Positions 1 through 64,000 of a stretch of 64,000 nt of DNA are shown here, one piece after another. Within the stretch, counting starts at the first letter, position 1, and every line of letters begins with the position of its first letter. The position numbers were made by a program, and so were the translations under genes. Source of the DNA: Bacteroidota bacterium (lineage in GTDB: Bacteria > Bacteroidota > Ignavibacteria > UBA10030 > BY39); contig JAUXOG010000104.1 in NCBI GenBank assembly GCA_030682385.1, positions 24,023-88,022 of the forward strand, in the 5' to 3' direction. A model generated the notes under the pieces. The model ran no database searches. It was not told the origin of the DNA and saw nothing but the letters and a program-made list of their open reading frames with translations.

Positions 1-573
1 GAAGTTTATCCGATAGCCGGCACCCGGAAGAGGGGAAAAAACGAACAAGAGGATAAGCAACTTGAAAATGATTTATTGAACGATGAGAAAGAATTGGCTG
101 AACACATTATGCTTGTAGATTTAGGAAGAAACGATTTAGGCAAAATTTGCAAACCGGGAACTGTTAAAGTGGATGAACTGATGAAGATAGTTAGATACTC
201 TCATGTTATGCACATCGCCTCGCGGGTTTCCGGTATTATCGAAGAGAATAAAACAGCGATTGATGTTTTGAAAGCAGCTTTTCCGGCTGGAACGGTTTCG
301 GGCGCTCCTAAAATCCGGGCTATGGAAATCATCGATGAATTGGAAAACGTTCAGCGTGGAATTTATGCCGGCGGCATCGGATACATCGACCTTTCCGGAA
401 ATTTAGATACTTGCATTGCTATTCGTACAATCTTTGCAAAAGATGACTTCCTGTATTTTCAAAGCGGTGCCGGCATAGTCGCTGATTCAATTCCGGTAAA
501 TGAATATCAAGAAACACTTCACAAATCAGAAGCAATTGTTGAAGCAATTAAATTAGCGAAAGGGTTAAAATGA
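1..573 (+). CDS. trpE: Anthranilate synthase component I, C-terminal part (the gene continues upstream of the window).
   Basis: The frame is open from position 1. The translation contains the PIAGTRKRG and [11 protein letters not shown] TrpE/chorismate-binding motifs. It overlaps trpG in an ATGA arrangement. Confidence 0.85.
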
Positions 574-1139
574 TACTCGTAATAGATAACTACGATTCTT
601 TTACTTACAACCTCGTTCAGCTTGTAGCGGCAGTTAATGACGATTACCGTGTTGTTCGCAACGATAAAATTACACTTGACGAAATCAAACAATTAAAGCC
701 AACCCATATTCTTATTTCACCGGGTCCGGGCAGACCTGAAAATGCAGGAATTTGTATTGATGTTATCAAACAATTCGGTGCCGATATTCCGATTTTTGGT
801 GTTTGTCTTGGACATCAGGCAATCGGATTTGCTTTCGGTTGCAAGATTGTTCGCTCACCTGTTTTGATGCACGGAAAAACTTCAATGATTTATCACGATG
901 CAAAGTCTATCTTTCAAAATATTGAAAATCCATTTGAGGCAACACGGTATCATTCGCTGGTAATTGAACGTCAATCCATAACAACCGATTTGGTTATTAC
1001 ATCTGAAACAAAAGAGGGTATAATTATGGGCGTGCGACATACTAAATATCCAATCGAAGGAATTCAATTCCATCCTGAATCAATATTAACAAAAGTTGGT
1101 GAAAAATTAATTAACAACTGGCTGCAAATTAATAAATGA
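570..1139 (+). CDS. trpG: Anthranilate synthase component II (glutamine amidotransferase).
   Basis: [18 protein letters not shown]-terminus, and the GVCLGHQ plus HPES class I GATase catalytic triad. Confidence 0.9.
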
Positions 1140-2155
1140 ATATGAAGGAAATACTTAAAAAAGTTTTAGAGGGACGGGATTTAGATTCCAAGGATGCCTC
1201 CGAAGTAATGAACTCTATAATGACAGGTTCGGCAACTGAATCTCAAATCGGTGCTTTTCTCGCAGCAGAAAAAATAAAAGGCGAGACAGTTGAAGAGCTA
1301 ACAGCTTTCGCGAAAGTTATGCGCGAAAAATCAGTAAAAATAAATTTGGCGGATAAAAATGCAATTGATATGTGCGGAACTGGCGGCGACGGACGAGGAA
1401 CATTTAATATTTCGACCGTAGCTTCATTTGTTGCTGCCGGAGCCGGCGTTACAGTTGCCAAGCACGGAAATAAATCTGTTTCGAGTAGCTGCGGCAGCGC
1501 CGATTTATTGAAAGAACTTGGCGTATATATTTCGATTGAACCTTTCAAAGTCGAAAAATGTATTAACGAAATCGGTATTGGTTTTATGTTCGCACCGATT
1601 TTTCACCCTGCGATGAAGTTAGTCAGTAAACCTCGATCCGAATTAGGAGTTAAAACTTTTTTTAACATTTTGGGCCCGCTAACTAATCCCGCAGAAGTTA
1701 AATACCAGATAATAGGTGCATACAATCTCGACGTTGCCAAAAAAATGATAGAAGTATTGATGCGGTTAGGCACGAAGAAATCTGCCGTCTTACATTCTTC
1801 GGATGGATTAGATGAAATATCCTTGAGCGGCAAAACATTCGTTTTTGAAATTGCTAAAGACGAAGACTTAAAATCGTTTGAAATTCACCCGAAAGATTTT
1901 GGACTTGAACTTTGCGACATTTCCGATTTAGCAGGTGGAACGCCGGAACAGAATGCGAACATGTGTCTTGAAATTCTAAATAATAGAAAAAGCCCGAAGC
2001 GCGATATAGTTTTACTGAATGCTGCTTATGCGATTTACATAAGTGGAAAAGCCGAAACGCCACGCGTTGGATTTCAAATGGCTGTCGATTCACTCGAAAA
2101 CGGAAGTGCTCTAAAAAAATTAAATCAATTAATCGAGTTCACAAAAAGTATATGA
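1136..2155 (+). CDS. trpD: Anthranilate phosphoribosyltransferase.
   Basis: GTGGDGRGTFNISTVASFVAAGAGVTVAKHGN motif. ATGA overlap with the neighbouring genes. Confidence 0.9.
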   Translation: MNMKEILKKVLEGRDLDSKDASEVMNSIMTGSATESQIGAFLAAEKIKGETVEELTAFAKVMREKSVKINLADKNAIDMCGTGGDGRGTFNISTVASFVAAGAGVTVAKHGNKSVSSSCGSADLLKELGVYISIEPFKVEKCINEIGIGFMFAPIFHPAMKLVSKPRSELGVKTFFNILGPLTNPAEVKYQIIGAYNLDVAKKMIEVLMRLGTKKSAVLHSSDGLDEISLSGKTFVFEIAKDEDLKSFEIHPKDFGLELCDISDLAGGTPEQNANMCLEILNNRKSPKRDIVLLNAAYAIYISGKAETPRVGFQMAVDSLENGSALKKLNQLIEFTKSI

Positions 2156-2934
2156 ATGTTTTAGAAAATATTATCTCCGCAAAAATTGAAGAAGTAAAGA
2201 AAAAAAAGAAAGATATCCCCATTGCTTCTCTCGAAGCGATGGAATATTTCAAACGAAATACTGTCTCTCTTTCAGCAGCTTTAAAATATAAAAACGGAAT
2301 CGGGATAATTGCTGAAATAAAAAGGAAATCCCCTTCAGCGGGTATTCTTCGAAAAGAAGTAGATATTAAAAATATGGCTGCTTCGTATCAACAAAACGGG
2401 GCTGCGGCAATTTCAGTTTTAACCGAGGAGAATTATTTTAACGGATCCTTAAATGACCTGAAAGATGCCCGTTCTGTAGTGGATATACCAATTTTACGGA
2501 AAGATTTCATCATAGATGAGTATGAAATTTATGAAGCCAAAGCTTTTGGCGCTGATGCCGTTTTGTTGATTGCCGACCTGCTTTCGAAAGAACAATTACG
2601 CCAACTCTTTTATGCTGCGAAAAGTTTGGGCTTGGAATGTTTAGTTGAAATTCACTCAACCGAATCAGTCGATAAACTCGATTTTAGTTTGATGAAACTG
2701 ATCGGAATTAATAATCGAGACCTAAATACTTTCAGTTGCAACCTCGATACTTTCGGAAAAATAGCTAAATTATTGCCGGAAGATGTTGTATTGGTGAGCG
2801 AGAGTGGAATTAAAAACGTTGATGACTTATTAAGATTACAAAATGATGGCGCCAAGGGGGCGCTCATTGGCGAATATTTCATGAAATCAGAAAATCCCGG
2901 TTCTGCACTTTCAGAATTTATTTCATCAATATGA
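2152..2934 (+). CDS. trpC: Indole-3-glycerol phosphate synthase.
   Basis: IAEIKRKSPS and NNRDL IGPS motifs, and its position in the operon. Confidence 0.85.
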   Translation: MNVLENIISAKIEEVKKKKKDIPIASLEAMEYFKRNTVSLSAALKYKNGIGIIAEIKRKSPSAGILRKEVDIKNMAASYQQNGAAAISVLTEENYFNGSLNDLKDARSVVDIPILRKDFIIDEYEIYEAKAFGADAVLLIADLLSKEQLRQLFYAAKSLGLECLVEIHSTESVDKLDFSLMKLIGINNRDLNTFSCNLDTFGKIAKLLPEDVVLVSESGIKNVDDLLRLQNDGAKGALIGEYFMKSENPGSALSEFISSI

Positions 2935-3563
2935 AGTGCCTCGTAAAAATATGTGGTATCACAAATTTAAAGGATGCTGTAGCTTCCATCGAATCGGGTG
3001 CAGATGCGATTGGATTTATTTTTTACAAAAAAAGTAAACGCTACGTATCACCTTCAATCGTCGCAGATATTATTAAAAATATTCCTTCCAATATTTTTAA
3101 GGTCGGTGTTTTTGTGAACGAGGCGGCATCGAACATCAATACAATTGTTGAACAGACAGGTATCAATATTGTCCAACTTCACGGCGACGAAAAACCGGAA
3201 GATTGTTCTCAATACAAATTATGTGTTTGGAAAGGTGTTCGCCTGAAAGACGAAACCGAAATTGAACAATTAAATTTATTCACTCAGTTTTCGGTCTGTG
3301 CGTTTGTGTTTGATTCACATTTCAACGGAGAGTATGGTGGAACTGGTGTTTTAAGCGATTGGGATTTAGCCAGACTTGCCGCCAATAATCATAGAATTAT
3401 ACTTGCGGGTGGTCTTACTCCCGATAACATTCAAGCGGCAGTGAATAAAGTTCAACCATACGGAGTAGATGTTAATAGCGGAGTTGAAGCTTCGCCCGGT
3501 AAAAAAGATTTGTTTAAAATAAAAACTTTTATAAATGCAGTTAGGAGTAAAGAATTATGTTAG
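2931..3563 (+). CDS. trpF: Phosphoribosylanthranilate isomerase.
   Basis: VKICGIT N-terminus, and PRAI-like length and operon position. Confidence 0.8.
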
Positions 3564-4585
3564 TAGTAATGAAAATTGATGCATCAAAATCTGAAATAGA
3601 TGCAGTAAAAACAAAGATTGAATCGCTCGGATATTCGGCTCACGAAATTCCGGGGGCTGAGCGTGTTGCAATAGGTATCACCGGCAATAAGGGAAAACTC
3701 GATAAAAATCTTTTTATGGGAATGCCGGGAGTTATCGATGCAATTTCGGTTTCCAAGCCATACAAACTTGTAAGCAGAGAAGTAAAACCTGATAATACTG
3801 AAATCCGTTTGGGCGATGAAATTATTGGCGGGAAAGAATTAACCATAATCGCCGGACCTTGCTCGGTTGAAAGCCGTGAACAGATTTTAGAAATGGCTGA
3901 GATGCTGACGTCGGTTGGTGTAAAGTTTTTACGCGGCGGCGCCTACAAGCCACGAACTTCGCCCTATGCGTTTCAAGGATTAAAAAAAGAAGCATTAACT
4001 TACTTGAGTGAAGTTCGCCGGAAAACAGGAATGAAAATAGTAACGGAAGTAAAAGACGTTGCAACGCTTCCTTATGTAGCCGAGGTAGCCGATGTTCTTC
4101 AAATTGGTGCGCGCAATATGCAAAATTTTTCGTTGTTAGAAGCTGTTGGCAGCCTGAAACATCCGGTTCTTTTAAAGCGGGGAATTTCTTCAACCATCGA
4201 AGAATTTTTGATGGCAGCCGAATATATTGTTAATCAAGGAAATTATAATGTGATTTTGTGTGAAAGAGGAATCAGAACGTTTGAAACAGCAACACGTTTT
4301 ACACTCGACTTAAATGCAGTTCCGGTTGTAAAGCATCTTTCGCACCTTCCAATTATAGTCGATCCAAGCCACGGTATCGGTTTGTGGGACGGAGTTTCTT
4401 CGATGTCGATGGCGAGTATTGCAGCGGGCGCCGACGGCTTGATAATCGAAGTTCATAAAAATCCGGAGACCGCACTGTCCGACGGTTATCAATCGCTCAA
4501 ACCTGAAAAGTTCAAAGTGTTAATAAATAAACTAAAACAAATTGCTGAAGTAATGGACCGGTCACTATCATTAACCAAAAATTAG
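3557..4585 (+). CDS. aroF: 3-deoxy-7-phosphoheptulonate (DAHP) synthase, type I-beta, with an N-terminal ferredoxin-like regulatory domain.
   Basis: IAGPCSVES...[28 protein letters not shown]8PS-family core. This is preceded by a roughly 90 aa extra domain. Confidence 0.8.
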
Positions 4586-4587
4586 TT

Positions 4588-5796
4588 ATGACGAATACAA
4601 AATATAATTACCCGGACAACCGCGGATACTTTGGTGAGTTTGGCGGCAAATTTGTACCCGAGACTTTAATTTACGCACTCGAAGAATTGGAAGCCAAATA
4701 TCTTGAATTAAAAAATGATCCGGCATTTCAAAAAATGTTTTATCAATTATTAAAGCATTTTGCAGGCAGGCCTACCCCGCTTTATTTTGCAGAACGCCTG
4801 ACTGAAAAATATCAAGGTGCAAAAATTTATTTAAAGCGTGAAGATTTGTGTCATACGGGGGCGCATAAAATTAATAACGCAATCGGGCAAATCTTACTTG
4901 CAAAACAATTAGGAAAAAACCGGATCATTGCTGAAACAGGTGCAGGTCAGCACGGCGTAGCTACAGCAACAGTCGCGGCGAAATTGGGTTTAGAATGTAT
5001 TGTGTATATGGGCGCCGAGGATATTATTCGTCAGAAAAGTAATGTGGGGCGGATGAAATTGTTAGCTGCTGAAGTTCGCTCGGTGGAATCCGGTACAAAA
5101 ACTTTGAAGGATGCAGCAAACGAAGCAATCCGCGATTGGGTTACAAATATTCGCAACACACATTATATTATCGGTTCAGTAATCGGTCCGCATCCGTATC
5201 CTATGATTGTGCGTGATTTTCAAAGTGTGATTGGCATCGAAGCGAAATCTCAAATTCTTGAAATCGAAAACCGTCTTCCGGATTATTTGCTTGCAAGTGT
5301 CGGCGGCGGCAGTAACTCAATAGGTTTGTTTTTTAATTTTTTGGAAGATGATGTAAAGATGATAGGTCTTGAAGCCGGTGGTGAAGGAATTTTTACGGAT
5401 AAACACGCAGCTACTTTGTCGAAAGGTTCACCCGGTGTTTTGCACGGTAATCTAAGTTATTTGTTGCAGGATGCGAACGGACAAATTTTACCAACGCATT
5501 CTATTTCAGCGGGGTTGGATTATCCGGGAGTTGGACCTGAACATAGTTATTTAAAAGCAACAGGTCGTGTTCAGTATTTTGCGGTTTCAGATGTCGAAGC
5601 TGTTGAAGCTGCAATCGAACTGACTCAAACCGAAGGTATCATCCCGGCTCTTGAATCGGCGCACGCTCTCGCTTATTTGAAAACACTGCTGCCTTCTACT
5701 TCGAAAAATGAAATCGTTATTTTGAATTTGTCGGGCAGAGGTGATAAAGATATGGATACGATATTAAAATATTTTGAAGAACGGAGGACACGATGA
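4588..5796 (+). CDS. trpB: Tryptophan synthase beta chain.
   Basis: HTGAHKINN and GGGSNS(A)IG PLP-enzyme motifs. Confidence 0.9.
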
Positions 5797-6623
5797 ATCG
5801 ACTCCTTCAGAAAATGTCTGAACTCATTAAAAATAAAAGAAAAGCGTTAGCAATGTTCGTTACGGCGGGTTATCCAACTATAAAATTAACGCCACAAATA
5901 GTTTTCGAACTTGAAAAAGCTGGCGCCGATATCATCGAATTGGGAATTCCGTTTTCCGACCCGATAGCCGATGGTCCGGTAATTCAGATTGCCTCTCAAG
6001 TTGCGTTAAATAATGGAGTTACAATAACCAAAATTTGGGAAATTGTTCGCGATATCCGTTTATCCAGTAACATTCCAATTGTTCTTATGGGTTATTACAA
6101 TCCGATTTACTGTTATGGAGTTGAAAAATTTCTCGACGCTGCTGCCAATGCGGGGGTGGATGGATTAGTTGTAGCAGACCTCCCTTTGGAAGAAGCTGAT
6201 AATTTTCGTAGATCCGCGGTGGCAAAAAATATATCTCAGATATTTTTAGCAGCACCTACAACATCCGACAAAAGATTAGTCGAGTTGGATAATGCAACTT
6301 CAGGATTTCTTTATTGTGTTTCGACTACAGGAACTACAGGAATTAGAAATAATGTGCCGGCAGAAGCGGTGGAATATTTATTGAGATGCAAACAGTTGGT
6401 AAAGAAAAATCCCATACTTGTTGGTTTCGGAATATCTTCGAGTGCAGATGTTAGAAATATTTCGAGATACGCCGACGGTGTTATCGTCGGCAGTGCATTA
6501 ATTGATTTGATTAGAAAAAATTATTTCGAAATTCCAAAAAATAATTTGTTGCAGGAAGTTTATAATTTTGTGAGTGAATTAAGAATAAGTTTAAACAATG
6601 GTGCAAACAATGAAGCCGGATAA
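5793..6623 (+). CDS. trpA: Tryptophan synthase alpha chain.
   Basis: [17 protein letters not shown] TrpA motif. ATGA overlap with trpB. Confidence 0.9.
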
Positions 6624-6906
6624 GAAGAGAACAACAGCTATCAACCAATTGAAATCTATGCGAAAACTTGTCGATCGTATAGATAGTGAACTTGTAAATT
6701 TAATTGCCGTACGTCAGCACTTAGCTGAAGCAATTGGAAAGATTAAAAAACAAAATAATCTTTCGATTACAAATCCGGAGCGAGAACAGATTATACTTGA
6801 GAGGACATCGTCAATTGCTCGCAGAAAAATGTTGGATGATAAATTTGTAAGAAAGATTTTCCAGTTAATTATAAAACAATCACGAATAATTCAGAGAAAA
6901 GCATGA
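6598..6906 (+). CDS. Chorismate mutase (AroQ class). The true start may be the ATG at 6610.
   Basis: RIDxELVNLIAVRQHLAEAIGKIKK AroQ signature. It overlaps the end of trpA and is followed by tyrA. Confidence 0.7.
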   Translation: MVQTMKPDKKRTTAINQLKSMRKLVDRIDSELVNLIAVRQHLAEAIGKIKKQNNLSITNPEREQIILERTSSIARRKMLDDKFVRKIFQLIIKQSRIIQRKA

Positions 6907-7610
6907 CAATCGGAATAATCGGGTTAGGCAGGTTTGGCAAATTAGCGGCAGAGTATTTATCTAAATATTTTACAGTTGCTGCATACGATATTAAAAAAGT
7001 TGCATTCCCCAAAAATGTAACTCGTGTTAGTTTAAAGGAAGCCGCATCTCAGTCTGTGGTTGTATTAGCAGTTCCGATTCGCAAAATGGAATCAACTCTG
7101 AAACGAATCGCGCCTTACATCAACGATGGTGCATTGGTTTGCGATGTATGTTCAGTAAAGGAAAAACCTGTTGAATGGATGAAAAAGTATTTGCCAAAAA
7201 ATACAATGATATTGGGGACGCATCCTATGTTCGGACCGGATACTGTTTTAGATGGTCTGAAAGGAAACAGTATAGTTTTGTCTTCTGTTCGTATCAAATC
7301 GAAAATTCTTGATGACATTAAAAGAGAATTAAAAAAGTTGGAACTCATAATTTATGAAAAGACCCCAACTCAGCATGATAGGCTTATGGCGGAAACACAA
7401 GCTCTAATTCATTTTATTTCAAGGGGTTATCAGTGGAGGAAAACTCAAAGCCAGGCAACAAGAAGTTATATCCAGCTTTTGGAAACATTCAACAATTTAC
7501 TAAACGATTCAAAAGAATTATTTGAGGATATCAATAGATATAACAGGTTTGCTCGTCCGGTCCGGCAGAAATTTATTAACAGTCTTTCACAGCTTGATAA
7601 AAAAATCTGA
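6903..7610 (+). CDS. tyrA: Prephenate dehydrogenase.
   Basis: MTIGIIGLGRFGK Rossmann N-terminus and the PDH family pattern. ATGA overlap with the chorismate mutase. Confidence 0.75.
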   Translation: MTIGIIGLGRFGKLAAEYLSKYFTVAAYDIKKVAFPKNVTRVSLKEAASQSVVVLAVPIRKMESTLKRIAPYINDGALVCDVCSVKEKPVEWMKKYLPKNTMILGTHPMFGPDTVLDGLKGNSIVLSSVRIKSKILDDIKRELKKLELIIYEKTPTQHDRLMAETQALIHFISRGYQWRKTQSQATRSYIQLLETFNNLLNDSKELFEDINRYNRFARPVRQKFINSLSQLDKKI

Positions 7611-7611
7611 T

Positions 7612-7645
7612 GGTTTGGGAGGGTAAAATTTTCGGATATTTTACC
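7612..7645 (+). terminator. Weak AT-rich hairpin downstream of tyrA (ggtaaaat / attttacc stems).
   Basis: An 8 bp inverted repeat with an 8 nt loop, followed by a T-rich tract at the end of the 10-gene operon. Confidence 0.3.
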
Positions 7646-7689
7646 GATTTTACTTATATTTAATCAGTTTTAAACATCTTGTTGCAAAT

Positions 7690-8343
7690 TTGTATCTAAA
7701 ATCTATAAATAAAAGTCTTGAAACTTTATCAAACGCCGACCTGAAGCGTAAGTATTCAAAGTTGAAATCAAAAATTCAACAGCGATTGGATGATTTCCTC
7801 AAAATAAAACAGTCGGATTACTTTTACGAGCTGGTTTATTGTTTGCTCACACCACAATCGAGTGCCCGAAATGCTGATAAAGTTGTAAAACTTTTACAGT
7901 CAAATAAATTTCATAAACAAGAAATCAATCCGCAGCCAATTTTATCTCACAAAGAATCTTACATCCGCTTTCATAATAATAAATCGAAGTATCTGCTTGA
8001 GTTTAAAAAGCAATATCCTTTAATCGAACTTCAATTACGGAATGGGAATTCATCCATCGATCTTCGTGAATGGCTTGTAACGAATGTGAAAGGACTTGGT
8101 TACAAGGAGGCATCTCACTTTTTACGGAACATCGGGCATCGTAATCTTGCGATACTCGACCGCCATATCTTGAAAAATTTAGTGCGGGTTGGAGTTCTTA
8201 ATGATTTACCAAAATCATTATCGAAAAATAATTATTTAAATATAGAAGAACAGTTTAAAAAGTTTTCAAAAAAAATTAACATACCTATGGATGAATTAGA
8301 TTTACTTTTCTGGAGTATGGAAACAGGAGAAATACTAAAATGA
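7690..8343 (+). CDS. N-glycosylase/DNA lyase (archaeal-type 8-oxoguanine DNA glycosylase, Ogg2-like). TTG start as given in the ORF track.
   Basis: CLLTPQSSARNA...HFLRNIGHRNLAILDRHIL motifs typical of the Ogg2 HhH-GPD family. Confidence 0.6.
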   Translation: MYLKSINKSLETLSNADLKRKYSKLKSKIQQRLDDFLKIKQSDYFYELVYCLLTPQSSARNADKVVKLLQSNKFHKQEINPQPILSHKESYIRFHNNKSKYLLEFKKQYPLIELQLRNGNSSIDLREWLVTNVKGLGYKEASHFLRNIGHRNLAILDRHILKNLVRVGVLNDLPKSLSKNNYLNIEEQFKKFSKKINIPMDELDLLFWSMETGEILK

Positions 8344-9494
8344 AGGCAGTTGTAATAGGTGCTGGGATGATGGGAAGCGCCCTTGCTTACGACATTGCAC
8401 AGGCAAGCGACATCGAAGAAGTGTTGTTGGCAGATATTAATTTTGAACGTGCGTCGAATGCTGCCAAAAATATTAATAGCAAAGTCAAGCCGGTAAAAAT
8501 TGATGCAAATTCTTATGAAGATATTGTTGGATTGATGACCGGGGCTGATGCAGTAATCAGCGCGGCGTCGTACTCGCTGAATTATATTTTGACAACTGCC
8601 GCAATTGAAGCGGGAGTTCACTTCCTTGACCTCGGCGGTAATAACGATGTAGTAAAAAAACAGCTCCTACTTAACAGGCAGGCACGCGAAGCTCAGGTTT
8701 GTGTGCTGCCGAATTGCGGCTTGGCTCCCGGACTTGTAAATATTTTGGCGATTGAGGGGGCGAAGAAGTTCGATACTGTTGACCAAATCAATCTGCGTGT
8801 TGGCGGTTTGCCGCAGCATCCGCAGCCGCCTTTGAATTATCAGCTCGTTTTTTCTGCCGAAGGGCTGCTAAATGAGTACACCGAACCGGCTGAAGTTATA
8901 AGAAATGGCAACATCATATTTATAAATTCTTTGGACGATGTGGAGGAAATAATTTTTCCGCAACCTTTTGGTGCGCTGGAAGCTTTTAATACTTCTGGCG
9001 GAATATCAACTTTGTGCGATTACTTTCGTGGAAAAGTCCGTGAACTCGATTATAAAACAATCCGCTATAAAGGACATTGCAGTAAGTTTAAGTTATTAAT
9101 CGATTTAGGATTTGCCGGCTCCGAAGCGTTGATGTTCGGAAATACAGTTAAAACAGCCCGCGAGTTGTTCATCGAATTGCTTACTAAAAAATTGGATTAC
9201 AAAGATGAAGATTGTATCTTGTTGCGTGCAACTATTAAAGGGCATATTAACGGGGAAAAAAAATCGCTCGTGTATGAGATGATAGATTACTTTGATAAGC
9301 AGACCCGTATCTCGGCAATGATGCGGACGACTTCGTTCCCGACTTCAATCATCGCACTGATGCTGATGCGTGGCGAAATAAATGCTCGCGGTGTGATGCC
9401 GCCCGAAGAATGTGTCCCTGCGGATAAACTTTTAGAAGAATTAAAAATGCGAAACATTAATATAACTCAATCGTTTGTTGAAGCTGAATTATGA
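8340..9494 (+). CDS. Saccharopine-dehydrogenase-family NAD(P) oxidoreductase (possibly a lysine or carboxynorspermidine dehydrogenase).
   Basis: MKAVVIGAGMMGSALAYDI Rossmann motif and Sacchrp_dh-like length. Confidence 0.55.
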   Translation: MKAVVIGAGMMGSALAYDIAQASDIEEVLLADINFERASNAAKNINSKVKPVKIDANSYEDIVGLMTGADAVISAASYSLNYILTTAAIEAGVHFLDLGGNNDVVKKQLLLNRQAREAQVCVLPNCGLAPGLVNILAIEGAKKFDTVDQINLRVGGLPQHPQPPLNYQLVFSAEGLLNEYTEPAEVIRNGNIIFINSLDDVEEIIFPQPFGALEAFNTSGGISTLCDYFRGKVRELDYKTIRYKGHCSKFKLLIDLGFAGSEALMFGNTVKTARELFIELLTKKLDYKDEDCILLRATIKGHINGEKKSLVYEMIDYFDKQTRISAMMRTTSFPTSIIALMLMRGEINARGVMPPEECVPADKLLEELKMRNINITQSFVEAEL

Positions 9495-9648
9495 AAAAAC
9501 CTTTATCTGTAATTATAATAACAAAAGAGACGAAATCGGAAAAAGAAATCCACCACCGTTACGATTCCGTAACATCATATCCGCGACTTGAAATTATGAA
9601 GATATTGTTCAAGTCGTTATTTAAGATAGGCACAAAAGAAAAGTAACT

Positions 9649-11256
9649 TTGCGAATGTCCATTAAAAATATAATATATCTTTTTACTATACTTATTTTTC
9701 TGAGCCTGAAAGCATTCGGACAGTACTCGACTCAGATAGAATTTTCTCAATCGCCATCCTCGAATACGGTTGTCGGAAGTTTTGTTCGAAATGATGTCCT
9801 CTATGTGTCGTTAAACGATTTGGCTTATGTCTTAAATTTGAAAACATACGTAAACAACGAAGCCAAGAAGATCGAAGTTAAAACCAAATCGTATAAAATA
9901 ATATTGAGTGCAGAAAATTCTTATGTCGTAATAACCGATACAAACGAGAAAGTCAGCGTTCTTCAACTCCAACAAAGAATATATTTTGCAGCCAATTCGT
10001 TTTTTATTCCTATCAAAAGCTTCTTCCAAATTTTCAATAAGTTTTTGGACGAAGAGATTACATTCGATATGAAGCGAAAAACGATTGTAGTCGGGAAACC
10101 AATCGTATCGCCGAAACATGATATTGTGAATATATCCTACGAACCAAAAGCTAACGGAACATTAATTCGTTTACATTCGAGGATAAATTTAACTGATTAC
10201 GATAGCTGGATAAAGTACGAACAAAACGATACCGAAAAGAAACACGGCTGGTTATACATTACTGTTGCCAATGCGAAAGTAAATCTTGATGCTCTGAAAA
10301 AAGTTAAACCATCGGGCATTATTAAAGAACTGCTGATGTTCCCGTCGCCGACCTCAGTTCAATTTACATTTAAGTTAAACGGTGCAGTATCGAATACAGA
10401 AATTATTAAAGCCGACGACAACAACGATTTACTGATTACAATCTATACACCTACCGAGCAACAGTTAGCCGAAAAAAAAGAAAGGCATTACGAAAAAAGT
10501 TTACAGCAACAGCGCGACCGTTGGAAGTTAGATGTTGTCGTAATTGATCCGGGACACGGAGGTAAAGACCCGGGAGCAATCGGCGTTACCAGAACTAAAG
10601 AAAAAGATGTTACATTGGCTGTTGCTTTAAAATTAGGAAAGCTTTTGGAAAAAAATATGCCCGATGTGAAAGTAGTTTATACAAGAAAATCGGATGAGTT
10701 TGTAGAGCTTTACAAGCGCGGGCAAATTGCAAATCAGGTGAACGGGAAGCTATTTATTAGTTTGCATTGCAACGCGGCGGCGCGCAAGCTGCATACTGTA
10801 AAAGGTTTTGAAGTATATTTACTGCGTAAGGGAAAAACAGAGCACGCACTTAAAATTGCTGAACGGGAAAATGCGGTTATTCAATACGAAGAAGGTTACG
10901 AAAACCGGTATCAGGAATTAACAGAAGAAAACTTTATTCTGTTGACGATGGCACAAAGCGCCTACCTAAAATACAGCGAACGATTTGCCGAAATTTCTAC
11001 GCAACAAGTAGCTCGATATACTAATTTAGAAATTCAAGGTGTAAAGCAGGCAGGTTTTTTTGTTCTCGTTGGCGCATCTATGCCGAATGTGCTGGTCGAA
11101 ATGGGTTATCTTTCAAATCGGAGCGATGAAAAATTATTGAAGTCATCCGTTGGACAGAACAAAATTGCCACAGCTCTTTTTAATGCAATCCAAATTTACA
11201 AGAATGAATACGAACAATCGTTGGATGAAGGTAAAACGATGGGGGCGAAGGAGTGA
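9649..11256 (+). CDS. N-acetylmuramoyl-L-alanine amidase (Amidase_3, AmiC-like) with a signal peptide. The ATG at 9655 is the likely start.
   Basis: VVIDPGHGGKDPGAIG...SLHCNA amidase_3 motifs, and a hydrophobic N-terminus. Confidence 0.85.
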   Translation: MRMSIKNIIYLFTILIFLSLKAFGQYSTQIEFSQSPSSNTVVGSFVRNDVLYVSLNDLAYVLNLKTYVNNEAKKIEVKTKSYKIILSAENSYVVITDTNEKVSVLQLQQRIYFAANSFFIPIKSFFQIFNKFLDEEITFDMKRKTIVVGKPIVSPKHDIVNISYEPKANGTLIRLHSRINLTDYDSWIKYEQNDTEKKHGWLYITVANAKVNLDALKKVKPSGIIKELLMFPSPTSVQFTFKLNGAVSNTEIIKADDNNDLLITIYTPTEQQLAEKKERHYEKSLQQQRDRWKLDVVVIDPGHGGKDPGAIGVTRTKEKDVTLAVALKLGKLLEKNMPDVKVVYTRKSDEFVELYKRGQIANQVNGKLFISLHCNAAARKLHTVKGFEVYLLRKGKTEHALKIAERENAVIQYEEGYENRYQELTEENFILLTMAQSAYLKYSERFAEISTQQVARYTNLEIQGVKQAGFFVLVGASMPNVLVEMGYLSNRSDEKLLKSSVGQNKIATALFNAIQIYKNEYEQSLDEGKTMGAKE

Positions 11257-12137
11257 GAGTGCGAATTTCTTTTTTCTTACTTTTGTTCACACTAATCGGT
11301 TGCAGTTCAGACCGATCAAAGTATGTTGAACCGTTTCTCAAAGTAAAGGATGATTTAGGACGCGAAGTACTTATTAAAGAAAAGCCAAACCGAATTATTT
11401 CGCTGGCACCTAACATAACAGAAATCCTGTTTGCACTCGATAACGGCAAAACTTTATCAGCGGTAACCGATTATTGCGATTATCCATCGGCAGTGAGTTC
11501 GAAACCGAGCATCGGCGGAATGATTGCTCCGAATTTTGAAAAAATCTCGGAGATAAAACCCGACTTGATTTTAATGACAGTTGAGGGAAATAACCAAACT
11601 GATTTTAACAAACTTTTGAGTTTGGGATATACTGTTTATGTCTTAAAACCGAAAAATGTAGAAGGAATTTTCAAATCGATTTTAGATTTAGGTAGAATTA
11701 TTTCTGCTGAAGGTTCTGCAAATCAATTGATTATTGAGATGCGAAAAAAGCAGAGTGTAATCATGAACGGCTCAATCCAGAAATCGAAGCCAAAAGTGTT
11801 TATCGTAATTTCGCTTCAGCCCTTGATAAGTGCGGGCAGAGAAACATTCATAAATGAATTAATAACATCAGCGGGTGGAATTAACATTGCAGCCGAATCG
11901 CCGCTGCAATATCCGATTATCAACAGAGAGGAAGTTCTGAAACAAAATCCCGATGTAATCATCGTGATGAGCGATGTTGTAAAAAGTATAGAAGATGTTG
12001 TAACTCATTTTCCTGAATGGAAGAAAACAGAGGCATTCAAGAAACAAAAAATAAAAATTATAGATGCAGATATACTGTCCCGACCCGGACCCAGAATTAT
12101 AGATGGTTTAAAAATGATTGCATCAGTAATTTTTTAA
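11253..12137 (+). CDS. Periplasmic substrate-binding lipoprotein of the iron-siderophore/cobalamin ABC type (BtuF/FecB-like).
   Basis: LIGCSS lipobox and the IISLAPNITEILFAL...VTDYCDYP pattern of PBP type 8. Confidence 0.7.
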   Translation: MRVRISFFLLLFTLIGCSSDRSKYVEPFLKVKDDLGREVLIKEKPNRIISLAPNITEILFALDNGKTLSAVTDYCDYPSAVSSKPSIGGMIAPNFEKISEIKPDLILMTVEGNNQTDFNKLLSLGYTVYVLKPKNVEGIFKSILDLGRIISAEGSANQLIIEMRKKQSVIMNGSIQKSKPKVFIVISLQPLISAGRETFINELITSAGGINIAAESPLQYPIINREEVLKQNPDVIIVMSDVVKSIEDVVTHFPEWKKTEAFKKQKIKIIDADILSRPGPRIIDGLKMIASVIF

Positions 12138-12178
12138 AAGTATATTAACACACAATAAAAACAATAAAGGAGAAAACA

Positions 12179-12673
12179 ATGTTAAGTAAAACTTTACAAA
12201 ACACGATTAATAATCAAATACAAGCCGAGATGTTCTCATCATATCTTTACCTGTCGATGTCGGCTTACTGCGAAACGAACAATTATTTAGGTGCCGCTAA
12301 ATGGTTTAAACTGCAGTCCGAAGAAGAATGGGAACACGCGATGAAGTTTTACAAGTTCGTAATTGATCGCGGCGGAAAAGTCCAGTTAAAAGCAATAGAC
12401 CAACCTCAGCACGATTTTAAATCGCTATTAGGCGCTTTCGAAGAAACACTATCGCACGAGAAGAAAGTTACTGCACTAATCAACAAACTATATGAACAAT
12501 CCTTAAAAGAAACAGATTATCCGGCGCAAATCTTTTTGCAGTGGTTCATAACCGAGCAAGTAGAAGAAGAGGCAAATGCTGTTGCCATCATCGAACGAAT
12601 TAAAATGGTGGGCGAAAAGGCAAGCTCATTATTATGGATTGATAAAGAATTAGGAAAGCGAGCAAAAGAATAA
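12179..12673 (+). CDS. ftn: Ferritin (non-haem bacterial ferritin).
   Basis: QIQAEMFSSYLYLSMSAYC...EEEWEHAMKF ferroxidase-centre residues. Confidence 0.85.
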   Translation: MLSKTLQNTINNQIQAEMFSSYLYLSMSAYCETNNYLGAAKWFKLQSEEEWEHAMKFYKFVIDRGGKVQLKAIDQPQHDFKSLLGAFEETLSHEKKVTALINKLYEQSLKETDYPAQIFLQWFITEQVEEEANAVAIIERIKMVGEKASSLLWIDKELGKRAKE

Positions 12674-12685
12674 ATTTGTACAGTC

Positions 12686-12740
12686 AGAATAATCACTCAG
12701 TCCTGTATTGTAAGCGGGATTGAGTGACTATTCTTTGGAT
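12686..12740 (+). terminator. Candidate rho-independent terminator after the ferritin gene.
   Basis: A 14 bp inverted repeat (agaataatcactca / tgagtgactattct, one mismatch) with a 21 nt loop and a T-rich 3' side. Confidence 0.4.
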
Positions 12741-12829
12741 GTAAAAATTGAAAGCATGATAGTAATCCTTGTTAAAATGAAGCAGATTGACGGACACTGT
12801 AGCAGTGCCATATAGTCCATCCAAATCTC

Positions 12830-13360
12830 TTAAATTATTTCGATGCCTGCATCAATCAAAGCACGATTCTCCGTTACATCAAACGTACCCACCTTCTTCC
12901 CTTTCTTAAGCCACTTCAAAACTAACCGCTCTACATTACCCTGCGGCTGAGCATACGCGACAAAGATTTCGTCGGCAATTTCTGCCATTAGTTCATTTCG
13001 TTTATTGGCATTTTCCTGTATAACACGTCGAACCTTTTCTTCAAATGGCGTGATGATAAAAATACGATTCTTTTCTAATGCTTTGGAGAGTTCTGGCTCT
13101 AGACGCTTTTTCAATCTTCGTGAAAGTGCTATTATGATTGGTTGATGACCTTTAAGTAAATAGTGGAGTACATCTTTTTCGATCTGTGAGTGAAAACCTG
13201 AAATGACACAGTTACCAGCGTTTCTTTGCTGAATTGCCCAATCGTAACATTTTAGAACTATTGAAGCAGGAACATGTCGACTGCACAAGAATGCTGTTTT
13301 TGGGAGGTTTATTAGATCAATATTTCCGCTGTATCGATATTGGAGACAAAACCCTGTCAT
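12830..13360 (-). CDS. Minimal DprA/Smf-like (SLOG Rossmann-fold) protein, 176 aa.
   Basis: AFLCSRHV...VISGFHSQIEKDV...IIIALSRRL...ANKRNELMAEIADEIFVAYAQ aligns with the DprA Rossmann core (the AIVGSR / VVSGxARGID / TIAVLG / RNRIISGLS regions). It lacks the SAM and winged-helix extensions. Confidence 0.55.
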   Translation of the reverse strand: MTGFCLQYRYSGNIDLINLPKTAFLCSRHVPASIVLKCYDWAIQQRNAGNCVISGFHSQIEKDVLHYLLKGHQPIIIALSRRLKKRLEPELSKALEKNRIFIITPFEEKVRRVIQENANKRNELMAEIADEIFVAYAQPQGNVERLVLKWLKKGKKVGTFDVTENRALIDAGIEII

Positions 13361-13399
13361 TACTTAACCATTCAAATCTCAATGTTAGATTCGTCTTTC

Positions 13400-13428
13400 A
13401 ATTATCGCGACATACTGTCGCGATAATT
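13400..13428. promoter_or_regulatory. Perfect 12 bp-arm palindrome AATTATCGCGAC-atact-GTCGCGATAATT in the promoter region of the DprA-like gene. Two or three further TGTCGCGAT-like half-sites follow up to 13500.
   Basis: Read directly in the sequence. Operator-like repeated palindromes. Confidence 0.45.
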
Positions 13429-13486
13429 GTCGCAATGATTAATTTTTGCAATATTTTAATGAGATATTGCGACATATTTGAGGATG

Positions 13487-14116
13487 TTATGTCGCGATTA
13501 TTTCGTAATACGTCGATAGCCCCGATCCTTTACTTTTAATCAGATGAAGATCAACAAGTTTCTTCATATGACGTTCTGCTTTTTTCTTTTCGTATTTAAA
13601 ATGATCTTGATATTTCTCAGTCATTTCTTTAAATGTTCTCATACCAAACCCGGTTTCTTCCATGTAATTCATAAGGTTGAATACATAAGTAAGAATGGGA
13701 TTTCTACTGATTGACGGCGCGTTGAATGTGTTCAATTGTTCCAATGAAATTGATGGTAATGGAGCCCCGGGACTCTTCACGATAATTTTCTCATTATCTA
13801 TTTCAAGTGTAGATTTTGCTCCTTCAATTGTATAATCTCTATGCATTAACGCATTGATAACGGCCTCACGAAGAACAGCAATGGGAAAGTCCGGCACATC
13901 CTTGCGTTTAAATGACGACGTATCTTTGGATAAGGAAAGGGTTTTTTTCAGCCATTCTTCTACAAGATCAGGCACCAGAACCAATGGTTGATCAAAATCT
14001 TTTGGTTCAATCTTGCTGTTCCCGTAATCCACGTGAGCTTTTAGAACAGCTTGTTTAAATTTAGCGCGTGGATTTTTTCCAAACAGAAGATAGCCTGCAC
14101 CCGTTGGGCGATACAT
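13487..14116 (-). pseudogene. 5'-truncated Schlafen-like ATPase/transcriptional regulator ('RecG-like' family). The HATPase_c_4 domain and C-terminal wHTH remain, but the N-terminal AlbA_2 domain is missing.
   Basis: INALMHRDY motif of HATPase_c_4 and a C-terminal HTH. The ORF begins in the mid-protein LLFGKNP region, only 10 nt after the upstream gene. Confidence 0.5.
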
Positions 14117-14126
14117 GTTTGCTTTT

Positions 14127-14810
14127 TCATAATGACATTTTCACTCCATTATGTTTTAACCAATTTTCATACTCACGGTAGTTGGGCATTTTCTTGTCTA
14201 ACTCATTCCAAAACTCTGCTGAGTGATTTGGATATTTTAAATGCACCATCTCATGAGTAATGATGTAGTTAAGCACCGGAACAGGTGCCATCGCACATTT
14301 CCAGTGAAAGTTCAATCCGTTTTTTGGTGTCCATGATGCCCAACGGTTTTGCAGTTCTAAAACTTTTACTGAGGTTGGTTTGAGCTGAAACTTTTCTTCA
14401 ATCAGCTTTAGTCGTTCAGCTATTTTTTGTTCTGCTTTGTCTTTGTAAAACTCTTTGAATACTTTGTCGGCTTTGCTCAGATGTTTTTTGTCTAATTGAA
14501 AATTGCCTCCGCTTATTTTTAAAGGCACTTGCTGATTTTCTACTATTGTTAAACGGTAATTACGTCCGAGATAAAGGAATGATTGTCCATTCACAAATTC
14601 ACGATTTACTTTTCCCTGATTGAGTTCTTTCCATTTCGCAAGTTTCCTGAATATCTGATACTCCTTTGCTCTTACAGCGTTTTCAATTTTTTCTTCTGTT
14701 GCTATTGCAGGTGCTAACACTCTTACCGAGCCATCCCGTTCAATAAAAATACTTACCGTTTTTCGTCTGTCGGTTTTCTCAATGATAATATCAATGTCTT
14801 CTAATTTCAT
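14127..14810 (-). CDS. M48-family/DUF45 (YgjP-like) zinc metallopeptidase, a frequent accessory gene of type I RM loci.
   Basis: HEMVHLKYPNHSAEFW HExxH motif. Overlaps the hsdR stop. Confidence 0.75.
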   Translation of the reverse strand: MKLEDIDIIIEKTDRRKTVSIFIERDGSVRVLAPAIATEEKIENAVRAKEYQIFRKLAKWKELNQGKVNREFVNGQSFLYLGRNYRLTIVENQQVPLKISGGNFQLDKKHLSKADKVFKEFYKDKAEQKIAERLKLIEEKFQLKPTSVKVLELQNRWASWTPKNGLNFHWKCAMAPVPVLNYIITHEMVHLKYPNHSAEFWNELDKKMPNYREYENWLKHNGVKMSL

Positions 14811-17800
14811 CTTAAATCTGCTTCTCTGTTTTTAGCAAGCTTCATCAACTCTGTTGTCAGTTCTTTTGCTTTTGATGATAGCCCTTCAATTCTTGCATAG
14901 TAAATTTCATCTTCAATCAATCCTTCAATTCTTTTTCTTTCTGATGCTTTATCTGTCCAGAAATTTTTAATGTCTGCTGTCTCCTGTAATAAATGAATCA
15001 AAGTATGAGTGAGTTCTTTTGTCTTGTTGATTTCAATTTCGTTTTCAGTTGTCAGATTACTTTTTAGCAAATCAAAAAACGGTGCTTCAATTATTGAGAT
15101 GCCTTCTGTTTCAAGTTTTCTTCCTTCTGCCATTTCATCTCTCAACTCTCCCAACTGTTTTACAATCTCTTCCCAATTTTCTTTGTAAGCATTCAATATC
15201 ATTTCCAGTCGATCTTTGAAACGACTGTAAAGCGTTGGGTCTTTATCCAAGTTTACTTTGATGTGCCAGCGAATGGCATGTTCCATTTCCGATGCTTTTG
15301 ATTTCGGTGTTTTGTTCAGATAATCAACCTTGCTTTTGAATTCATCTGAGAGAATAGAAACCTGTTGAACTTTTGTATCAATTCCCAATGAGAGCAAATG
15401 TTTGTCAATTAGTTTACGGACTTTTTCGGAAGCCCATTTCAAATCCATTGTATCATCCTTGTAACGGTCTTTAATTCTCCAAAGCAAATAGCCCAATCGT
15501 TTTGCCGGAATCCAATATGTTGTTCCTGCCTGCACATTAAAAAGCAAATCCAAACTATCAAAAAAACTTTTGGAGTATGTGAGCAGTTCTGCTCTGAATT
15601 TTATATTCTTCGCTTTCTCGATACACTCTTCTGCAAACTCAAATTCTTTTGCGGCATCGGTAAATTTCTGTTGCAGAAAATTGTCTATCTCTTTCAGGTT
15701 GTTGTCAACAAATAAATCTATTAATCGTTTGTATCGGGCTTCAAGAACGGGGATTTCTTTATTGATGTCACGGAACACTTCTAAAAACTCATTCAGATTA
15801 CTTTTGTCTTTGTCGGTGTAAATGGAAAGTGCAATAGCTAAATGTTTTGTAACACCAAAGTAATCAACTATCAACCCAAAAGATTTTCCTTTTTTCGTTC
15901 TGTTCACACGGGTGATTGCCTGAAACAGATCATGCTCTTTTAAGCTTTTATCTAAATACATTACCTGCTCAATGGGTGCATCAAAACCGGTAAGCAAACG
16001 GTCGCAAACGCAAATAATTCCAATGCCCGATTCAGGTTTTACGTGATTGAAATCTGATTTAAAGTTTTCAATCGCATTCATATCATACGCTTCTTTCCTT
16101 GCTTTACTGATGTAGCCGGGTTCGTTGTTTCCTAAACTTGAAACGATGGCAGCGACTTTCAAAAACTCCAGTTGTTTTAATCGTTCTGCATCCACTTCAC
16201 CTTCGGGCAATGCTGTCAGTTCTTCAATTTTATTTTTAATGGCTATTTCCAATTCGTATTTGTAGCGCACCGCTGCTACAATACTTGAAGCTACTACCTG
16301 TGCTTTAAAACCATTTACTAAAATGTCGTTGTAGTAATGCTCCACAATATCTTTTGCAATCGTGGCAATACGGTCTTTTGATTCCAAGTAAGCGATGAAC
16401 GAACCATATCTGCGTTGAATTTCTTCCCGTTCGGCTTGGGTGCGTTGCTCAAACATATCTTCAAACTCTGCATCGAATGCTTCTTTGTCCTGTAACTTGT
16501 CTTTTGAAACTTTGCCGATGTATTTTATTTCAACGGTTGCCCTGTCTTTAACTGCTTTATCAAACTTGTAGAAATCAATAAAGCCGCCAAAGCGTTCATG
16601 TGTTTTTATTTCGTGTCGTTCAGTAAGGAGGGGCGTTCCCGTAAAACCAATACGCACAGCTTTAGGGAATACCGAAAACAAATTATCTCCCATATCTCCA
16701 CCTTGTGTCCGGTGGGCTTCGTCAATCAGCAATAAAATTCTATCGCTGTTGTTGATGGTGTCAAACTTTTCAAACTTGGGAACTATGCCTGCTTCAATCA
16801 GCGATTGTGCTGAAATATTTCTTTCATCAAGAAACTTGTGAATCATCACCATGTTCACATCTCCGGTATCATCACTTAACAGATGCAATTTGTTTCTTCT
16901 GTCAATTATCCTTACGGGTTCACCAGTGAGTGCTGCGGTTTCTGAAAGCTGGTCTTCCAAATCCGTCCTGTCAATAATGAAAATAATTTTCAGATCTTTC
17001 AAATCATCACAACTGCGGAGTTTGCGAATGAGAAAAACCATTGTTAAACTTTTGCCGCTGCCTTGTGTGTGCCACACCACACCGCCTTTTTCAATGGGTG
17101 TATTTCCTGTTCTGTAATTCTTTATGATTTTTCCAACGGCACGATACTGATTATATCGTGCTACAATTTTTACTTCCACACCCTTTTTAATTTCCATAAA
17201 TAGGGTGAAGTGTTTCAGTATGTCAACCAAAATTTCTTTGTTCAACATTCCACGTATCAACACTTCCTGTCTTTCTTCATTGGGTGGATATTCAACTGTT
17301 TTGTATTCTTCGGGGAAAATGTCAACCCAATTGTTGTAGAAATCAAAATCGGCACTGATAGTTCCAACTCTTGCTTCCCTGCCGTGGGTAATGATGCTGA
17401 AAATATTGTAGTGAAATAATTTTTCTTCTCCTTCCTTAAAACCGTAGTCATCTTGCCGGGTATTGGCATAACGGGTAACCTGCAAAAATGCTTCGCTTAA
17501 AGGTTCGGCTACATCAAAATCTTTTGCCTCAACCACCACCACAGGCATTCCGTTCAGGAATAGAACAATGTCAGGGATAATTCCGGTGCGGCTTGCACCG
17601 GGCGTAAGTAATCGAAATTGATTTATGGCAACAAAAGAATTGTTATCGTAATTCTTAAAATCAACCAAACGAACCGTTGGGTCTTGTTCTCCTGTGAGTT
17701 CGTTTTTGGAAACACAGGTGCCTTTCAGCAGCATACGATGAATTTCTTTGTTTGCTTCGTGCAGGTTTTTACCGGGAAAGTTTTGTATCTCAAATAGTAT

Positions 17801-18022
17801 TCCCTCCAACTGTTTATCGGTGAGCCACTCTCTGCCATCATCAGTTTTGTTGATTGCCTTGATGTTGTCTTTAAAAACTTTTGGCAACACCACTTCCTTA
17901 AAGTTGCTACGCAAACTCTTTTCGGGTTCTTGCGGAACGCCAAGCCCTTGGTCAATTACCTGCCAACCCAACTGGCGAAGTTTATCTAAAAAGGGTTTTT
18001 CTACGTTGATGTATTCTGCCAT
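14807..18022 (-). CDS. hsdR: Type I restriction enzyme R subunit (HsdR), SF2 helicase/nuclease.
   Basis: TQGSGKSLTM (Walker A), DEAHR, and the overall 1071 aa architecture. Confidence 0.9.
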   Translation of the reverse strand: MAEYINVEKPFLDKLRQLGWQVIDQGLGVPQEPEKSLRSNFKEVVLPKVFKDNIKAINKTDDGREWLTDKQLEGILFEIQNFPGKNLHEANKEIHRMLLKGTCVSKNELTGEQDPTVRLVDFKNYDNNSFVAINQFRLLTPGASRTGIIPDIVLFLNGMPVVVVEAKDFDVAEPLSEAFLQVTRYANTRQDDYGFKEGEEKLFHYNIFSIITHGREARVGTISADFDFYNNWVDIFPEEYKTVEYPPNEERQEVLIRGMLNKEILVDILKHFTLFMEIKKGVEVKIVARYNQYRAVGKIIKNYRTGNTPIEKGGVVWHTQGSGKSLTMVFLIRKLRSCDDLKDLKIIFIIDRTDLEDQLSETAALTGEPVRIIDRRNKLHLLSDDTGDVNMVMIHKFLDERNISAQSLIEAGIVPKFEKFDTINNSDRILLLIDEAHRTQGGDMGDNLFSVFPKAVRIGFTGTPLLTERHEIKTHERFGGFIDFYKFDKAVKDRATVEIKYIGKVSKDKLQDKEAFDAEFEDMFEQRTQAEREEIQRRYGSFIAYLESKDRIATIAKDIVEHYYNDILVNGFKAQVVASSIVAAVRYKYELEIAIKNKIEELTALPEGEVDAERLKQLEFLKVAAIVSSLGNNEPGYISKARKEAYDMNAIENFKSDFNHVKPESGIGIICVCDRLLTGFDAPIEQVMYLDKSLKEHDLFQAITRVNRTKKGKSFGLIVDYFGVTKHLAIALSIYTDKDKSNLNEFLEVFRDINKEIPVLEARYKRLIDLFVDNNLKEIDNFLQQKFTDAAKEFEFAEECIEKAKNIKFRAELLTYSKSFFDSLDLLFNVQAGTTYWIPAKRLGYLLWRIKDRYKDDTMDLKWASEKVRKLIDKHLLSLGIDTKVQQVSILSDEFKSKVDYLNKTPKSKASEMEHAIRWHIKVNLDKDPTLYSRFKDRLEMILNAYKENWEEIVKQLGELRDEMAEGRKLETEGISIIEAPFFDLLKSNLTTENEIEINKTKELTHTLIHLLQETADIKNFWTDKASERKRIEGLIEDEIYYARIEGLSSKAKELTTELMKLAKNREADLR

Positions 18023-18042
18023 AATATTGTCCGAACCGTTGA

Positions 18043-18489
18043 TTAAGTTGATTGATTTGATTTAGCTGATTTATTATTGAATTTTGAATTTATCAGCCGT
18101 TTAAATTCCAAACTCTTTGTACCGAAATTTATAAGTAAGCCAATTTCTAAGTTATATGCTTCTAAATAATTAATTGCCTGAGCTAAATGCACATCTTCCA
18201 ATTTGATGATAGCTTTCAGCTCTACAGAAATAATTCCTTCAACTAAAAAATCAACCCGTCTTGTGCCAATCTGTTCTTCTTTGTAAAAAATAGGCATTTC
18301 AAATTCACGATTAAATAACAAGCCCTGCAATACCATTTCCTTTTCCATGGCTCTTTGATATATCACTTCCTGAAAACCATTGCCAAGAATTTTATGCACT
18401 TCCATTGCACAACCAATTATTTTACCTGTTAACTCAGAATATTTATAAGTTGTCTGAACCACTGATTTTTTTGATTCATTTGATTCCAT
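18043..18489 (-). CDS. GxxExxY-family protein (PD-(D/E)xK fold) embedded between hsdS and hsdR.
   Basis: CAMEVHKILGNGFQEVIYQRAM...VDFLVEGIISVELKA pattern typical of the GxxExxY family. Confidence 0.75.
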   Translation of the reverse strand: MESNESKKSVVQTTYKYSELTGKIIGCAMEVHKILGNGFQEVIYQRAMEKEMVLQGLLFNREFEMPIFYKEEQIGTRRVDFLVEGIISVELKAIIKLEDVHLAQAINYLEAYNLEIGLLINFGTKSLEFKRLINSKFNNKSAKSNQST

Positions 18490-18558
18490 TGATTATTATT
18501 AGTTTATTTTTTACAAGTTATATTTTCATTGATTTCTTTTTCAATCATAGTTAATCAT

Positions 18559-19911
18559 TTAATCAGCTTCAATCAAAGGTTCAGACACTTTCTTCCTCCC
18601 ACTCAGCAAATCACCCATCAACCCTGACTTGAGCTGCTGCAGTTTATGCAGGTAGGTTTGTTCGGTGTGGAGCTTTTGATTTAAGGAATTCAATCTTTCT
18701 GCTATTAGTTTTTGTTCTTTGAATTCGGGCTTTTTGAAAAATGCTTTTTCAAAATCTGCTTTACCAATATTACCCTGTGCACCTGAATTTACTTTATTGA
18801 ATATTTGATTTAATAATTCGCCTGCTGTTAATGTGTAGTAAAGAAAAACTTTGTCAATATCATTCTCCTTAATCTTTGGTTCAAATCTTCCGACACGGTA
18901 GTTCTGTAAAACGAGACTTGATAAACCACTCACCAAACAAGCTTTTCCTAAAGTTGCACCTGTTAAAGCCATTAGCACATCACCGTTTCTTATTGTTTCA
19001 TTTTTGAATTCTTCCATGCGTTCAGCAGATACATAAGAGCAATTTGATAAATCAACATTCTCAGGTTTTACCTGTCCGATTTTTACAACCGGAACTCCGT
19101 ATTCGGTGAAATCAAAATTTCTGAACTGGTGTCCGTGAACTAATTCTATTTGCGCTCCAAAAATTTCAACACTCCATTCATTGGGTATCATCCCTAACTT
19201 ACTCTCCCCGCCTGACGGACTGGCAGGTTTATACAACTCTGGGGCATCTTCATATTTCGGACGGAGTTTGCCTTGCCTGTCCGGCAGGCAGGCGGTTTGC
19301 AAATCAATACCACGGGTAAACAAATCGTGCAACATGCCTTGCTTAATGGCTTTGTATTTGGTTATGGCGGCTTGGGTTTTTTCTATCACCGCATCGGCTG
19401 TGCTGAGGATACGGGAGATGCGGCGTTGGTGGAGGAGTGAAGTTTTTGGGAATCTAATTTTGTAAAGCAACTCACGATTAATACTCGGGACACCCGTTGC
19501 TTCATTCAACTTCTTCAAATCAAAATTTGCCAATTGATAGTAAAGCCATTTTGCATCAACATTTTGCTTGGGTCTCACTGCATAAGCAGTATCAATTACC
19601 CAACAAGCAAGTTCAGAAAACACTGGTTTATCAAGTGTTCCTTTTCGTGCAACAACAACAAGAGGACCTTCGAACAAAAATTCTTTAGCGAAACCTACTA
19701 ACCCGCCTGTTCCAAAAATCTTAATTACAGTTTCATATTCAACACGAATTTCTTTTGGGCTTGCACCATATTCTACTTCTGCTAATTCTTTTAATGAACT
19801 ACTCATATCCCAATTGTCTGAACCCCCGCATTTGGCGGGGCAGGCATGATTCAGTTGATTTATGTGATTGCCCTGATATTTTTGTTCTTCTTTTTTTTTC
19901 ATTCTAATCAT
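18559..19911 (-). CDS. hsdS: Type I restriction-modification specificity subunit (HsdS) with two target-recognition domains.
   Basis: Two TRD halves separated by conserved helical spacer regions (e.g. RRISRILSTADAVIEKTQAAITKYKAIKQGMLHDLFT). Position between hsdM and hsdR. Confidence 0.85.
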   Translation of the reverse strand: MIRMKKKEEQKYQGNHINQLNHACPAKCGGSDNWDMSSSLKELAEVEYGASPKEIRVEYETVIKIFGTGGLVGFAKEFLFEGPLVVVARKGTLDKPVFSELACWVIDTAYAVRPKQNVDAKWLYYQLANFDLKKLNEATGVPSINRELLYKIRFPKTSLLHQRRISRILSTADAVIEKTQAAITKYKAIKQGMLHDLFTRGIDLQTACLPDRQGKLRPKYEDAPELYKPASPSGGESKLGMIPNEWSVEIFGAQIELVHGHQFRNFDFTEYGVPVVKIGQVKPENVDLSNCSYVSAERMEEFKNETIRNGDVLMALTGATLGKACLVSGLSSLVLQNYRVGRFEPKIKENDIDKVFLYYTLTAGELLNQIFNKVNSGAQGNIGKADFEKAFFKKPEFKEQKLIAERLNSLNQKLHTEQTYLHKLQQLKSGLMGDLLSGRKKVSEPLIEAD

Positions 19912-19924
19912 TAAATCAGGTTAA

Positions 19925-22654
19925 TCACAGTTCAGACTTTTCATAGCCTAATTCAATTAAAAATTTATCGAGTTGCGTAGTTTCCTTTTCTCTCTCCGTT
20001 AAAATGGAATGAAGTGGGAGAGTATATTTATTATGCAGGTTTTCTATTGCCAGCAGCAGTTGGCGGCTGTGGGTTTGCAGGTAGCCGTTAATGGTTTGGT
20101 GCAATACTCTGTTCCATCTTTTTAAAATTAGTTGTTTAGCTTCTTCGGGTGTAATGAGCAGCCGTGCCTGGTCAACTAAGTTTTGCTTTTTATCTTTTAT
20201 CTCCTTAATTATTTTTTTGCATTGCTTTAGTTCTTCTTCCAGGGCTGTGTGTTTGGCAATGCGGTTTTCATCGGCTTCTATCATAGCATCAAGGCGCTTC
20301 ACTTCGGAAGCATTTATTTCTGCTTCGGTTTGCAGTGTTGCAATTTCAGCAGCCAGTTTGGGTTGCTTTTTCAATGCTTTTTCATTGGCTTTAATCCGTT
20401 TCTGCAAATTCTTGCATTCTTTGTCTGCTTCTTTGCGTTCGCCTTTCAGTGCTTTTATGCCGTCTTTGTGTTCTTTCAACTCGTCTTTGGGCCATACATC
20501 GTAATCTTCTTCATTCCAAACAACATCTTCCAGTTCGTTCACTTCATTAAAGATGGCTTCAAGTTCTTCTTTTCTTGCTTCGTTGCTTCGCAGTTCTTTC
20601 AGCACATCTGGGAACTGGCTTTCCAAAATTTCATCATCGGGTATCAGTTCGACATTCCATCCGCTGGCAGCTACACTTTTTAAATCAAAATTCAGTTCGT
20701 TCCAATAAGCAGCTAAGGCACCACGGCTTTGGTAATTATCTAAAATGTCTGAACTGTGATTTTTTTGATTATTGTGATTAGTCTGATTACTTGACGCTTC
20801 TTTATCATGGTCATCAAGTGAATCAGATAAATCATAGTTCAGACTATTAGGTGCAATTTTTTCTGTAAATGAATTAGCAAATTTTCGGCTAAGGGCAAAA
20901 ATATTTTTGTTAACGGGGAGTGCTTCAAAATCGGGAACAACTTCATCCCACCATTCAGCCAACAAATCGGTGTAGGCATTTTGTGTGGCTTTTACTGCGG
21001 GGCTTTCATCCAACAGCTTTTTGATGTCTTCTTTTTGCGTGATGGCATCGGTAAATTTCAGGTAGTCGTTTTTCAACGGAGCAAATAATTTTTTACGCAA
21101 ACCTGGGTAAGAAGCAAAAGCATCATTCAAGGCATCTACTTCACTCACAGGAATACCACCTTGCAGGTGTGCATGCACATCGTGGGCTTCAGCCGGTGGG
21201 GCATTATCCACAAACCTGCGTATGTTCAGGTTGTATTCCTCGGCAGCCAGTTCTTCTTTGCTAACGAGTTTGCTGTATTTGTCAATTACTTTTTTGTGTC
21301 GGTAGGTGAAAGCAATTTTTTCGATGTCTTCCTGTCTCAATTTGTTTTGCACCTTGCCTTCTTTGTATTCCCGGTCAGCATTGATGAATAAAACCTTTTC
21401 TCTAAGGTGTGCATCTTTTTTATTTATCACAATCACCGAAGCCGGAATGCCTGTGCCGTAAAACAAAGCAGGCGGCAAACCAATCACGGCTTCTAAATAT
21501 CCTCTTTCAATTAACCATTTGCGGAAGTTGCGTTCGTCGCCACCTCTGAACAACACACCATGCGGCATTACCACTGCCATGCGTCCGTTATTATTCAATG
21601 AGGCAACCATGTGTTGCACAAACATGAAATCGGCTTTGCTTTTTACAGGCATCCAGTAATTGAAGCGTTCTTTAAACTTCATTCCGTCCTTGCTATAGTT
21701 CTGCGAAAAAGGCGGATTGGCAATAACGATGTCAAAAGTTTTCAGTTCGCCTTGTTCAATGTGCAAAGGGTTCATCAGTGTATCGCCATTCACTAAGTTG
21801 CTGTCGTAAATGTTATGAAACAGCAAATTCATTTTGCACAAACTCCATGTAGTTCCGTTTTTCTCCTGTCCGTAAAGTGAAAGATTACGGGCAGAACCGT
21901 AACGGCTTTCCACATAGTTTTTACTTTCAATGAGCATACCACCACTACCCACAGTAGGGTCATAAATTTCCGCATCCTGTGTTGGCTCTAAAATGTTTAC
22001 CAGCAGTCGCACCACTTCGTTGGGTGTGTAGAATTCGCCACCTTTTTTTCCAGCACTGTCGGCAAAATATTTTATCAAATACTCATAAGCGGCACCCAAC
22101 AAATCGGGGAACTCAAGGTTATCATCCGTTAATCTGATTTTATTAAACTCACGAATCAAGTCGCGTAAATCTTCATCGGTAATTTGCTTGTTGTTTTTTC
22201 CAATGCTGCGGTTGAAGTTGATGGATTTTAAAACACCTTCCAGTTTATCGAGGTTTGCATCTTCCAACGCAGCAAGTGCCTTGTTCAGGTGGTCGCCAAT
22301 TTCTTCCTGCAGGTCTTTTATGTAGGAAATTTTTTCACCTTTTTCATTTGCATCCGGGTCGCCGTCTAATTTTCTCCAACGGGCAGCAAGCGGAATAAAG
22401 AAATCGTATTCGGGTGCGTTTTGTTTTTCAAGTTCACCGTAAATCATTTCCGGATCGCTTACACCTCTGCCTTCAACAATTTTTTTCTTTCTTAAATCAC
22501 GGTGCACTTCAAACTGATCGTTCACGCGTTTGAGAAACAACATAGCAATGATGTATTCTTTGTATTCGGAAGCATCCATGTTTCCCCGTAAACTTTCGCA
22601 AGCTTCTTCAAGGAAGGTTTCTAACCGGGAGAGGGAGAGTTTATGTGTTGGCAT
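19925..22654 (-). CDS. hsdM: Type I RM methyltransferase subunit (HsdM, N6-adenine), with a roughly 350-400 aa C-terminal coiled-coil extension (909 aa in total).
   Basis: HsdM N-terminal domain and the VIANPPF catalytic motif. The C-terminal third is a long K/E-rich heptad-like region. Confidence 0.85.
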
Positions 22655-22771
22655 TAAATTAAAAACATTTTAATTTGTGAATTTACAATTATTAAGTTTT
22701 GTGGTTCTTTTCATTATCAGCAACAATACAAAATGTGTCCATGTTAATTTCAACAGGTGTTTATCTACAGA

Positions 22772-22800
22772 AGAAATACGAGGCAGTGCCTCGTATTTCT
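22772..22800. promoter_or_regulatory. 14 bp perfect inverted repeat AGAAATACGAGGCA-g-TGCCTCGTATTTCT between the divergent hsdM and hydantoinase promoters.
   Basis: Read directly in the sequence. Candidate operator or bidirectional hairpin. Confidence 0.4.
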
Positions 22801-22997
22801 GATCTGAATCTTTCAGTGCGAGTGCTATGTAAGATTTTTGTTTCGATTTCCATTTCTTTTGGCCCCATTAAGTTTAATGTTGTAATCTATTTCAATCTAA
22901 CAATTCATTTTGTGAATTTCAAGAAAATTTATAGGGATTACTCCTTTTTTCGGTTTTTGTTTAAATCTCTCAATTTGTCTATATTTACACCATCTTT

Positions 22998-24380
22998 ATG
23001 TCTGTCTTAATTAAAAACGGTCGTGTTGTTACTGCTTCGGATGATTTTCTTGCCGATGTATTCATCCAGAACGAGAAGATTACGAAAGTCGCTGAGAATA
23101 TTTCTCTTGCGACTACAACAGTAATAGACGCAGCCAATAAACTTGTTATCCCTGGCGGTATAGATGTTCACACACACATTGATATGCCTTATGGCGATAT
23201 AAAATCGACGGACGATTTTGAAACCGGAACTATCGCCGCTGCCTTCGGAGGAACAACGACGATCATAGATTTCGCGGTTCAATCGAAAGGACAATCGCTT
23301 TTTGATGCTTTGAATATCTGGAAGCAGAAAGCCGATGGCAAAGCTGTTATCGATTATGGCTTTCACATAATTATAACAGATGCGAACGAGAAATATCTCA
23401 GTGAACTTGATAAAGTTGTTAACGAAGGTGTTACAAGTTTTAAATTGTTCACAGCATATCCCGGCAGATTAATGCTAAACGATTCAGATATTTTCAGAGT
23501 GATGCAACAAGCAAAGCAAAACGGTGCCCTGATAATGATGCACGCTGAGAACGGTTACGTAATTGATAAGTTAATTCAACAGACGCTTGCTGAAGGAAAG
23601 ACCGAACCAATCTATCATGCTTTAACACGTCCGTCTGCGCTTGAGGGCGAAGCAACGAACAGAACCATTGCTCTTGCCAAAGTTGCCGATGTGCCGGTTT
23701 ATATCGTGCACGTTACTTGCAACGAAGCGATTGATGCTATCAAGCAGGCACGAATGCAAGGACAAAAAGTATTCGGCGAAACTTGTCCGCACTACTTGCT
23801 GTTGAGTGAAGATGATTTGAGAAGACCAAACTTTGAAGGTGCGAAGTATGTTCTTTCGCCGCCGCTGCGAGAAAAAAAACATCAGCAAACCCTGTGGGAT
23901 TCGCTAAATGATAATGTTCTTCAAACAATCGCAACCGACCACTGTCCTTTTAACTTCAGACAACACAAAGAGTTAGGGCGGTATGATTTTACCAAAATAC
24001 CGAACGGTGCACCTGGAATCGAGAACAGACTTCATCTCAGTTACGAGTTTGGAGTTAATCAAAAGCGTTTTTCTTTAAACCGGTGGGTCGAATTAGTATC
24101 AACCAACCCTGCAAAGATATTCGGAATGTATCCGCAGAAAGGCGAGATTGCGGCCGGCTGCGATGCCGATATTGTTATATGGAATCCTAACACCGCACAC
24201 ACCATCTCAGCACAAACTCATCACATGCGTGTCGATTATAATATGTTTGAAGGTTTTAAAGTTACAGGAAATGCTGAAACAGTTATTGCACGTGGCGAAG
24301 TAATCGTTGAGAAAAATAAATTTCTAAGTAAGCCGGGTCGCGGTAAGTTTATTAAACGTAATCTTTTCATTAAGAAATAA
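22998..24380 (+). CDS. Dihydropyrimidinase/D-hydantoinase (cyclic amidohydrolase).
   Basis: IPGGIDVHTHIDMPYG metal-binding motif, and the 460 aa DHPase family pattern. Confidence 0.85.
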   Translation: MSVLIKNGRVVTASDDFLADVFIQNEKITKVAENISLATTTVIDAANKLVIPGGIDVHTHIDMPYGDIKSTDDFETGTIAAAFGGTTTIIDFAVQSKGQSLFDALNIWKQKADGKAVIDYGFHIIITDANEKYLSELDKVVNEGVTSFKLFTAYPGRLMLNDSDIFRVMQQAKQNGALIMMHAENGYVIDKLIQQTLAEGKTEPIYHALTRPSALEGEATNRTIALAKVADVPVYIVHVTCNEAIDAIKQARMQGQKVFGETCPHYLLLSEDDLRRPNFEGAKYVLSPPLREKKHQQTLWDSLNDNVLQTIATDHCPFNFRQHKELGRYDFTKIPNGAPGIENRLHLSYEFGVNQKRFSLNRWVELVSTNPAKIFGMYPQKGEIAAGCDADIVIWNPNTAHTISAQTHHMRVDYNMFEGFKVTGNAETVIARGEVIVEKNKFLSKPGRGKFIKRNLFIKK

Positions 24381-24578
24381 TTCAAAATATTTTATGAAAA
24401 AGAAAATGTAAATCATATTATTTTACCACAAAGTATTTACCCTTTGAGAGCGTTGTGCATCCTTGGTGTCCTCTGTGTTTAAATATTATTCTAATTTGAT
24501 CAAACAATAAAAATCTTTCGCCGAAGGCGAATCCGCCTCTGGCGGAAAAATCCCAAATCATAAATCATAAATCTTATT

Positions 24579-25766
24579 ATGTCTCTACCATTATCTAAAA
24601 TTCGTGTTCTTGATTTCACAAGAATCTTAAGCGGTCCTTATTGCACAATGAAGTTAGGCGATATGGGGGCTGAAATTATAAAAATAGAAGCGCGCGGTTC
24701 GGGCGACGATACCCGCTACTGGGCTCCGCCTTATGTCGGAGAGGAGAGCGTTTACTTTTTGAGTGTCAACCGAAATAAACAAAGTATTACACTCGATTTG
24801 AAATCCAAAGAAGGCAAAGAAATCATCAAGAAGTTGATACGCAAGAGCGATATAGTTGTCGAGAACTTCCGTGCGGGTGTGATGGACAAATTGGGTTTCG
24901 ATTATAAATCTGTAAAAAAAATTAATCCTAAAATAGTTTATTGCTCTATTTCTGGTTACGGACAGACAAGTGAACAAAGTCATCAGCCGAGTTTTGATTT
25001 AGTAGTGCAAGGAGAATCGGGGTTTATGGATATCACCGGATTTCCGGATGCGAGTCCGACTAAAGCCGGAGTTTCACTCGCGGATATAGCAGCAGGTCAT
25101 GCAGCGTTTGAAGGAATTCTTCTCGCATTGTTCCATCGTCAGAAAACCGGAAAAGGGCAATACATTGACATCAGTTTGTTGGATAGTTTGATCTCGATGT
25201 TTACGTTTCAATCACAGATTGCATTATCAACAGCAACAACACCGAAACGCAAAGGCAATCTACATCCGACAATCACTCCTTACGAAACTTTCGAGACAAA
25301 GGAGGGTTACATAAACATCGCAGCGGGTAACGAGGGACTGTGGAAAAATTTCTGTAAAGCAATAAACCGGCTTGACCTGTTGAAGATTGAAAAGTTTATT
25401 GTTAATCCCAAGAGAGTTGAGAATCGAGTAGAGTTACAAAAGGAATTGATACCTGTTCTGAAGCAAAAGACAAGCGCCGAATGGTTCAAAATTTTTGCTG
25501 AGCACGATGTGCCCGTTGGAAAAATTAATACGGTGAAGGAAGCTTTAAACTTACCAACCGTTCTCGGCAGAGAAATGGTTATCGAGTTAAACCACTCAAC
25601 AATTGGTAAAATGAAGACCGTTGGTAATCCCATAAAGCTTAGCAGCGTAAAGAGTTACAATTATAAACCTGCCCCCACAATAGGTGAACATAGTGATAAA
25701 ATATTAAAACAACTTGGTTATTCAAAGAAAGAAATTGAAAAATTAAAATCACAGAAAGTTGTTTAG
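24579..25766 (+). CDS. Family III CoA-transferase (CaiB/BaiF/Frc-like).
   Basis: IRVLDFTRILSGPYCTMKLGDMGAEIIKIE N-terminus typical of CoA_transf_3. Confidence 0.85.
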   Translation: MSLPLSKIRVLDFTRILSGPYCTMKLGDMGAEIIKIEARGSGDDTRYWAPPYVGEESVYFLSVNRNKQSITLDLKSKEGKEIIKKLIRKSDIVVENFRAGVMDKLGFDYKSVKKINPKIVYCSISGYGQTSEQSHQPSFDLVVQGESGFMDITGFPDASPTKAGVSLADIAAGHAAFEGILLALFHRQKTGKGQYIDISLLDSLISMFTFQSQIALSTATTPKRKGNLHPTITPYETFETKEGYINIAAGNEGLWKNFCKAINRLDLLKIEKFIVNPKRVENRVELQKELIPVLKQKTSAEWFKIFAEHDVPVGKINTVKEALNLPTVLGREMVIELNHSTIGKMKTVGNPIKLSSVKSYNYKPAPTIGEHSDKILKQLGYSKKEIEKLKSQKVV

Positions 25767-25855
25767 AAAACCAAATCAAAGACTATCTTCAGTTGTTTTA
25801 AATACCGAAGTTTTGTAATTTTACACACATTTTTAATAAAATTTAAGGTTCAAAA

Positions 25856-26686
25856 TTGCTAAATAGTTTTTCATATTATAAACCGAAATCCGAAATTGAA
25901 ATTATTGAAACATTAAAATCTTTTGGAGACGATGCTAAAATATTAGCCGGCGGAACCGATTTGTTAGTTTATATGAAGCAGCAAATTGCAGGTCCGAAAG
26001 TATTGGTCGATATTAAAGGCGTTCCTGATTTTTCTAAAATTGACGTCGACAGTGGAGGCAATCTCATTATCGGAGCCGCTGTAACCTGCAACGACGTAGT
26101 AGAGAATCAATATATCCGAAATCATTTTCCGGTATTAGCGACTGCTGCAAAAACAATCGGGTCTTATCAAATTCGCAACCGTGCAACAGTCGTCGGAAAT
26201 ATTTGTAATGCTTCACCCGCGGCTGATATGGCGGGAGCGTTCCTCGTTTTGGATGCTGTTGTGATTATTGCAACAGAAAAAGGGAATCGTGAAATCCCAA
26301 TTAAACATTTTTTTGTTGGTGTTAAAAAAACATCGCTGCAACAAAATGAATTCGTAAAAGCAATTAAAGTTCCTGCTGATTACAAAGACGCCGAAGCAAG
26401 TTATTTAAAAGCAAGTCGCATTAAAGGACACGACCTCGGCACTTGCAACGCAGCTATGAGTCGCAGCAAAAACGGAAAAATTAAAATTGCAATTGGCTCG
26501 TGCAACATTACGCCGGTTTTACTTCCAGATTTCGACAGCAATAATATTGATTTGGCAAACATATTAACGACAGCGATGAATAGTATAAAACCGATTGATG
26601 ATTTAAGAGGTTCAAAAGAATACCGAAAACATCTCGTCCAAGTTTTTATCAAACGATTATTAAACGGAAAGGGACATAGCCATTAA
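25856..26686 (+). CDS. Molybdopterin dehydrogenase FAD-binding subunit (CoxM/XdhB-like). TTG start.
   Basis: YYKPKS...LAGGTDLLVYMK FAD_binding_5 pattern. Confidence 0.8.
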   Translation: MLNSFSYYKPKSEIEIIETLKSFGDDAKILAGGTDLLVYMKQQIAGPKVLVDIKGVPDFSKIDVDSGGNLIIGAAVTCNDVVENQYIRNHFPVLATAAKTIGSYQIRNRATVVGNICNASPAADMAGAFLVLDAVVIIATEKGNREIPIKHFFVGVKKTSLQQNEFVKAIKVPADYKDAEASYLKASRIKGHDLGTCNAAMSRSKNGKIKIAIGSCNITPVLLPDFDSNNIDLANILTTAMNSIKPIDDLRGSKEYRKHLVQVFIKRLLNGKGHSH

Positions 26687-27161
26687 GACGATAGCAGTAA
26701 CAATCAACGATAGAAGATACAGTAAAAGTGTTTCAGAAAATAGAACATTATTAGATTTTCTCCGCGAGGATTTGTATTTATTAGGTGTAAAAGAAGGATG
26801 CGGAGAAGGCGAGTGCGGCGCTTGTACAGTTTTAATGAATGGAAAACCGGTAAACTCCTGTTTGGTTTTAGCAGTTGAAGCCGACGGAACAATGATTCGC
26901 ACAATCGAAGGCGAATCGAAGAATGGAAAATTGAATCCGCTTCAGGAATCTTTTAAAAAACATCACGCAACACAATGCGGATTTTGCACTCCAGGTGTTA
27001 TAATGTCTGCAACATCACTTTTAGAGCGGAATCAAAACCCGGATGAAGAAGAAATCAAAGAAGCGATTGAAGGAAATTTTTGCAGATGCACCGGTTACCG
27101 GCAAATTATTGATGCGATAGCTGAAGCCGCTACGCTTTTAGAGAGCGAGGTAAAAAAATGA
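26682..27161 (+). CDS. [2Fe-2S] small subunit of the molybdenum hydroxylase (CoxS-like). The N-terminus begins at a non-canonical ATT/ATA codon.
   Basis: IKTIAVTINDRRY...LLDFLREDLYLLGVKEGCGEGECGACTV...CGFCTPG. The conserved N-terminus lies about 30 codons upstream of the first canonical start (TTG at 26772). There is no ATG/GTG/TTG in frame between the upstream stop and 26772. Confidence 0.7.
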   Translation: MKTIAVTINDRRYSKSVSENRTLLDFLREDLYLLGVKEGCGEGECGACTVLMNGKPVNSCLVLAVEADGTMIRTIEGESKNGKLNPLQESFKKHHATQCGFCTPGVIMSATSLLERNQNPDEEEIKEAIEGNFCRCTGYRQIIDAIAEAATLLESEVKK

Positions 27162-29527
27162 ACACTAAAAAAGAATATAAATATATCGGGAAAAGTGTTC
27201 CACGGATTGATGCGGATGAAAAAGTAACCGGACAAGCACGTTATGTTTCTGATATTTCGATGCCCGGAATGCTTCACGCAAAAATGTTAACATCGCCGGT
27301 GGCTCACGCAAAAATAAAAAAGATTGATACATCGAAAGCAAAAGCGTTGGATGGCGTGGTTGCAGTTCTTACCGGTGAAGAGTTAGACTATCATGTGGGA
27401 TTGTATCTTGTAGATAAACGGATTCTTGCCCGCGACAAAGTCCGTTATCAAGGCGAACCTGTAGCTGCGGTTGCAGCCGAAACTTTAGAAATAGCCGAAA
27501 AAGCTATCAAGTTAATCGAAGTGGAATATGAATTGCTCAAACCACTCCTTGATGTTGAAGAATCGTTTAATGAAAAAGAAAATTTAATTCATCCTGATTT
27601 AGGAAATTACAGTCATTTAAAAGCTGCCTTCTTTCCGCAGCCCGGAACTAACATCTGCCACGTTTCAAAAATCCGGAAGGGCGATATTGATAAAGGTTTT
27701 GCAGAAGCCGATGTGATTGTAGAACGTGAATACAATAATCCTTCGGTGCAGCACGTTCCTATGGAAACTCACGGCGCAATTGTTCAGTGGGGTGTTAGTG
27801 ATAAAGTAATGATTTATACAAGTGCACAATCGCCGTTCACCGTGCGAAATCTTTTTTGTTATACTTTTAAATTGCCGCATCAAAAAGTTCGTGTAGTAGT
27901 TCCCTATGTAGGCGGCGGATTTGGAGGGAAAGCCGGAATCCATTTCGAGCCGTTAGTCGGATGTCTTTCGCGCGCGGCGGGGGGCAGACCTGTAAAGTTG
28001 ATTGCCACAAGAGAAGAAGAATACAATACACTTCCGTGTCGCTGCGGACTTAAATTTAAAATCAAAACCGGTTTGAAGAAGAACGGAAAAATTACAGCGC
28101 AGAAATTAGTCCTGCTTTGGAGCGCCGGCGCTTATGCTGATTACGCTGTGAATGTTACGCGGGCTTCGGGATATTCTGCAGGCGGACCCTACTATTACGA
28201 AAATCTTTGCACTGATTCATACACCGTTTATACAAATCAGGTTTTCGGAACTGCATATCGTGGATTCGGACACGTCGAATTATTCTGGGGATTAGAGCGT
28301 CACATGGATTTGTGTGCCGATAAAATTGGAATAGATCCCTATGAATTCAAAAAAATAAATTTACTCAAACCCGACAACACAACTGCGACAGGAGAAATTG
28401 TAACCGATTCATCGGGCAGTGTACGCAAATGTTTAGATGCTGTAATAAAAGAAATTAATTGGAGCGGTCATAAAACTAACGAAGAAAAAATAACGGAAAT
28501 TAAATCGGGAAAAGTTCGCGGCAAAGGATTTGCCGTTTTGCACAAGGCGCCCGCTATGCCGACCAATACATCGAGTTCATGTGTAATTAAGATGAATGAG
28601 AATGGTTCCGTAATTTTGAATGTCTCTGCAACTGATTACGGCAATGGTACTTACACGCCATTAACTCAAATTATTGCTGAAGAGATGGATATTCCGTTAT
28701 CGAAAATACATGTAGCATTTGAAACCGATACCGACCGTGATCCATACGATTGGCAGACAGTCGCATCGAGATTTATGCCGATGGGTGGCAGGGCTGTCAT
28801 TAATGCTTGTAATGAATTGAAGAAAAAGATGTCTGAAGTTGCGGCAAAAGTTTTTGAGTGTTCGCAGGATGATTTTATTTTTGAAGATGAAAAAATAATT
28901 CTTAAAAACAATCCAGAAAAATTTATTCCGTACGAAAAATTAGCAACCGGATATGTCTTCCCGAATGGAAATGCAATTGGCGGTCCGCTGATTGGAGTTG
29001 GCGTTTACATTGCTGAAGGTTTGACGAATCTTGATAAAGAAACCGGGCAGGGTTTGCCGGCTTTCAATTGGACTTTCGGCGCTCACGGTGTTGAAGTTGA
29101 AGTCGATGTTGAAACAGGCGAGTTCACTGTTTTGAAAATAGCTTCTGCGCTGGATGTTGGAAAGGTTATGAACGAAGCATCGTTGAAAGGACAACTTATC
29201 GGCGGTGTGGTTCAAGGTTTAGGTACTGCAATTTGCGAGAGATACGTTTACAGCAGCGACGGACGACTCTTAAACAAATCTTTTACCGACAATAAAATAC
29301 CGACTGCGAAAGATATTCCAAATGTTTTTGTTCCGATTTTTATTGAAACTCCGCACGATAAAGGAGCTTACGGTTCACGGGGAGCCGCTGAACATCCGAT
29401 GATTTCTGTCGCACCCGCAATCGGAAATGCTTTGAAAGATGCTTTAGGAATTGAGTTGACTGAGATGCCTATTCGTTTCGAGGATGTTTGGTCGGCAATG
29501 CAAAAAGAGAAGACTCTTGTTGGTTAA
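27158..29527 (+). CDS. Molybdopterin-binding large subunit of a xanthine-dehydrogenase/aldehyde-oxidase-family hydroxylase.
   Basis: 789 aa with Ald_Xan_dh_C/C2 patterns (for example GGGFGGK and the AYRGFG region). ATGA overlap with the FeS subunit. Confidence 0.85.
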   Translation: MNTKKEYKYIGKSVPRIDADEKVTGQARYVSDISMPGMLHAKMLTSPVAHAKIKKIDTSKAKALDGVVAVLTGEELDYHVGLYLVDKRILARDKVRYQGEPVAAVAAETLEIAEKAIKLIEVEYELLKPLLDVEESFNEKENLIHPDLGNYSHLKAAFFPQPGTNICHVSKIRKGDIDKGFAEADVIVEREYNNPSVQHVPMETHGAIVQWGVSDKVMIYTSAQSPFTVRNLFCYTFKLPHQKVRVVVPYVGGGFGGKAGIHFEPLVGCLSRAAGGRPVKLIATREEEYNTLPCRCGLKFKIKTGLKKNGKITAQKLVLLWSAGAYADYAVNVTRASGYSAGGPYYYENLCTDSYTVYTNQVFGTAYRGFGHVELFWGLERHMDLCADKIGIDPYEFKKINLLKPDNTTATGEIVTDSSGSVRKCLDAVIKEINWSGHKTNEEKITEIKSGKVRGKGFAVLHKAPAMPTNTSSSCVIKMNENGSVILNVSATDYGNGTYTPLTQIIAEEMDIPLSKIHVAFETDTDRDPYDWQTVASRFMPMGGRAVINACNELKKKMSEVAAKVFECSQDDFIFEDEKIILKNNPEKFIPYEKLATGYVFPNGNAIGGPLIGVGVYIAEGLTNLDKETGQGLPAFNWTFGAHGVEVEVDVETGEFTVLKIASALDVGKVMNEASLKGQLIGGVVQGLGTAICERYVYSSDGRLLNKSFTDNKIPTAKDIPNVFVPIFIETPHDKGAYGSRGAAEHPMISVAPAIGNALKDALGIELTEMPIRFEDVWSAMQKEKTLVG

Positions 29528-30398
29528 TAATCAAATAGAAATAGCTTCATATTTAAATTCAATTCTTTCTAAAACCAATAATAGATTCTTTAACATACAT
29601 TCTATTTTTAATAAAGCTGTAAATTTTTATGACGGAGAAATGTTATTAACTTTTACTTCACCCGATGTGCAGTTATCTCCAACGAATATTGTTTTCAACG
29701 AGAGTCATTTGTTTAATTCTATTCATAATATATCACAAAATTCTGTCTGTGAATTAAACTATCCGATATTGAGTTTCAATTCTAGATATGGCGAATTTAG
29801 TGTTTCGCTTGAAACATGCGGTGTTGTGAAGACTGAAATCGAGACATATCATAAACTTTCGGAAACAGATATTGAACTATTCAAGTCGAATGTTTTCAAA
29901 GTAATCGATAATCGGAACAGCATACTAAATATTTATCATCATCATCAAACAGAAGATGCTTTGATGGAGAAGTTAAAAATTATCACACTTTCGATTCAGG
30001 AGAGTGTAACTGCAAACGAAGTAGATTATTTCAGAAGAGGAGTGAAAAAACTTTTAGGACTTGGGGCAGGATTGACACCTGCAGGCGATGATTTTGTGTA
30101 TGGACTTTTAGCCGTGTGGAAAACATTCGGTGGCGGCGGAATATTTAAAAAGGAATTAGAAACATTATTAGTTGAAAATAAAAATGAAACCGGAATAATC
30201 AGTTACAATATGTTGAATGCACTTATTAAAAATCATATCTACCTTCCTCTTAAAAATTTGTTTCGACAAATCAATAGCGGGAAGGAATACACGAGGGAAC
30301 TATCGGAGATTGCATCGTTCGGTGCAACTTCAGGGGCAGATATGATTGCAGGTGTATTGTTCGGATTAGAAAATCAGGAATATAAAATTGAAGCATAA
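29520..30398 (+). CDS. DUF2877-family protein (AllH/YlbF-like component of oxamate carbamoyltransferase). The start is uncertain (TTG 29520, ATG 29484 or ATG 29640).
   Basis: GLGAGLTPAGDDFVYGLL motif characteristic of DUF2877. Gene order DUF2877 - FdrA - DUF1116, as in E. coli ylbF-fdrA-ylbE. Confidence 0.6.
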   Translation: MVNNQIEIASYLNSILSKTNNRFFNIHSIFNKAVNFYDGEMLLTFTSPDVQLSPTNIVFNESHLFNSIHNISQNSVCELNYPILSFNSRYGEFSVSLETCGVVKTEIETYHKLSETDIELFKSNVFKVIDNRNSILNIYHHHQTEDALMEKLKIITLSIQESVTANEVDYFRRGVKKLLGLGAGLTPAGDDFVYGLLAVWKTFGGGGIFKKELETLLVENKNETGIISYNMLNALIKNHIYLPLKNLFRQINSGKEYTRELSEIASFGATSGADMIAGVLFGLENQEYKIEA

Positions 30399-31953
30399 AA
30401 TTATAATCAAAAAAAATTCTTACTACGATTCAGTCAGCTTGATGCAATTGTCGGATAAAGCAAAATTGTTGCCCAACGTTCTTGATGCTGTTATATCGAT
30501 GGGCACAGAGACAAATATAAATTTTTTAAAAGATATAGATTTGTTCGATGGTCATTTGGATACAGCGGGACCGAACGATTTAGTGATAGCAATTCGGGTT
30601 GAAGACGAACGAGCACTTGAGAGTTCATCGAAGTTAATCGAAAATTTATTAAACCAAAAAGAATCTTCTGAACAAAAAGCGTCTGAAGATAAACCGGTTT
30701 CGTTTGATTATACGCTGCGGAAAAATGCGGATGCGAATATGGTGCTGGTCTCAATTCCGGGCGAATATGCTTATTACGAGTCGAAAAAGGGACTTATTGC
30801 AGATAAACACGTGATGATTTTCAGCGATAATGTAAGCGTTGAACAGGAAATTCAGCTAAAAGAGATGGCGGTTTCTAAAGGTTTGCTGCTGATGGGCCCT
30901 GATTGCGGAACGGCGATAATTAATGGAGTGCCGCTGGCTTTTGCAAATGTTATTCCGCAAGGTCAGATTGGAATCGTCGGAGCTTCCGGAACCGGTAGTC
31001 AACAAGTTAGCAGTTTGATTGCAAGGATGGGTTCGGGGATAACTCAACTTATAGGAACAGGCGGCAGAGATTTATCGGAAGCTGTCGGCGGGAAAATGAT
31101 GCTGCTTGGAATTGATGCGTTGAATGAAGATCCAAAAACAAAAGTAATCGTGTTGATTTCGAAACCGCCCGCAGAAAGTGTAATGGAAAAAGTTTTAGCA
31201 TCAGCATCGAAGTGCAGTAAGCCGGTTGTTGTTTGCTTTTTAGGTGGAAGAAAAGATGTAATTGAAAAATATAAATTAATCGCAGCCGATAATCTTGAAG
31301 AGGCAGCATTAAAAGCTGTGCAGCTTGCACCGGGTAAGACTATTGGAGGTTACTCTTCTGAAAACGAATTGTCCGCCACAGGCGGATTAGCCGAAATTGA
31401 AAAAGCGAAAATGAATTCAAACCAAAAATACATCCGTGGTTTGTATGCGGGCGGAACGCTTTGCGATGAATCCATAATTTATCTGCGTCAAATATTCGGA
31501 ACAATTTATTCCAATACGACAATCGACGCTGGGACGAAACTTACCGACAGCCGTATTTCAATGAGGGATACAATTATCGACCTCGGTGATGAGGAATTTA
31601 CATAAGGCAAATGTCACCCGATGTTTGAGCCGTCGTACAGACAATTGCGTTTGCTGAACGAAGCAAAAGATTCTGAAGTTGCTGTTATTTTGCTCGATAT
31701 AGTTTTGGGATACGGTTCGCACGAAGACCCCGCCGGCGCAATGCTCGAAAGTATAAAACAAGCTAAAGCAGAGTTTGAAAAACGTGGCGGCTATCTTTCG
31801 GTGATTGCTTCCGTTTGCGGAACTGAAGAAGACCCGCAAGTTTTATCCGCACAAGAAGCAAAACTTAAACAAGTTGGCGTAATCTGTATGCCGAGCAATT
31901 ATCAGGCAGTAAAGTTAGCGGCAAAGATCAAGGAAATTGTTTTAAAAAAATAA
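30388..31953 (+). CDS. fdrA: FdrA (AllF)-like CoA-binding/succinyl-CoA-synthetase-alpha-like protein, interrupted by an in-frame TAA at 31603-31605. It is annotated as one gene made of two in-frame ORFs (30388-31605 and 31621-31953).
   Basis: N-terminus IIKKNSYYDSVSLMQLS...VISMGT...GPNDLVIAIRVE resembles E. coli FdrA. The downstream ORF continues FdrA-like sequence (GKCHPMFEP...LLDIVLGYGSHEDPAGA...SVCGTEEDPQ) in the same frame, with no RBS of its own. Confidence 0.65.
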
Positions 31954-31965
31954 TGATTTTATATC

Positions 31966-32070
31966 ATCCCTAAAGGGATTATAAATATTTTGTCTCTAAA
32001 GAGACTGTCCCAAAGGGACAGAATATTTATAAAAAGATGGAATAGAAAACAAAAAAGTCCCTTTAGGGAC
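31966..32070 (+). repeat. Array of four short stem-loops (ATCCC-TAAA-GGGAT, GTCTC-TAAA-GAGAC, TGTCCC-AAA-GGGACA, GTCCC-TTTA-GGGAC). The middle two are enclosed by a 9 bp ATAAATATT / AATATTTAT outer stem.
   Basis: Read directly in the 157 bp spacer between the fdrA-like gene and the DUF1116 gene. Confidence 0.5.
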
Positions 32071-32110
32071 GGAATAATAATCGTGATAAAATAAATTAAC
32101 AATCAAAATA

Positions 32111-33511
32111 ATGTTACAAAAAATCGAAGAATTATTCTCAAATAAACTATCGGTAATAAATTTGGGAATCGAGTCATTCTCTGCCGACTTGCAATCGCAA
32201 AATGTAAAATCGATACATGTTAGATGGAAGCCGCCGGCATCTGGAAATAAAGAGTTGCTAAATCTTTTATCTGCACTTTATACTGATGGAGTAGAATCCG
32301 CAAACCGGAAGGTTCTTGAAATCATCGCTAACGGTCATCCGAAACTTATCGGTTTAGGGATTGCTAAAGAAGTTATTCCGAATTTTACCGAGAAAACAAT
32401 TTTACACGCCGGTCCACCGATAACTTGGGAAAATATGTGCGGACCAATGCGGGGCGCCGTAATTGGCGGGTTGATATACGAAGGTCTTGCCAAAGATGTT
32501 GAAGCCGCTGAAAAAATTGTATCAACTGAAATTACTTTTTCACCCTGCCATCACTTCCATACAGTCGGACCGATGGCTGGAATTGTTACCGCCTCGATGC
32601 CGGTTTGGATTGTGAAGAATGATGCCTATGGGAACTTAGCTTATGCAACAATGAACGAAGGACTTGGAAAAGTTCTGAGGTTCGGGGCTTACGGTACGGA
32701 AGTTATACAACGATTAGACTGGATGCGCGATGAATTGTATCCAATCTTAAAACAGTCGTTAGACATAAAAGGTGAAATCGATCTGCGAATTTTAATTTCA
32801 CAAGCACTTCAAATGGGGGATGAATGTCATAACCGGAATAAAGCTTTCACATCACTTTTCCTTCGTGAAATCGCACCGGCAATCGCACGGACTGATTTTT
32901 CAAACGAACAAAAGGCAAAAGTTCTTGAGTTCATACATTCAAACGACCATTTCGGTTTAAACTTATCGATGCCTGCGAGCAAATCTATTATGGAAGCGGC
33001 TGAGGGGATCGAAAATTCTACGATCGTTACAACGATGGCGCGTAATGGAACTGAATTCGGAATTCGTGTTGCAGGATTAAAAGGCAAATGGTTTACAGCA
33101 AAATCGCCGAAAGTGCGAGGACTATATTTCCCCGGTTACACAGAAAACGATGCAGCACTCGACCTTGGCGATTCGGTGATTACCGAGACGTCAGGTATCG
33201 GCGGGTTCGCTATGGCTTGTGCACCGGCGATAGTCGGCTTCGTCGGAGGCAAAGCTTCTGATGCTCTCGACTATTCGCAACAAATGTATCAAATAACTTT
33301 ATCGGAGAGTAAACATTTTCAAATTCCAGCTTTGAATTTTCGGGGAACAGCTACGGGCATCGATATACGCAAAGTAATTGAAACCGGAATCTTACCGATA
33401 ATTAACACAGGCATTGCACACAAAAATGCAGGCGTCGGGCAAGTGGGCGCAGGACTTGTAAACCCCCCGATGGAATGTTTTGAAAAAGCATTACAAAATT
33501 TTAAAAAATAA
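32111..33511 (+). CDS. DUF1116-family protein (AllG/YlbE-like component of oxamate carbamoyltransferase).
   Basis: 466 aa with the characteristic motifs (for example the HAGPPI...GPMRGAVIGGL...SPCHHF region). Follows the FdrA-like gene. Confidence 0.6.
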   Translation: MLQKIEELFSNKLSVINLGIESFSADLQSQNVKSIHVRWKPPASGNKELLNLLSALYTDGVESANRKVLEIIANGHPKLIGLGIAKEVIPNFTEKTILHAGPPITWENMCGPMRGAVIGGLIYEGLAKDVEAAEKIVSTEITFSPCHHFHTVGPMAGIVTASMPVWIVKNDAYGNLAYATMNEGLGKVLRFGAYGTEVIQRLDWMRDELYPILKQSLDIKGEIDLRILISQALQMGDECHNRNKAFTSLFLREIAPAIARTDFSNEQKAKVLEFIHSNDHFGLNLSMPASKSIMEAAEGIENSTIVTTMARNGTEFGIRVAGLKGKWFTAKSPKVRGLYFPGYTENDAALDLGDSVITETSGIGGFAMACAPAIVGFVGGKASDALDYSQQMYQITLSESKHFQIPALNFRGTATGIDIRKVIETGILPIINTGIAHKNAGVGQVGAGLVNPPMECFEKALQNFKK

Positions 33512-33540
33512 AAAACCTAAAACGAACTAAAGGAAACAAA

Positions 33541-34320
33541 ATGAAAATAATTGATTTAACACAACGACTATCAGTAATGACACCGGCTTGGCCCACTTAT
33601 GAACCGTTGAAAGTGTATTTCTTTAAACGACTTTCTTCTAACGGTGCGAACGGACAAATCATCAGTACGAGCAATCACATCGGAACGCACATGGATGGCG
33701 AAATCCATTTCCACACCGCCGGAAGAACAATCGGTAATCAGCCGATTGAAGATTTTGTCGGTGCCGGCGTTGTCGTTGACATCTCCGACATAATGGGAGA
33801 TTACGATATTTACACATCGAAGATGCTGATGGAGCGTGCTGATATTCGCAAAGGCGACATCTTGATTATTAATACCGGCTACCATAAATATGCGTGGGAT
33901 CAACCTGAAGCTAACGAGATACGATATTTTTGCAAACATCCCGGTCCCGCAAGTGAGTTTGTTGAATGGTGCGAAGAGATGCAATTCAAATGGATTGGTG
34001 TTGACTGTGGAAGCGCCGACCATCCGATGAATACGATTATCAGAAAATGGTCGGAAGATTTATACGGATTGGCTACGGAAGCTTCGGAACACATGAAGAA
34101 AAAATATGGTAAGACGCTTGAAGAACTTTTTCCGAAAAAAGATTATCAGCAAATGCACTTTAAACTTTTCCCGAAGAAAATAATTCATGCAGAAAATATT
34201 GGCGGCGATATTAACCTATTATCCAACCAAAGAACTCACATCGGTGCGTTTCCGTGGCGGGCGATTGAACTCGAATCCTGCATCTGCCGGATTGTTGCGT
34301 TCCCCGATATAAAAGAATAA
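33541..34320 (+). CDS. Cyclase-family metal-dependent hydrolase (kynurenine-formamidase-like, PF04199).
   Basis: SNHIGTHMDGEIHF (HxGTHxD) cyclase motif. Confidence 0.7.
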   Translation: MKIIDLTQRLSVMTPAWPTYEPLKVYFFKRLSSNGANGQIISTSNHIGTHMDGEIHFHTAGRTIGNQPIEDFVGAGVVVDISDIMGDYDIYTSKMLMERADIRKGDILIINTGYHKYAWDQPEANEIRYFCKHPGPASEFVEWCEEMQFKWIGVDCGSADHPMNTIIRKWSEDLYGLATEASEHMKKKYGKTLEELFPKKDYQQMHFKLFPKKIIHAENIGGDINLLSNQRTHIGAFPWRAIELESCICRIVAFPDIKE

Positions 34321-34325
34321 TATCA

Positions 34326-35648
34326 TTGGTCGAAAATTTATCCACAAAAAATTTTGCCGTTGAACCTGAAGCCAATTCTCTAAAACGAATTGCTGATAAA
34401 CTTCGAAGCGGTGAGCTATCTTTAAAATCATACATCGATCAGATTCAAAAAAGATTTGAACTTGTAGAACCGCACATCAAAGCTTTTCTTGAAGAGCCAA
34501 ATCGTTTCGAAAGATTGCACCGGGAAGCCGAACAACTTGAAACGGAATTTGATAAACAAAGGGAGCTCCCGCTGCTTTTAGAAATTCCCGTTGGCATTAA
34601 AGATTTATTTCATGTTGAAGGTTTCGAGACGAAAGCCGGAAGTAATTTACCGTCAGATATTTTTAAATCGCCGGAAGGACAAGCTGTAAAAGCGCTCAAG
34701 TCTGCCGGTGCTTTAGTCTTAGGAAAAACTGTAACAACTGAGTTTGCATATTTTGCACCGGGACCAACCCGCAATCCGCATAATCTCAATCATACACCCG
34801 GGGGTTCATCGAGCGGCTCTGCTGCTGCTGTTGCATCAGGACTCACTCCGCTGGCGTTGGGAACGCAGACAATCGGATCGGTAATCAGGCCGGCAGCTTT
34901 TTGCGGAGTTGTTGGCTTCAAACCAAGCCAAAACCGCATTGCTACCGACGGAGTTGTGCCGTTTTCGCCAACTGTTGACCAAATTGGCTTCTTTACTTCT
35001 GATGTCGAAAGCGGTGAATTTGCTGCTTCGGTTTTGTGTGAAAAGTGGATAACTGTGGGTAAAGTTGATAAGATTAAGTTGGGGATACCTGAGGGGGCAT
35101 ATCTCGAAGAAACTTCCCCGGAAACATTAACACATTTTTGGGCAGTCGTAAAGCGATTGGAAGATACAGGTTTAGAGATTGTGCGAATGGAAGTGATGAA
35201 AAATTTTGAGGAGATAGTTCATATTCACAACAAATTGATAGCTGCTGAAGCGGCAATTGTTCATCAAAATTGGTTTGAAAAATATTCGCATTTGTATAAT
35301 CCGAAAACTGTCGAGTTGATATTGAAAGGACAAAGTGTAAAAGAGAATGAATTAAGAGATTGTAAAAACAATCGCGCTCATTTTCGTTCGGAATTAATTG
35401 AGATAATGAATCGCAACAATATAACGGCTTTCATAACACCTTCGACAGTTGGTCATGCACCTTTCGGATTGGATTCAACAGGTGATCCGATTATGAATTT
35501 GCCGTGGACATTTGCAGGATTGCCTGCGATAAATTTACCGGTTGGCAAGTTTGCAAACGGACTTCCATTCGGTTTGCAGGTTGTGGGAAATTACTGGAAA
35601 GATGAGGAATTGTTGAAAATTGCATCTGTAATTGAAACTAAAAAATAA
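34326..35648 (+). CDS. Amidase-signature family amidohydrolase. TTG start.
   Basis: GGSSSGSAAAVASG amidase-signature motif and K...S...S triad context. Confidence 0.8.
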   Translation: MVENLSTKNFAVEPEANSLKRIADKLRSGELSLKSYIDQIQKRFELVEPHIKAFLEEPNRFERLHREAEQLETEFDKQRELPLLLEIPVGIKDLFHVEGFETKAGSNLPSDIFKSPEGQAVKALKSAGALVLGKTVTTEFAYFAPGPTRNPHNLNHTPGGSSSGSAAAVASGLTPLALGTQTIGSVIRPAAFCGVVGFKPSQNRIATDGVVPFSPTVDQIGFFTSDVESGEFAASVLCEKWITVGKVDKIKLGIPEGAYLEETSPETLTHFWAVVKRLEDTGLEIVRMEVMKNFEEIVHIHNKLIAAEAAIVHQNWFEKYSHLYNPKTVELILKGQSVKENELRDCKNNRAHFRSELIEIMNRNNITAFITPSTVGHAPFGLDSTGDPIMNLPWTFAGLPAINLPVGKFANGLPFGLQVVGNYWKDEELLKIASVIETKK

Positions 35649-35753
35649 GCTACTTATAAATTTCGTGAGTACCCAATATTCTTTGTACTCCTGACTTCCG
35701 CACCTTTTTTTAAAAAACTAAAAATCTTTCTATATAACATACTACAAACATTT

Positions 35754-35896
35754 GAGTCGCCTACGGCGACCTACGGACTCGATTCTAATAGATGTCTGTA
35801 GAATATGAAAAATAAATAATACCGACTCCATTAGGAGTCGAATGTTTGTAGAAAGAAACAAAAAAAAATACCGACTCCAGCGGAGTCGAATGTTTT
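35754..35896. repeat. Three small hairpins sharing a GAGTC/GACTC core. Two are copies of a roughly 30 nt unit, AATACCGACTCC-(loop)-GGAGTCGAATGTTT, at 35819-35848 and 35868-35896.
   Basis: Read directly in the 440 bp spacer downstream of the amidase gene. REP-like or terminator-like. Confidence 0.45.
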
Positions 35897-36089
35897 ATTG
35901 AAACCCCGCAGTTGGTTTAATTTTTTTCAAGTGCCAACAACGCTTCATATTTTTTGCGAGGGAGTATCACTAAATCATCTTCTTTGATATATTTCTTGGG
36001 AATCGTTATAAGTGTCATTTTGCAATTCATAAATAAAACAATTATCTTGAAAACGAATTAATTGAATTTCAAACCAAATTTTTTCCCTT

Positions 36090-36722
36090 ATGAAAACAAA
36101 AATCTTTGCAGCGGTAGCTGGTAATATTGGATCGGGCAAATCGTCGTTAACACGACTTCTTGCAAAAGAATACGAATGGGATGCCTATTATGAATCGGTT
36201 GATGATAATCCGTATTTGAGCGATTTCTATGGTGATATGGGACGATGGTCGTTTAATTTACAAGTTTATTTTTTATCCAAACGTTTCCGCGACCATAAAT
36301 CTATTGTTGAAGGGGATAAATCGGTAATACAGGACAGATCGATTTACGAGGACGCCGAGATATTTGCAAAAAATCTGAACAAGATAGGGAAGATGGACGA
36401 CCGCGATTATAAAAATTACGTCGAGCTATATAAAGTTATGATGGAGTATCTTCAACCGCCCGGTTTACTGATTTATCTTGAAGCAAAAATAGAAACTTTA
36501 CTTGAGCAAATCGCAAAACGAGGGCGCGAGTACGAACAGAGCATCCCTCGCGCGTACTTAGAACAATTAGATGAGAACTACAAAGAATGGATCGGTAACT
36601 ACAAACTCGGTCCTCTGCTGGTGATCCCATCGGACGAAGTGGATTTCGTGCACGAGAAAGGCGACTTTAACAGAGTATTGATGTTGATACAAGCTAAGCT
36701 GATGGATTTAGGATATATTTAA
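36090..36722 (+). CDS. Deoxynucleoside kinase (dAK/dGK/dCK family).
   Basis: AVAGNIGSGKSSL P-loop and the dNK family pattern (ERS, DR motifs). Confidence 0.85.
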   Translation: MKTKIFAAVAGNIGSGKSSLTRLLAKEYEWDAYYESVDDNPYLSDFYGDMGRWSFNLQVYFLSKRFRDHKSIVEGDKSVIQDRSIYEDAEIFAKNLNKIGKMDDRDYKNYVELYKVMMEYLQPPGLLIYLEAKIETLLEQIAKRGREYEQSIPRAYLEQLDENYKEWIGNYKLGPLLVIPSDEVDFVHEKGDFNRVLMLIQAKLMDLGYI

Positions 36723-36844
36723 TATCTTTGTAATATTGACACCTCGTACTCAATAAATGATCTCAACAAAGCCGGCTCAATCCAATTTTGAAAATCCTAC
36801 TCAGGGACTTTAACCTTTTACGAAACATTAATTGTGGATACCGC

Positions 36845-38578
36845 TCACTTCAGTAACAAAAGTTTCTTTGTTTCTGTAAAAGTCTCAGTCTGTAAACGAT
36901 AGAAGTAAACACCGCTCGGAAGGGTGGAGGCGTTGAACTCAACTTCATACCGTCCTGCTTCTCGTTTCTCATTCACAAGTGTTGCCACTTCTTGCCCAAG
37001 CATGTTGTAGACTTTTAGTGTTACATAGTAAGTCGGAATACCATTCCGACCTACACTTGGCAATTGATAATTGATAATTGTTGACGGGTTGAACGGGTTG
37101 GGATAGTTTTGATAAAGCTCAAATTTATCCGGGACTGATGCGGATGTTTTTACGTCCGTTATTGATCCATTCGCATTTAGTCGTTGAGCATAAATATCTA
37201 AATTACCACCTCCACGATAATCAGCCCAGGTAAGTATCGCGCCACCACCGTCAATCGGGATGATTTTTGGAAATGATTGTGCATTAGTTGCCGTACTTAC
37301 CGGAACGCCGTTTGTCGCCCAAAGAATATTACCCGATGTATCGACCCGTTGAGCATAAATATCGTACAGATAGCCCGGATAATCAGCTGTTTCAGATGTC
37401 CTGTCGCAATGCCAGGCCATTATTGCACCACCATTGGCATCATTAATTATTTCAGGCGTAGAGCGGGCCCACTTACGAGAACATATTGGAACACCGAGTG
37501 TGTCCCACAGAACTGTTCCGTTATTACTAACCCGCTGCGCCATTATGTGATTGTCGTAATATGAGATATAGATTGAATAGACAAAAATGAGACCATTTGA
37601 GCCGTCCACAATAAAATTAGCATATCCGGATAAATCCTGAGTTTCGCTCGTCAGACGTTTGCCATTCGCGATCCACTGGTTCACACCTGAAGCGTTCAAG
37701 TGTTGCCCGTAGAATTTTCGGTTATGGGATGGTCCGCGGCTATCTTCCCAGATAATAAAGACACCGCCTTGTTTATCGGGTTGTGCTGTAGGAATTTGTG
37801 AAGAGGTTGTCAGATTAGCAATCGCGACCCCTGCTGTAGCCCACATCTTCGTACCGGCAGCATTTACGCGTTGAGCAAAAAGATTTCTTGTTGCATCAGT
37901 GCGCACATGAGTCCAGATAATTATTGCGCCGCCTGAATCATCGCTTACCATACACGATGGATATTGCACGCTTGTGGCGGTTGCTATCGCAACTCCAGTC
38001 GAGGTCCACATGATATTTCCCGAAGAGTCAACTCGCTGCGCATAAACATCGGAATGATCCATACCACCGCTACGATCATCTCTCCAGGCGATGATGGCTC
38101 CGCCAGCACCATCGGTGGTAATTTGCGTTGTATATGCCAATCCGGCTTTTACGGCTACACCGTTCGTTGCCCAAAACACTTGCCCATTTGCATCAACACG
38201 CTGGGCGTATATATTTCCGCTGGTCACACCGGTTCGTCGGTCATCCCAAACTATAATTGCCCCACCCTTCCCGTCGGAAATAATTTTTGGAGTCAATTGT
38301 TCGTACATAGTGGTACAAAGAGCAACCCCGTTCGTATTCCATCGAACACTTCCATTTTTATCTATGCGCTGCGTGTAAATATCACCTGCATCCGTTCGTT
38401 TATCCTTCCATGCAATGATGGCTCCATTGTCGCCATCACTGCATAAAACCTGGTCTCTTTGATCATTAGTAAAAGTACAAATAGGATTGTTTACTGCAGG
38501 GTTGGACGACCATTGTGCAACTCCAACATTTGAAAGAACGAACAGTAGAATAAATATAGAATACTTATAAAGTTTCAT
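36845..38578 (-). CDS. Secreted repeat protein with a T9SS (Por) C-terminal sorting domain. It has roughly eight 44 aa repeats of the form (D/N)IYAQRVDxxGxxxWxTNGV.
   Basis: Signal peptide, internal repeat periodicity, and a C-terminal ...VYFYRLQTETFTETKKLLLLK tail typical of por_Cterm domains. Confidence 0.7.
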   Translation of the reverse strand: MKLYKYSIFILLFVLSNVGVAQWSSNPAVNNPICTFTNDQRDQVLCSDGDNGAIIAWKDKRTDAGDIYTQRIDKNGSVRWNTNGVALCTTMYEQLTPKIISDGKGGAIIVWDDRRTGVTSGNIYAQRVDANGQVFWATNGVAVKAGLAYTTQITTDGAGGAIIAWRDDRSGGMDHSDVYAQRVDSSGNIMWTSTGVAIATATSVQYPSCMVSDDSGGAIIIWTHVRTDATRNLFAQRVNAAGTKMWATAGVAIANLTTSSQIPTAQPDKQGGVFIIWEDSRGPSHNRKFYGQHLNASGVNQWIANGKRLTSETQDLSGYANFIVDGSNGLIFVYSIYISYYDNHIMAQRVSNNGTVLWDTLGVPICSRKWARSTPEIINDANGGAIMAWHCDRTSETADYPGYLYDIYAQRVDTSGNILWATNGVPVSTATNAQSFPKIIPIDGGGAILTWADYRGGGNLDIYAQRLNANGSITDVKTSASVPDKFELYQNYPNPFNPSTIINYQLPSVGRNGIPTYYVTLKVYNMLGQEVATLVNEKREAGRYEVEFNASTLPSGVYFYRLQTETFTETKKLLLLK

Positions 38579-39065
38579 AAATCCTCCATAATTAATAAAT
38601 GTGAATAGCTTGAGCCCCCAAAATTACGCAGGGGATGTTATTGTAATGTTGTATCATCTCTAACCAATAATGAGTTATCTCGTGAAGCGAAAATGTTCAG
38701 TTGAACAAAACTCACGAAGAATCAACGATTGCACTATTCGGTGGTGTGATTAAACTTGGTGTTGATGAGATTCTAAGAATTCTGATGCTACCGTAGAATA
38801 ATGTGTTTAGTTTTTAATATTAAATAACGCGAGTTAGCTGCCACCTCAAATCCTATGTGCAACTTACCCTTCTCCATGATGCCCATCGAATAATTTTCTA
38901 TATTTTTCAAAAACAAAGAACTTGAAAAAACTTGATATTCTACAATCGAATATAAATAAATTAATAGATTATATCAATAGTCATCACTATTTATTTTCGG
39001 TGAACGCTTTAGTTTTAGAATGAAAAATTGTGTTTTTTAGATGAAAAACACACAATTTGGATTCT

Positions 39066-39190
39066 AAACTTTATCCTTTTTCCTCAGTTTCATAATCACT
39101 TCACTTCCGGTTGCACTAAGTTTAAATTGAACGCTATCCATAAATTGCTGTATTAAGAAAATTCCTCTTGTCTTCCGCAAACATTTTTCA
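39066..39190 (-). pseudogene. Orphan fragment (about 80% nucleotide identity) duplicating the 3' end of the anti-sigma kinase gene at 41432-41863.
   Basis: ttatcctttttcctcagtttcataatcacttca...gaacgctatccataaattgctgtattaa aligns with 41431-41545. Confidence 0.6.
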
Positions 39191-39342
39191 ATTCAAATCT
39201 ATTCCGGCTAAGGCGGAATTGTAAAATTATGCGTTAACGTCCTATGACTTATTCGACTGGGTACTGCAAGCCTGAAAACTGGAGGAACACGGATATAAAA
39301 TTTTATAGCAGGTTCCACAAAGAATTTTGGGATTTACTCTGA

Positions 39343-39382
39343 CGCTTCGTGTCTTTCGTGTCCGACTTCGTACTCTTCGTGT
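39343..39382. repeat. Four tandem 9-11 nt units, (C)TTCGTGT.
   Basis: gcttcgtgt ctttcgtgt ccgacttcgta ctcttcgtgt, read directly. Confidence 0.4.
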
Positions 39383-39509
39383 AACTAAAAAACAATTGAA
39401 CATATGAAACAATAAATCAGAAGTACATCAGGTCAAGATTCCGGGTTGATTACCGGATATATTTGTTTTCAGAACACGGGGAAATTGAAAAAAGTATTAT
39501 GGTACTGCA

Positions 39510-39655
39510 TTGCGGAAAAAAGGAAGAATTACAAAATCTGTCCGCTCCTTGTTATCCTCTCCGACGAGGTAAATTTTGTACACGAGAAGGGTGATTTTAA
39601 CCGCGTGTTGATGTTGATTCAAGTCAAATTAATGGAGATAGGATATATAGGTTAG
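39510..39655 (+). pseudogene. Orphan fragment duplicating the last roughly 40 codons of the deoxynucleoside kinase gene (about 75% nucleotide identity; amino-acid sequence conserved: PLLVILSDEVNFVHEKGDFNRVLMLIQVKLMEIGYI).
   Basis: Aligns in-frame with 36601-36722. The differences are mostly synonymous. Confidence 0.65.
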
Positions 39656-39675
39656 TTGGGGTTGGCTCTTGAACA

Positions 39676-40071
39676 TTACCATTGTTCAACTGTCAATGCG
39701 TCTATTGCATTGAAATGTTCATCGCGGGTTACCACTACGAGGCTATATTGTACACCTAATGCAGCAATCCAAAGATCGTTTTCCGGGATTGGCTTACCTT
39801 TCAGTCGTAAGGTATTCTTGATACGACCGTAATGTTGGGCTGTAAGAGTATCGCAAGCTAAGACGGAATTTTGTTGTGCAAACTCCTTAATGCGTAAAAT
39901 GTTTTCCTCAATTTTAATGGACTTGTAAGCACCATAGTAAAGTTCGCCTAAGACAATACTTGGGATGAAAACTTGTTCTGTCTGTTCCAGTCGTTGTCGA
40001 ACACTTTGATCATTAGCAAATAGTCCTATCACGATGTTGGTATCCAGGAGGATCTTACCATTCATCGGCAA
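39676..40071 (-). CDS. vapC: PIN-domain toxin (VapC-like).
   Basis: ILLDTNIVIG...D...TRDEHF acidic PIN residues. 131 aa. Overlaps the upstream antitoxin gene by 17 nt. Confidence 0.75.
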   Translation of the reverse strand: MPMNGKILLDTNIVIGLFANDQSVRQRLEQTEQVFIPSIVLGELYYGAYKSIKIEENILRIKEFAQQNSVLACDTLTAQHYGRIKNTLRLKGKPIPENDLWIAALGVQYSLVVVTRDEHFNAIDALTVEQW

Positions 40072-40285
40072 TAACTTTCTCGCACCCTTCTTCGATTGCT
40101 TGTTGTATCAATTCTAATTCATCTGGTGAAATTTTGCCGGTGAATGATAGTAAGGACTTTCCCGCTACACCTGTTTGTTTGCATAGAGCGAGTGTGCGGA
40201 TAAACTCTAGCACTTGTCGTTGCTGTTCAACGGACATTTGCAGTAATTGGTTCTCTATCTCTTCTGGGATCACATGATCGCCCAT
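40055..40285 (-). CDS. Type II antitoxin partner of the PIN toxin (76 aa).
   Basis: Small acidic protein immediately upstream of, and overlapping, vapC. Confidence 0.6.
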   Translation of the reverse strand: MGDHVIPEEIENQLLQMSVEQQRQVLEFIRTLALCKQTGVAGKSLLSFTGKISPDELELIQQAIEEGCEKVIADEW

Positions 40286-40485
40286 GGCACAATTCCTTTT
40301 TATTTGTTAAACTGATTTAATATACTGATTCTTAAAATAAATGCCAATTAACGTCTTACAAAAATACGCAATGCTGGAACGAACATATAAATCTCATTCG
40401 AGTGAGCGGAAGCACTGAGCGAGTTTTAACGATGTTCATACCAGCGACGTATTTTTGCTTGTTAGGCGCAGGCAAAGATTTATTG

Positions 40486-40821
40486 TCAACCGTCTTGTAA
40501 GTGATTTCTTAGTTCGGCTTCCAGTGCGACAATTCTCTGCGCTATTTTCGCTCCAGTAGAGTTCTTGATTCGAGACAATGTATTGTCTGCTGCTCCGATC
40601 CATACCGCTCCATTAGACCGTCGCACCGGACCGTATCGCGTTAGTTGCTTGATTATCCATTTCCAGTCTTCCCGAAGATTCGGGGGAAAGTCATCCTCTG
40701 AAATGGGATGAAATTCCATATATGCTGTCTTAAGCCTTTTCCTAACATCCCCTCCACCGACAGCTAAGTAATATACAGCATGCCCTAGTGTCTCTAAAGC
40801 ATAATTAGAGTGATTAGTCAT
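40486..40821 (-). CDS. Hypothetical protein (111 aa), with higher GC than its surroundings.
   Basis: Intact ORF inside the accessory segment. No motif recognised. Confidence 0.4.
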   Translation of the reverse strand: MTNHSNYALETLGHAVYYLAVGGGDVRKRLKTAYMEFHPISEDDFPPNLREDWKWIIKQLTRYGPVRRSNGAVWIGAADNTLSRIKNSTGAKIAQRIVALEAELRNHLQDG

Positions 40822-41295
40822 TTCTCATTTCAATCTTTGCTTGCGGCTAACATATGTAATTAAGCCATATTGCGTTATTAATATTTTTAGTTTTTTTATT
40901 TAAGAAATTTTCGTGTTGCATTGTCTATTTTATATTCGTCTATCGGTTCCAAGGTATCATAGTATTTGGTTATGCAGTATAATCTATCTTAAAAAAACTT
41001 TTCCAACGCCTTAATTTATCTCATCCAATTTTCTCAATAAGGTTGTTGAAAATTTGTTAGTTCAATATAATGCTTCCCATATTAATTGTCAATAAATTAC
41101 CCTTCCTTCTTGGGCGGAAAACATGAGATGTTTTATTTAATGACTGATGTTACGCAGAGTTATGATTTGTTGCGTAAAATCCTAAGCACGAATACCTGTC
41201 CGCCGCTTCGCTTTGGCAAGCGGGTCGAAATACTAAACAAATCCAAAATTGGAATGCTCAAAATTATAATAATCGGTGTTTTTGAAGCAGTTTTA

Positions 41296-41390
41296 CCTGC
41301 CTGCTGCAGGCAGGGATTTTAGAAATTCGAATTTGTTTCGAATTTCGCATGCCCGCCGCAGGCAGGGATTTAGGTTTTCGAATTTTTAAC
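41296..41390. repeat. Two copies of GCAGGCAGGGATTT (52 bp apart). The first is part of the palindrome CCTGCCTG-ctg-CAGGCAGG. There are also three copies of TTCGAATTT.
   Basis: Read directly, just 3' of the kinase gene. Confidence 0.4.
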
Positions 41391-41431
41391 CCCGAACACT
41401 ATTTTGCGTGACATGAGTTAATGATTCTAAT

Positions 41432-41863
41432 CTAATTTACCTTCTTTTTCCTCAGTTTCATAATTACTTCATTTCCGTTTTCAGTACGCTTGAATTTAAC
41501 GCTATCCATAAATTGTTGTATTAAAAATATACCTCTCCCGTTCTCACGTAATAAATTTTTTTCGTCTAACGGGTCAGGAATATTTTTAAGATTTATTCCT
41601 TTGCCTTCGTCGCAAACATGTATCTCAATGGCTGTGGATGTTGCAGTGGCACTAATTTCAACCAACTTTTTCGGGTCTCTCAAATTACCGTGAGTAATAC
41701 TGTTGTTTACTGCTTCGGTTGTTGCGACAAGTAAATTGTGAAATTGAATTTCATCAAATTGTATATACCGGTTCACTTTTTTTAAAAATGGTTCCACTTT
41801 TGAAATTTCTTTCGGAGTGCTTTTCAAAATTAATTTAAAATATTTTTTCTCAACTTTTACCAT
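41432..41863 (-). CDS. Anti-sigma regulatory factor (serine-protein kinase, RsbW/SpoIIAB-like GHKL ATPase).
   Basis: N-box EAVNNSITHG, G1 DEGKG, G2 GRGIF motifs. 143 aa. Confidence 0.7.
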   Translation of the reverse strand: MVKVEKKYFKLILKSTPKEISKVEPFLKKVNRYIQFDEIQFHNLLVATTEAVNNSITHGNLRDPKKLVEISATATSTAIEIHVCDEGKGINLKNIPDPLDEKNLLRENGRGIFLIQQFMDSVKFKRTENGNEVIMKLRKKKVN

Positions 41864-41864
41864 T

Positions 41865-43751
41865 TTATAAAAGTGTTTTTATGCTCATTGTTAAGTTCGT
41901 AGAATATCGAGGTTGCGTGTTTGTATATTCGATTCGTTCGTGCCAACCTTTTACGATAAGTTCAATCTTCGGTCTGAAGAAAAATGTTATAAGTGCAACC
42001 GGTCCGATACTTTGCAAATGGGTTTCTATCTGTCTCGTTTTACCGACGTAACCGAAACGTTTTTGACTAAAGTAACGAATGCCTGATGAAAAAAGCAAAT
42101 CAGCCGTTGCTTTGTAAAATGTTTGCAGCATGTAAGTCTGATCCTCGAAATAATTTATCGGTCGCCCTTTAAATGCTTTCCAGTTTAATACACCTCTTTC
42201 ATACAAACTTATGTAACTGAACCAATCGAAACCAACTCGTGGAGTTATCGAAATTCTTGTTGAATCGATGAATGAGAACTGCCTGAAGGAGAAACTTTTT
42301 ACCGGAACTTGTAAATCCTCGAAATCGTAAACCGTATAATTTGCTAAAACTTCGAATGTATTTGTTGTAGAAAAAAATTTCGATGGAATGTATTGGATGC
42401 GGGGGGAGAGGCGTAAAATTCTGTTCCAATTATTGTTGGCGCTTCGTGCACCTAACAGGTAAACTACGTGAGATAAATTAGCATCGACAGCTATTTGGGC
42501 AAACAGGTAACGGTTGATATTATGATAGGTTGTGAGATTATAAGCCATCCATAACTCGTCGCGGTCGTCGTCGTTGAGTTTGCTTGGTGTATCGTAACGC
42601 AGTATGCTGCTTGAACCTGTTAATGAAATTCTGTCGGAGTTGGTTAAATTAATTCCTACGTTTGCAGTGAGCGTTGAGCGGCGTGAATAATTGTTTTTTT
42701 TATCCTCATCACGTTTGCGTAAATCGAAAGCCGATTGAGAAATTTGGTCATCCTTTTTTATCGCATGAGTAACATCCCGTTCTCCATAAAATATTTGAAC
42801 CAAACCGTTCAAAGAGTTACTTGGCTGAAAGGCAAGCTGAGCAGCGCCCTCGATTCTAAAATCATCGATGATGTTATCGAAATAGCGTCCGGCTACCGGT
42901 TTGTATTTTATAGATTTCTGTATGTTTCGCACGAGAACTAAACCGTTTGCTGAGAATAAAAACCGGCTGCTGATGTTGTAATCGAGAGTATCCTGCACTA
43001 AATAAAAATTTTCAGTCCGTTTCTCAATATTGTTAGCGGTATTAAATTTCAATTGAACTGCAGTATCGGCAGCGAAGTAAAAATCGCGTTGATAATTTTT
43101 GTAAGTAATGTTTAAAACGTTGCGGGTTCTTTCAAAAAATATTTTATCTAACCTTAACATCAGGTTTTGTGTTTCTAAATATCGCGGGTCTAACCGGTCA
43201 ACCTGATACACCCCATTCAAAAAAGTATTGAACCCACCCAATTGCAAATCAACAGTTTTTGCACTTAAGAGATATGAAACGCCTGCATCCTGTTCAGTAA
43301 TTTGCCGGTCGATACGGAATCCAACCATCGGCTCAAAGAGGAATTTCGAAAAAGGTGCATATTCAAAACCGCCGTGCACCAAATGCGAGGCAATGCTGCT
43401 GATGCCGATTCCCTGATTATCGGAAATCACTAATGATGAAATTTTCAAAGATGTTTTAAGAGGAGACGAAATTTTATATTTTGTTGAAAAATCGACCGAC
43501 TGCTCATCGCGGATGATGTTTTTATGTGTTCTGATAAGAGAAGATTTGAAGCGTTCATCAAATTGAAAATCGAAACCCGCAAAACTTGATTTGTAAAAAA
43601 TATTTGCATCCCATCTGTGCGTGTTGATATTCTTGTCATAACCCATCGACAGATTGTTCATAGTTGATGTTGAAGTATCTGTCTGTCCATAAGAGTTCCA
43701 CATTAAAAAGCCGGTGGCAATAATAAATGTAAAAACCCGGTAGCTCATCAA
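41865..43751 (-). CDS. Hypothetical outer-membrane beta-barrel protein with a signal peptide.
   Basis: N-terminal signal peptide. 628 aa rich in alternating aromatic/Asn beta-strand patterns. Confidence 0.5.
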   Translation of the reverse strand: MMSYRVFTFIIATGFLMWNSYGQTDTSTSTMNNLSMGYDKNINTHRWDANIFYKSSFAGFDFQFDERFKSSLIRTHKNIIRDEQSVDFSTKYKISSPLKTSLKISSLVISDNQGIGISSIASHLVHGGFEYAPFSKFLFEPMVGFRIDRQITEQDAGVSYLLSAKTVDLQLGGFNTFLNGVYQVDRLDPRYLETQNLMLRLDKIFFERTRNVLNITYKNYQRDFYFAADTAVQLKFNTANNIEKRTENFYLVQDTLDYNISSRFLFSANGLVLVRNIQKSIKYKPVAGRYFDNIIDDFRIEGAAQLAFQPSNSLNGLVQIFYGERDVTHAIKKDDQISQSAFDLRKRDEDKKNNYSRRSTLTANVGINLTNSDRISLTGSSSILRYDTPSKLNDDDRDELWMAYNLTTYHNINRYLFAQIAVDANLSHVVYLLGARSANNNWNRILRLSPRIQYIPSKFFSTTNTFEVLANYTVYDFEDLQVPVKSFSFRQFSFIDSTRISITPRVGFDWFSYISLYERGVLNWKAFKGRPINYFEDQTYMLQTFYKATADLLFSSGIRYFSQKRFGYVGKTRQIETHLQSIGPVALITFFFRPKIELIVKGWHERIEYTNTQPRYSTNLTMSIKTLL

Positions 43752-44539
43752 GTTGTTCCGCGTGTAGTTCCACCATCGACGTTCATCGAAATACCTGAAA
43801 TAAAATTAGCCGCTTCCGATGCTAAAAAAACTACTGCGGATGCAACTTCTTCCGAACGGACGAGTCTTCCGAATGGATTATCAGATTTTAGCATTTGCCG
43901 CATCTCATCGGGAGTTACGTTTTGTAAGGAAGCTAATGTACCGATTGTCTGTTCGGTGAGAGGAGTATCGGTCGTTCCGGGGTTAACCGCATTAACGGTG
44001 ATATTATCTTTAGCCAATTCTAACGCCAATGATTTTGTAAAATTAAGAAGAGCTCCGTTAGTGATACCGGGAAGCATAAGAGTTGGTTTCGGCTCTTTGC
44101 CCGCTGTGCCGATTACGTTAATAATTCTTCCGCCCCCTTGCTGCCGCATATATGGAATTACTTCGCGTGCAAAACGGATATAACCTAATAATTTTAAATG
44201 GATGTGGGCTTCAAAAATTTCGTCGGTAATTTCAAAAATCCCTCCGATGTGAGCGCCGCCGGCATTGTTTACTAAAATATCGACACGCTTGTATTTTGAG
44301 ATTGCCTTCGTAACAACCCGCTTGATGTCGTTTGTTCTTGTTAGATTCGCTTTAACAAAAGTAACTTCAGTATGGAAGCGGTCTTTAATTTCAGTTTCTG
44401 TTTGCTGCAATTGTTCTTCGGTTCGGGCACATAAAATAAGCCGCACTCCTTCGTTTGCAAGTGCGAGTGCGATAGCTTTACCGATTCCCTGTGTCGCACC
44501 TGTAACGATTGCAGTTTTTCCGTTCAAACCTGTATTCAT
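43748..44539 (-). CDS. SDR-family oxidoreductase (FabG-like).
   Basis: TGATQGIGKAIA Rossmann motif, NNAG, and the S...YxxxK catalytic region. Confidence 0.8.
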   Translation of the reverse strand: MNTGLNGKTAIVTGATQGIGKAIALALANEGVRLILCARTEEQLQQTETEIKDRFHTEVTFVKANLTRTNDIKRVVTKAISKYKRVDILVNNAGGAHIGGIFEITDEIFEAHIHLKLLGYIRFAREVIPYMRQQGGGRIINVIGTAGKEPKPTLMLPGITNGALLNFTKSLALELAKDNITVNAVNPGTTDTPLTEQTIGTLASLQNVTPDEMRQMLKSDNPFGRLVRSEEVASAVVFLASEAANFISGISMNVDGGTTRGTT

Positions 44540-44544
44540 AAATT

Positions 44545-45963
44545 TTATTGAAGATTAAAAATTTCACATTGTTTAGGGATTACCGATCTATATCCCTTTG
44601 CGGCTATCTGTTGTTTTAAAATTTCTGACCGTTCAAGTTCGCCGTGAACAATAAATATATTTTCCATGATCGTTGGATCGAATTGATAAATATATTTCAC
44701 TAACTCGTTTCCGTCGGCATGAGCGCTGAACGATTCGAGGACGACAACCTCGGCTCGCAGTTTGTAAAATTTTTCGAATATTCTGACTTCCGGATTTTTA
44801 TCTACAATTTTTCTACCCAATGTATGTTCGGCGGTGTAGCCGACTATAAGAATTGTGTTGCGAGAGTCCTCAATATTATTTGCAAGGTGGTGAAGTATGC
44901 GTCCCGCCTCGCACATACCTGACGCAGATATTATAACATAAGTTCCTTCTTTTTCATTTAAAGCTTTCGAGTCGTCGGTAGATTGGATATAACGGATTTG
45001 ATTGAAGCCAAACGGGTCGTGATGTTTGAGGAGATGTGCTGCTGTTTCCTTATCAAAACATTCAGGATGTAAGCGATAAATTTCAGTTACGTTTGTTGCC
45101 AACGGGCTATCGACGAATACCGGAATTTTCGGAAGCCTGCCTGCTTCAGATAAACGAAAAAGCGAGTAAACCACATCTTGCGTTCTTCCAACACTGAAAG
45201 CCGGTATAATAATTTTACCGCCGCGCTGTAGTGTCCGCTTGATAACAGCTTCAAGTTGATTATCCATTTCAGTCGGGGGATGATGGGCGACTCCGCCATA
45301 AGTGCTCTCGCTTATCAAATAATTCGTGTCGCCCATGAATTCAGGGTCTCTGATGATTGGCAAATTCCATCTTCCGATGTCGCCGCTGAAACCGAGTGTT
45401 TTAGTTTTGCCGTTTTCCGAAATTGTTAAACGAACTCCCGCTGATCCTAAAATGTGTCCGGCATCGAAAAACTTGGCTTTCACTCCTTCGCAAACCTGAA
45501 ATTCACGATGGTACGGAAAACCCTGAAAGTATCCGAGTGTCTCTAAAACATCCTGCGGAGTATAAAGAGGCTCGACTCGCGGTTCATTGTTTTTCCTTGC
45601 TTTTTTATTTAAATACTGAGCATCCTTTTCCTGTATAAACGAGCTATCCATCAGCATAGCGCTGCACAAGTCGCGCGTAGCGGATGTTGAGTAAATTGTG
45701 CCGTTAAAACCGTTTCTTACAAGGGTTGGAAGATTTCCGCTATGGTCGATATGTGCGTGCGATAAAATTACAGCATCAATTGTTTGCGGGTCGAAAGGAA
45801 AGTTGCGGTTGCGTTCGTTCGCCTCGCTCCGTTTACCTTGATATAATCCACAGTCGAGGAGTATTTTCTTTCCGTTGATATGTAAAAGATGCATGGAACC
45901 TGTTACAGTTTGTGCTGCACCAAAAAATTCAATTTTCATAATTCTTGATTTTTCTAAAGGCAA
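44545..45963 (-). CDS. MBL-fold hydrolase of the beta-CASP RNA-metabolising family.
   Basis: HAHIDHSGNLP metallo-beta-lactamase motif. beta-CASP-like C-terminal half. Confidence 0.7.
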   Translation of the reverse strand: MPLEKSRIMKIEFFGAAQTVTGSMHLLHINGKKILLDCGLYQGKRSEANERNRNFPFDPQTIDAVILSHAHIDHSGNLPTLVRNGFNGTIYSTSATRDLCSAMLMDSSFIQEKDAQYLNKKARKNNEPRVEPLYTPQDVLETLGYFQGFPYHREFQVCEGVKAKFFDAGHILGSAGVRLTISENGKTKTLGFSGDIGRWNLPIIRDPEFMGDTNYLISESTYGGVAHHPPTEMDNQLEAVIKRTLQRGGKIIIPAFSVGRTQDVVYSLFRLSEAGRLPKIPVFVDSPLATNVTEIYRLHPECFDKETAAHLLKHHDPFGFNQIRYIQSTDDSKALNEKEGTYVIISASGMCEAGRILHHLANNIEDSRNTILIVGYTAEHTLGRKIVDKNPEVRIFEKFYKLRAEVVVLESFSAHADGNELVKYIYQFDPTIMENIFIVHGELERSEILKQQIAAKGYRSVIPKQCEIFNLQ

Positions 45964-46174
45964 TCCTTATATTGATTCAGAAACTAAAATCTCAATTAAT
46001 TATTTTTTATTTATGGATGAAGATAAAAATCTTTTCAACGTATTAAAGTGGATCGGAATAGCAGCTCTCGTTGCCATACCTATTTATTTCATTTCTAAAC
46101 ACGTATTAGAAGAAGAACAACAAGTCGAAGATTTCGACGACGAAAACATATTCGCCGAAGAACTTCAGTAACGG

Positions 46175-48403
46175 TTAAAAATTAGTGTTTCCTTTCGAAG
46201 TTTTATGATCTTCCCAATGTGAAGACGTATGCAGGGAGCAAGGAGCGGGAAGATATTTTTTATTAAATATTTCTTCATAAGTTGAGGGACAAAATTCCGT
46301 AGCCAATCCTTTCGAATCCGAACAGATCAATTCTCGCACAATACCTTCGGGCTGCTGAAAGAATTCTAAGGGTAATCCAATTGATTTATCTTCATAAACG
46401 GAACCCATAAAACGTCCCCAAATTGGAGCTGCCGCTCTTCCGCCTTGACCATCGGCGCTTGTGAAGTGAACGCTTTTATTATCAAATCCCACCCAAACAC
46501 CCGCTGTAAGCTGAGGTGTAAAACCGATAAACCATGAATCGGCATATTCCTGTGTTGTTCCGGTTTTTCCGGCAGCGGGTAAATTGAAATAACTCCGAAC
46601 GCGCGTTCCTGTTCCGCTGTTCACGGCATCTTCTAACATACTGGTAATTATGTATGCAGTTTCTTTACTTAAAACTTCGCGCCGCTCCGATTGATTCTCT
46701 TCGATAATATTTCCATCTTTATCTTCAATTCTAATTATCGAAAAGGGTTGGACATAAACACCATCATTGGGATATACGCTGAATGCCGCAGTAATTTCGA
46801 GCGGCGAAACTTCACCCGTCCCCATCGAAAGCGATTCATAAGGAGGCAGCTTCGATTTTATTCCCATCCTGTTTGCGTATTCAATAACTTGCTGAACGGG
46901 AGCGATCTCCATAATTGCCCGGACTGCAAGCAAGTTAATTGAAAATTTTAATCCTTCTCTGATTGTATTTTTCCCGCCGAAAGTTCCATCAAAATTTTGC
47001 GGAGTCCACCTGCTTCCGTCAACCATCACTAAAGTTACAGGTTGATTTAAAATTTCGAATGAGGGGGGATAGCCATTGTCGATTGCAACCGTATAGACGA
47101 AAGGTTTAAAAGTAGAGCCGGGTTGCCTCTGTATCTGTGTGATGTGGTTCAGTCCGTATTTGAAACTACGGAAATTTGAACCGCCTACCATAGACACTAT
47201 TCCGCCGGAACGGTGGTCGATTGCAACGAAACCGACTTCAATTTGTGTGGAAGATTTTTTTAATGAGTCAATAAAAGCAGAATTGTGGCGTAAACTTTTT
47301 GCGATGCTATCCTTTGCAGATTGTGTTTTTGCCTTCCTGTAAACATCGGAGGTGCGTATTGTATGTGAAATTACGATTTCGAGGACGTCTTTGTTGCGGC
47401 TCCAATTCCATGCTTTTGTAAAATTCGGCTGATAATCTTTAAGATGTTCCTCGACCGCCCGGTTGGCATACCGTTGCATCCGGCTATCGAGTGTAGTATA
47501 AACATTTAAGCCATCACGATAAATATCGAATCCGTATGTTTCCGATTTTTGCATTAATTGCTGCCGAATGTATTCCACAAAATGAGGAGCAACTCCGGTT
47601 ATTCCTTCGCTATTTGCAGAACGGATTTGCAATTCATCGGCTTTTGCTTTTTCTGCTTCAATTTCGGTGAGATAATTATATTTCAACATCTGATCAATCA
47701 CGGTGTTACGCCGGTTAACAGCACGTTCGGGATTGTTTACGGGGTCGTATCTGCCTGGACCTTTCAATAATCCGATGAGCAGGGCGGCTTCGCTGACTGT
47801 TAAATCAGCAGGAATCTTTCCGAAGTAAATTTGCGATGCTGCCGAAATACCATAAGCACTTCTACCGTAGTAAGTTACGTTCAGATACATTTCGATGATT
47901 TCATCTTTCGTGTAGTTCGATTCAATCTGAAATGCAGTAATGAACTCTCGGAATTTACGTGTAATTTTATCGTGAAATTTTTTACGTTCTACTTTTAAGT
48001 CGTATAAATTCCGTGAAAGCTGTTGTGTGATAGTGCTTGCACCTTCCCGCATCTGAAAAGTTATGATGTTTTTTACCATCGCTCTGACAAAGCGTAAAAC
48101 ATCGACACCCCAATGTTGTCTGAAATTTTTATCTTCTGTTGCAATTAAGGCATCGATTAAGTGGGGAGGGAGTTCTTTTAAATTTGCGCGAGTTCTATTT
48201 TTTATGAAAAATTGGTCGAGAACTTCACCATCGATAGAATAAACTTTAGTGGCGAGCTCGGCTTTTGGATTCTCGAGGTCTTCCAATGAAGGTAAACCCG
48301 AGATGATGTATGGAATATAGAAAGCTAAAAATATCAGAAAAATAATGATTGCAAATATTATTTTCTTGCTATGTTTTTTCCAGAATGTTTTTTTTGCAGC
48401 CAT
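46175..48403 (-). CDS. mrcA: Class A penicillin-binding protein 1A (bifunctional transglycosylase/transpeptidase).
   Basis: N-terminal TM anchor, GT51 motifs (EDKNFRQHWGVD) and the transpeptidase STFK motif. Confidence 0.85.
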   Translation of the reverse strand: MAAKKTFWKKHSKKIIFAIIIFLIFLAFYIPYIISGLPSLEDLENPKAELATKVYSIDGEVLDQFFIKNRTRANLKELPPHLIDALIATEDKNFRQHWGVDVLRFVRAMVKNIITFQMREGASTITQQLSRNLYDLKVERKKFHDKITRKFREFITAFQIESNYTKDEIIEMYLNVTYYGRSAYGISAASQIYFGKIPADLTVSEAALLIGLLKGPGRYDPVNNPERAVNRRNTVIDQMLKYNYLTEIEAEKAKADELQIRSANSEGITGVAPHFVEYIRQQLMQKSETYGFDIYRDGLNVYTTLDSRMQRYANRAVEEHLKDYQPNFTKAWNWSRNKDVLEIVISHTIRTSDVYRKAKTQSAKDSIAKSLRHNSAFIDSLKKSSTQIEVGFVAIDHRSGGIVSMVGGSNFRSFKYGLNHITQIQRQPGSTFKPFVYTVAIDNGYPPSFEILNQPVTLVMVDGSRWTPQNFDGTFGGKNTIREGLKFSINLLAVRAIMEIAPVQQVIEYANRMGIKSKLPPYESLSMGTGEVSPLEITAAFSVYPNDGVYVQPFSIIRIEDKDGNIIEENQSERREVLSKETAYIITSMLEDAVNSGTGTRVRSYFNLPAAGKTGTTQEYADSWFIGFTPQLTAGVWVGFDNKSVHFTSADGQGGRAAAPIWGRFMGSVYEDKSIGLPLEFFQQPEGIVRELICSDSKGLATEFCPSTYEEIFNKKYLPAPCSLHTSSHWEDHKTSKGNTNF

Positions 48404-48408
48404 AAAAT

Positions 48409-49140
48409 TTATTTACTTGATGACCATTTATTTAGTGCTATTACGCCGTCAGCCATTTCTGCATAAGAAAAATGCGAAATCCAATCGCCTAAATTAACAT
48501 ACAAACCGTTCCCGATTTTCTGGAAACTCGGTTCGTGCCGGTGCCCCATAATAACGATATCGTAACCTTCCTGAATTTTTCTTTCGGCGGCTTTTTTCAT
48601 TCCGTCGTCTTCACCGAAGTGTTTATTCGAGGAATGTTTACGGCTCGTACGCGAAATTTTTTTTGCCAAAGTAACTCCTAAATCGGGATGGAGCATTCTG
48701 TAAAGTTTAATGTTAATCGGGCTTCTCAGAATTTTTTTTAGAATATTATAACCGTGGTCGTTCAACGTAAAGCCGTCTCCGTGGTGCATAAATATTTTTT
48801 TTCCATCCAGAACAATATCGAATGCGTCGAAGTGAACGCTTATTCCCAAGTCGTCCGTAAAAAAATTGTCCATCCAATAATCGTGGTTGCCTGCAAGGTA
48901 ATGAACTTTTATGTTGTTTCTGACTAACTCGTCGAGTTTTGAAATCGTGCGATGGAATCCCCGTGGTATCACGGTTTTGTATTCAAACCAGGCATCAAAC
49001 AAGTCGCCTAAAATATAGAGCGAATCGGCATCTCTTTTAATATGATCAAAAAACGAGAGCAGAAGCGTTTCTTTTTTTGCCTCTGTCTCTTTGTTCCCCA
49101 ATCCTAAGTGAGCGTCGGAAATGAAATATGCTTTTGGCAT
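48409..49140 (-). CDS. Calcineurin-like metallophosphoesterase, UDP-2,3-diacylglucosamine diphosphatase (LpxH)-like.
   Basis: YFISDAHLG...ILGDLFDAW...GNHD motifs. Confidence 0.65.
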   Translation of the reverse strand: MPKAYFISDAHLGLGNKETEAKKETLLLSFFDHIKRDADSLYILGDLFDAWFEYKTVIPRGFHRTISKLDELVRNNIKVHYLAGNHDYWMDNFFTDDLGISVHFDAFDIVLDGKKIFMHHGDGFTLNDHGYNILKKILRSPINIKLYRMLHPDLGVTLAKKISRTSRKHSSNKHFGEDDGMKKAAERKIQEGYDIVIMGHRHEPSFQKIGNGLYVNLGDWISHFSYAEMADGVIALNKWSSSK

Positions 49141-49142
49141 TC

Positions 49143-49571
49143 TTATTTTTCTACAACAATATTAAGTTGAATTGTTTGTTGAAACCGGCTGCACCATCCT
49201 TCTTCATCTGAACAATAAAAATATGTAAGTGTTCCTTTAAGTTGATGTTTTCCGGGTTTTAGTTTTTTATTCAAGGTAAAACTTTGCTTTACTGGTTTTT
49301 TCAAATTTAAATATTCGCTTCCTTTTGCTTTGGGAACATCGAGTTTACTTAATGCAGCAAATTTTTTATCTATTTCTACTTCAATAGGAGGGTCTAAATT
49401 TATGTGAATGCCTTCTTGCGTGGCGAATGTAAATAAAATTTCAGCATTACCGCCTGCTTTTATCGTTGCCGGTTTTACCGAAGTATATACCTGAACATAT
49501 TCGTTTTCGTCGTCACAGAACAGATATAATGGCAACAATAATAGTATGAAAATTGAGATTAGTTTCTGCAC
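49143..49571 (-). CDS. Small secreted/lipoprotein-like hypothetical protein. GTG start.
   Basis: Signal peptide MQKLISIFILLLLPLYLFC. No recognised domain. Confidence 0.5.
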   Translation of the reverse strand: MQKLISIFILLLLPLYLFCDDENEYVQVYTSVKPATIKAGGNAEILFTFATQEGIHINLDPPIEVEIDKKFAALSKLDVPKAKGSEYLNLKKPVKQSFTLNKKLKPGKHQLKGTLTYFYCSDEEGWCSRFQQTIQLNIVVEK

Positions 49572-49646
49572 ATTAACCTTTGTTTTTAAATAATACTACT
49601 CATTTTTACGAAAATTTAAGGGAAAAAGCAAATAGGCTATTGCTAA
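49570..49646 (-). promoter_or_regulatory. Promoter plus leader of gene 49143-49571, reading on the minus strand as TTGCTT-17nt-TAAAAAT then AAAGGTTAAT-GTG. This is copy 1 of a duplicated roughly 45 bp element.
   Basis: -35/-10-like hexamers with 17 nt spacing, and an RBS-like AAAGG 5 nt upstream of the GTG. A near-identical copy lies at 54688-54738. Confidence 0.45.
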
Positions 49647-49687
49647 TTGTATCTTTTTATATTATATATATAGTGAAAGGAAAAATT

Positions 49688-51949
49688 ATGAAAATTACAA
49701 TTCGTTTAATATTGTCGCTGCTTTTTGTCGCAATATTAGTTGCAGGCGTATTTTCATACTTTCAAATTCGCCTCGAAAGACAAGACCAGATTGAAGAACT
49801 TAATCGCCGCTGTATTTTGTTGGCTGAGAGTCTACAGGAATCCATTAAAAATTTACTTCCCCCTAATTATAAAACAAAGTTAAATCAATTAGTCGAAAAA
49901 TTTGGTAATCGGGAACGCCTTTACGGAATTGTAATATACGATGGTCAAAACGATATTTTAGCTATAACTCCAGGGCTTACAGTTAGAATTCCTGAACATA
50001 TAGCGCAGCTAAAATCTTCATTTGATGAAGACACAACAAAATATTCTGTTGAAACTTTACATAGTAAAGAAATTCATACCTATATCTATCTTATGAAGGA
50101 GGATGGGAAAGTACTCGGGAAGCTGGGGCTTTTTCATGACATTTCATACATTAACACGCGACTCGAAAACATTTGGCGATATAATTTTATTCGGCTTCTG
50201 ACTTTATCACTATTAATTATAGTTACAACAGTATTGGTTGTTCGTTGGAGTATAGTTGGCCCAATAGCTAAGATCGCTGATCGGTTAAAATATTTAAGAA
50301 TGGGTAAAAGCACAAAAAATATTGATATTCCCCAAGGAGATATTTTAGGTCCACTCGCTATCGAAGTAACTCACTTAGCAAAAAGTTTATCGATTGCAAG
50401 AGCAAAAGCTGAAGAGGAAGCCAGGTTAAGAATTATTGGCGAGAAGACGTGGACGGCAGAACGATTAAAAGAACATGTGCGTATGGAACTTGGTGAAAAG
50501 AATTTAATTTTGGTTTCAAATCGAGAACCATATATGCATATTAAAAAAGGTCGAAAAATAGAAAGCATTATCCCGGCAGGAGGTTTGGTTACGGCTTTAG
50601 ACCCGGTGCTTCGTGCTTGCGGAGGAGTGTGGGTAGCACACGGAAGTGGAGATGCCGATGTTGAGACTGCTGATAAAGATGGAAAATTAAAAGTGCCACC
50701 CGAGGAGCCACTATATACACTGAAGCGCGTTTGGTTAAACAAAGAAGAAGAAGAGGGATACTACTATGGATTTTCAAACGAAGGTATTTGGCCCCTTTGC
50801 CACATTACACATACCAGACCTGATTTCAGATTAGAAGATTGGATATATTATCAAAAAGTAAACGAAAAATTTGCTGAAGCTGTTTTAGAAGAAATAAAAA
50901 ATGAAAATGAACCATTAGTTATTATTCAAGATTATCATTTTGCATTATTACCTTTTTTGATAAAATCAAAAAGACCCGATGCTAAGGTTGCAATATTTTG
51001 GCATATCCCTTGGCCCAACCCGGAAGCGTTTAGTATATGTCCGTGGCAGAAGGAAATTTTAGTCGGTTTATTAGGTGCCGATTTGATAGGGTTTCATATC
51101 CAGTTTCACTGCAATAATTTTTTGGAAACTGTTGATAGGGTTTTAGAATCAAAAATTAATTGGGAACAATTTTTTGTAGAAAAAGGCGGTCAAACTACAT
51201 TTGTGAAACCATTTCCGATAAGTGTTGCTTTCCCAAGTCTTCTCGATGCGCAATTCGCTGAATCCAGATCAAACGAATTAATTAAATCGGAAATATTTAA
51301 TGAGTTAGGTATTGCGTCCGAGTATTTAGGTGTCGGAGTAGATAGGATCGATTACACAAAAGGAATCATCGAGCGGTTTAAAGCCATCGAAAGGTTTTTC
51401 GAAAAGCATCCCAATTACATAGGAAAATTTACTTTTGTTGAATTAGGAGCGCCAAGCCGAACTCATATAAAACGTTATCACGATTTAATTGCAGAAGTAG
51501 AAACCACGGTAGAAAAAATATGCTGGAAGTTTCAATCAATAAATTGGAAACCGATTGTTTTTCTTAAAGCACATCATAGTCACCAAGATATCAACCGTTA
51601 TTATAAAGGTTCAGATGTGTGTATGGTTACTTCGTTACACGACGGAATGAATTTGGTGGCTAAAGAATTCGTTTCCGCACGAAATGATGAAGATGGTATT
51701 TTGATTTTAAGCCAGTTTACCGGTGCATCGAGAGAATTACAGGACGCTATCATGGTCAATCCTTATGATATTGAACAAACGGCTGATGCAATATATACTG
51801 CCCTAAATATGAAAGTTGAGGAGAGGAAAGAAAGGATGCAGCATCTCCGCGGTGTAATTAGAGATCGGAATATTTACAGATGGGCTGGAAATTTGATTTC
51901 AACATTAAATCGAATTCGTATTTCAAAAGCTGTCGAAGAACCAGTTTGA
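49688..51949 (+). CDS. otsA: Membrane-anchored sensor-HAMP-trehalose-6-phosphate synthase fusion (GT20 OtsA catalytic domain preceded by TM1, a periplasmic domain, TM2 and HAMP).
   Basis: C-terminal roughly 480 aa carries the OtsA/GT20 pattern (LILVSNREPY...GGLVTAL...). The N-terminal roughly 250 aa has two hydrophobic helices flanking a roughly 145 aa loop, and a HAMP-like amphipathic segment (IVGPIAKIADRLKYLRMGK...). AAAGGA RBS before the ATG at 49688. Confidence 0.75.
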   Translation: MKITIRLILSLLFVAILVAGVFSYFQIRLERQDQIEELNRRCILLAESLQESIKNLLPPNYKTKLNQLVEKFGNRERLYGIVIYDGQNDILAITPGLTVRIPEHIAQLKSSFDEDTTKYSVETLHSKEIHTYIYLMKEDGKVLGKLGLFHDISYINTRLENIWRYNFIRLLTLSLLIIVTTVLVVRWSIVGPIAKIADRLKYLRMGKSTKNIDIPQGDILGPLAIEVTHLAKSLSIARAKAEEEARLRIIGEKTWTAERLKEHVRMELGEKNLILVSNREPYMHIKKGRKIESIIPAGGLVTALDPVLRACGGVWVAHGSGDADVETADKDGKLKVPPEEPLYTLKRVWLNKEEEEGYYYGFSNEGIWPLCHITHTRPDFRLEDWIYYQKVNEKFAEAVLEEIKNENEPLVIIQDYHFALLPFLIKSKRPDAKVAIFWHIPWPNPEAFSICPWQKEILVGLLGADLIGFHIQFHCNNFLETVDRVLESKINWEQFFVEKGGQTTFVKPFPISVAFPSLLDAQFAESRSNELIKSEIFNELGIASEYLGVGVDRIDYTKGIIERFKAIERFFEKHPNYIGKFTFVELGAPSRTHIKRYHDLIAEVETTVEKICWKFQSINWKPIVFLKAHHSHQDINRYYKGSDVCMVTSLHDGMNLVAKEFVSARNDEDGILILSQFTGASRELQDAIMVNPYDIEQTADAIYTALNMKVEERKERMQHLRGVIRDRNIYRWAGNLISTLNRIRISKAVEEPV

Positions 51950-51953
51950 CGAA

Positions 51954-52772
51954 ATGAAACCGAAGTATTTATTCGATAAAAGATATATTGCTTGGAATAC
52001 GCTCCAGATTAAATTGCTCAATTTGAATAGACCTATTTTTATTTTTCTGGACTATGACGGCACAATTGTTCCTATTCAAGAAAAACCTAAACAAGCAATA
52101 CTACCCGAATCCACAAAATTACTGCTCGACTCATTAGCTCATCATCCAAATGCTTATGTCGGGATTGTCAGCGGTAGGTCGATGAAGGATATCAGAAGAA
52201 TGGTAAAACTAACTTCTCTATTTTACATAGCCAATCATGGATATGAAATATATTCCAGAAAAATTAAATGGTCTCATCCGATAGTAACTGATATAGTACC
52301 AATACTGAAAAAACTCCGTACCAATTTTGAAAAGAGTCTTAAAGCAATCCATGGTGTTTTGATTGAAAATAAAATTATAACTTTAAGTATTCATTACCGA
52401 CAATTATCTGGAACTCCCGTTTCTACACTTAAAAAAATAATAAAAAGTAAAATGCAGGAGTATTCGCGTTGCCTGAAAATTTCTTCAGGTAAAAAGGTTT
52501 TTGAAATCAAGCCGAGAATTAATTGGAACAAAGGAAAGGCAATTTTTAAACTGATAGAATTATTTAATGTTACCGCAAAACCGCTCATCGTATATATCGG
52601 AGACGACAGAACAGATGAGGATGCCTTTCGGCTTTTGCCAAAGGAGGCATTTACTATCTATGTTGGTAGCAATTTCTCTTCGAAAGCAAAATATTTATTA
52701 AATCACCCGAATGAAGTTATTTTATTCTTAAAGAAACTGAATCATTCCCTCGTTCTTAGAAAGGAGATGTAA
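51954..52772 (+). CDS. otsB: Trehalose-6-phosphate phosphatase (HAD family).
   Basis: FLDYDGTIVPI HAD motif I and the GDDRTDEDAF motif. Confidence 0.8.
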   Translation: MKPKYLFDKRYIAWNTLQIKLLNLNRPIFIFLDYDGTIVPIQEKPKQAILPESTKLLLDSLAHHPNAYVGIVSGRSMKDIRRMVKLTSLFYIANHGYEIYSRKIKWSHPIVTDIVPILKKLRTNFEKSLKAIHGVLIENKIITLSIHYRQLSGTPVSTLKKIIKSKMQEYSRCLKISSGKKVFEIKPRINWNKGKAIFKLIELFNVTAKPLIVYIGDDRTDEDAFRLLPKEAFTIYVGSNFSSKAKYLLNHPNEVILFLKKLNHSLVLRKEM

Positions 52773-52776
52773 TAGT

Positions 52777-53451
52777 ATGGCTAAAAACGGACCATTTTAT
52801 TTCCATACCCGGCAAAACTTAATATATCTTACCGGAAGAAAAGCAAAAAATTTAAAAGAATTATTGGATGGTATTAAAGAAGCCCCCAGCTCGTCGATAT
52901 ATTATCATACTCATCATTATTTACAGCAGCACGAGTATTTATCACCCGAACCGCCAAACGATTTTGCTTATTGGATAAAAAATGTTTATCAAGAGAACGT
53001 CCTGGCTGAGAGGTTAGCGAGTATGGATTTAAGAACGTTTAATAGATTAAGAGATATTCGCTTGCGGTTAATTGAGATTATTCAAGAAGTGATTAACAGT
53101 GAAGGGTTTGCCGATCGTAACGTACCAAAGGGCATGGAATTTCATTTTATGAAAGCTCAAACATTTATTTTTCCTACAAAAAATCAAGCAAATAATTTAT
53201 TGGAATTTAAAGAGTCTCTGGCTAAGGTTTCGTTAAACTCAATTTATTTTCATATGTTTGAATCCAGACTTAGGCTTGAAAGCGACTTATGCGATTTTTC
53301 AATTTGGTTAAGAGATTCGCTTGGTGAAGATAAATTAGCCAAAGAGTTCAGCTCACTTGACCCGTACACTCACACTCTCGAAAGTTTAAGGTCTAAAATT
53401 ATCAAACTTATCACTAAACGAATCGAGGAGGCTGCAAATGTTAACAATTAG
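52777..53451 (+). CDS. Hypothetical protein (224 aa) within the trehalose module.
   Basis: Intact ORF overlapping the treT start by 14 nt. No motif recognised. Confidence 0.45.
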   Translation: MAKNGPFYFHTRQNLIYLTGRKAKNLKELLDGIKEAPSSSIYYHTHHYLQQHEYLSPEPPNDFAYWIKNVYQENVLAERLASMDLRTFNRLRDIRLRLIEIIQEVINSEGFADRNVPKGMEFHFMKAQTFIFPTKNQANNLLEFKESLAKVSLNSIYFHMFESRLRLESDLCDFSIWLRDSLGEDKLAKEFSSLDPYTHTLESLRSKIIKLITKRIEEAANVNN

Positions 53452-54658
53452 AGATTACGAACCGGTTGTTGGTGCTGATGTTATAGATGAGCTTGAGCTT
53501 TTTGCGGGCAGATTATCAGGTAAGGTCATACAGAACATAAATTCGACCGCAGTAGGAGGTGGTGTTGCAGAAATTTTAATTCGTATGATTCCGCTTCTGA
53601 AAGACATCGGCGTTGACGCCCGCTGGGATGTGATAAAAGGCGACGAGAAATTCTTCCAAGTTACCAAAAAAATGCACAATGCCTTACACGGCAGCAAGGT
53701 GAATTTTTCTAAAGAAGAAATAGAAATATTTATAGAAACAAATAAAATGAATGCGGCTAGTATGGATTTGATGGGAGATATTATGTTTATCCACGACCCG
53801 CAGCCGATTGGTCTCGTGGAAAAAAAGGTTAAAGACCAAAAGTGGATATGGAGGTGCCATATTGATTTTTCGAGACCGGACGAATTCACTTGGAATTTTC
53901 TGAAAAATTATATAGAGAAATACAACATTAGTATTTTTTCTGCTCCATCGTTTGCTCGTCAACTTGTAATCCCCCAAGTTTTGATATCCCCATCAATTGA
54001 CCCGCTGAGCGATAAGAATCGAGACTTACCGCGGGAGACAATAGACCGTGTGCTAGAGCAATTTAATATTGATAAAAACCGGCCTATCGTTACACAGATA
54101 TCACGCTTCGATTATCTCAAAGACCCGGTGGGAGTTGTAAAGGCTTATCACCAAGTTAAAAAGTATATAGATTGTCAACTCGTACTCGCCGGTGGCGGTG
54201 CTACAGATGATCCTGAGGGTGAAAAAGTACTCGCCGAAGTTCAAGAAGCTGTGGGGGTTGATAAAGATATTTTTCTATTATTACTTCCACCGGCAAGCGA
54301 TATTGAAATAAATGCTTTACAGCGAGCATCTACTGTGGTATTGCAAAAATCACTCCGCGAGGGTTTTGGATTAACAGTTGCCGAAGCGCTCTGGAAATCA
54401 AAACCGGTAATTGCTGGGGCTGTAGGTGGTATCCCTTTACAGATCACTAACAAGTACTCAGGTTTATTGACTAATACAATTGAAGGTACTGCTTTTGCGC
54501 TAAAACAATTACTGCAGAATCCAGATTATGCTAAACGCTTAGGTGAAAATGGACACGAGCATATAAAGAAAAATTATTTAATTACCCGGCATCTTAAAGA
54601 TTATCTATTGTTGTTTCTTTCGCTAGATCATCAGGGTGAGAATATAGTTAATTTATAG
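53438..54658 (+). CDS. treT: Trehalose glycosyltransferring synthase (TreT, GT4).
   Basis: NSTAVGGGVAEIL, WRCHID, SPSIDPLS, ITQISRFD, DDPEG, QKSLREGFGLTV motifs closely match archaeal/thermophile TreT. Confidence 0.8.
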   Translation: MLTIRDYEPVVGADVIDELELFAGRLSGKVIQNINSTAVGGGVAEILIRMIPLLKDIGVDARWDVIKGDEKFFQVTKKMHNALHGSKVNFSKEEIEIFIETNKMNAASMDLMGDIMFIHDPQPIGLVEKKVKDQKWIWRCHIDFSRPDEFTWNFLKNYIEKYNISIFSAPSFARQLVIPQVLISPSIDPLSDKNRDLPRETIDRVLEQFNIDKNRPIVTQISRFDYLKDPVGVVKAYHQVKKYIDCQLVLAGGGATDDPEGEKVLAEVQEAVGVDKDIFLLLLPPASDIEINALQRASTVVLQKSLREGFGLTVAEALWKSKPVIAGAVGGIPLQITNKYSGLLTNTIEGTAFALKQLLQNPDYAKRLGENGHEHIKKNYLITRHLKDYLLLFLSLDHQGENIVNL

Positions 54659-54687
54659 ACAGACTTTTATCAAGTATATTAATTTTT

Positions 54688-54738
54688 TCACATTAACCTT
54701 TATTTTTACGAAAAATTAAGGGAAAAAGCAAATGAAAA
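54688..54738 (-). repeat. Copy 2 of the promoter/leader element. It is followed on the minus strand by a degenerate remnant ORF (GTG-MKKLIYLIKVCL*) resembling the first codons of gene 49143-49571.
   Basis: cacattaacctttatttttacgaaaaattaagggaaaaagcaaat, versus 49570-49640 (with a 20 bp indel). Confidence 0.55.
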
Positions 54739-54932
54739 TTATTAACACGCGAGGTTGAGAGAAATGAACTACTTTTATGTGCGAACATTTACTGGGGTAG
54801 GTTATAATTTGCATCCTCAAATTGTGGAGCGTCATTGTTTAGCGTGTTAGGCGATTGTGGCAGCCTTCGTTCATCCCCTTCTTCTGAATAACATCAAAAG
54901 GTTTACTATATCCTTTTATCTCATCTTTGTTG

Positions 54933-55772
54933 CTAATGTTGCAAAACCAATGTTGGTGGCTGTGCTTTATCAAACTTTAATTTCGGTTGTATTTCGATTA
55001 GGCGAACTCGTTCTCTCGCAATTTTACAATACTCGTGGCTGATGTCAATACCAATGTAATTTCTATGCATTTCACAGGCTACTCTTGGCGTTGTTCCGCT
55101 GCCACACATTGGGTCAAGAACAACGTCACCGGAATTTGTCCAAGAGAAAATATGGTCTCTCACAAGTTCGCAAGGAAATGGTGCTGGGTGTCCTTTCGCT
55201 TCTTGGTCTTCTTGTCTTTTGCCGACGACATATTCCCAAATATTGCCTTTAATTTTTTTATCTTTTACTGGCTTTGCTAATTTCTCTCTTGTCTGCTCGT
55301 TCTTTGAATAGTTTTTGTAGGTTGTGCCGTTGAGTTCTAAACCTGCGTGCATACAGTCAACTAAGATTGGGTTATGTGTCTTAACTACGCCCTTGCTGAA
55401 TACGAACATATACTCAAACTCATTGGTGTATCTCTTGCGATAGATTTGAGGGATTGGATTTTTCTTTCTGAAAATCATTGTGTCGTGTAGATTGAACCCA
55501 ATTTCCTTAAAATACATAGCTTGCTTAAAACTTGTTCCAGTTTCCGTAGCGTCAATTGTTGCATCAGCAACAACCCAAACCACCACACCGCCTAGTTTTG
55601 TAATGCGGAATAATTCTTTTACTATGTCTTCAAATGGGAAAATATAGCCCTTATAGTTTCTTAAATCATCGTAAGGTGGTGAGGTAACAGTCAAGTCAAT
55701 TACGTCATCTTGAAATTTTTTCATTACTTCAACGCAATTACCTTCAATGATTTTGTTTATATATTTTTCCAT
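54933..55772 (-). CDS. Beta-class DNA amino-methyltransferase (N6-adenine or N4-cytosine), the partner of the adjacent restriction enzyme.
   Basis: LTVTSPPYDD (motif IV) after DPMCGSGTT (motif I), in the circularly permuted beta order. Confidence 0.8.
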   Translation of the reverse strand: MEKYINKIIEGNCVEVMKKFQDDVIDLTVTSPPYDDLRNYKGYIFPFEDIVKELFRITKLGGVVVWVVADATIDATETGTSFKQAMYFKEIGFNLHDTMIFRKKNPIPQIYRKRYTNEFEYMFVFSKGVVKTHNPILVDCMHAGLELNGTTYKNYSKNEQTREKLAKPVKDKKIKGNIWEYVVGKRQEDQEAKGHPAPFPCELVRDHIFSWTNSGDVVLDPMCGSGTTPRVACEMHRNYIGIDISHEYCKIARERVRLIEIQPKLKFDKAQPPTLVLQH

Positions 55773-55781
55773 ATTTTTAAG

Positions 55782-56696
55782 CTATATTATTGAGAATAAA
55801 CCATTGTCTGAAATCGCTTTAATTGTTTTAATCTTGCTTTCAATTTTGTGAACTTTAATAAGTTCTTTCAGAGCTTCTTGATGGCTCATTCGCATAATCT
55901 TTTCCCGTTCTTGTGCTAAAAAAGTCAGGGCTTCTTCCTTTGCAATGTTTATTGATTCTGTAGCTGCTTGTTTTTCAATACCCCAGAGATTTTCGATTTT
56001 TTTTGAAAATGTCAGCATAGCCTTGTTTACTGCTAACCAATAGTCGTTAGCGTTTTTAGAAGGATTGATGGCGGGAACAGTTTGAAAAATTGTTTTTAGC
56101 AGTTGTTGGGCTTTTGCTTTGCTTTCAACTTCTGAAAATGCCAAGAGTAAAGCGAGGTGTGAGTATGTAAAAACACAAACATTATAAGTAGTCGCTTGCT
56201 GATAGATTTGGCTTGAAGTGTTTGGAAGTTGATAAATTGGGCATACAACCATTGCATAGGGTTTGCCTCGTTTCCAACCGCCCATTGCCTGAACTTTAAA
56301 GTCCTTCTGGTTTTTAGCTGTTCTGCTAAGTCGGAAAGATTTAGCGTCTGCAACAAGACTGTAATCTTTAGCAAATGCTTCAACGTCTGCTGCATCGGCT
56401 CTTTCTTTCAGCACCAAACTTTTAAGCCCTAATGCTTTATAGGATAAAGAAAGTAAAGCGTCTGTGTATTTAGAGTAAAGTTTTTCTTCGCTTGTGTCGT
56501 GCCCATAAGATTCTGGTATATTACCGCAAAGTCTTAAATGGTCAATAAGTGCGGCTATTCCCGATTTTTTTATTTCTGCTTCTAATTCTTTTTCTAAACG
56601 GTCAGAGTCGTTACTGAAATTTCCGCTTAGTTTACGGATTTCGTCAACCCAATAAGCTCGCCTTTTTCCTGCTTTGTCCGATATAATATTTTTCAT
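55782..56696 (-). CDS. HindIII-family type II restriction endonuclease.
   Basis: LVADAKSFRLSRTAKNQKDFKV block, and the following Y/PxxQ...SQI region, closely resemble R.HindIII as I recall it. 304 aa (R.HindIII is about 300 aa). Confidence 0.6.
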   Translation of the reverse strand: MKNIISDKAGKRRAYWVDEIRKLSGNFSNDSDRLEKELEAEIKKSGIAALIDHLRLCGNIPESYGHDTSEEKLYSKYTDALLSLSYKALGLKSLVLKERADAADVEAFAKDYSLVADAKSFRLSRTAKNQKDFKVQAMGGWKRGKPYAMVVCPIYQLPNTSSQIYQQATTYNVCVFTYSHLALLLAFSEVESKAKAQQLLKTIFQTVPAINPSKNANDYWLAVNKAMLTFSKKIENLWGIEKQAATESINIAKEEALTFLAQEREKIMRMSHQEALKELIKVHKIESKIKTIKAISDNGLFSII

Positions 56697-56744
56697 TTCA
56701 TTTTTATTTCTTCAATGCTAATATATTAAATAAGAGAGTTATTA

Positions 56745-58016
56745 TCAAACGTTGATTGTTGTTTTCTCTTCCACTCTCTGCAGCAATATTAATCCCACGA
56801 GCATCAATACTCCAACTGAAATTATAGCAACCCGCTGGTTGAATCCCGAAGAGATAAAACCAAAAAGTAGAGGTCCGATGATAGCGGAAGCTTTTCCGAA
56901 GAAAGAATAAAACCCGAAAAATTCAGTCTTCTTTTCAAACGGTGTAATTTTCGACATCAAACTTCGGCTCGTTGATTGCGACGAACCAAGAGCCAATCCG
57001 GCAAGAACTCCTACAAAATAAAATATTACTTTGCTTGTAACAAAGTATGCAATCACCACAATAATTAACCACAAAATTAACGTGAGACTTAAAGTTCGCT
57101 TTTGCCCGAAGTGGTCAGAAAGAATTCCAAATAAAATTGAACCGATAATGGCTGAAGTCTGCACTATTGCGAAAAAGATTATGATTTCTGATATCTCGAA
57201 GTGCAAAGTTTCGCGTGCAAAAATTGAAGAGAAAATAATTATTGTATTAATCGCATCAATGTAAATGAAATAGGATAACAAAAACTTTCCGATGTTTTTA
57301 TATTTATTAAATTCTTTGAAAGTGGATTTAACTCTTTTGTATCCGATGCTCACGAAGTTTAATTTTAAACTTGCAGTTCTGTTTTTTTCCTTCAGGAATA
57401 GAAATAAGGGGATAGAAAAAATGAGAAAAAAACCGGCGCCAATCAGAAAACTTATTTGAACGTTAAAAATATTTTCAGGAACAAAACCTTTGATATAAAA
57501 AGGGAAGGCGATGAGCAAGGTAAACAGCGAGCCGATATAACCCATCGCAAAACCATAACCGGAAACTCTGCCATAACTTCGTTGAGTAGTAATTTCAGGA
57601 AGGAATGAGTCGTAAAAAACCAAACCCGCTTCGAAACCAATATTAGCAAGAATCAATAGCAAGATTCCTAATAAAACTGTTGATTCTGCCGTAAAAAATA
57701 ATCCGCTTGTTGCTAAAATACAGAGGAGAGTAAAAATAAGGAGGAAGCGTTTTTTACCGGCACCGTAATCAGCAACGGCGCCTAAAATGGGCGAAATTAT
57801 AGCAACAATCAGCATAGATATGCTGAAAGCTAATCCCCACAGGAAGTCGCCGTCTTTACCCCCTTGGTTTATAATTTCTTTAAAAAAAAGGGGGTAGCCA
57901 ACAGTTAGAATTAGAACATAAAAAGCGGTGTTTGCAAAATCGAAAAGAGCCCAGACAAAAATTTGAGAACGGTTAGAAGTATGGTGCAAATTTGCATCGG
58001 GGCTCTTATCGTCCAT
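56745..58016 (-). CDS. MFS transporter, UMF1/Atg22-like family.
   Basis: 12 predicted TM helices. N-terminal WALFDFANTAFYVLI pattern typical of PF11700. Confidence 0.7.
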   Translation of the reverse strand: MDDKSPDANLHHTSNRSQIFVWALFDFANTAFYVLILTVGYPLFFKEIINQGGKDGDFLWGLAFSISMLIVAIISPILGAVADYGAGKKRFLLIFTLLCILATSGLFFTAESTVLLGILLLILANIGFEAGLVFYDSFLPEITTQRSYGRVSGYGFAMGYIGSLFTLLIAFPFYIKGFVPENIFNVQISFLIGAGFFLIFSIPLFLFLKEKNRTASLKLNFVSIGYKRVKSTFKEFNKYKNIGKFLLSYFIYIDAINTIIIFSSIFARETLHFEISEIIIFFAIVQTSAIIGSILFGILSDHFGQKRTLSLTLILWLIIVVIAYFVTSKVIFYFVGVLAGLALGSSQSTSRSLMSKITPFEKKTEFFGFYSFFGKASAIIGPLLFGFISSGFNQRVAIISVGVLMLVGLILLQRVEEKTTINV

Positions 58017-58513
58017 TACTCTTTTGGGGGATTTGAGGGTTTCTGTGTCGGAGTTGTGGATTCAGAAATTAATCCGCGCCCCGATTTTTTCAATTTATTT
58101 TCTTGTTGTAGCTGGTCGTACACAGCATCAAGAACACCGTTAATGAACTTACCGCTTTTTTCTGTGCTGTAGTTTTTAGCAATTTCGATTGCTTCGTTGA
58201 TTGTTACTTTGGGTGGAATATCGTCGAAGTAGATAAGCTCGCATATTCCGATTCTTAGCAAAAATTTATCTATAACTGCAATCCGGCTGAATTCCCAGTT
58301 TGCTACTTTTGATTTTATAATTTCATCAAGCGTGTCTTGGTGCTGAATTACTTTATATATTATTTGTTTAGCAAAATCGAAATCGGTCTTGTTCGTTTGC
58401 AGCTCTGTTAAAACATCATCAATTACCTTTGTAATCGGTTCTTGTGATACTTCGTGAGCGTAAAGAACTTGTAGAACTTTTTCTCGTATTGCGCGTCGTT
58501 TAAATGTTACCAT
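58016..58513 (-). CDS. nusB: Transcription antitermination factor NusB.
   Basis: RRAIREKVLQVLYAHEV N-terminus and NusB-length core, with a short Pro/Ser-rich tail. Confidence 0.8.
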   Translation of the reverse strand: MVTFKRRAIREKVLQVLYAHEVSQEPITKVIDDVLTELQTNKTDFDFAKQIIYKVIQHQDTLDEIIKSKVANWEFSRIAVIDKFLLRIGICELIYFDDIPPKVTINEAIEIAKNYSTEKSGKFINGVLDAVYDQLQQENKLKKSGRGLISESTTPTQKPSNPPKE

Positions 58514-58522
58514 ACTAAATTT

Positions 58523-59638
58523 TTATTTGGATATTTCGCCTAACCTGCCGCTGAATTCAGATTTGCCTGAATAAACCTGCCGGATTTTTCCGATTGAATT
58601 TATTCTTGCTTCAGCAAGTTTGTTTGAAGCTACATGAGATGGAATTTTTTCGCTTTTTGAGATAGTTAATATCGTTTTGATTGTGTCGTAAATTTGTCCC
58701 GCCTGCTTCATCGCTCGCTCGGAATGGTATCCTTCGAGTTCATTAGCGACATTAATCAAACCGCCTGCATTGATTGCATAATCGGGAGCGTAAATAATTC
58801 CTTTATCCATCAAAATTTTTCCGTGTTTGTTCTCATCTGCAAGTTGATTGTTGGCTCCGCCGGCGATAATCTTAAATTTCATTCTATTAATTGTGTCGTC
58901 ATTAATTATTGCACCGAGTGCGCAGGGACAAAAAACGTCGGCATCAACATCGTAAATTTTATCTGGGTGAACGTATTCGGCTTTCGTATCTGCAATAATT
59001 GATTTCGCTTTATCTTCGTAGATGTCGGTAACAAATATTTTCGCACCATCTTTTGCAAGATGATCGCAAACATATTTTGCAACGTTACCGGCGCCTTGAA
59101 CTGCAACTTTTTTACCCGCTAACGAATCGCTGCCGGTTAATTCTTTCATAGCAGCTTTCATCCCAACGTAAACGCCATACGCAGTAAACGGAGACGGGTC
59201 GCCACTTCCACCCAAAGCTTTATCAATTCCGGTTACGTACTTTGTTTCCATACGAACGTATTCCATATCTTGAACCGAAGTACCAACATCTTCAGCGGTG
59301 ATGTAACGTCCCGCAAGTCCGTCAACGAATCTGCCAAAAGCTCTATACATCAATTCAGTTTTGTCTTTGTGAGGGTCTCCGATGATAACAGCTTTACCGC
59401 CGCCTAAATTTAAACCTGCAACTGCTGCTTTATAAGTCATTCCGCGTGAAAGTCGCAGAACATCAATTAATGCGTCTGTTTCCGATGCATACATCCACAT
59501 GCGGGTTCCGCCTAAAGCCGGTCCGAGCGTAGTATCGTGAATTCCGATAATTGCCTTAAGGTTTGCTTCTTCACTCGAGCAGAATACAACTTGTTCGTGA
59601 TCATATTTTCTAATTTCTTCAAATAACATACTATCCAT
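58523..59638 (-). CDS. Leucine (Leu/Val/Phe) dehydrogenase.
   Basis: [16 protein letters not shown] and [15 protein letters not shown] motifs of the Glu/Leu/Phe/Val dehydrogenase family. Confidence 0.85.
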
Positions 59639-59646
59639 CTCCTTGT

Positions 59647-60468
59647 TTAATTAATTTTATTTTTAAAATCCGGTATCAATGTTACACGTGGCGAAGTTAT
59701 TACCGGATGAGTATCAATTATTACATCTGTGCGAAATACTTCTTCTATATTTTTTTTGTTCACAACCGAAGCAGTTTTACCCACTGCGTGAACTTTACCA
59801 AAATTCAGTATTAAAATTTCATCACTAAACATCGAAGCGATATTTAAATCGTGAAATACAGCTACCACCGATATACCGTCGTTAGTAACTAATTTTTTAA
59901 TGAGTGTTAGAATTTCGATTTGATGTTGCAAATCGAGATGAGTATTCGGCTCATCGAGCAGCAAGATTGGCGCTTGTTGAGCGAGAGCGCGAGCCAAAAA
60001 TACGCGTTGGATTTCGCCGCCCGATAATTCGTTGATATAGCGTGATGATAAATGTTGAATATCGGTTTTTTTCATCGCATCTTGGGCAATATTTTTATCC
60101 TCAATGTTCTCAAAACCGAAACCCTGAAGATACGGTGAACGCCCCATCAAAACGATTTCATAAACTGTAAATGGAAAAGCAAGCGGTTGAGTTTGAGGAA
60201 CAAAAGCAATTTTTTTTGCTAAATCTTTTCGTGGTATTGTTGAATAATCTTTTTCAAAAATTTTTACCTTCCCGCTATCGGGTAATAAAATTTTACTGAT
60301 GATTTTTAATAATGTCGATTTGCCCGATCCGTTGGGTCCAACGATACTCAAAAATGTTCCTGCCGTTAACGACAAGAGTATTTTATCTAACGAAAAATGA
60401 CTACTCAACTTTTTACCTTTGTGTGCCGGGTAAGTAAAAGTTATATTTTCAACATTTATACTGTACAT
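59647..60468 (-). CDS. ABC transporter ATP-binding protein (iron-siderophore/cobalamin type). The ATG at 60468 overlaps the fbp stop as TAATG; the ORF track extends it to 60498.
   Basis: [11 protein letters not shown] Walker [10 protein letters not shown] signature, LLLDEP Walker B. Confidence 0.8.
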
Positions 60469-61478
60469 TATTCGGGGGAAGATAAAAATTCCTGGCACTT
60501 GGTTACATCTTCGCTGCTTCCGATGAAAATCGGAGTTTGTTGATGCAATGAATTTGGGGTGATATCTAAAATTCTTTGTTTTCCGTTAATTGCTTTCCCG
60601 CCGGCTTGTTCGACTATGAAAGCCATAGGATTGCATTCATACATCAATCGTAATTTTCCGTCAGGGTTCTTCTTGTCGGCAGGATACATAAAAATTCCAC
60701 CGTATAAAAGTGTGCGGTGAACATCGCCGACCATCGTTCCAATGTATCGCAGCGAATAGGGCCTTCCCGATGGGTTATCTATTTCTTTTAAATATTTGAT
60801 GTATCTCTGTATCGGAGGAGACCAATAATTGTAATTGCCTTCGTTTATGCTGTACATTTTTCCTTTCGAAGGAATTCTTATATTTTCATTCGACAATAAA
60901 AATTCACCAACCGACGGATCAAGCGTAAATCCATGAACTCCATTTCCTGTAGTATATATGAACATCGTGCTTGTTCCGTAAATTATATAACCGGCAGCAA
61001 CCTGATTGTAACCGGTTTGCAGACAGTCTTCCAAAGTTCCGACACCCGAAGGAGTAACCCGTTTAAAAATGCTGAAGATTGTACCTATCGTAATATTTGC
61101 ATCAATATTCGATGACCCGTCCAATGGGTCGAACAGCAATACATATTTTCCACTGTCACACTTTTTAGGTATCTCAATCAGCCCGTTGCTTTCTTCCGAA
61201 GCCATAGCGCAAATGTTCCCGCTGTAAAACATTGTTTTGTATATTGTTTCATCGGCGAACAAGTCTAACTTTTTTAATATATCTCCCGAAACGTTCACTT
61301 GGTCAGTCGTTCCGAGAATGTTTACCAATCCGGCTTTGCTTACCTCGCGCCAAACTAATTTTGCAGCAAGTGTTAATGCGAATAGCATGTTTGAAAATTC
61401 ACCCGATGCTGAAGGAAATTTTTCCTCCTGCTCCCGAATAAACCGCTCTAAAGTCATGATTTTTGGATTTGAAACCAT
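60468..61478 (-). CDS. fbp: Fructose-1,6-bisphosphatase class 1.
   Basis: FBPase pattern (DPLDGSSNID and the GKLRLMYE region). Confidence 0.85.
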   Translation of the reverse strand: MVSNPKIMTLERFIREQEEKFPSASGEFSNMLFALTLAAKLVWREVSKAGLVNILGTTDQVNVSGDILKKLDLFADETIYKTMFYSGNICAMASEESNGLIEIPKKCDSGKYVLLFDPLDGSSNIDANITIGTIFSIFKRVTPSGVGTLEDCLQTGYNQVAAGYIIYGTSTMFIYTTGNGVHGFTLDPSVGEFLLSNENIRIPSKGKMYSINEGNYNYWSPPIQRYIKYLKEIDNPSGRPYSLRYIGTMVGDVHRTLLYGGIFMYPADKKNPDGKLRLMYECNPMAFIVEQAGGKAINGKQRILDITPNSLHQQTPIFIGSSEDVTKCQEFLSSPE

Positions 61479-61634
61479 ATACGAATTTAATTTAAAAAAT
61501 TGAATAAAGTGGGATTATTTGATTGTAATTTAGGAAACATTTGTATAATAAGCAATTAAATTTTGCCTTTTCTAACTTTTATCAATATATTGCAACAGAA
61601 AAATTTTGAAGTAATATTTCAATCAAAAAAATAG

Positions 61635-62390
61635 GTGTTTCAAATGAAAATAGCTGTTTGTGTTAATCACGTTCCCGATACTGAAGCAAAGGTTAGAATA
61701 AGTTCCGACGGCAAAACAATCGACAAGGCGGGGATAAATTTTATTTTAAATCCGTACGATGAAATTGCAGTTGAACAGGGTTTACAATTAAAAGAAAAAT
61801 TTGGCGGCGAAGTAATTGTAGTTTCTCTCGGCGGCGACTCCAACAAGGAGACATTGCGAAAAGCCCTTGCGATGGGTGCCGATAAAGCTGTCTTGCTGAA
61901 AGACGATTCGATACGAGATTCGTTTGCAGTAGCTGCCGCACTTGCCGATGCACTAAAGGAAATCAATCCCGATGTGATATTGTTAGGTAAGCAGTCGATC
62001 GATTATGATAACTCGCAAATGGTTGGGCTTGTTGGCGAGCTTCTTAATTTACCTTCGGTTTCGGTTGTTGTGAAATTGGAAATCCAAGACAACAAAATTA
62101 TCTGTGAAAGGGAAATTGAAGGCGGACACGAAAAAGTTGAAAGCCAACTTCCAATTGTTTTAAGCGTTCAAAAGGGATTGTGCGAACCCCGCTATCCTTC
62201 GCTTAAAGGAATAATGGCAGCGAAATCGAAACCGATTGAAGAGAAACAGATACCTGCCGTTAATTCAAAAGTAGAAACAATTTCTCTGCGTATGCCTCAA
62301 TCAAAAGCGGCGGGTAAAATTGTTGGAACCGATTCTACCGCAGTAAAAGAATTGGTTCGTTTGTTACACGAAGAAGCAAAAGTAATTTGA
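61635..62390 (+). CDS. etfB: Electron transfer flavoprotein beta subunit.
   Basis: MKIAVCVNHVPDT...IDKAG EtfB N-terminus. Confidence 0.85.
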   Translation: MFQMKIAVCVNHVPDTEAKVRISSDGKTIDKAGINFILNPYDEIAVEQGLQLKEKFGGEVIVVSLGGDSNKETLRKALAMGADKAVLLKDDSIRDSFAVAAALADALKEINPDVILLGKQSIDYDNSQMVGLVGELLNLPSVSVVVKLEIQDNKIICEREIEGGHEKVESQLPIVLSVQKGLCEPRYPSLKGIMAAKSKPIEEKQIPAVNSKVETISLRMPQSKAAGKIVGTDSTAVKELVRLLHEEAKVI

Positions 62391-62424
62391 TGTTAAAATT
62401 AGAAAACTAAAAACCGGAAGAAGT

Positions 62425-63399
62425 ATGAAAATATTAGCAATAGCAGAACAACGCGAAGGTAAATTCAAGAAAACAGCATTTGAAATAACAAAAGCTGCAA
62501 AAGAAATAGCCGACAAACTTAATTGCGAGATGGTTTCGCTTGTAATAGGCAGTGCTGTAGAATCAATCGCATCAGAATTGGGCGGCTTTGGTGCAACGCG
62601 TGTAATCGTTGTTGACGATCCTCAACTTAATTATTATTCAACAACTGCTTATACTAAAATTATTTCAGAAATTGCCAAGAAAGAGTCGGCGAATATACTT
62701 TTATTACCGGCATCGCAAATAGGGAAAGATTTAGCTCCTCGTTTGGCTGTAAAACTTGATGCAGGATTGGTTTCTGACTGTACAGCATTAAAAATTGAGG
62801 ACGGAAATATTATTGCAACACGTCCGATTTTTGCTGGTAAAATAATTAGCGATGTAAAAATCGTTGCCGATGTCCAAATATTCACACTCCGTCCGAATGT
62901 GTTTACGGCAGGTTCAAGCAACGGCGCTCCCGCTACAGTTGAAAAAGTGGCTGTCGAGTTGACGCAAGCTGACTTCGCTGCTAAAGCAGTCGAAACCAAA
63001 GTCGCAGTTGGCAGACCCGATGTTACCGAAGCGAGCATTATAGTATCCGGCGGCAGAGGTATGAAAGGACCTGAAAATTTTAAATTGATAGAAGATTTAG
63101 CTGATGTACTCGGAGCTGGTGTTGGAACTTCACGTGCGGCTGTAGATGCCGGGTGGCGACCTCACGACGAACAAGTGGGGCAAACGGGTAAAACTGTTGC
63201 GCCTAATCTTTATTTTGCCTGCGGAATTTCGGGAGCAATTCAACATTTAGCGGGTATGTCGTCATCGAAGTGTATTGTCGCTATAAATAAAGATAAAGAC
63301 GCTCCGATATTTCAAATTGCTGATTATGGAATTGTTGGAGATGTGATTGAAGTTTTACCTGTACTGACTCAGGAAATTAAGACACTTTTAGGAAAATAA
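62425..63399 (+). CDS. etfA: Electron transfer flavoprotein alpha subunit.
   Basis: FAD-binding C-terminal pattern (VSGGRGM...PNLYFACGISGAIQHLAGM). Confidence 0.85.
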   Translation: MKILAIAEQREGKFKKTAFEITKAAKEIADKLNCEMVSLVIGSAVESIASELGGFGATRVIVVDDPQLNYYSTTAYTKIISEIAKKESANILLLPASQIGKDLAPRLAVKLDAGLVSDCTALKIEDGNIIATRPIFAGKIISDVKIVADVQIFTLRPNVFTAGSSNGAPATVEKVAVELTQADFAAKAVETKVAVGRPDVTEASIIVSGGRGMKGPENFKLIEDLADVLGAGVGTSRAAVDAGWRPHDEQVGQTGKTVAPNLYFACGISGAIQHLAGMSSSKCIVAINKDKDAPIFQIADYGIVGDVIEVLPVLTQEIKTLLGK

Positions 63400-63968
63400 T
63401 GGAATTAGAAAAGGTACAAGTAGATATCGTAGGACTTACAACGAGTCCGGCGAGCGGTGGTGCATACGCCTTACTGTTAAAAGAAGTAGATGGAAACCGT
63501 CAGCTTCCGATAATTATTGGCGCCTTCGAAGCTCAGTCGATTGCTTTGGAAATGGAAGGAATTAAACCACCACGCCCTTTGACACACGATTTGATTAAAA
63601 ATATTATTGATTCGATGGGATTAGAAATAACTGAAATTACTATCAGCGACCTGCGAGAGGGAACATTTTATGCGACCATCGCTTTAGACCGGGAGATGAT
63701 CGATTCACGTCCGAGCGATGCCATAGCTTTAGCAGTCCGGTGCGGAATACCAATCTATGTAATGGAAAAGGTAATGCGTGAAGCTTCGTTCTTCCCTGAA
63801 ACCGAAGATGTAGAAAAACGCCAAGCTTCACCGGTTAAAATTCCCACCGATAAACTCGGTAGATTAGATATGTTGCGGAGTCAATTGAAGGATGCTGTTG
63901 AGCAGGAAGATTATGAAACAGCTTCCCAACTGAGAGATGCGATTCGTAAAATTGAATTATCTGAATAA
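63399..63968 (+). CDS. Bifunctional nuclease family protein (DUF151) with a C-terminal UVR motif.
   Basis: DIVGLTTSPASGGAYALLLKEVDGNRQLPIIIG BFN pattern and a C-terminal YETASQLRDAIRKIE UvrB/C-like motif. Confidence 0.7.
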   Translation: MELEKVQVDIVGLTTSPASGGAYALLLKEVDGNRQLPIIIGAFEAQSIALEMEGIKPPRPLTHDLIKNIIDSMGLEITEITISDLREGTFYATIALDREMIDSRPSDAIALAVRCGIPIYVMEKVMREASFFPETEDVEKRQASPVKIPTDKLGRLDMLRSQLKDAVEQEDYETASQLRDAIRKIELSE

Positions 63969-64000
63969 ATTAATATCAACTTAATGAGGTAAAATATGAA

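What the first reader, a model, noticed from the sequence alone, without database searches (positions are those of the whole stretch)
49688..50420. Trehalose-6-phosphate synthase fused to a transmembrane sensor and HAMP domain.
The OtsA (GT20) catalytic domain begins around residue 250 of the 754 aa protein. It is preceded by TM1 (LILSLLFVAILVAGVF), a roughly 145 aa extracytoplasmic segment, TM2 (FIRLLTLSLLIIVTTVLVV) and a HAMP-like linker. This is the architecture of a signal-transduction receptor whose output is an enzyme. It implies direct, post-translational control of compatible-solute synthesis by an envelope or osmotic signal rather than transcriptional control. I am not aware of this fusion having been characterised.
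Basis: partly seen in the sequence, partly recalled or inferred. Interest (0 to 1): 0.6.

Follow-up and report, generated by a model that had tools for sequence, protein, structure and literature searches.

The report
Membrane receptor fused to trehalose-phosphate synthase
One gene encodes a trehalose-6-phosphate synthase joined to a membrane-spanning sensor of the kind normally found on bacterial signalling kinases, and this uncharacterised fusion occurs in hundreds of uncultured soil and sediment bacteria, suggesting the cell surface directly controls synthesis of a stress-protectant sugar.

Summary
Window 49688-51949 (+) is one 753-aa ORF with five parts:
- TM1 (aa 7-25)
- a ~140-aa extracytoplasmic domain
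- TM2 (aa 166-186)
- a HAMP-like helix-connector-helix (aa 187-240), followed by an unusually conserved linker (AEEEARLR...WTAERL, aa 241-272)
- a complete GT20/OtsA domain (aa 273-742) in which the motifs I map (from memory) to the E. coli OtsA catalytic and glucose-6-phosphate residues are invariant

The fusion is not an artefact. 70 of the 80 best species-level loci carry it in one ORF, and at least 222 genomes across about nine phyla encode it. All 80 loci fetched are MAGs or SAGs. It usually sits in an otsA-otsB(-orfY/DUF5752-treT) cluster.

No paper in the searchable library describes it, and databases call it plain "trehalose-6-phosphate synthase".

Regulation of the enzyme by an outside signal is inferred, not shown, and the signal is unknown. 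Verdict: a new output variant of a known receptor design. Interest is moderate to high.

The parts
49688..51949 (+). Whole gene: receptor-type trehalose-6-phosphate synthase, 753 aa plus stop
   Evidence: Full-length homologues are 62-95% identical over 99-100% of the length.
49706..49762 (+). TM1 (aa 7-25). It continues as one helix into the sensor's long N-terminal helix.
   Evidence: Hydropathy peak 2.6. AF2 predicts a helix over aa 2-54.
49763..50182 (+). Extracytoplasmic single Cache/PDC-like sensor domain (aa 26-165), WalK-like. Family-conserved motifs are LAESLQE, FGNRERLxG and FHDxSYI.
50183..50245 (+). TM2 (aa 166-186)
   Evidence: Hydropathy peak 2.55. Part of the continuous helix aa 153-204.
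50246..50407 (+). HAMP-like segment (aa 187-240): AS1 187-204 with P192, connector 205-220 starting at G206, AS2 from 221 with E226
   Evidence: Secondary structure. Heptad hydrophobic positions 190/193/197/200/204 and 220/223/227/230/234. P192 and E226 are invariant and G206 is >=90% conserved. There is a gapless 68-aa alignment to Tsr TM2-HAMP, E 0.05. Pfam HAMP hits only 4 of 59 relatives.
50408..50503 (+). Conserved coupling linker (aa 241-272): AEEEARLR helix extension, break at W255-T256, short helix 257-268 (AERLKEHVRMEL) leading into the first beta-strand of GT20
   Evidence: 60% mean pairwise identity, against 41% for the sensor and 45% for the HAMP-like segment. A241, E243, E244, A245, R246, L247, R248, W255, T256 and L260 are invariant in A2, and W255 also in A3. 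Solved OtsA structures align only from about aa 267.
50504..51913 (+). GT20 / OtsA catalytic domain (aa 273-742)
   Evidence: Pfam PF00982 E 2e-117. Best solved relative is M. thermoresistibile OtsA 5jij, E 1.6e-75. The SNR, GGL, DYH, HIPWP, RxDYxKG, PSR and DGMNLVAKE motifs are invariant.
51954..52772 (+). otsB, trehalose-6-phosphate phosphatase, starting 5 nt after the otsA stop
   Evidence: Pfam Trehalose_PPase E 8e-45. TIGR00685 scores 154 bits against a cut-off of 68. It lies on the same strand (directly downstream in nearly all) in 45 of 63 related loci that have enough flank.
52777..53451 (+). DUF5752 / OrfY-like protein, the usual companion of treT
   Evidence: Pfam DUF5752 E 1e-66. 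PDB 4cso 'OrfY protein, transcription factor' E 6e-20. Present in 28 of 63 loci.
53438..54658 (+). treT, trehalose glycosyltransferring synthase (GT4), overlapping the previous gene by 14 nt
   Evidence: Pfam TreT_GT1 E 3e-56. PDB 6zj4 E 2e-125 and 2x6q E 2e-101. Present in 30 of 63 loci.

Best explanation
The gene encodes a one-component transmembrane receptor whose output is an enzyme.

Shown: a WalK-like single Cache/PDC domain faces the periplasm between two membrane helices. TM2 runs into a HAMP-like helix-connector-helix. A highly conserved helical linker joins that segment to a cytoplasmic OtsA domain that appears catalytically complete.

Inferred: the protein works as a membrane-anchored homodimer. 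A change in the outer domain or in the membrane is passed through TM2 and the HAMP-like bundle into the AEEEARLR stalk and the WTAERL helix. That movement changes the activity of the GT20 domain, most simply by altering how the two catalytic domains pack or how their two Rossmann lobes close. Trehalose-6-phosphate synthesis is thereby switched on or off within seconds, without new transcription.

OtsB, encoded immediately downstream, finishes the pathway. In many genomes an OrfY-TreT pair in the same cluster supplies a second, presumably unregulated, route.

The signal is unknown. Water or osmotic stress, or the state of the envelope, is the most natural guess given what trehalose does and the soil and sediment hosts. 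A specific periplasmic ligand is equally compatible with a Cache fold.
For: - HAMP-like features: helix-connector-helix directly after TM2, heptad pattern, conserved P192, G206 and E226, and weak model hits in relatives.
- Coupling: the linker between the HAMP-like segment and GT20 is more conserved (60% pairwise) than the sensor (41%) or the HAMP-like segment (45%), and contains an invariant AEEEARLR plus W255-T256. This is expected if it transmits a signal, and not if it is a passive tether.
- Selection: the whole N-terminal module is retained in frame in 70 of 80 species-level loci from about nine phyla and in 810 50%-identity clusters.
- Partner exclusivity: relatives of the module long enough to show a partner carry GT20. 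That is 7 of 9 tested, plus P0121, P0280 and P0333 and the 38 homologues aligned in A3.
- Enzyme competence: the OtsA motifs are invariant, the domain is strongly similar to solved OtsAs, and otsB is adjacent.
- Self-contained: no other conserved neighbour, such as a response regulator or a YycH/I-like partner, was found.
- Precedent: TPS activity is controlled post-translationally by protein-protein contacts in a prokaryote, the T. tenax TPSP-GT complex encoded with a mechanosensitive channel (PMC3634074).
Against: - No experiment or computation here shows that activity depends on the N-terminal module.
- The Pfam HAMP and Cache models do not hit this protein itself, and a HAMP-only family profile finds no HAMP structure.
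- Only monomer models could be made, so the dimeric four-helix bundle and the geometry of the output are assumed.
- To my knowledge no GT-B glycosyltransferase is known to be controlled by a HAMP or coiled-coil input, so the last step has no precedent.
- WalK's own Cache domain is not known to bind a small ligand, so fold similarity says little about the signal.
- All 80 loci fetched are MAGs or SAGs, so there is no physiology to lean on.
Confidence: 0.55

Rival explanations
1. The module is a membrane anchor or scaffold only. It places and dimerises OtsA at the inner face of the membrane, for example near glucose-6-phosphate supply, a trehalose exporter, or membrane lipids that need protection. 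It does not transmit any signal. The Cache and HAMP-like parts are relics of the kinase the module was taken from.
For: The sensor domain is the least conserved part (41% pairwise). HAMP and Cache sequence models barely recognise it. No ligand or partner is indicated.
Against: A simple anchor needs one helix, not a 140-aa folded periplasmic domain kept across about nine phyla with invariant motifs (FGNRERL, HDxSYI, P135, G144). The HAMP landmarks P192, G206 and E226, the heptad pattern and the nearly invariant linker are all under strong constraint. Some lineages have even duplicated the sensor module, which makes sense for sensing but not for anchoring.
Confidence: 0.2
2. The GT20 domain does not make trehalose-6-phosphate. 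It makes another sugar phosphate, such as glucosylglycerol-phosphate, or is a non-catalytic sugar-phosphate-binding domain. In that case the receptor controls or reports something other than trehalose synthesis.
For: Scores against the NCBIfam equivalog models are below their cut-offs: OtsA TIGR02400 420 against 565, PRK14501 482 against 634, GgpS 302 against 569. Strict family assignment by those models therefore fails.
Against: OtsA models score far better than GgpS. The best solved relatives are all trehalose-6-phosphate synthases. The donor, acceptor and catalytic motifs of E. coli OtsA are invariant in the family (mapping from memory of Gibson et al. 2002). A bona fide T6P phosphatase gene follows directly in 45 of 63 loci, and TreT in 30 of 63.
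Confidence: 0.07
3. The fusion is an artefact. Two adjacent genes, a small membrane sensor and otsA, have been joined by a sequencing or assembly frameshift.
For: Many database entries for the N-terminal part are short (200-460 aa), and a few long-contig entries stop early.
Against: Those short entries are contig-end fragments or frameshifted copies whose sequence continues into GT20. The window ORF is uninterrupted. 120 of the 120 best full-length hits are about 750 aa or longer variants. 70 of 80 independent genome loci have one ORF. The junction (aa 241-272) is the best-conserved part of the N-terminal half.
Confidence: 0.01

Closest known systems
WalK (YycG) sensor histidine kinase, N-terminal input module (S. 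aureus / B. subtilis; PDB 4ywz, 5is1, 7dud, model 9a5d)
   Different: There is no PAS, DHp or ATPase kinase core and no response regulator. The output is a GT20 glycosyltransferase. Sequence identity is only about 15-17%. No YycH/YycI-like partner genes are nearby.
Canonical soluble OtsA (E. coli 1gz5/1uqt; Mycolicibacterium thermoresistibile 5jij)
   Same: Full-length GT20 domain, E 1.6e-75 to 5jij and 7e-63 to E. coli OtsA. The catalytic and substrate motifs are conserved. It is paired with otsB.
   Different: It has 272 extra N-terminal residues that put the enzyme in the membrane behind a sensor. Known OtsAs are cytosolic and are controlled by transcription and by soluble effectors (own knowledge). 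Scores are below the NCBIfam OtsA equivalog cut-off.
HAMP-coupled receptor enzymes (own knowledge: mycobacterial HAMP adenylyl cyclase Rv3645, Cache/HAMP diguanylate cyclases, HAMP-PP2C phosphatases)
   Same: Same design logic: an extracytoplasmic sensor, TM2, a HAMP-type converter and a helical stalk leading to a cytoplasmic catalytic domain that works as a dimer.
   Different: Those outputs make or destroy signalling molecules or phosphorylation states. Here the output is a metabolic enzyme that makes the end product's precursor itself, and it has a GT-B fold with no known coiled-coil-driven regulation.
Thermoproteus tenax TPSP-GT-MSC trehalose synthase complex (PMC3634074)
   Same: It is a prokaryotic example of post-translational control of trehalose-6-phosphate synthase activity linked genetically to a membrane protein that responds to osmotic state. 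A TreT route coexists in the same organism.
   Different: There the control is by a separate GT4 protein binding a TPS-TPP fusion, and the membrane protein is a separate mechanosensitive channel. Here sensor and synthase are one polypeptide, and TPP is a separate gene.

Membership tests
GT20 / trehalose-6-phosphate synthase (OtsA) | Matches the Pfam Glyco_transf_20 model above its gathering score over its full length | tested here: met
   393 bits against 32.5, profile positions 2-472 of 473.
GT20 / trehalose-6-phosphate synthase (OtsA) | Reaches the NCBIfam OtsA equivalog cut-off (TIGR02400 / PRK14501) | tested here: not met
   420 bits against 564.85, and 482 against 634. OtsA models are still the best-scoring GT20 subfamily, ahead of GgpS at 302.
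GT20 / trehalose-6-phosphate synthase (OtsA) | Catalytic and substrate-binding residues of E. coli OtsA (R9, G22, W40, Y76, W85, D130, H154, R262, K267, R300, D361, E369) | tested here: met
   R279, G299, W315, Y359, W368, D415, H439, R553, K558, R591, D652 and E660 are all invariant in 39 full-length homologues. The residue mapping is by motif, from memory of the E. coli structure papers.
GT20 / trehalose-6-phosphate synthase (OtsA) | Genomic pairing with trehalose-6-phosphate phosphatase | tested here: met
   otsB starts 5 nt downstream. TIGR00685 scores 154 bits against a cut-off of 68. Present in 45 of 63 related loci.
GT20 / trehalose-6-phosphate synthase (OtsA) | Forms trehalose-6-phosphate from NDP-glucose and glucose-6-phosphate | not testable with these tools
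   Needs an enzyme assay.
Cache / PDC extracytoplasmic sensor domain | Lies between two transmembrane helices on the outer side | tested here: met
   TM1 is aa 7-25 and TM2 is aa 166-186. Positive residues K2 and R6 precede TM1, and R186, K195, R199, K201 and R204 follow TM2 (sequence).
Cache / PDC extracytoplasmic sensor domain | Long N-terminal helix followed by a PAS-like alpha/beta core with an antiparallel sheet and a C-terminal helix into TM2 | tested here: met
Cache / PDC extracytoplasmic sensor domain | Recognised by a Pfam Cache model | tested here: inconclusive
   No Cache hit for the window protein even at E<=10. Among 59 family members, 19 hit sCache_3_2 (best 1e-7), 15 dCache_1, 10 dCache_3 and 5 Cache_WalK.
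HAMP domain | About 50 residues directly after the last TM helix, forming helix AS1, a ~14-residue connector and helix AS2 | tested here: met
   The helix through TM2 ends at 204, the connector is 205-220, and a helix starts at 221.
HAMP domain | Heptad (a/d) hydrophobic pattern in both helices. Conserved Pro early in AS1, Gly at the start of the connector, acidic residue at the start of AS2. | tested here: met
   Hydrophobic positions are 190/193/197/200/204 and 220/223/227/230/234. P192 and E226 are invariant, G206 is >=90% conserved, and D218 is common. P192 and G206 align with the Pro and the GG of Tsr HAMP in a gapless alignment.
HAMP domain | Recognised by the Pfam HAMP model (PF00672) at its gathering score | tested here: not met
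   No hit for the window protein. 4 of 59 relatives hit at E<=0.1, best 1.7e-4. P0121 scores 19.7 bits against a cut-off of 25. A HAMP-only family profile finds no HAMP chain in the PDB. Hence 'HAMP-like'.
HAMP domain | Parallel four-helix bundle in a homodimer | not testable with these tools
   Only monomer prediction is available.
Two-component sensor histidine kinase (WalK type) | DHp (HisKA) and HATPase_c kinase core | tested here: not met
   No such domains were found. The C-terminal 480 aa are GT20. The protein shares the kinase's input half only.

The most novel reading that the evidence does not exclude
This is a previously undescribed class of transmembrane receptor in which a Cache sensor and a HAMP-like converter allosterically drive a GT-B glycosyltransferase. 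A bacterium would then set its rate of compatible-solute (trehalose) synthesis directly from a signal sensed outside the cytoplasm, with no kinase, second messenger or transcription step. It would also be the first case of HAMP or coiled-coil control of a glycosyltransferase, and a widespread desiccation or osmotic response device in uncultured soil phyla (Acidobacteriota, Nitrospirota, Methylomirabilota, Ignavibacteriota).
Probability: 0.5. Interest if true: 0.75.

Novelty: new variant of a known kind. Interest (0 to 1): 0.6.

Why it matters
How bacteria sense water or osmotic stress and turn it quickly into compatible-solute synthesis is known mainly at the level of transcription and ion-activated transporters. 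A receptor whose output is itself the committed enzyme of trehalose synthesis would be a direct, testable sensor-to-metabolism link.

It would extend the list of outputs that HAMP-type converters can drive to a GT-B glycosyltransferase.

It is common in abundant but uncultured soil and sediment lineages, where trehalose is a likely desiccation protectant.

It also offers a simple modular system, with one polypeptide and an easy product assay, for studying transmembrane signalling.

Tried and rejected
- Pfam scan of the N-terminal 272 aa at E<=10 gave no HAMP or Cache hit, only noise.
- The HAMP-only family profile (A4) against PDB sequences returned only coiled-coil noise. The weak Tsr hit of the longer profile (E 0.05) therefore partly rests on TM2.
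A 14-sequence alignment worked.
- The AlphaFold-database fold search, wanted to find cultured hosts, was not available.
- The promoter and terminator scan gave counts no better than shuffles: 19 against 20.1 and 3 against 4.3. It says nothing about the operon, and these phyla use other promoter types.
- All-against-all clustering of neighbouring ORFs in 80 loci found no conserved partner beyond otsB and orfY-treT. The other large clusters are antisense shadow ORFs of the GT20 gene.
- Cluster look-ups for diverged full-length members found only metagenome or MAG sources and no isolate.
- Ten literature searches found no paper on the fusion or on DUF5752. One candidate, PMC9386147, mentions only ordinary OtsAB.
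- Rfam and tRNA scans of the whole window were empty.
- The upstream TTG start at 49580 was considered and rejected, because the 36 extra residues are absent from homologues.
- Numbering caveat: searches used a translation starting one codon early, so their residue numbers are +1.
Full report
**1. What is in the sequence**

The ORF listed at 49580-51949 (+) contains an ATG at 49688 preceded by a purine-rich GAAAGGAAAA. Homologues from many phyla begin at the equivalent MK(R)IT residues. The gene is therefore 49688-51949 and the protein is 753 aa.

A 19-residue hydropathy scan finds only two hydrophobic segments in the whole protein, centred on aa 7-25 and aa 166-186.

Pfam places a full-length Glyco_transf_20 domain at aa 272-741 (E 2e-117; searches used a translation one residue longer).

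**2. The outer domain is a WalK-like Cache/PDC sensor**

Pfam models do not recognise the N-terminal 271 aa of this protein. The NCBIfam WalK model does match aa 3-247 (E 2e-10).

A profile of 59 family members (A1) hits the crystal structures of the WalK ectodomain (5is1, E 3e-4). Of those 59 members, 19 hit sCache_3_2 and others hit dCache_1, dCache_3 or Cache_WalK.

An AlphaFold2 model of aa 1-271 (pLDDT 82.7) shows these elements in order:
- a long helix, aa 2-54, comprising TM1 and the first sensor helix
- a PAS-like alpha/beta core
- a helix, aa 153-204, running through TM2

**3. The segment after TM2 is HAMP-like**

The evidence in favour:
- The model has AS1 up to residue 204, a 16-residue connector, and a helix from residue 221.
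- Across 71 full-length sequences, large hydrophobic residues recur at 190/193/197/200/204 and at 220/223/227/230/234, a clean a/d heptad pattern.
- P192 and E226 are invariant and G206 is nearly so.
- In a gapless 68-residue alignment with Tsr TM2-HAMP, P192 and G206 fall on the Tsr Pro and GG (E 0.05).

The evidence against:
- The Pfam HAMP model misses this protein.
- It reaches only 4 of 59 relatives (best E 1.7e-4), and P0121 at 19.7 bits.
- A HAMP-only family profile finds no HAMP chain in the PDB.

I therefore call it HAMP-like. It meets the structural definition but fails the sequence-model test.

**4. The linker**

AS2 continues to about residue 251 through an invariant AEEEARLR. It breaks at W255-T256, and a short helix (aa 257-268) leads into the first strand of GT20. 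Solved OtsAs align only from about residue 267, so this linker is specific to the fusion.

Mean pairwise identity by region:

| Region | Pairwise identity |
|---|---|
| Sensor | 41% |
| HAMP-like segment | 45% |
| Linker | 60% |
| GT20 | 67% |

A junction more conserved than either input domain is what a signal-transmitting element would show.

**5. The enzyme**

The best solved relatives are trehalose-6-phosphate synthases: 5jij at E 1.6e-75, fungal Tps1, and E. coli OtsA at E 7e-63. The motifs that carry the E. coli OtsA catalytic, UDP-glucose and glucose-6-phosphate residues are invariant in 39 full-length homologues. That mapping is from my memory of the E. coli structures.

Scores are below the NCBIfam equivalog cut-offs. 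OtsA models nevertheless clearly beat GgpS.

**6. Context**

otsB starts 5 nt after the stop, and TIGR00685 scores above its cut-off. Next come a DUF5752 protein that matches PDB 4cso 'OrfY' (E 6e-20) and a true TreT (6zj4, E 2e-125), which overlaps DUF5752 by 14 nt. The four genes therefore form a tight trehalose-synthesis cluster with two routes.

**7. Distribution**

The N-terminal module alone finds 810 clusters at 50% identity (355 at E<=1e-10). The full-length query finds about 750-aa proteins at 62-95% identity and 99-100% coverage. Those that carry a name are called 'trehalose-6-phosphate synthase', and the named source organisms are:
- Bacteroidota and Ignavibacteriae
- Nitrospirota and Thermodesulfovibrionia
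- Acidobacteriota

The best 80 also include:
- Methylomirabilota
- 'Deltaproteobacteria'
- Gemmatimonadota
- Omnitrophota
- Elusimicrobiota
- Edwardsbacteria

All 80 are MAGs or SAGs. The window is 96% identical to an uncultured Ignavibacteriae MAG.

Of the 80 loci:
- 70 have sensor and GT20 in one ORF
- 6 are cut by contig ends
- 4 have a stop or frameshift

Of the 63 loci with at least 3.5 kb downstream:
- 45 have otsB
- 28 have DUF5752
- 30 have TreT

No other neighbour is conserved. Relatives of the module long enough to reveal a partner carry GT20. Variants of 913-931 aa carry two sensor modules in tandem.

**8. Mechanism**

Shown:
- the topology, with the sensor outside and the enzyme inside
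- the receptor-type input module
- the conserved coupling linker
- the conserved catalytic motifs of the enzyme (activity itself was not tested)
- the adjacent phosphatase gene

Inferred:
- the protein forms a homodimer
- a signal is transmitted through TM2, the HAMP-like segment and the stalk to the catalytic domain
- this gives rapid post-translational control of trehalose-6-phosphate synthesis

The identity of the signal (osmotic or desiccation stress, envelope state, or a ligand) is open. The main rival is an anchor-only role. The retained periplasmic fold, the HAMP landmarks and the linker conservation argue against it, but it is not excluded.

**9. Comparison with what is known**

The input half works like, and is distantly related to, that of WalK-type kinases. 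The protein is not a kinase.

The output half is an OtsA by fold, motifs and context, but known OtsAs are soluble.

Receptor enzymes with HAMP are known (cyclases, diguanylate cyclases, phosphatases). To my knowledge, none has a glycosyltransferase output.

The nearest functional precedent for post-translational control of a prokaryotic TPS is the T. tenax TPSP-GT complex, which is encoded with a mechanosensitive channel (PMC3634074).

Ten full-text searches found no description of the fusion.

**10. Verdict**

The feature is real and widespread, and no characterisation was found. I rate it a new variant of a known kind, with interest 0.6.

Noticed in passing
window 52777-54658 (+): A DUF5752 protein lies directly after otsB. 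It matches PDB 4cso, 'OrfY protein, transcription factor' (E 6e-20). A bona fide TreT follows (6zj4, E 2e-125). One operon-like cluster therefore carries both the OtsAB and the TreT routes to trehalose. The OrfY-TreT pair accompanies the sensor-otsA gene in about 28-30 of 63 related loci, sometimes upstream instead of downstream. No paper in the library mentions DUF5752.
   Followed up: partly
window 54933-56696 (-): A type II restriction-modification pair lies immediately downstream of the trehalose cluster. It consists of a HindIII-family endonuclease (Pfam RE_HindIII, E 8e-116) and an N6/N4 DNA methylase (E 2e-44).
   Followed up: no
P0121, P0280, P0302, P0333 (913-931 aa relatives): Longer relatives of the fused protein exist. 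In P0121 the N-terminal query matches in two stretches, and in P0280 sensor-type Pfam hits (SMP_2 at aa 4-93, Cache_WalK at aa 233-324) fall in two separate regions ahead of GT20. Both point to a duplicated sensor; P0302 and P0333 were not examined in this respect. P0121 also gives one of the clearest Pfam HAMP hits in the family (E 1e-3).
   Followed up: partly
L028 8631-8633; L016 about 1100-1176; L039: A few relatives are interrupted. An Elusimicrobiota single-cell genome has an in-frame TAG in the HAMP connector. A Nitrospiraceae MAG has an AT-rich ~75-nt stretch splitting the GT20 part. One Acidobacteriota MAG has several frameshifts. These may be sequencing errors or decaying copies.
   Followed up: partly
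window 50371-50742 (-): A 123-aa antisense ORF lies inside the GT20 coding region and recurs in 52 related loci. It is conserved only because it shadows the conserved sense-strand gene, so it is not a gene.
   Followed up: yes
window 49143-49571 (-) and 48409-49140 (-): Two genes are transcribed divergently from the sensor-otsA gene. One is a small protein with an N-terminal hydrophobic leader (read from the translation, not tested) and a weak DsbD_N-like match (E 1e-3). The other is a calcineurin-like metallophosphoesterase. Neither is a conserved neighbour in related loci.
   Followed up: partly
window 1-64000: No tRNA gene and no Rfam family at gathering score was found anywhere in the 64-kb window.
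   Followed up: yes
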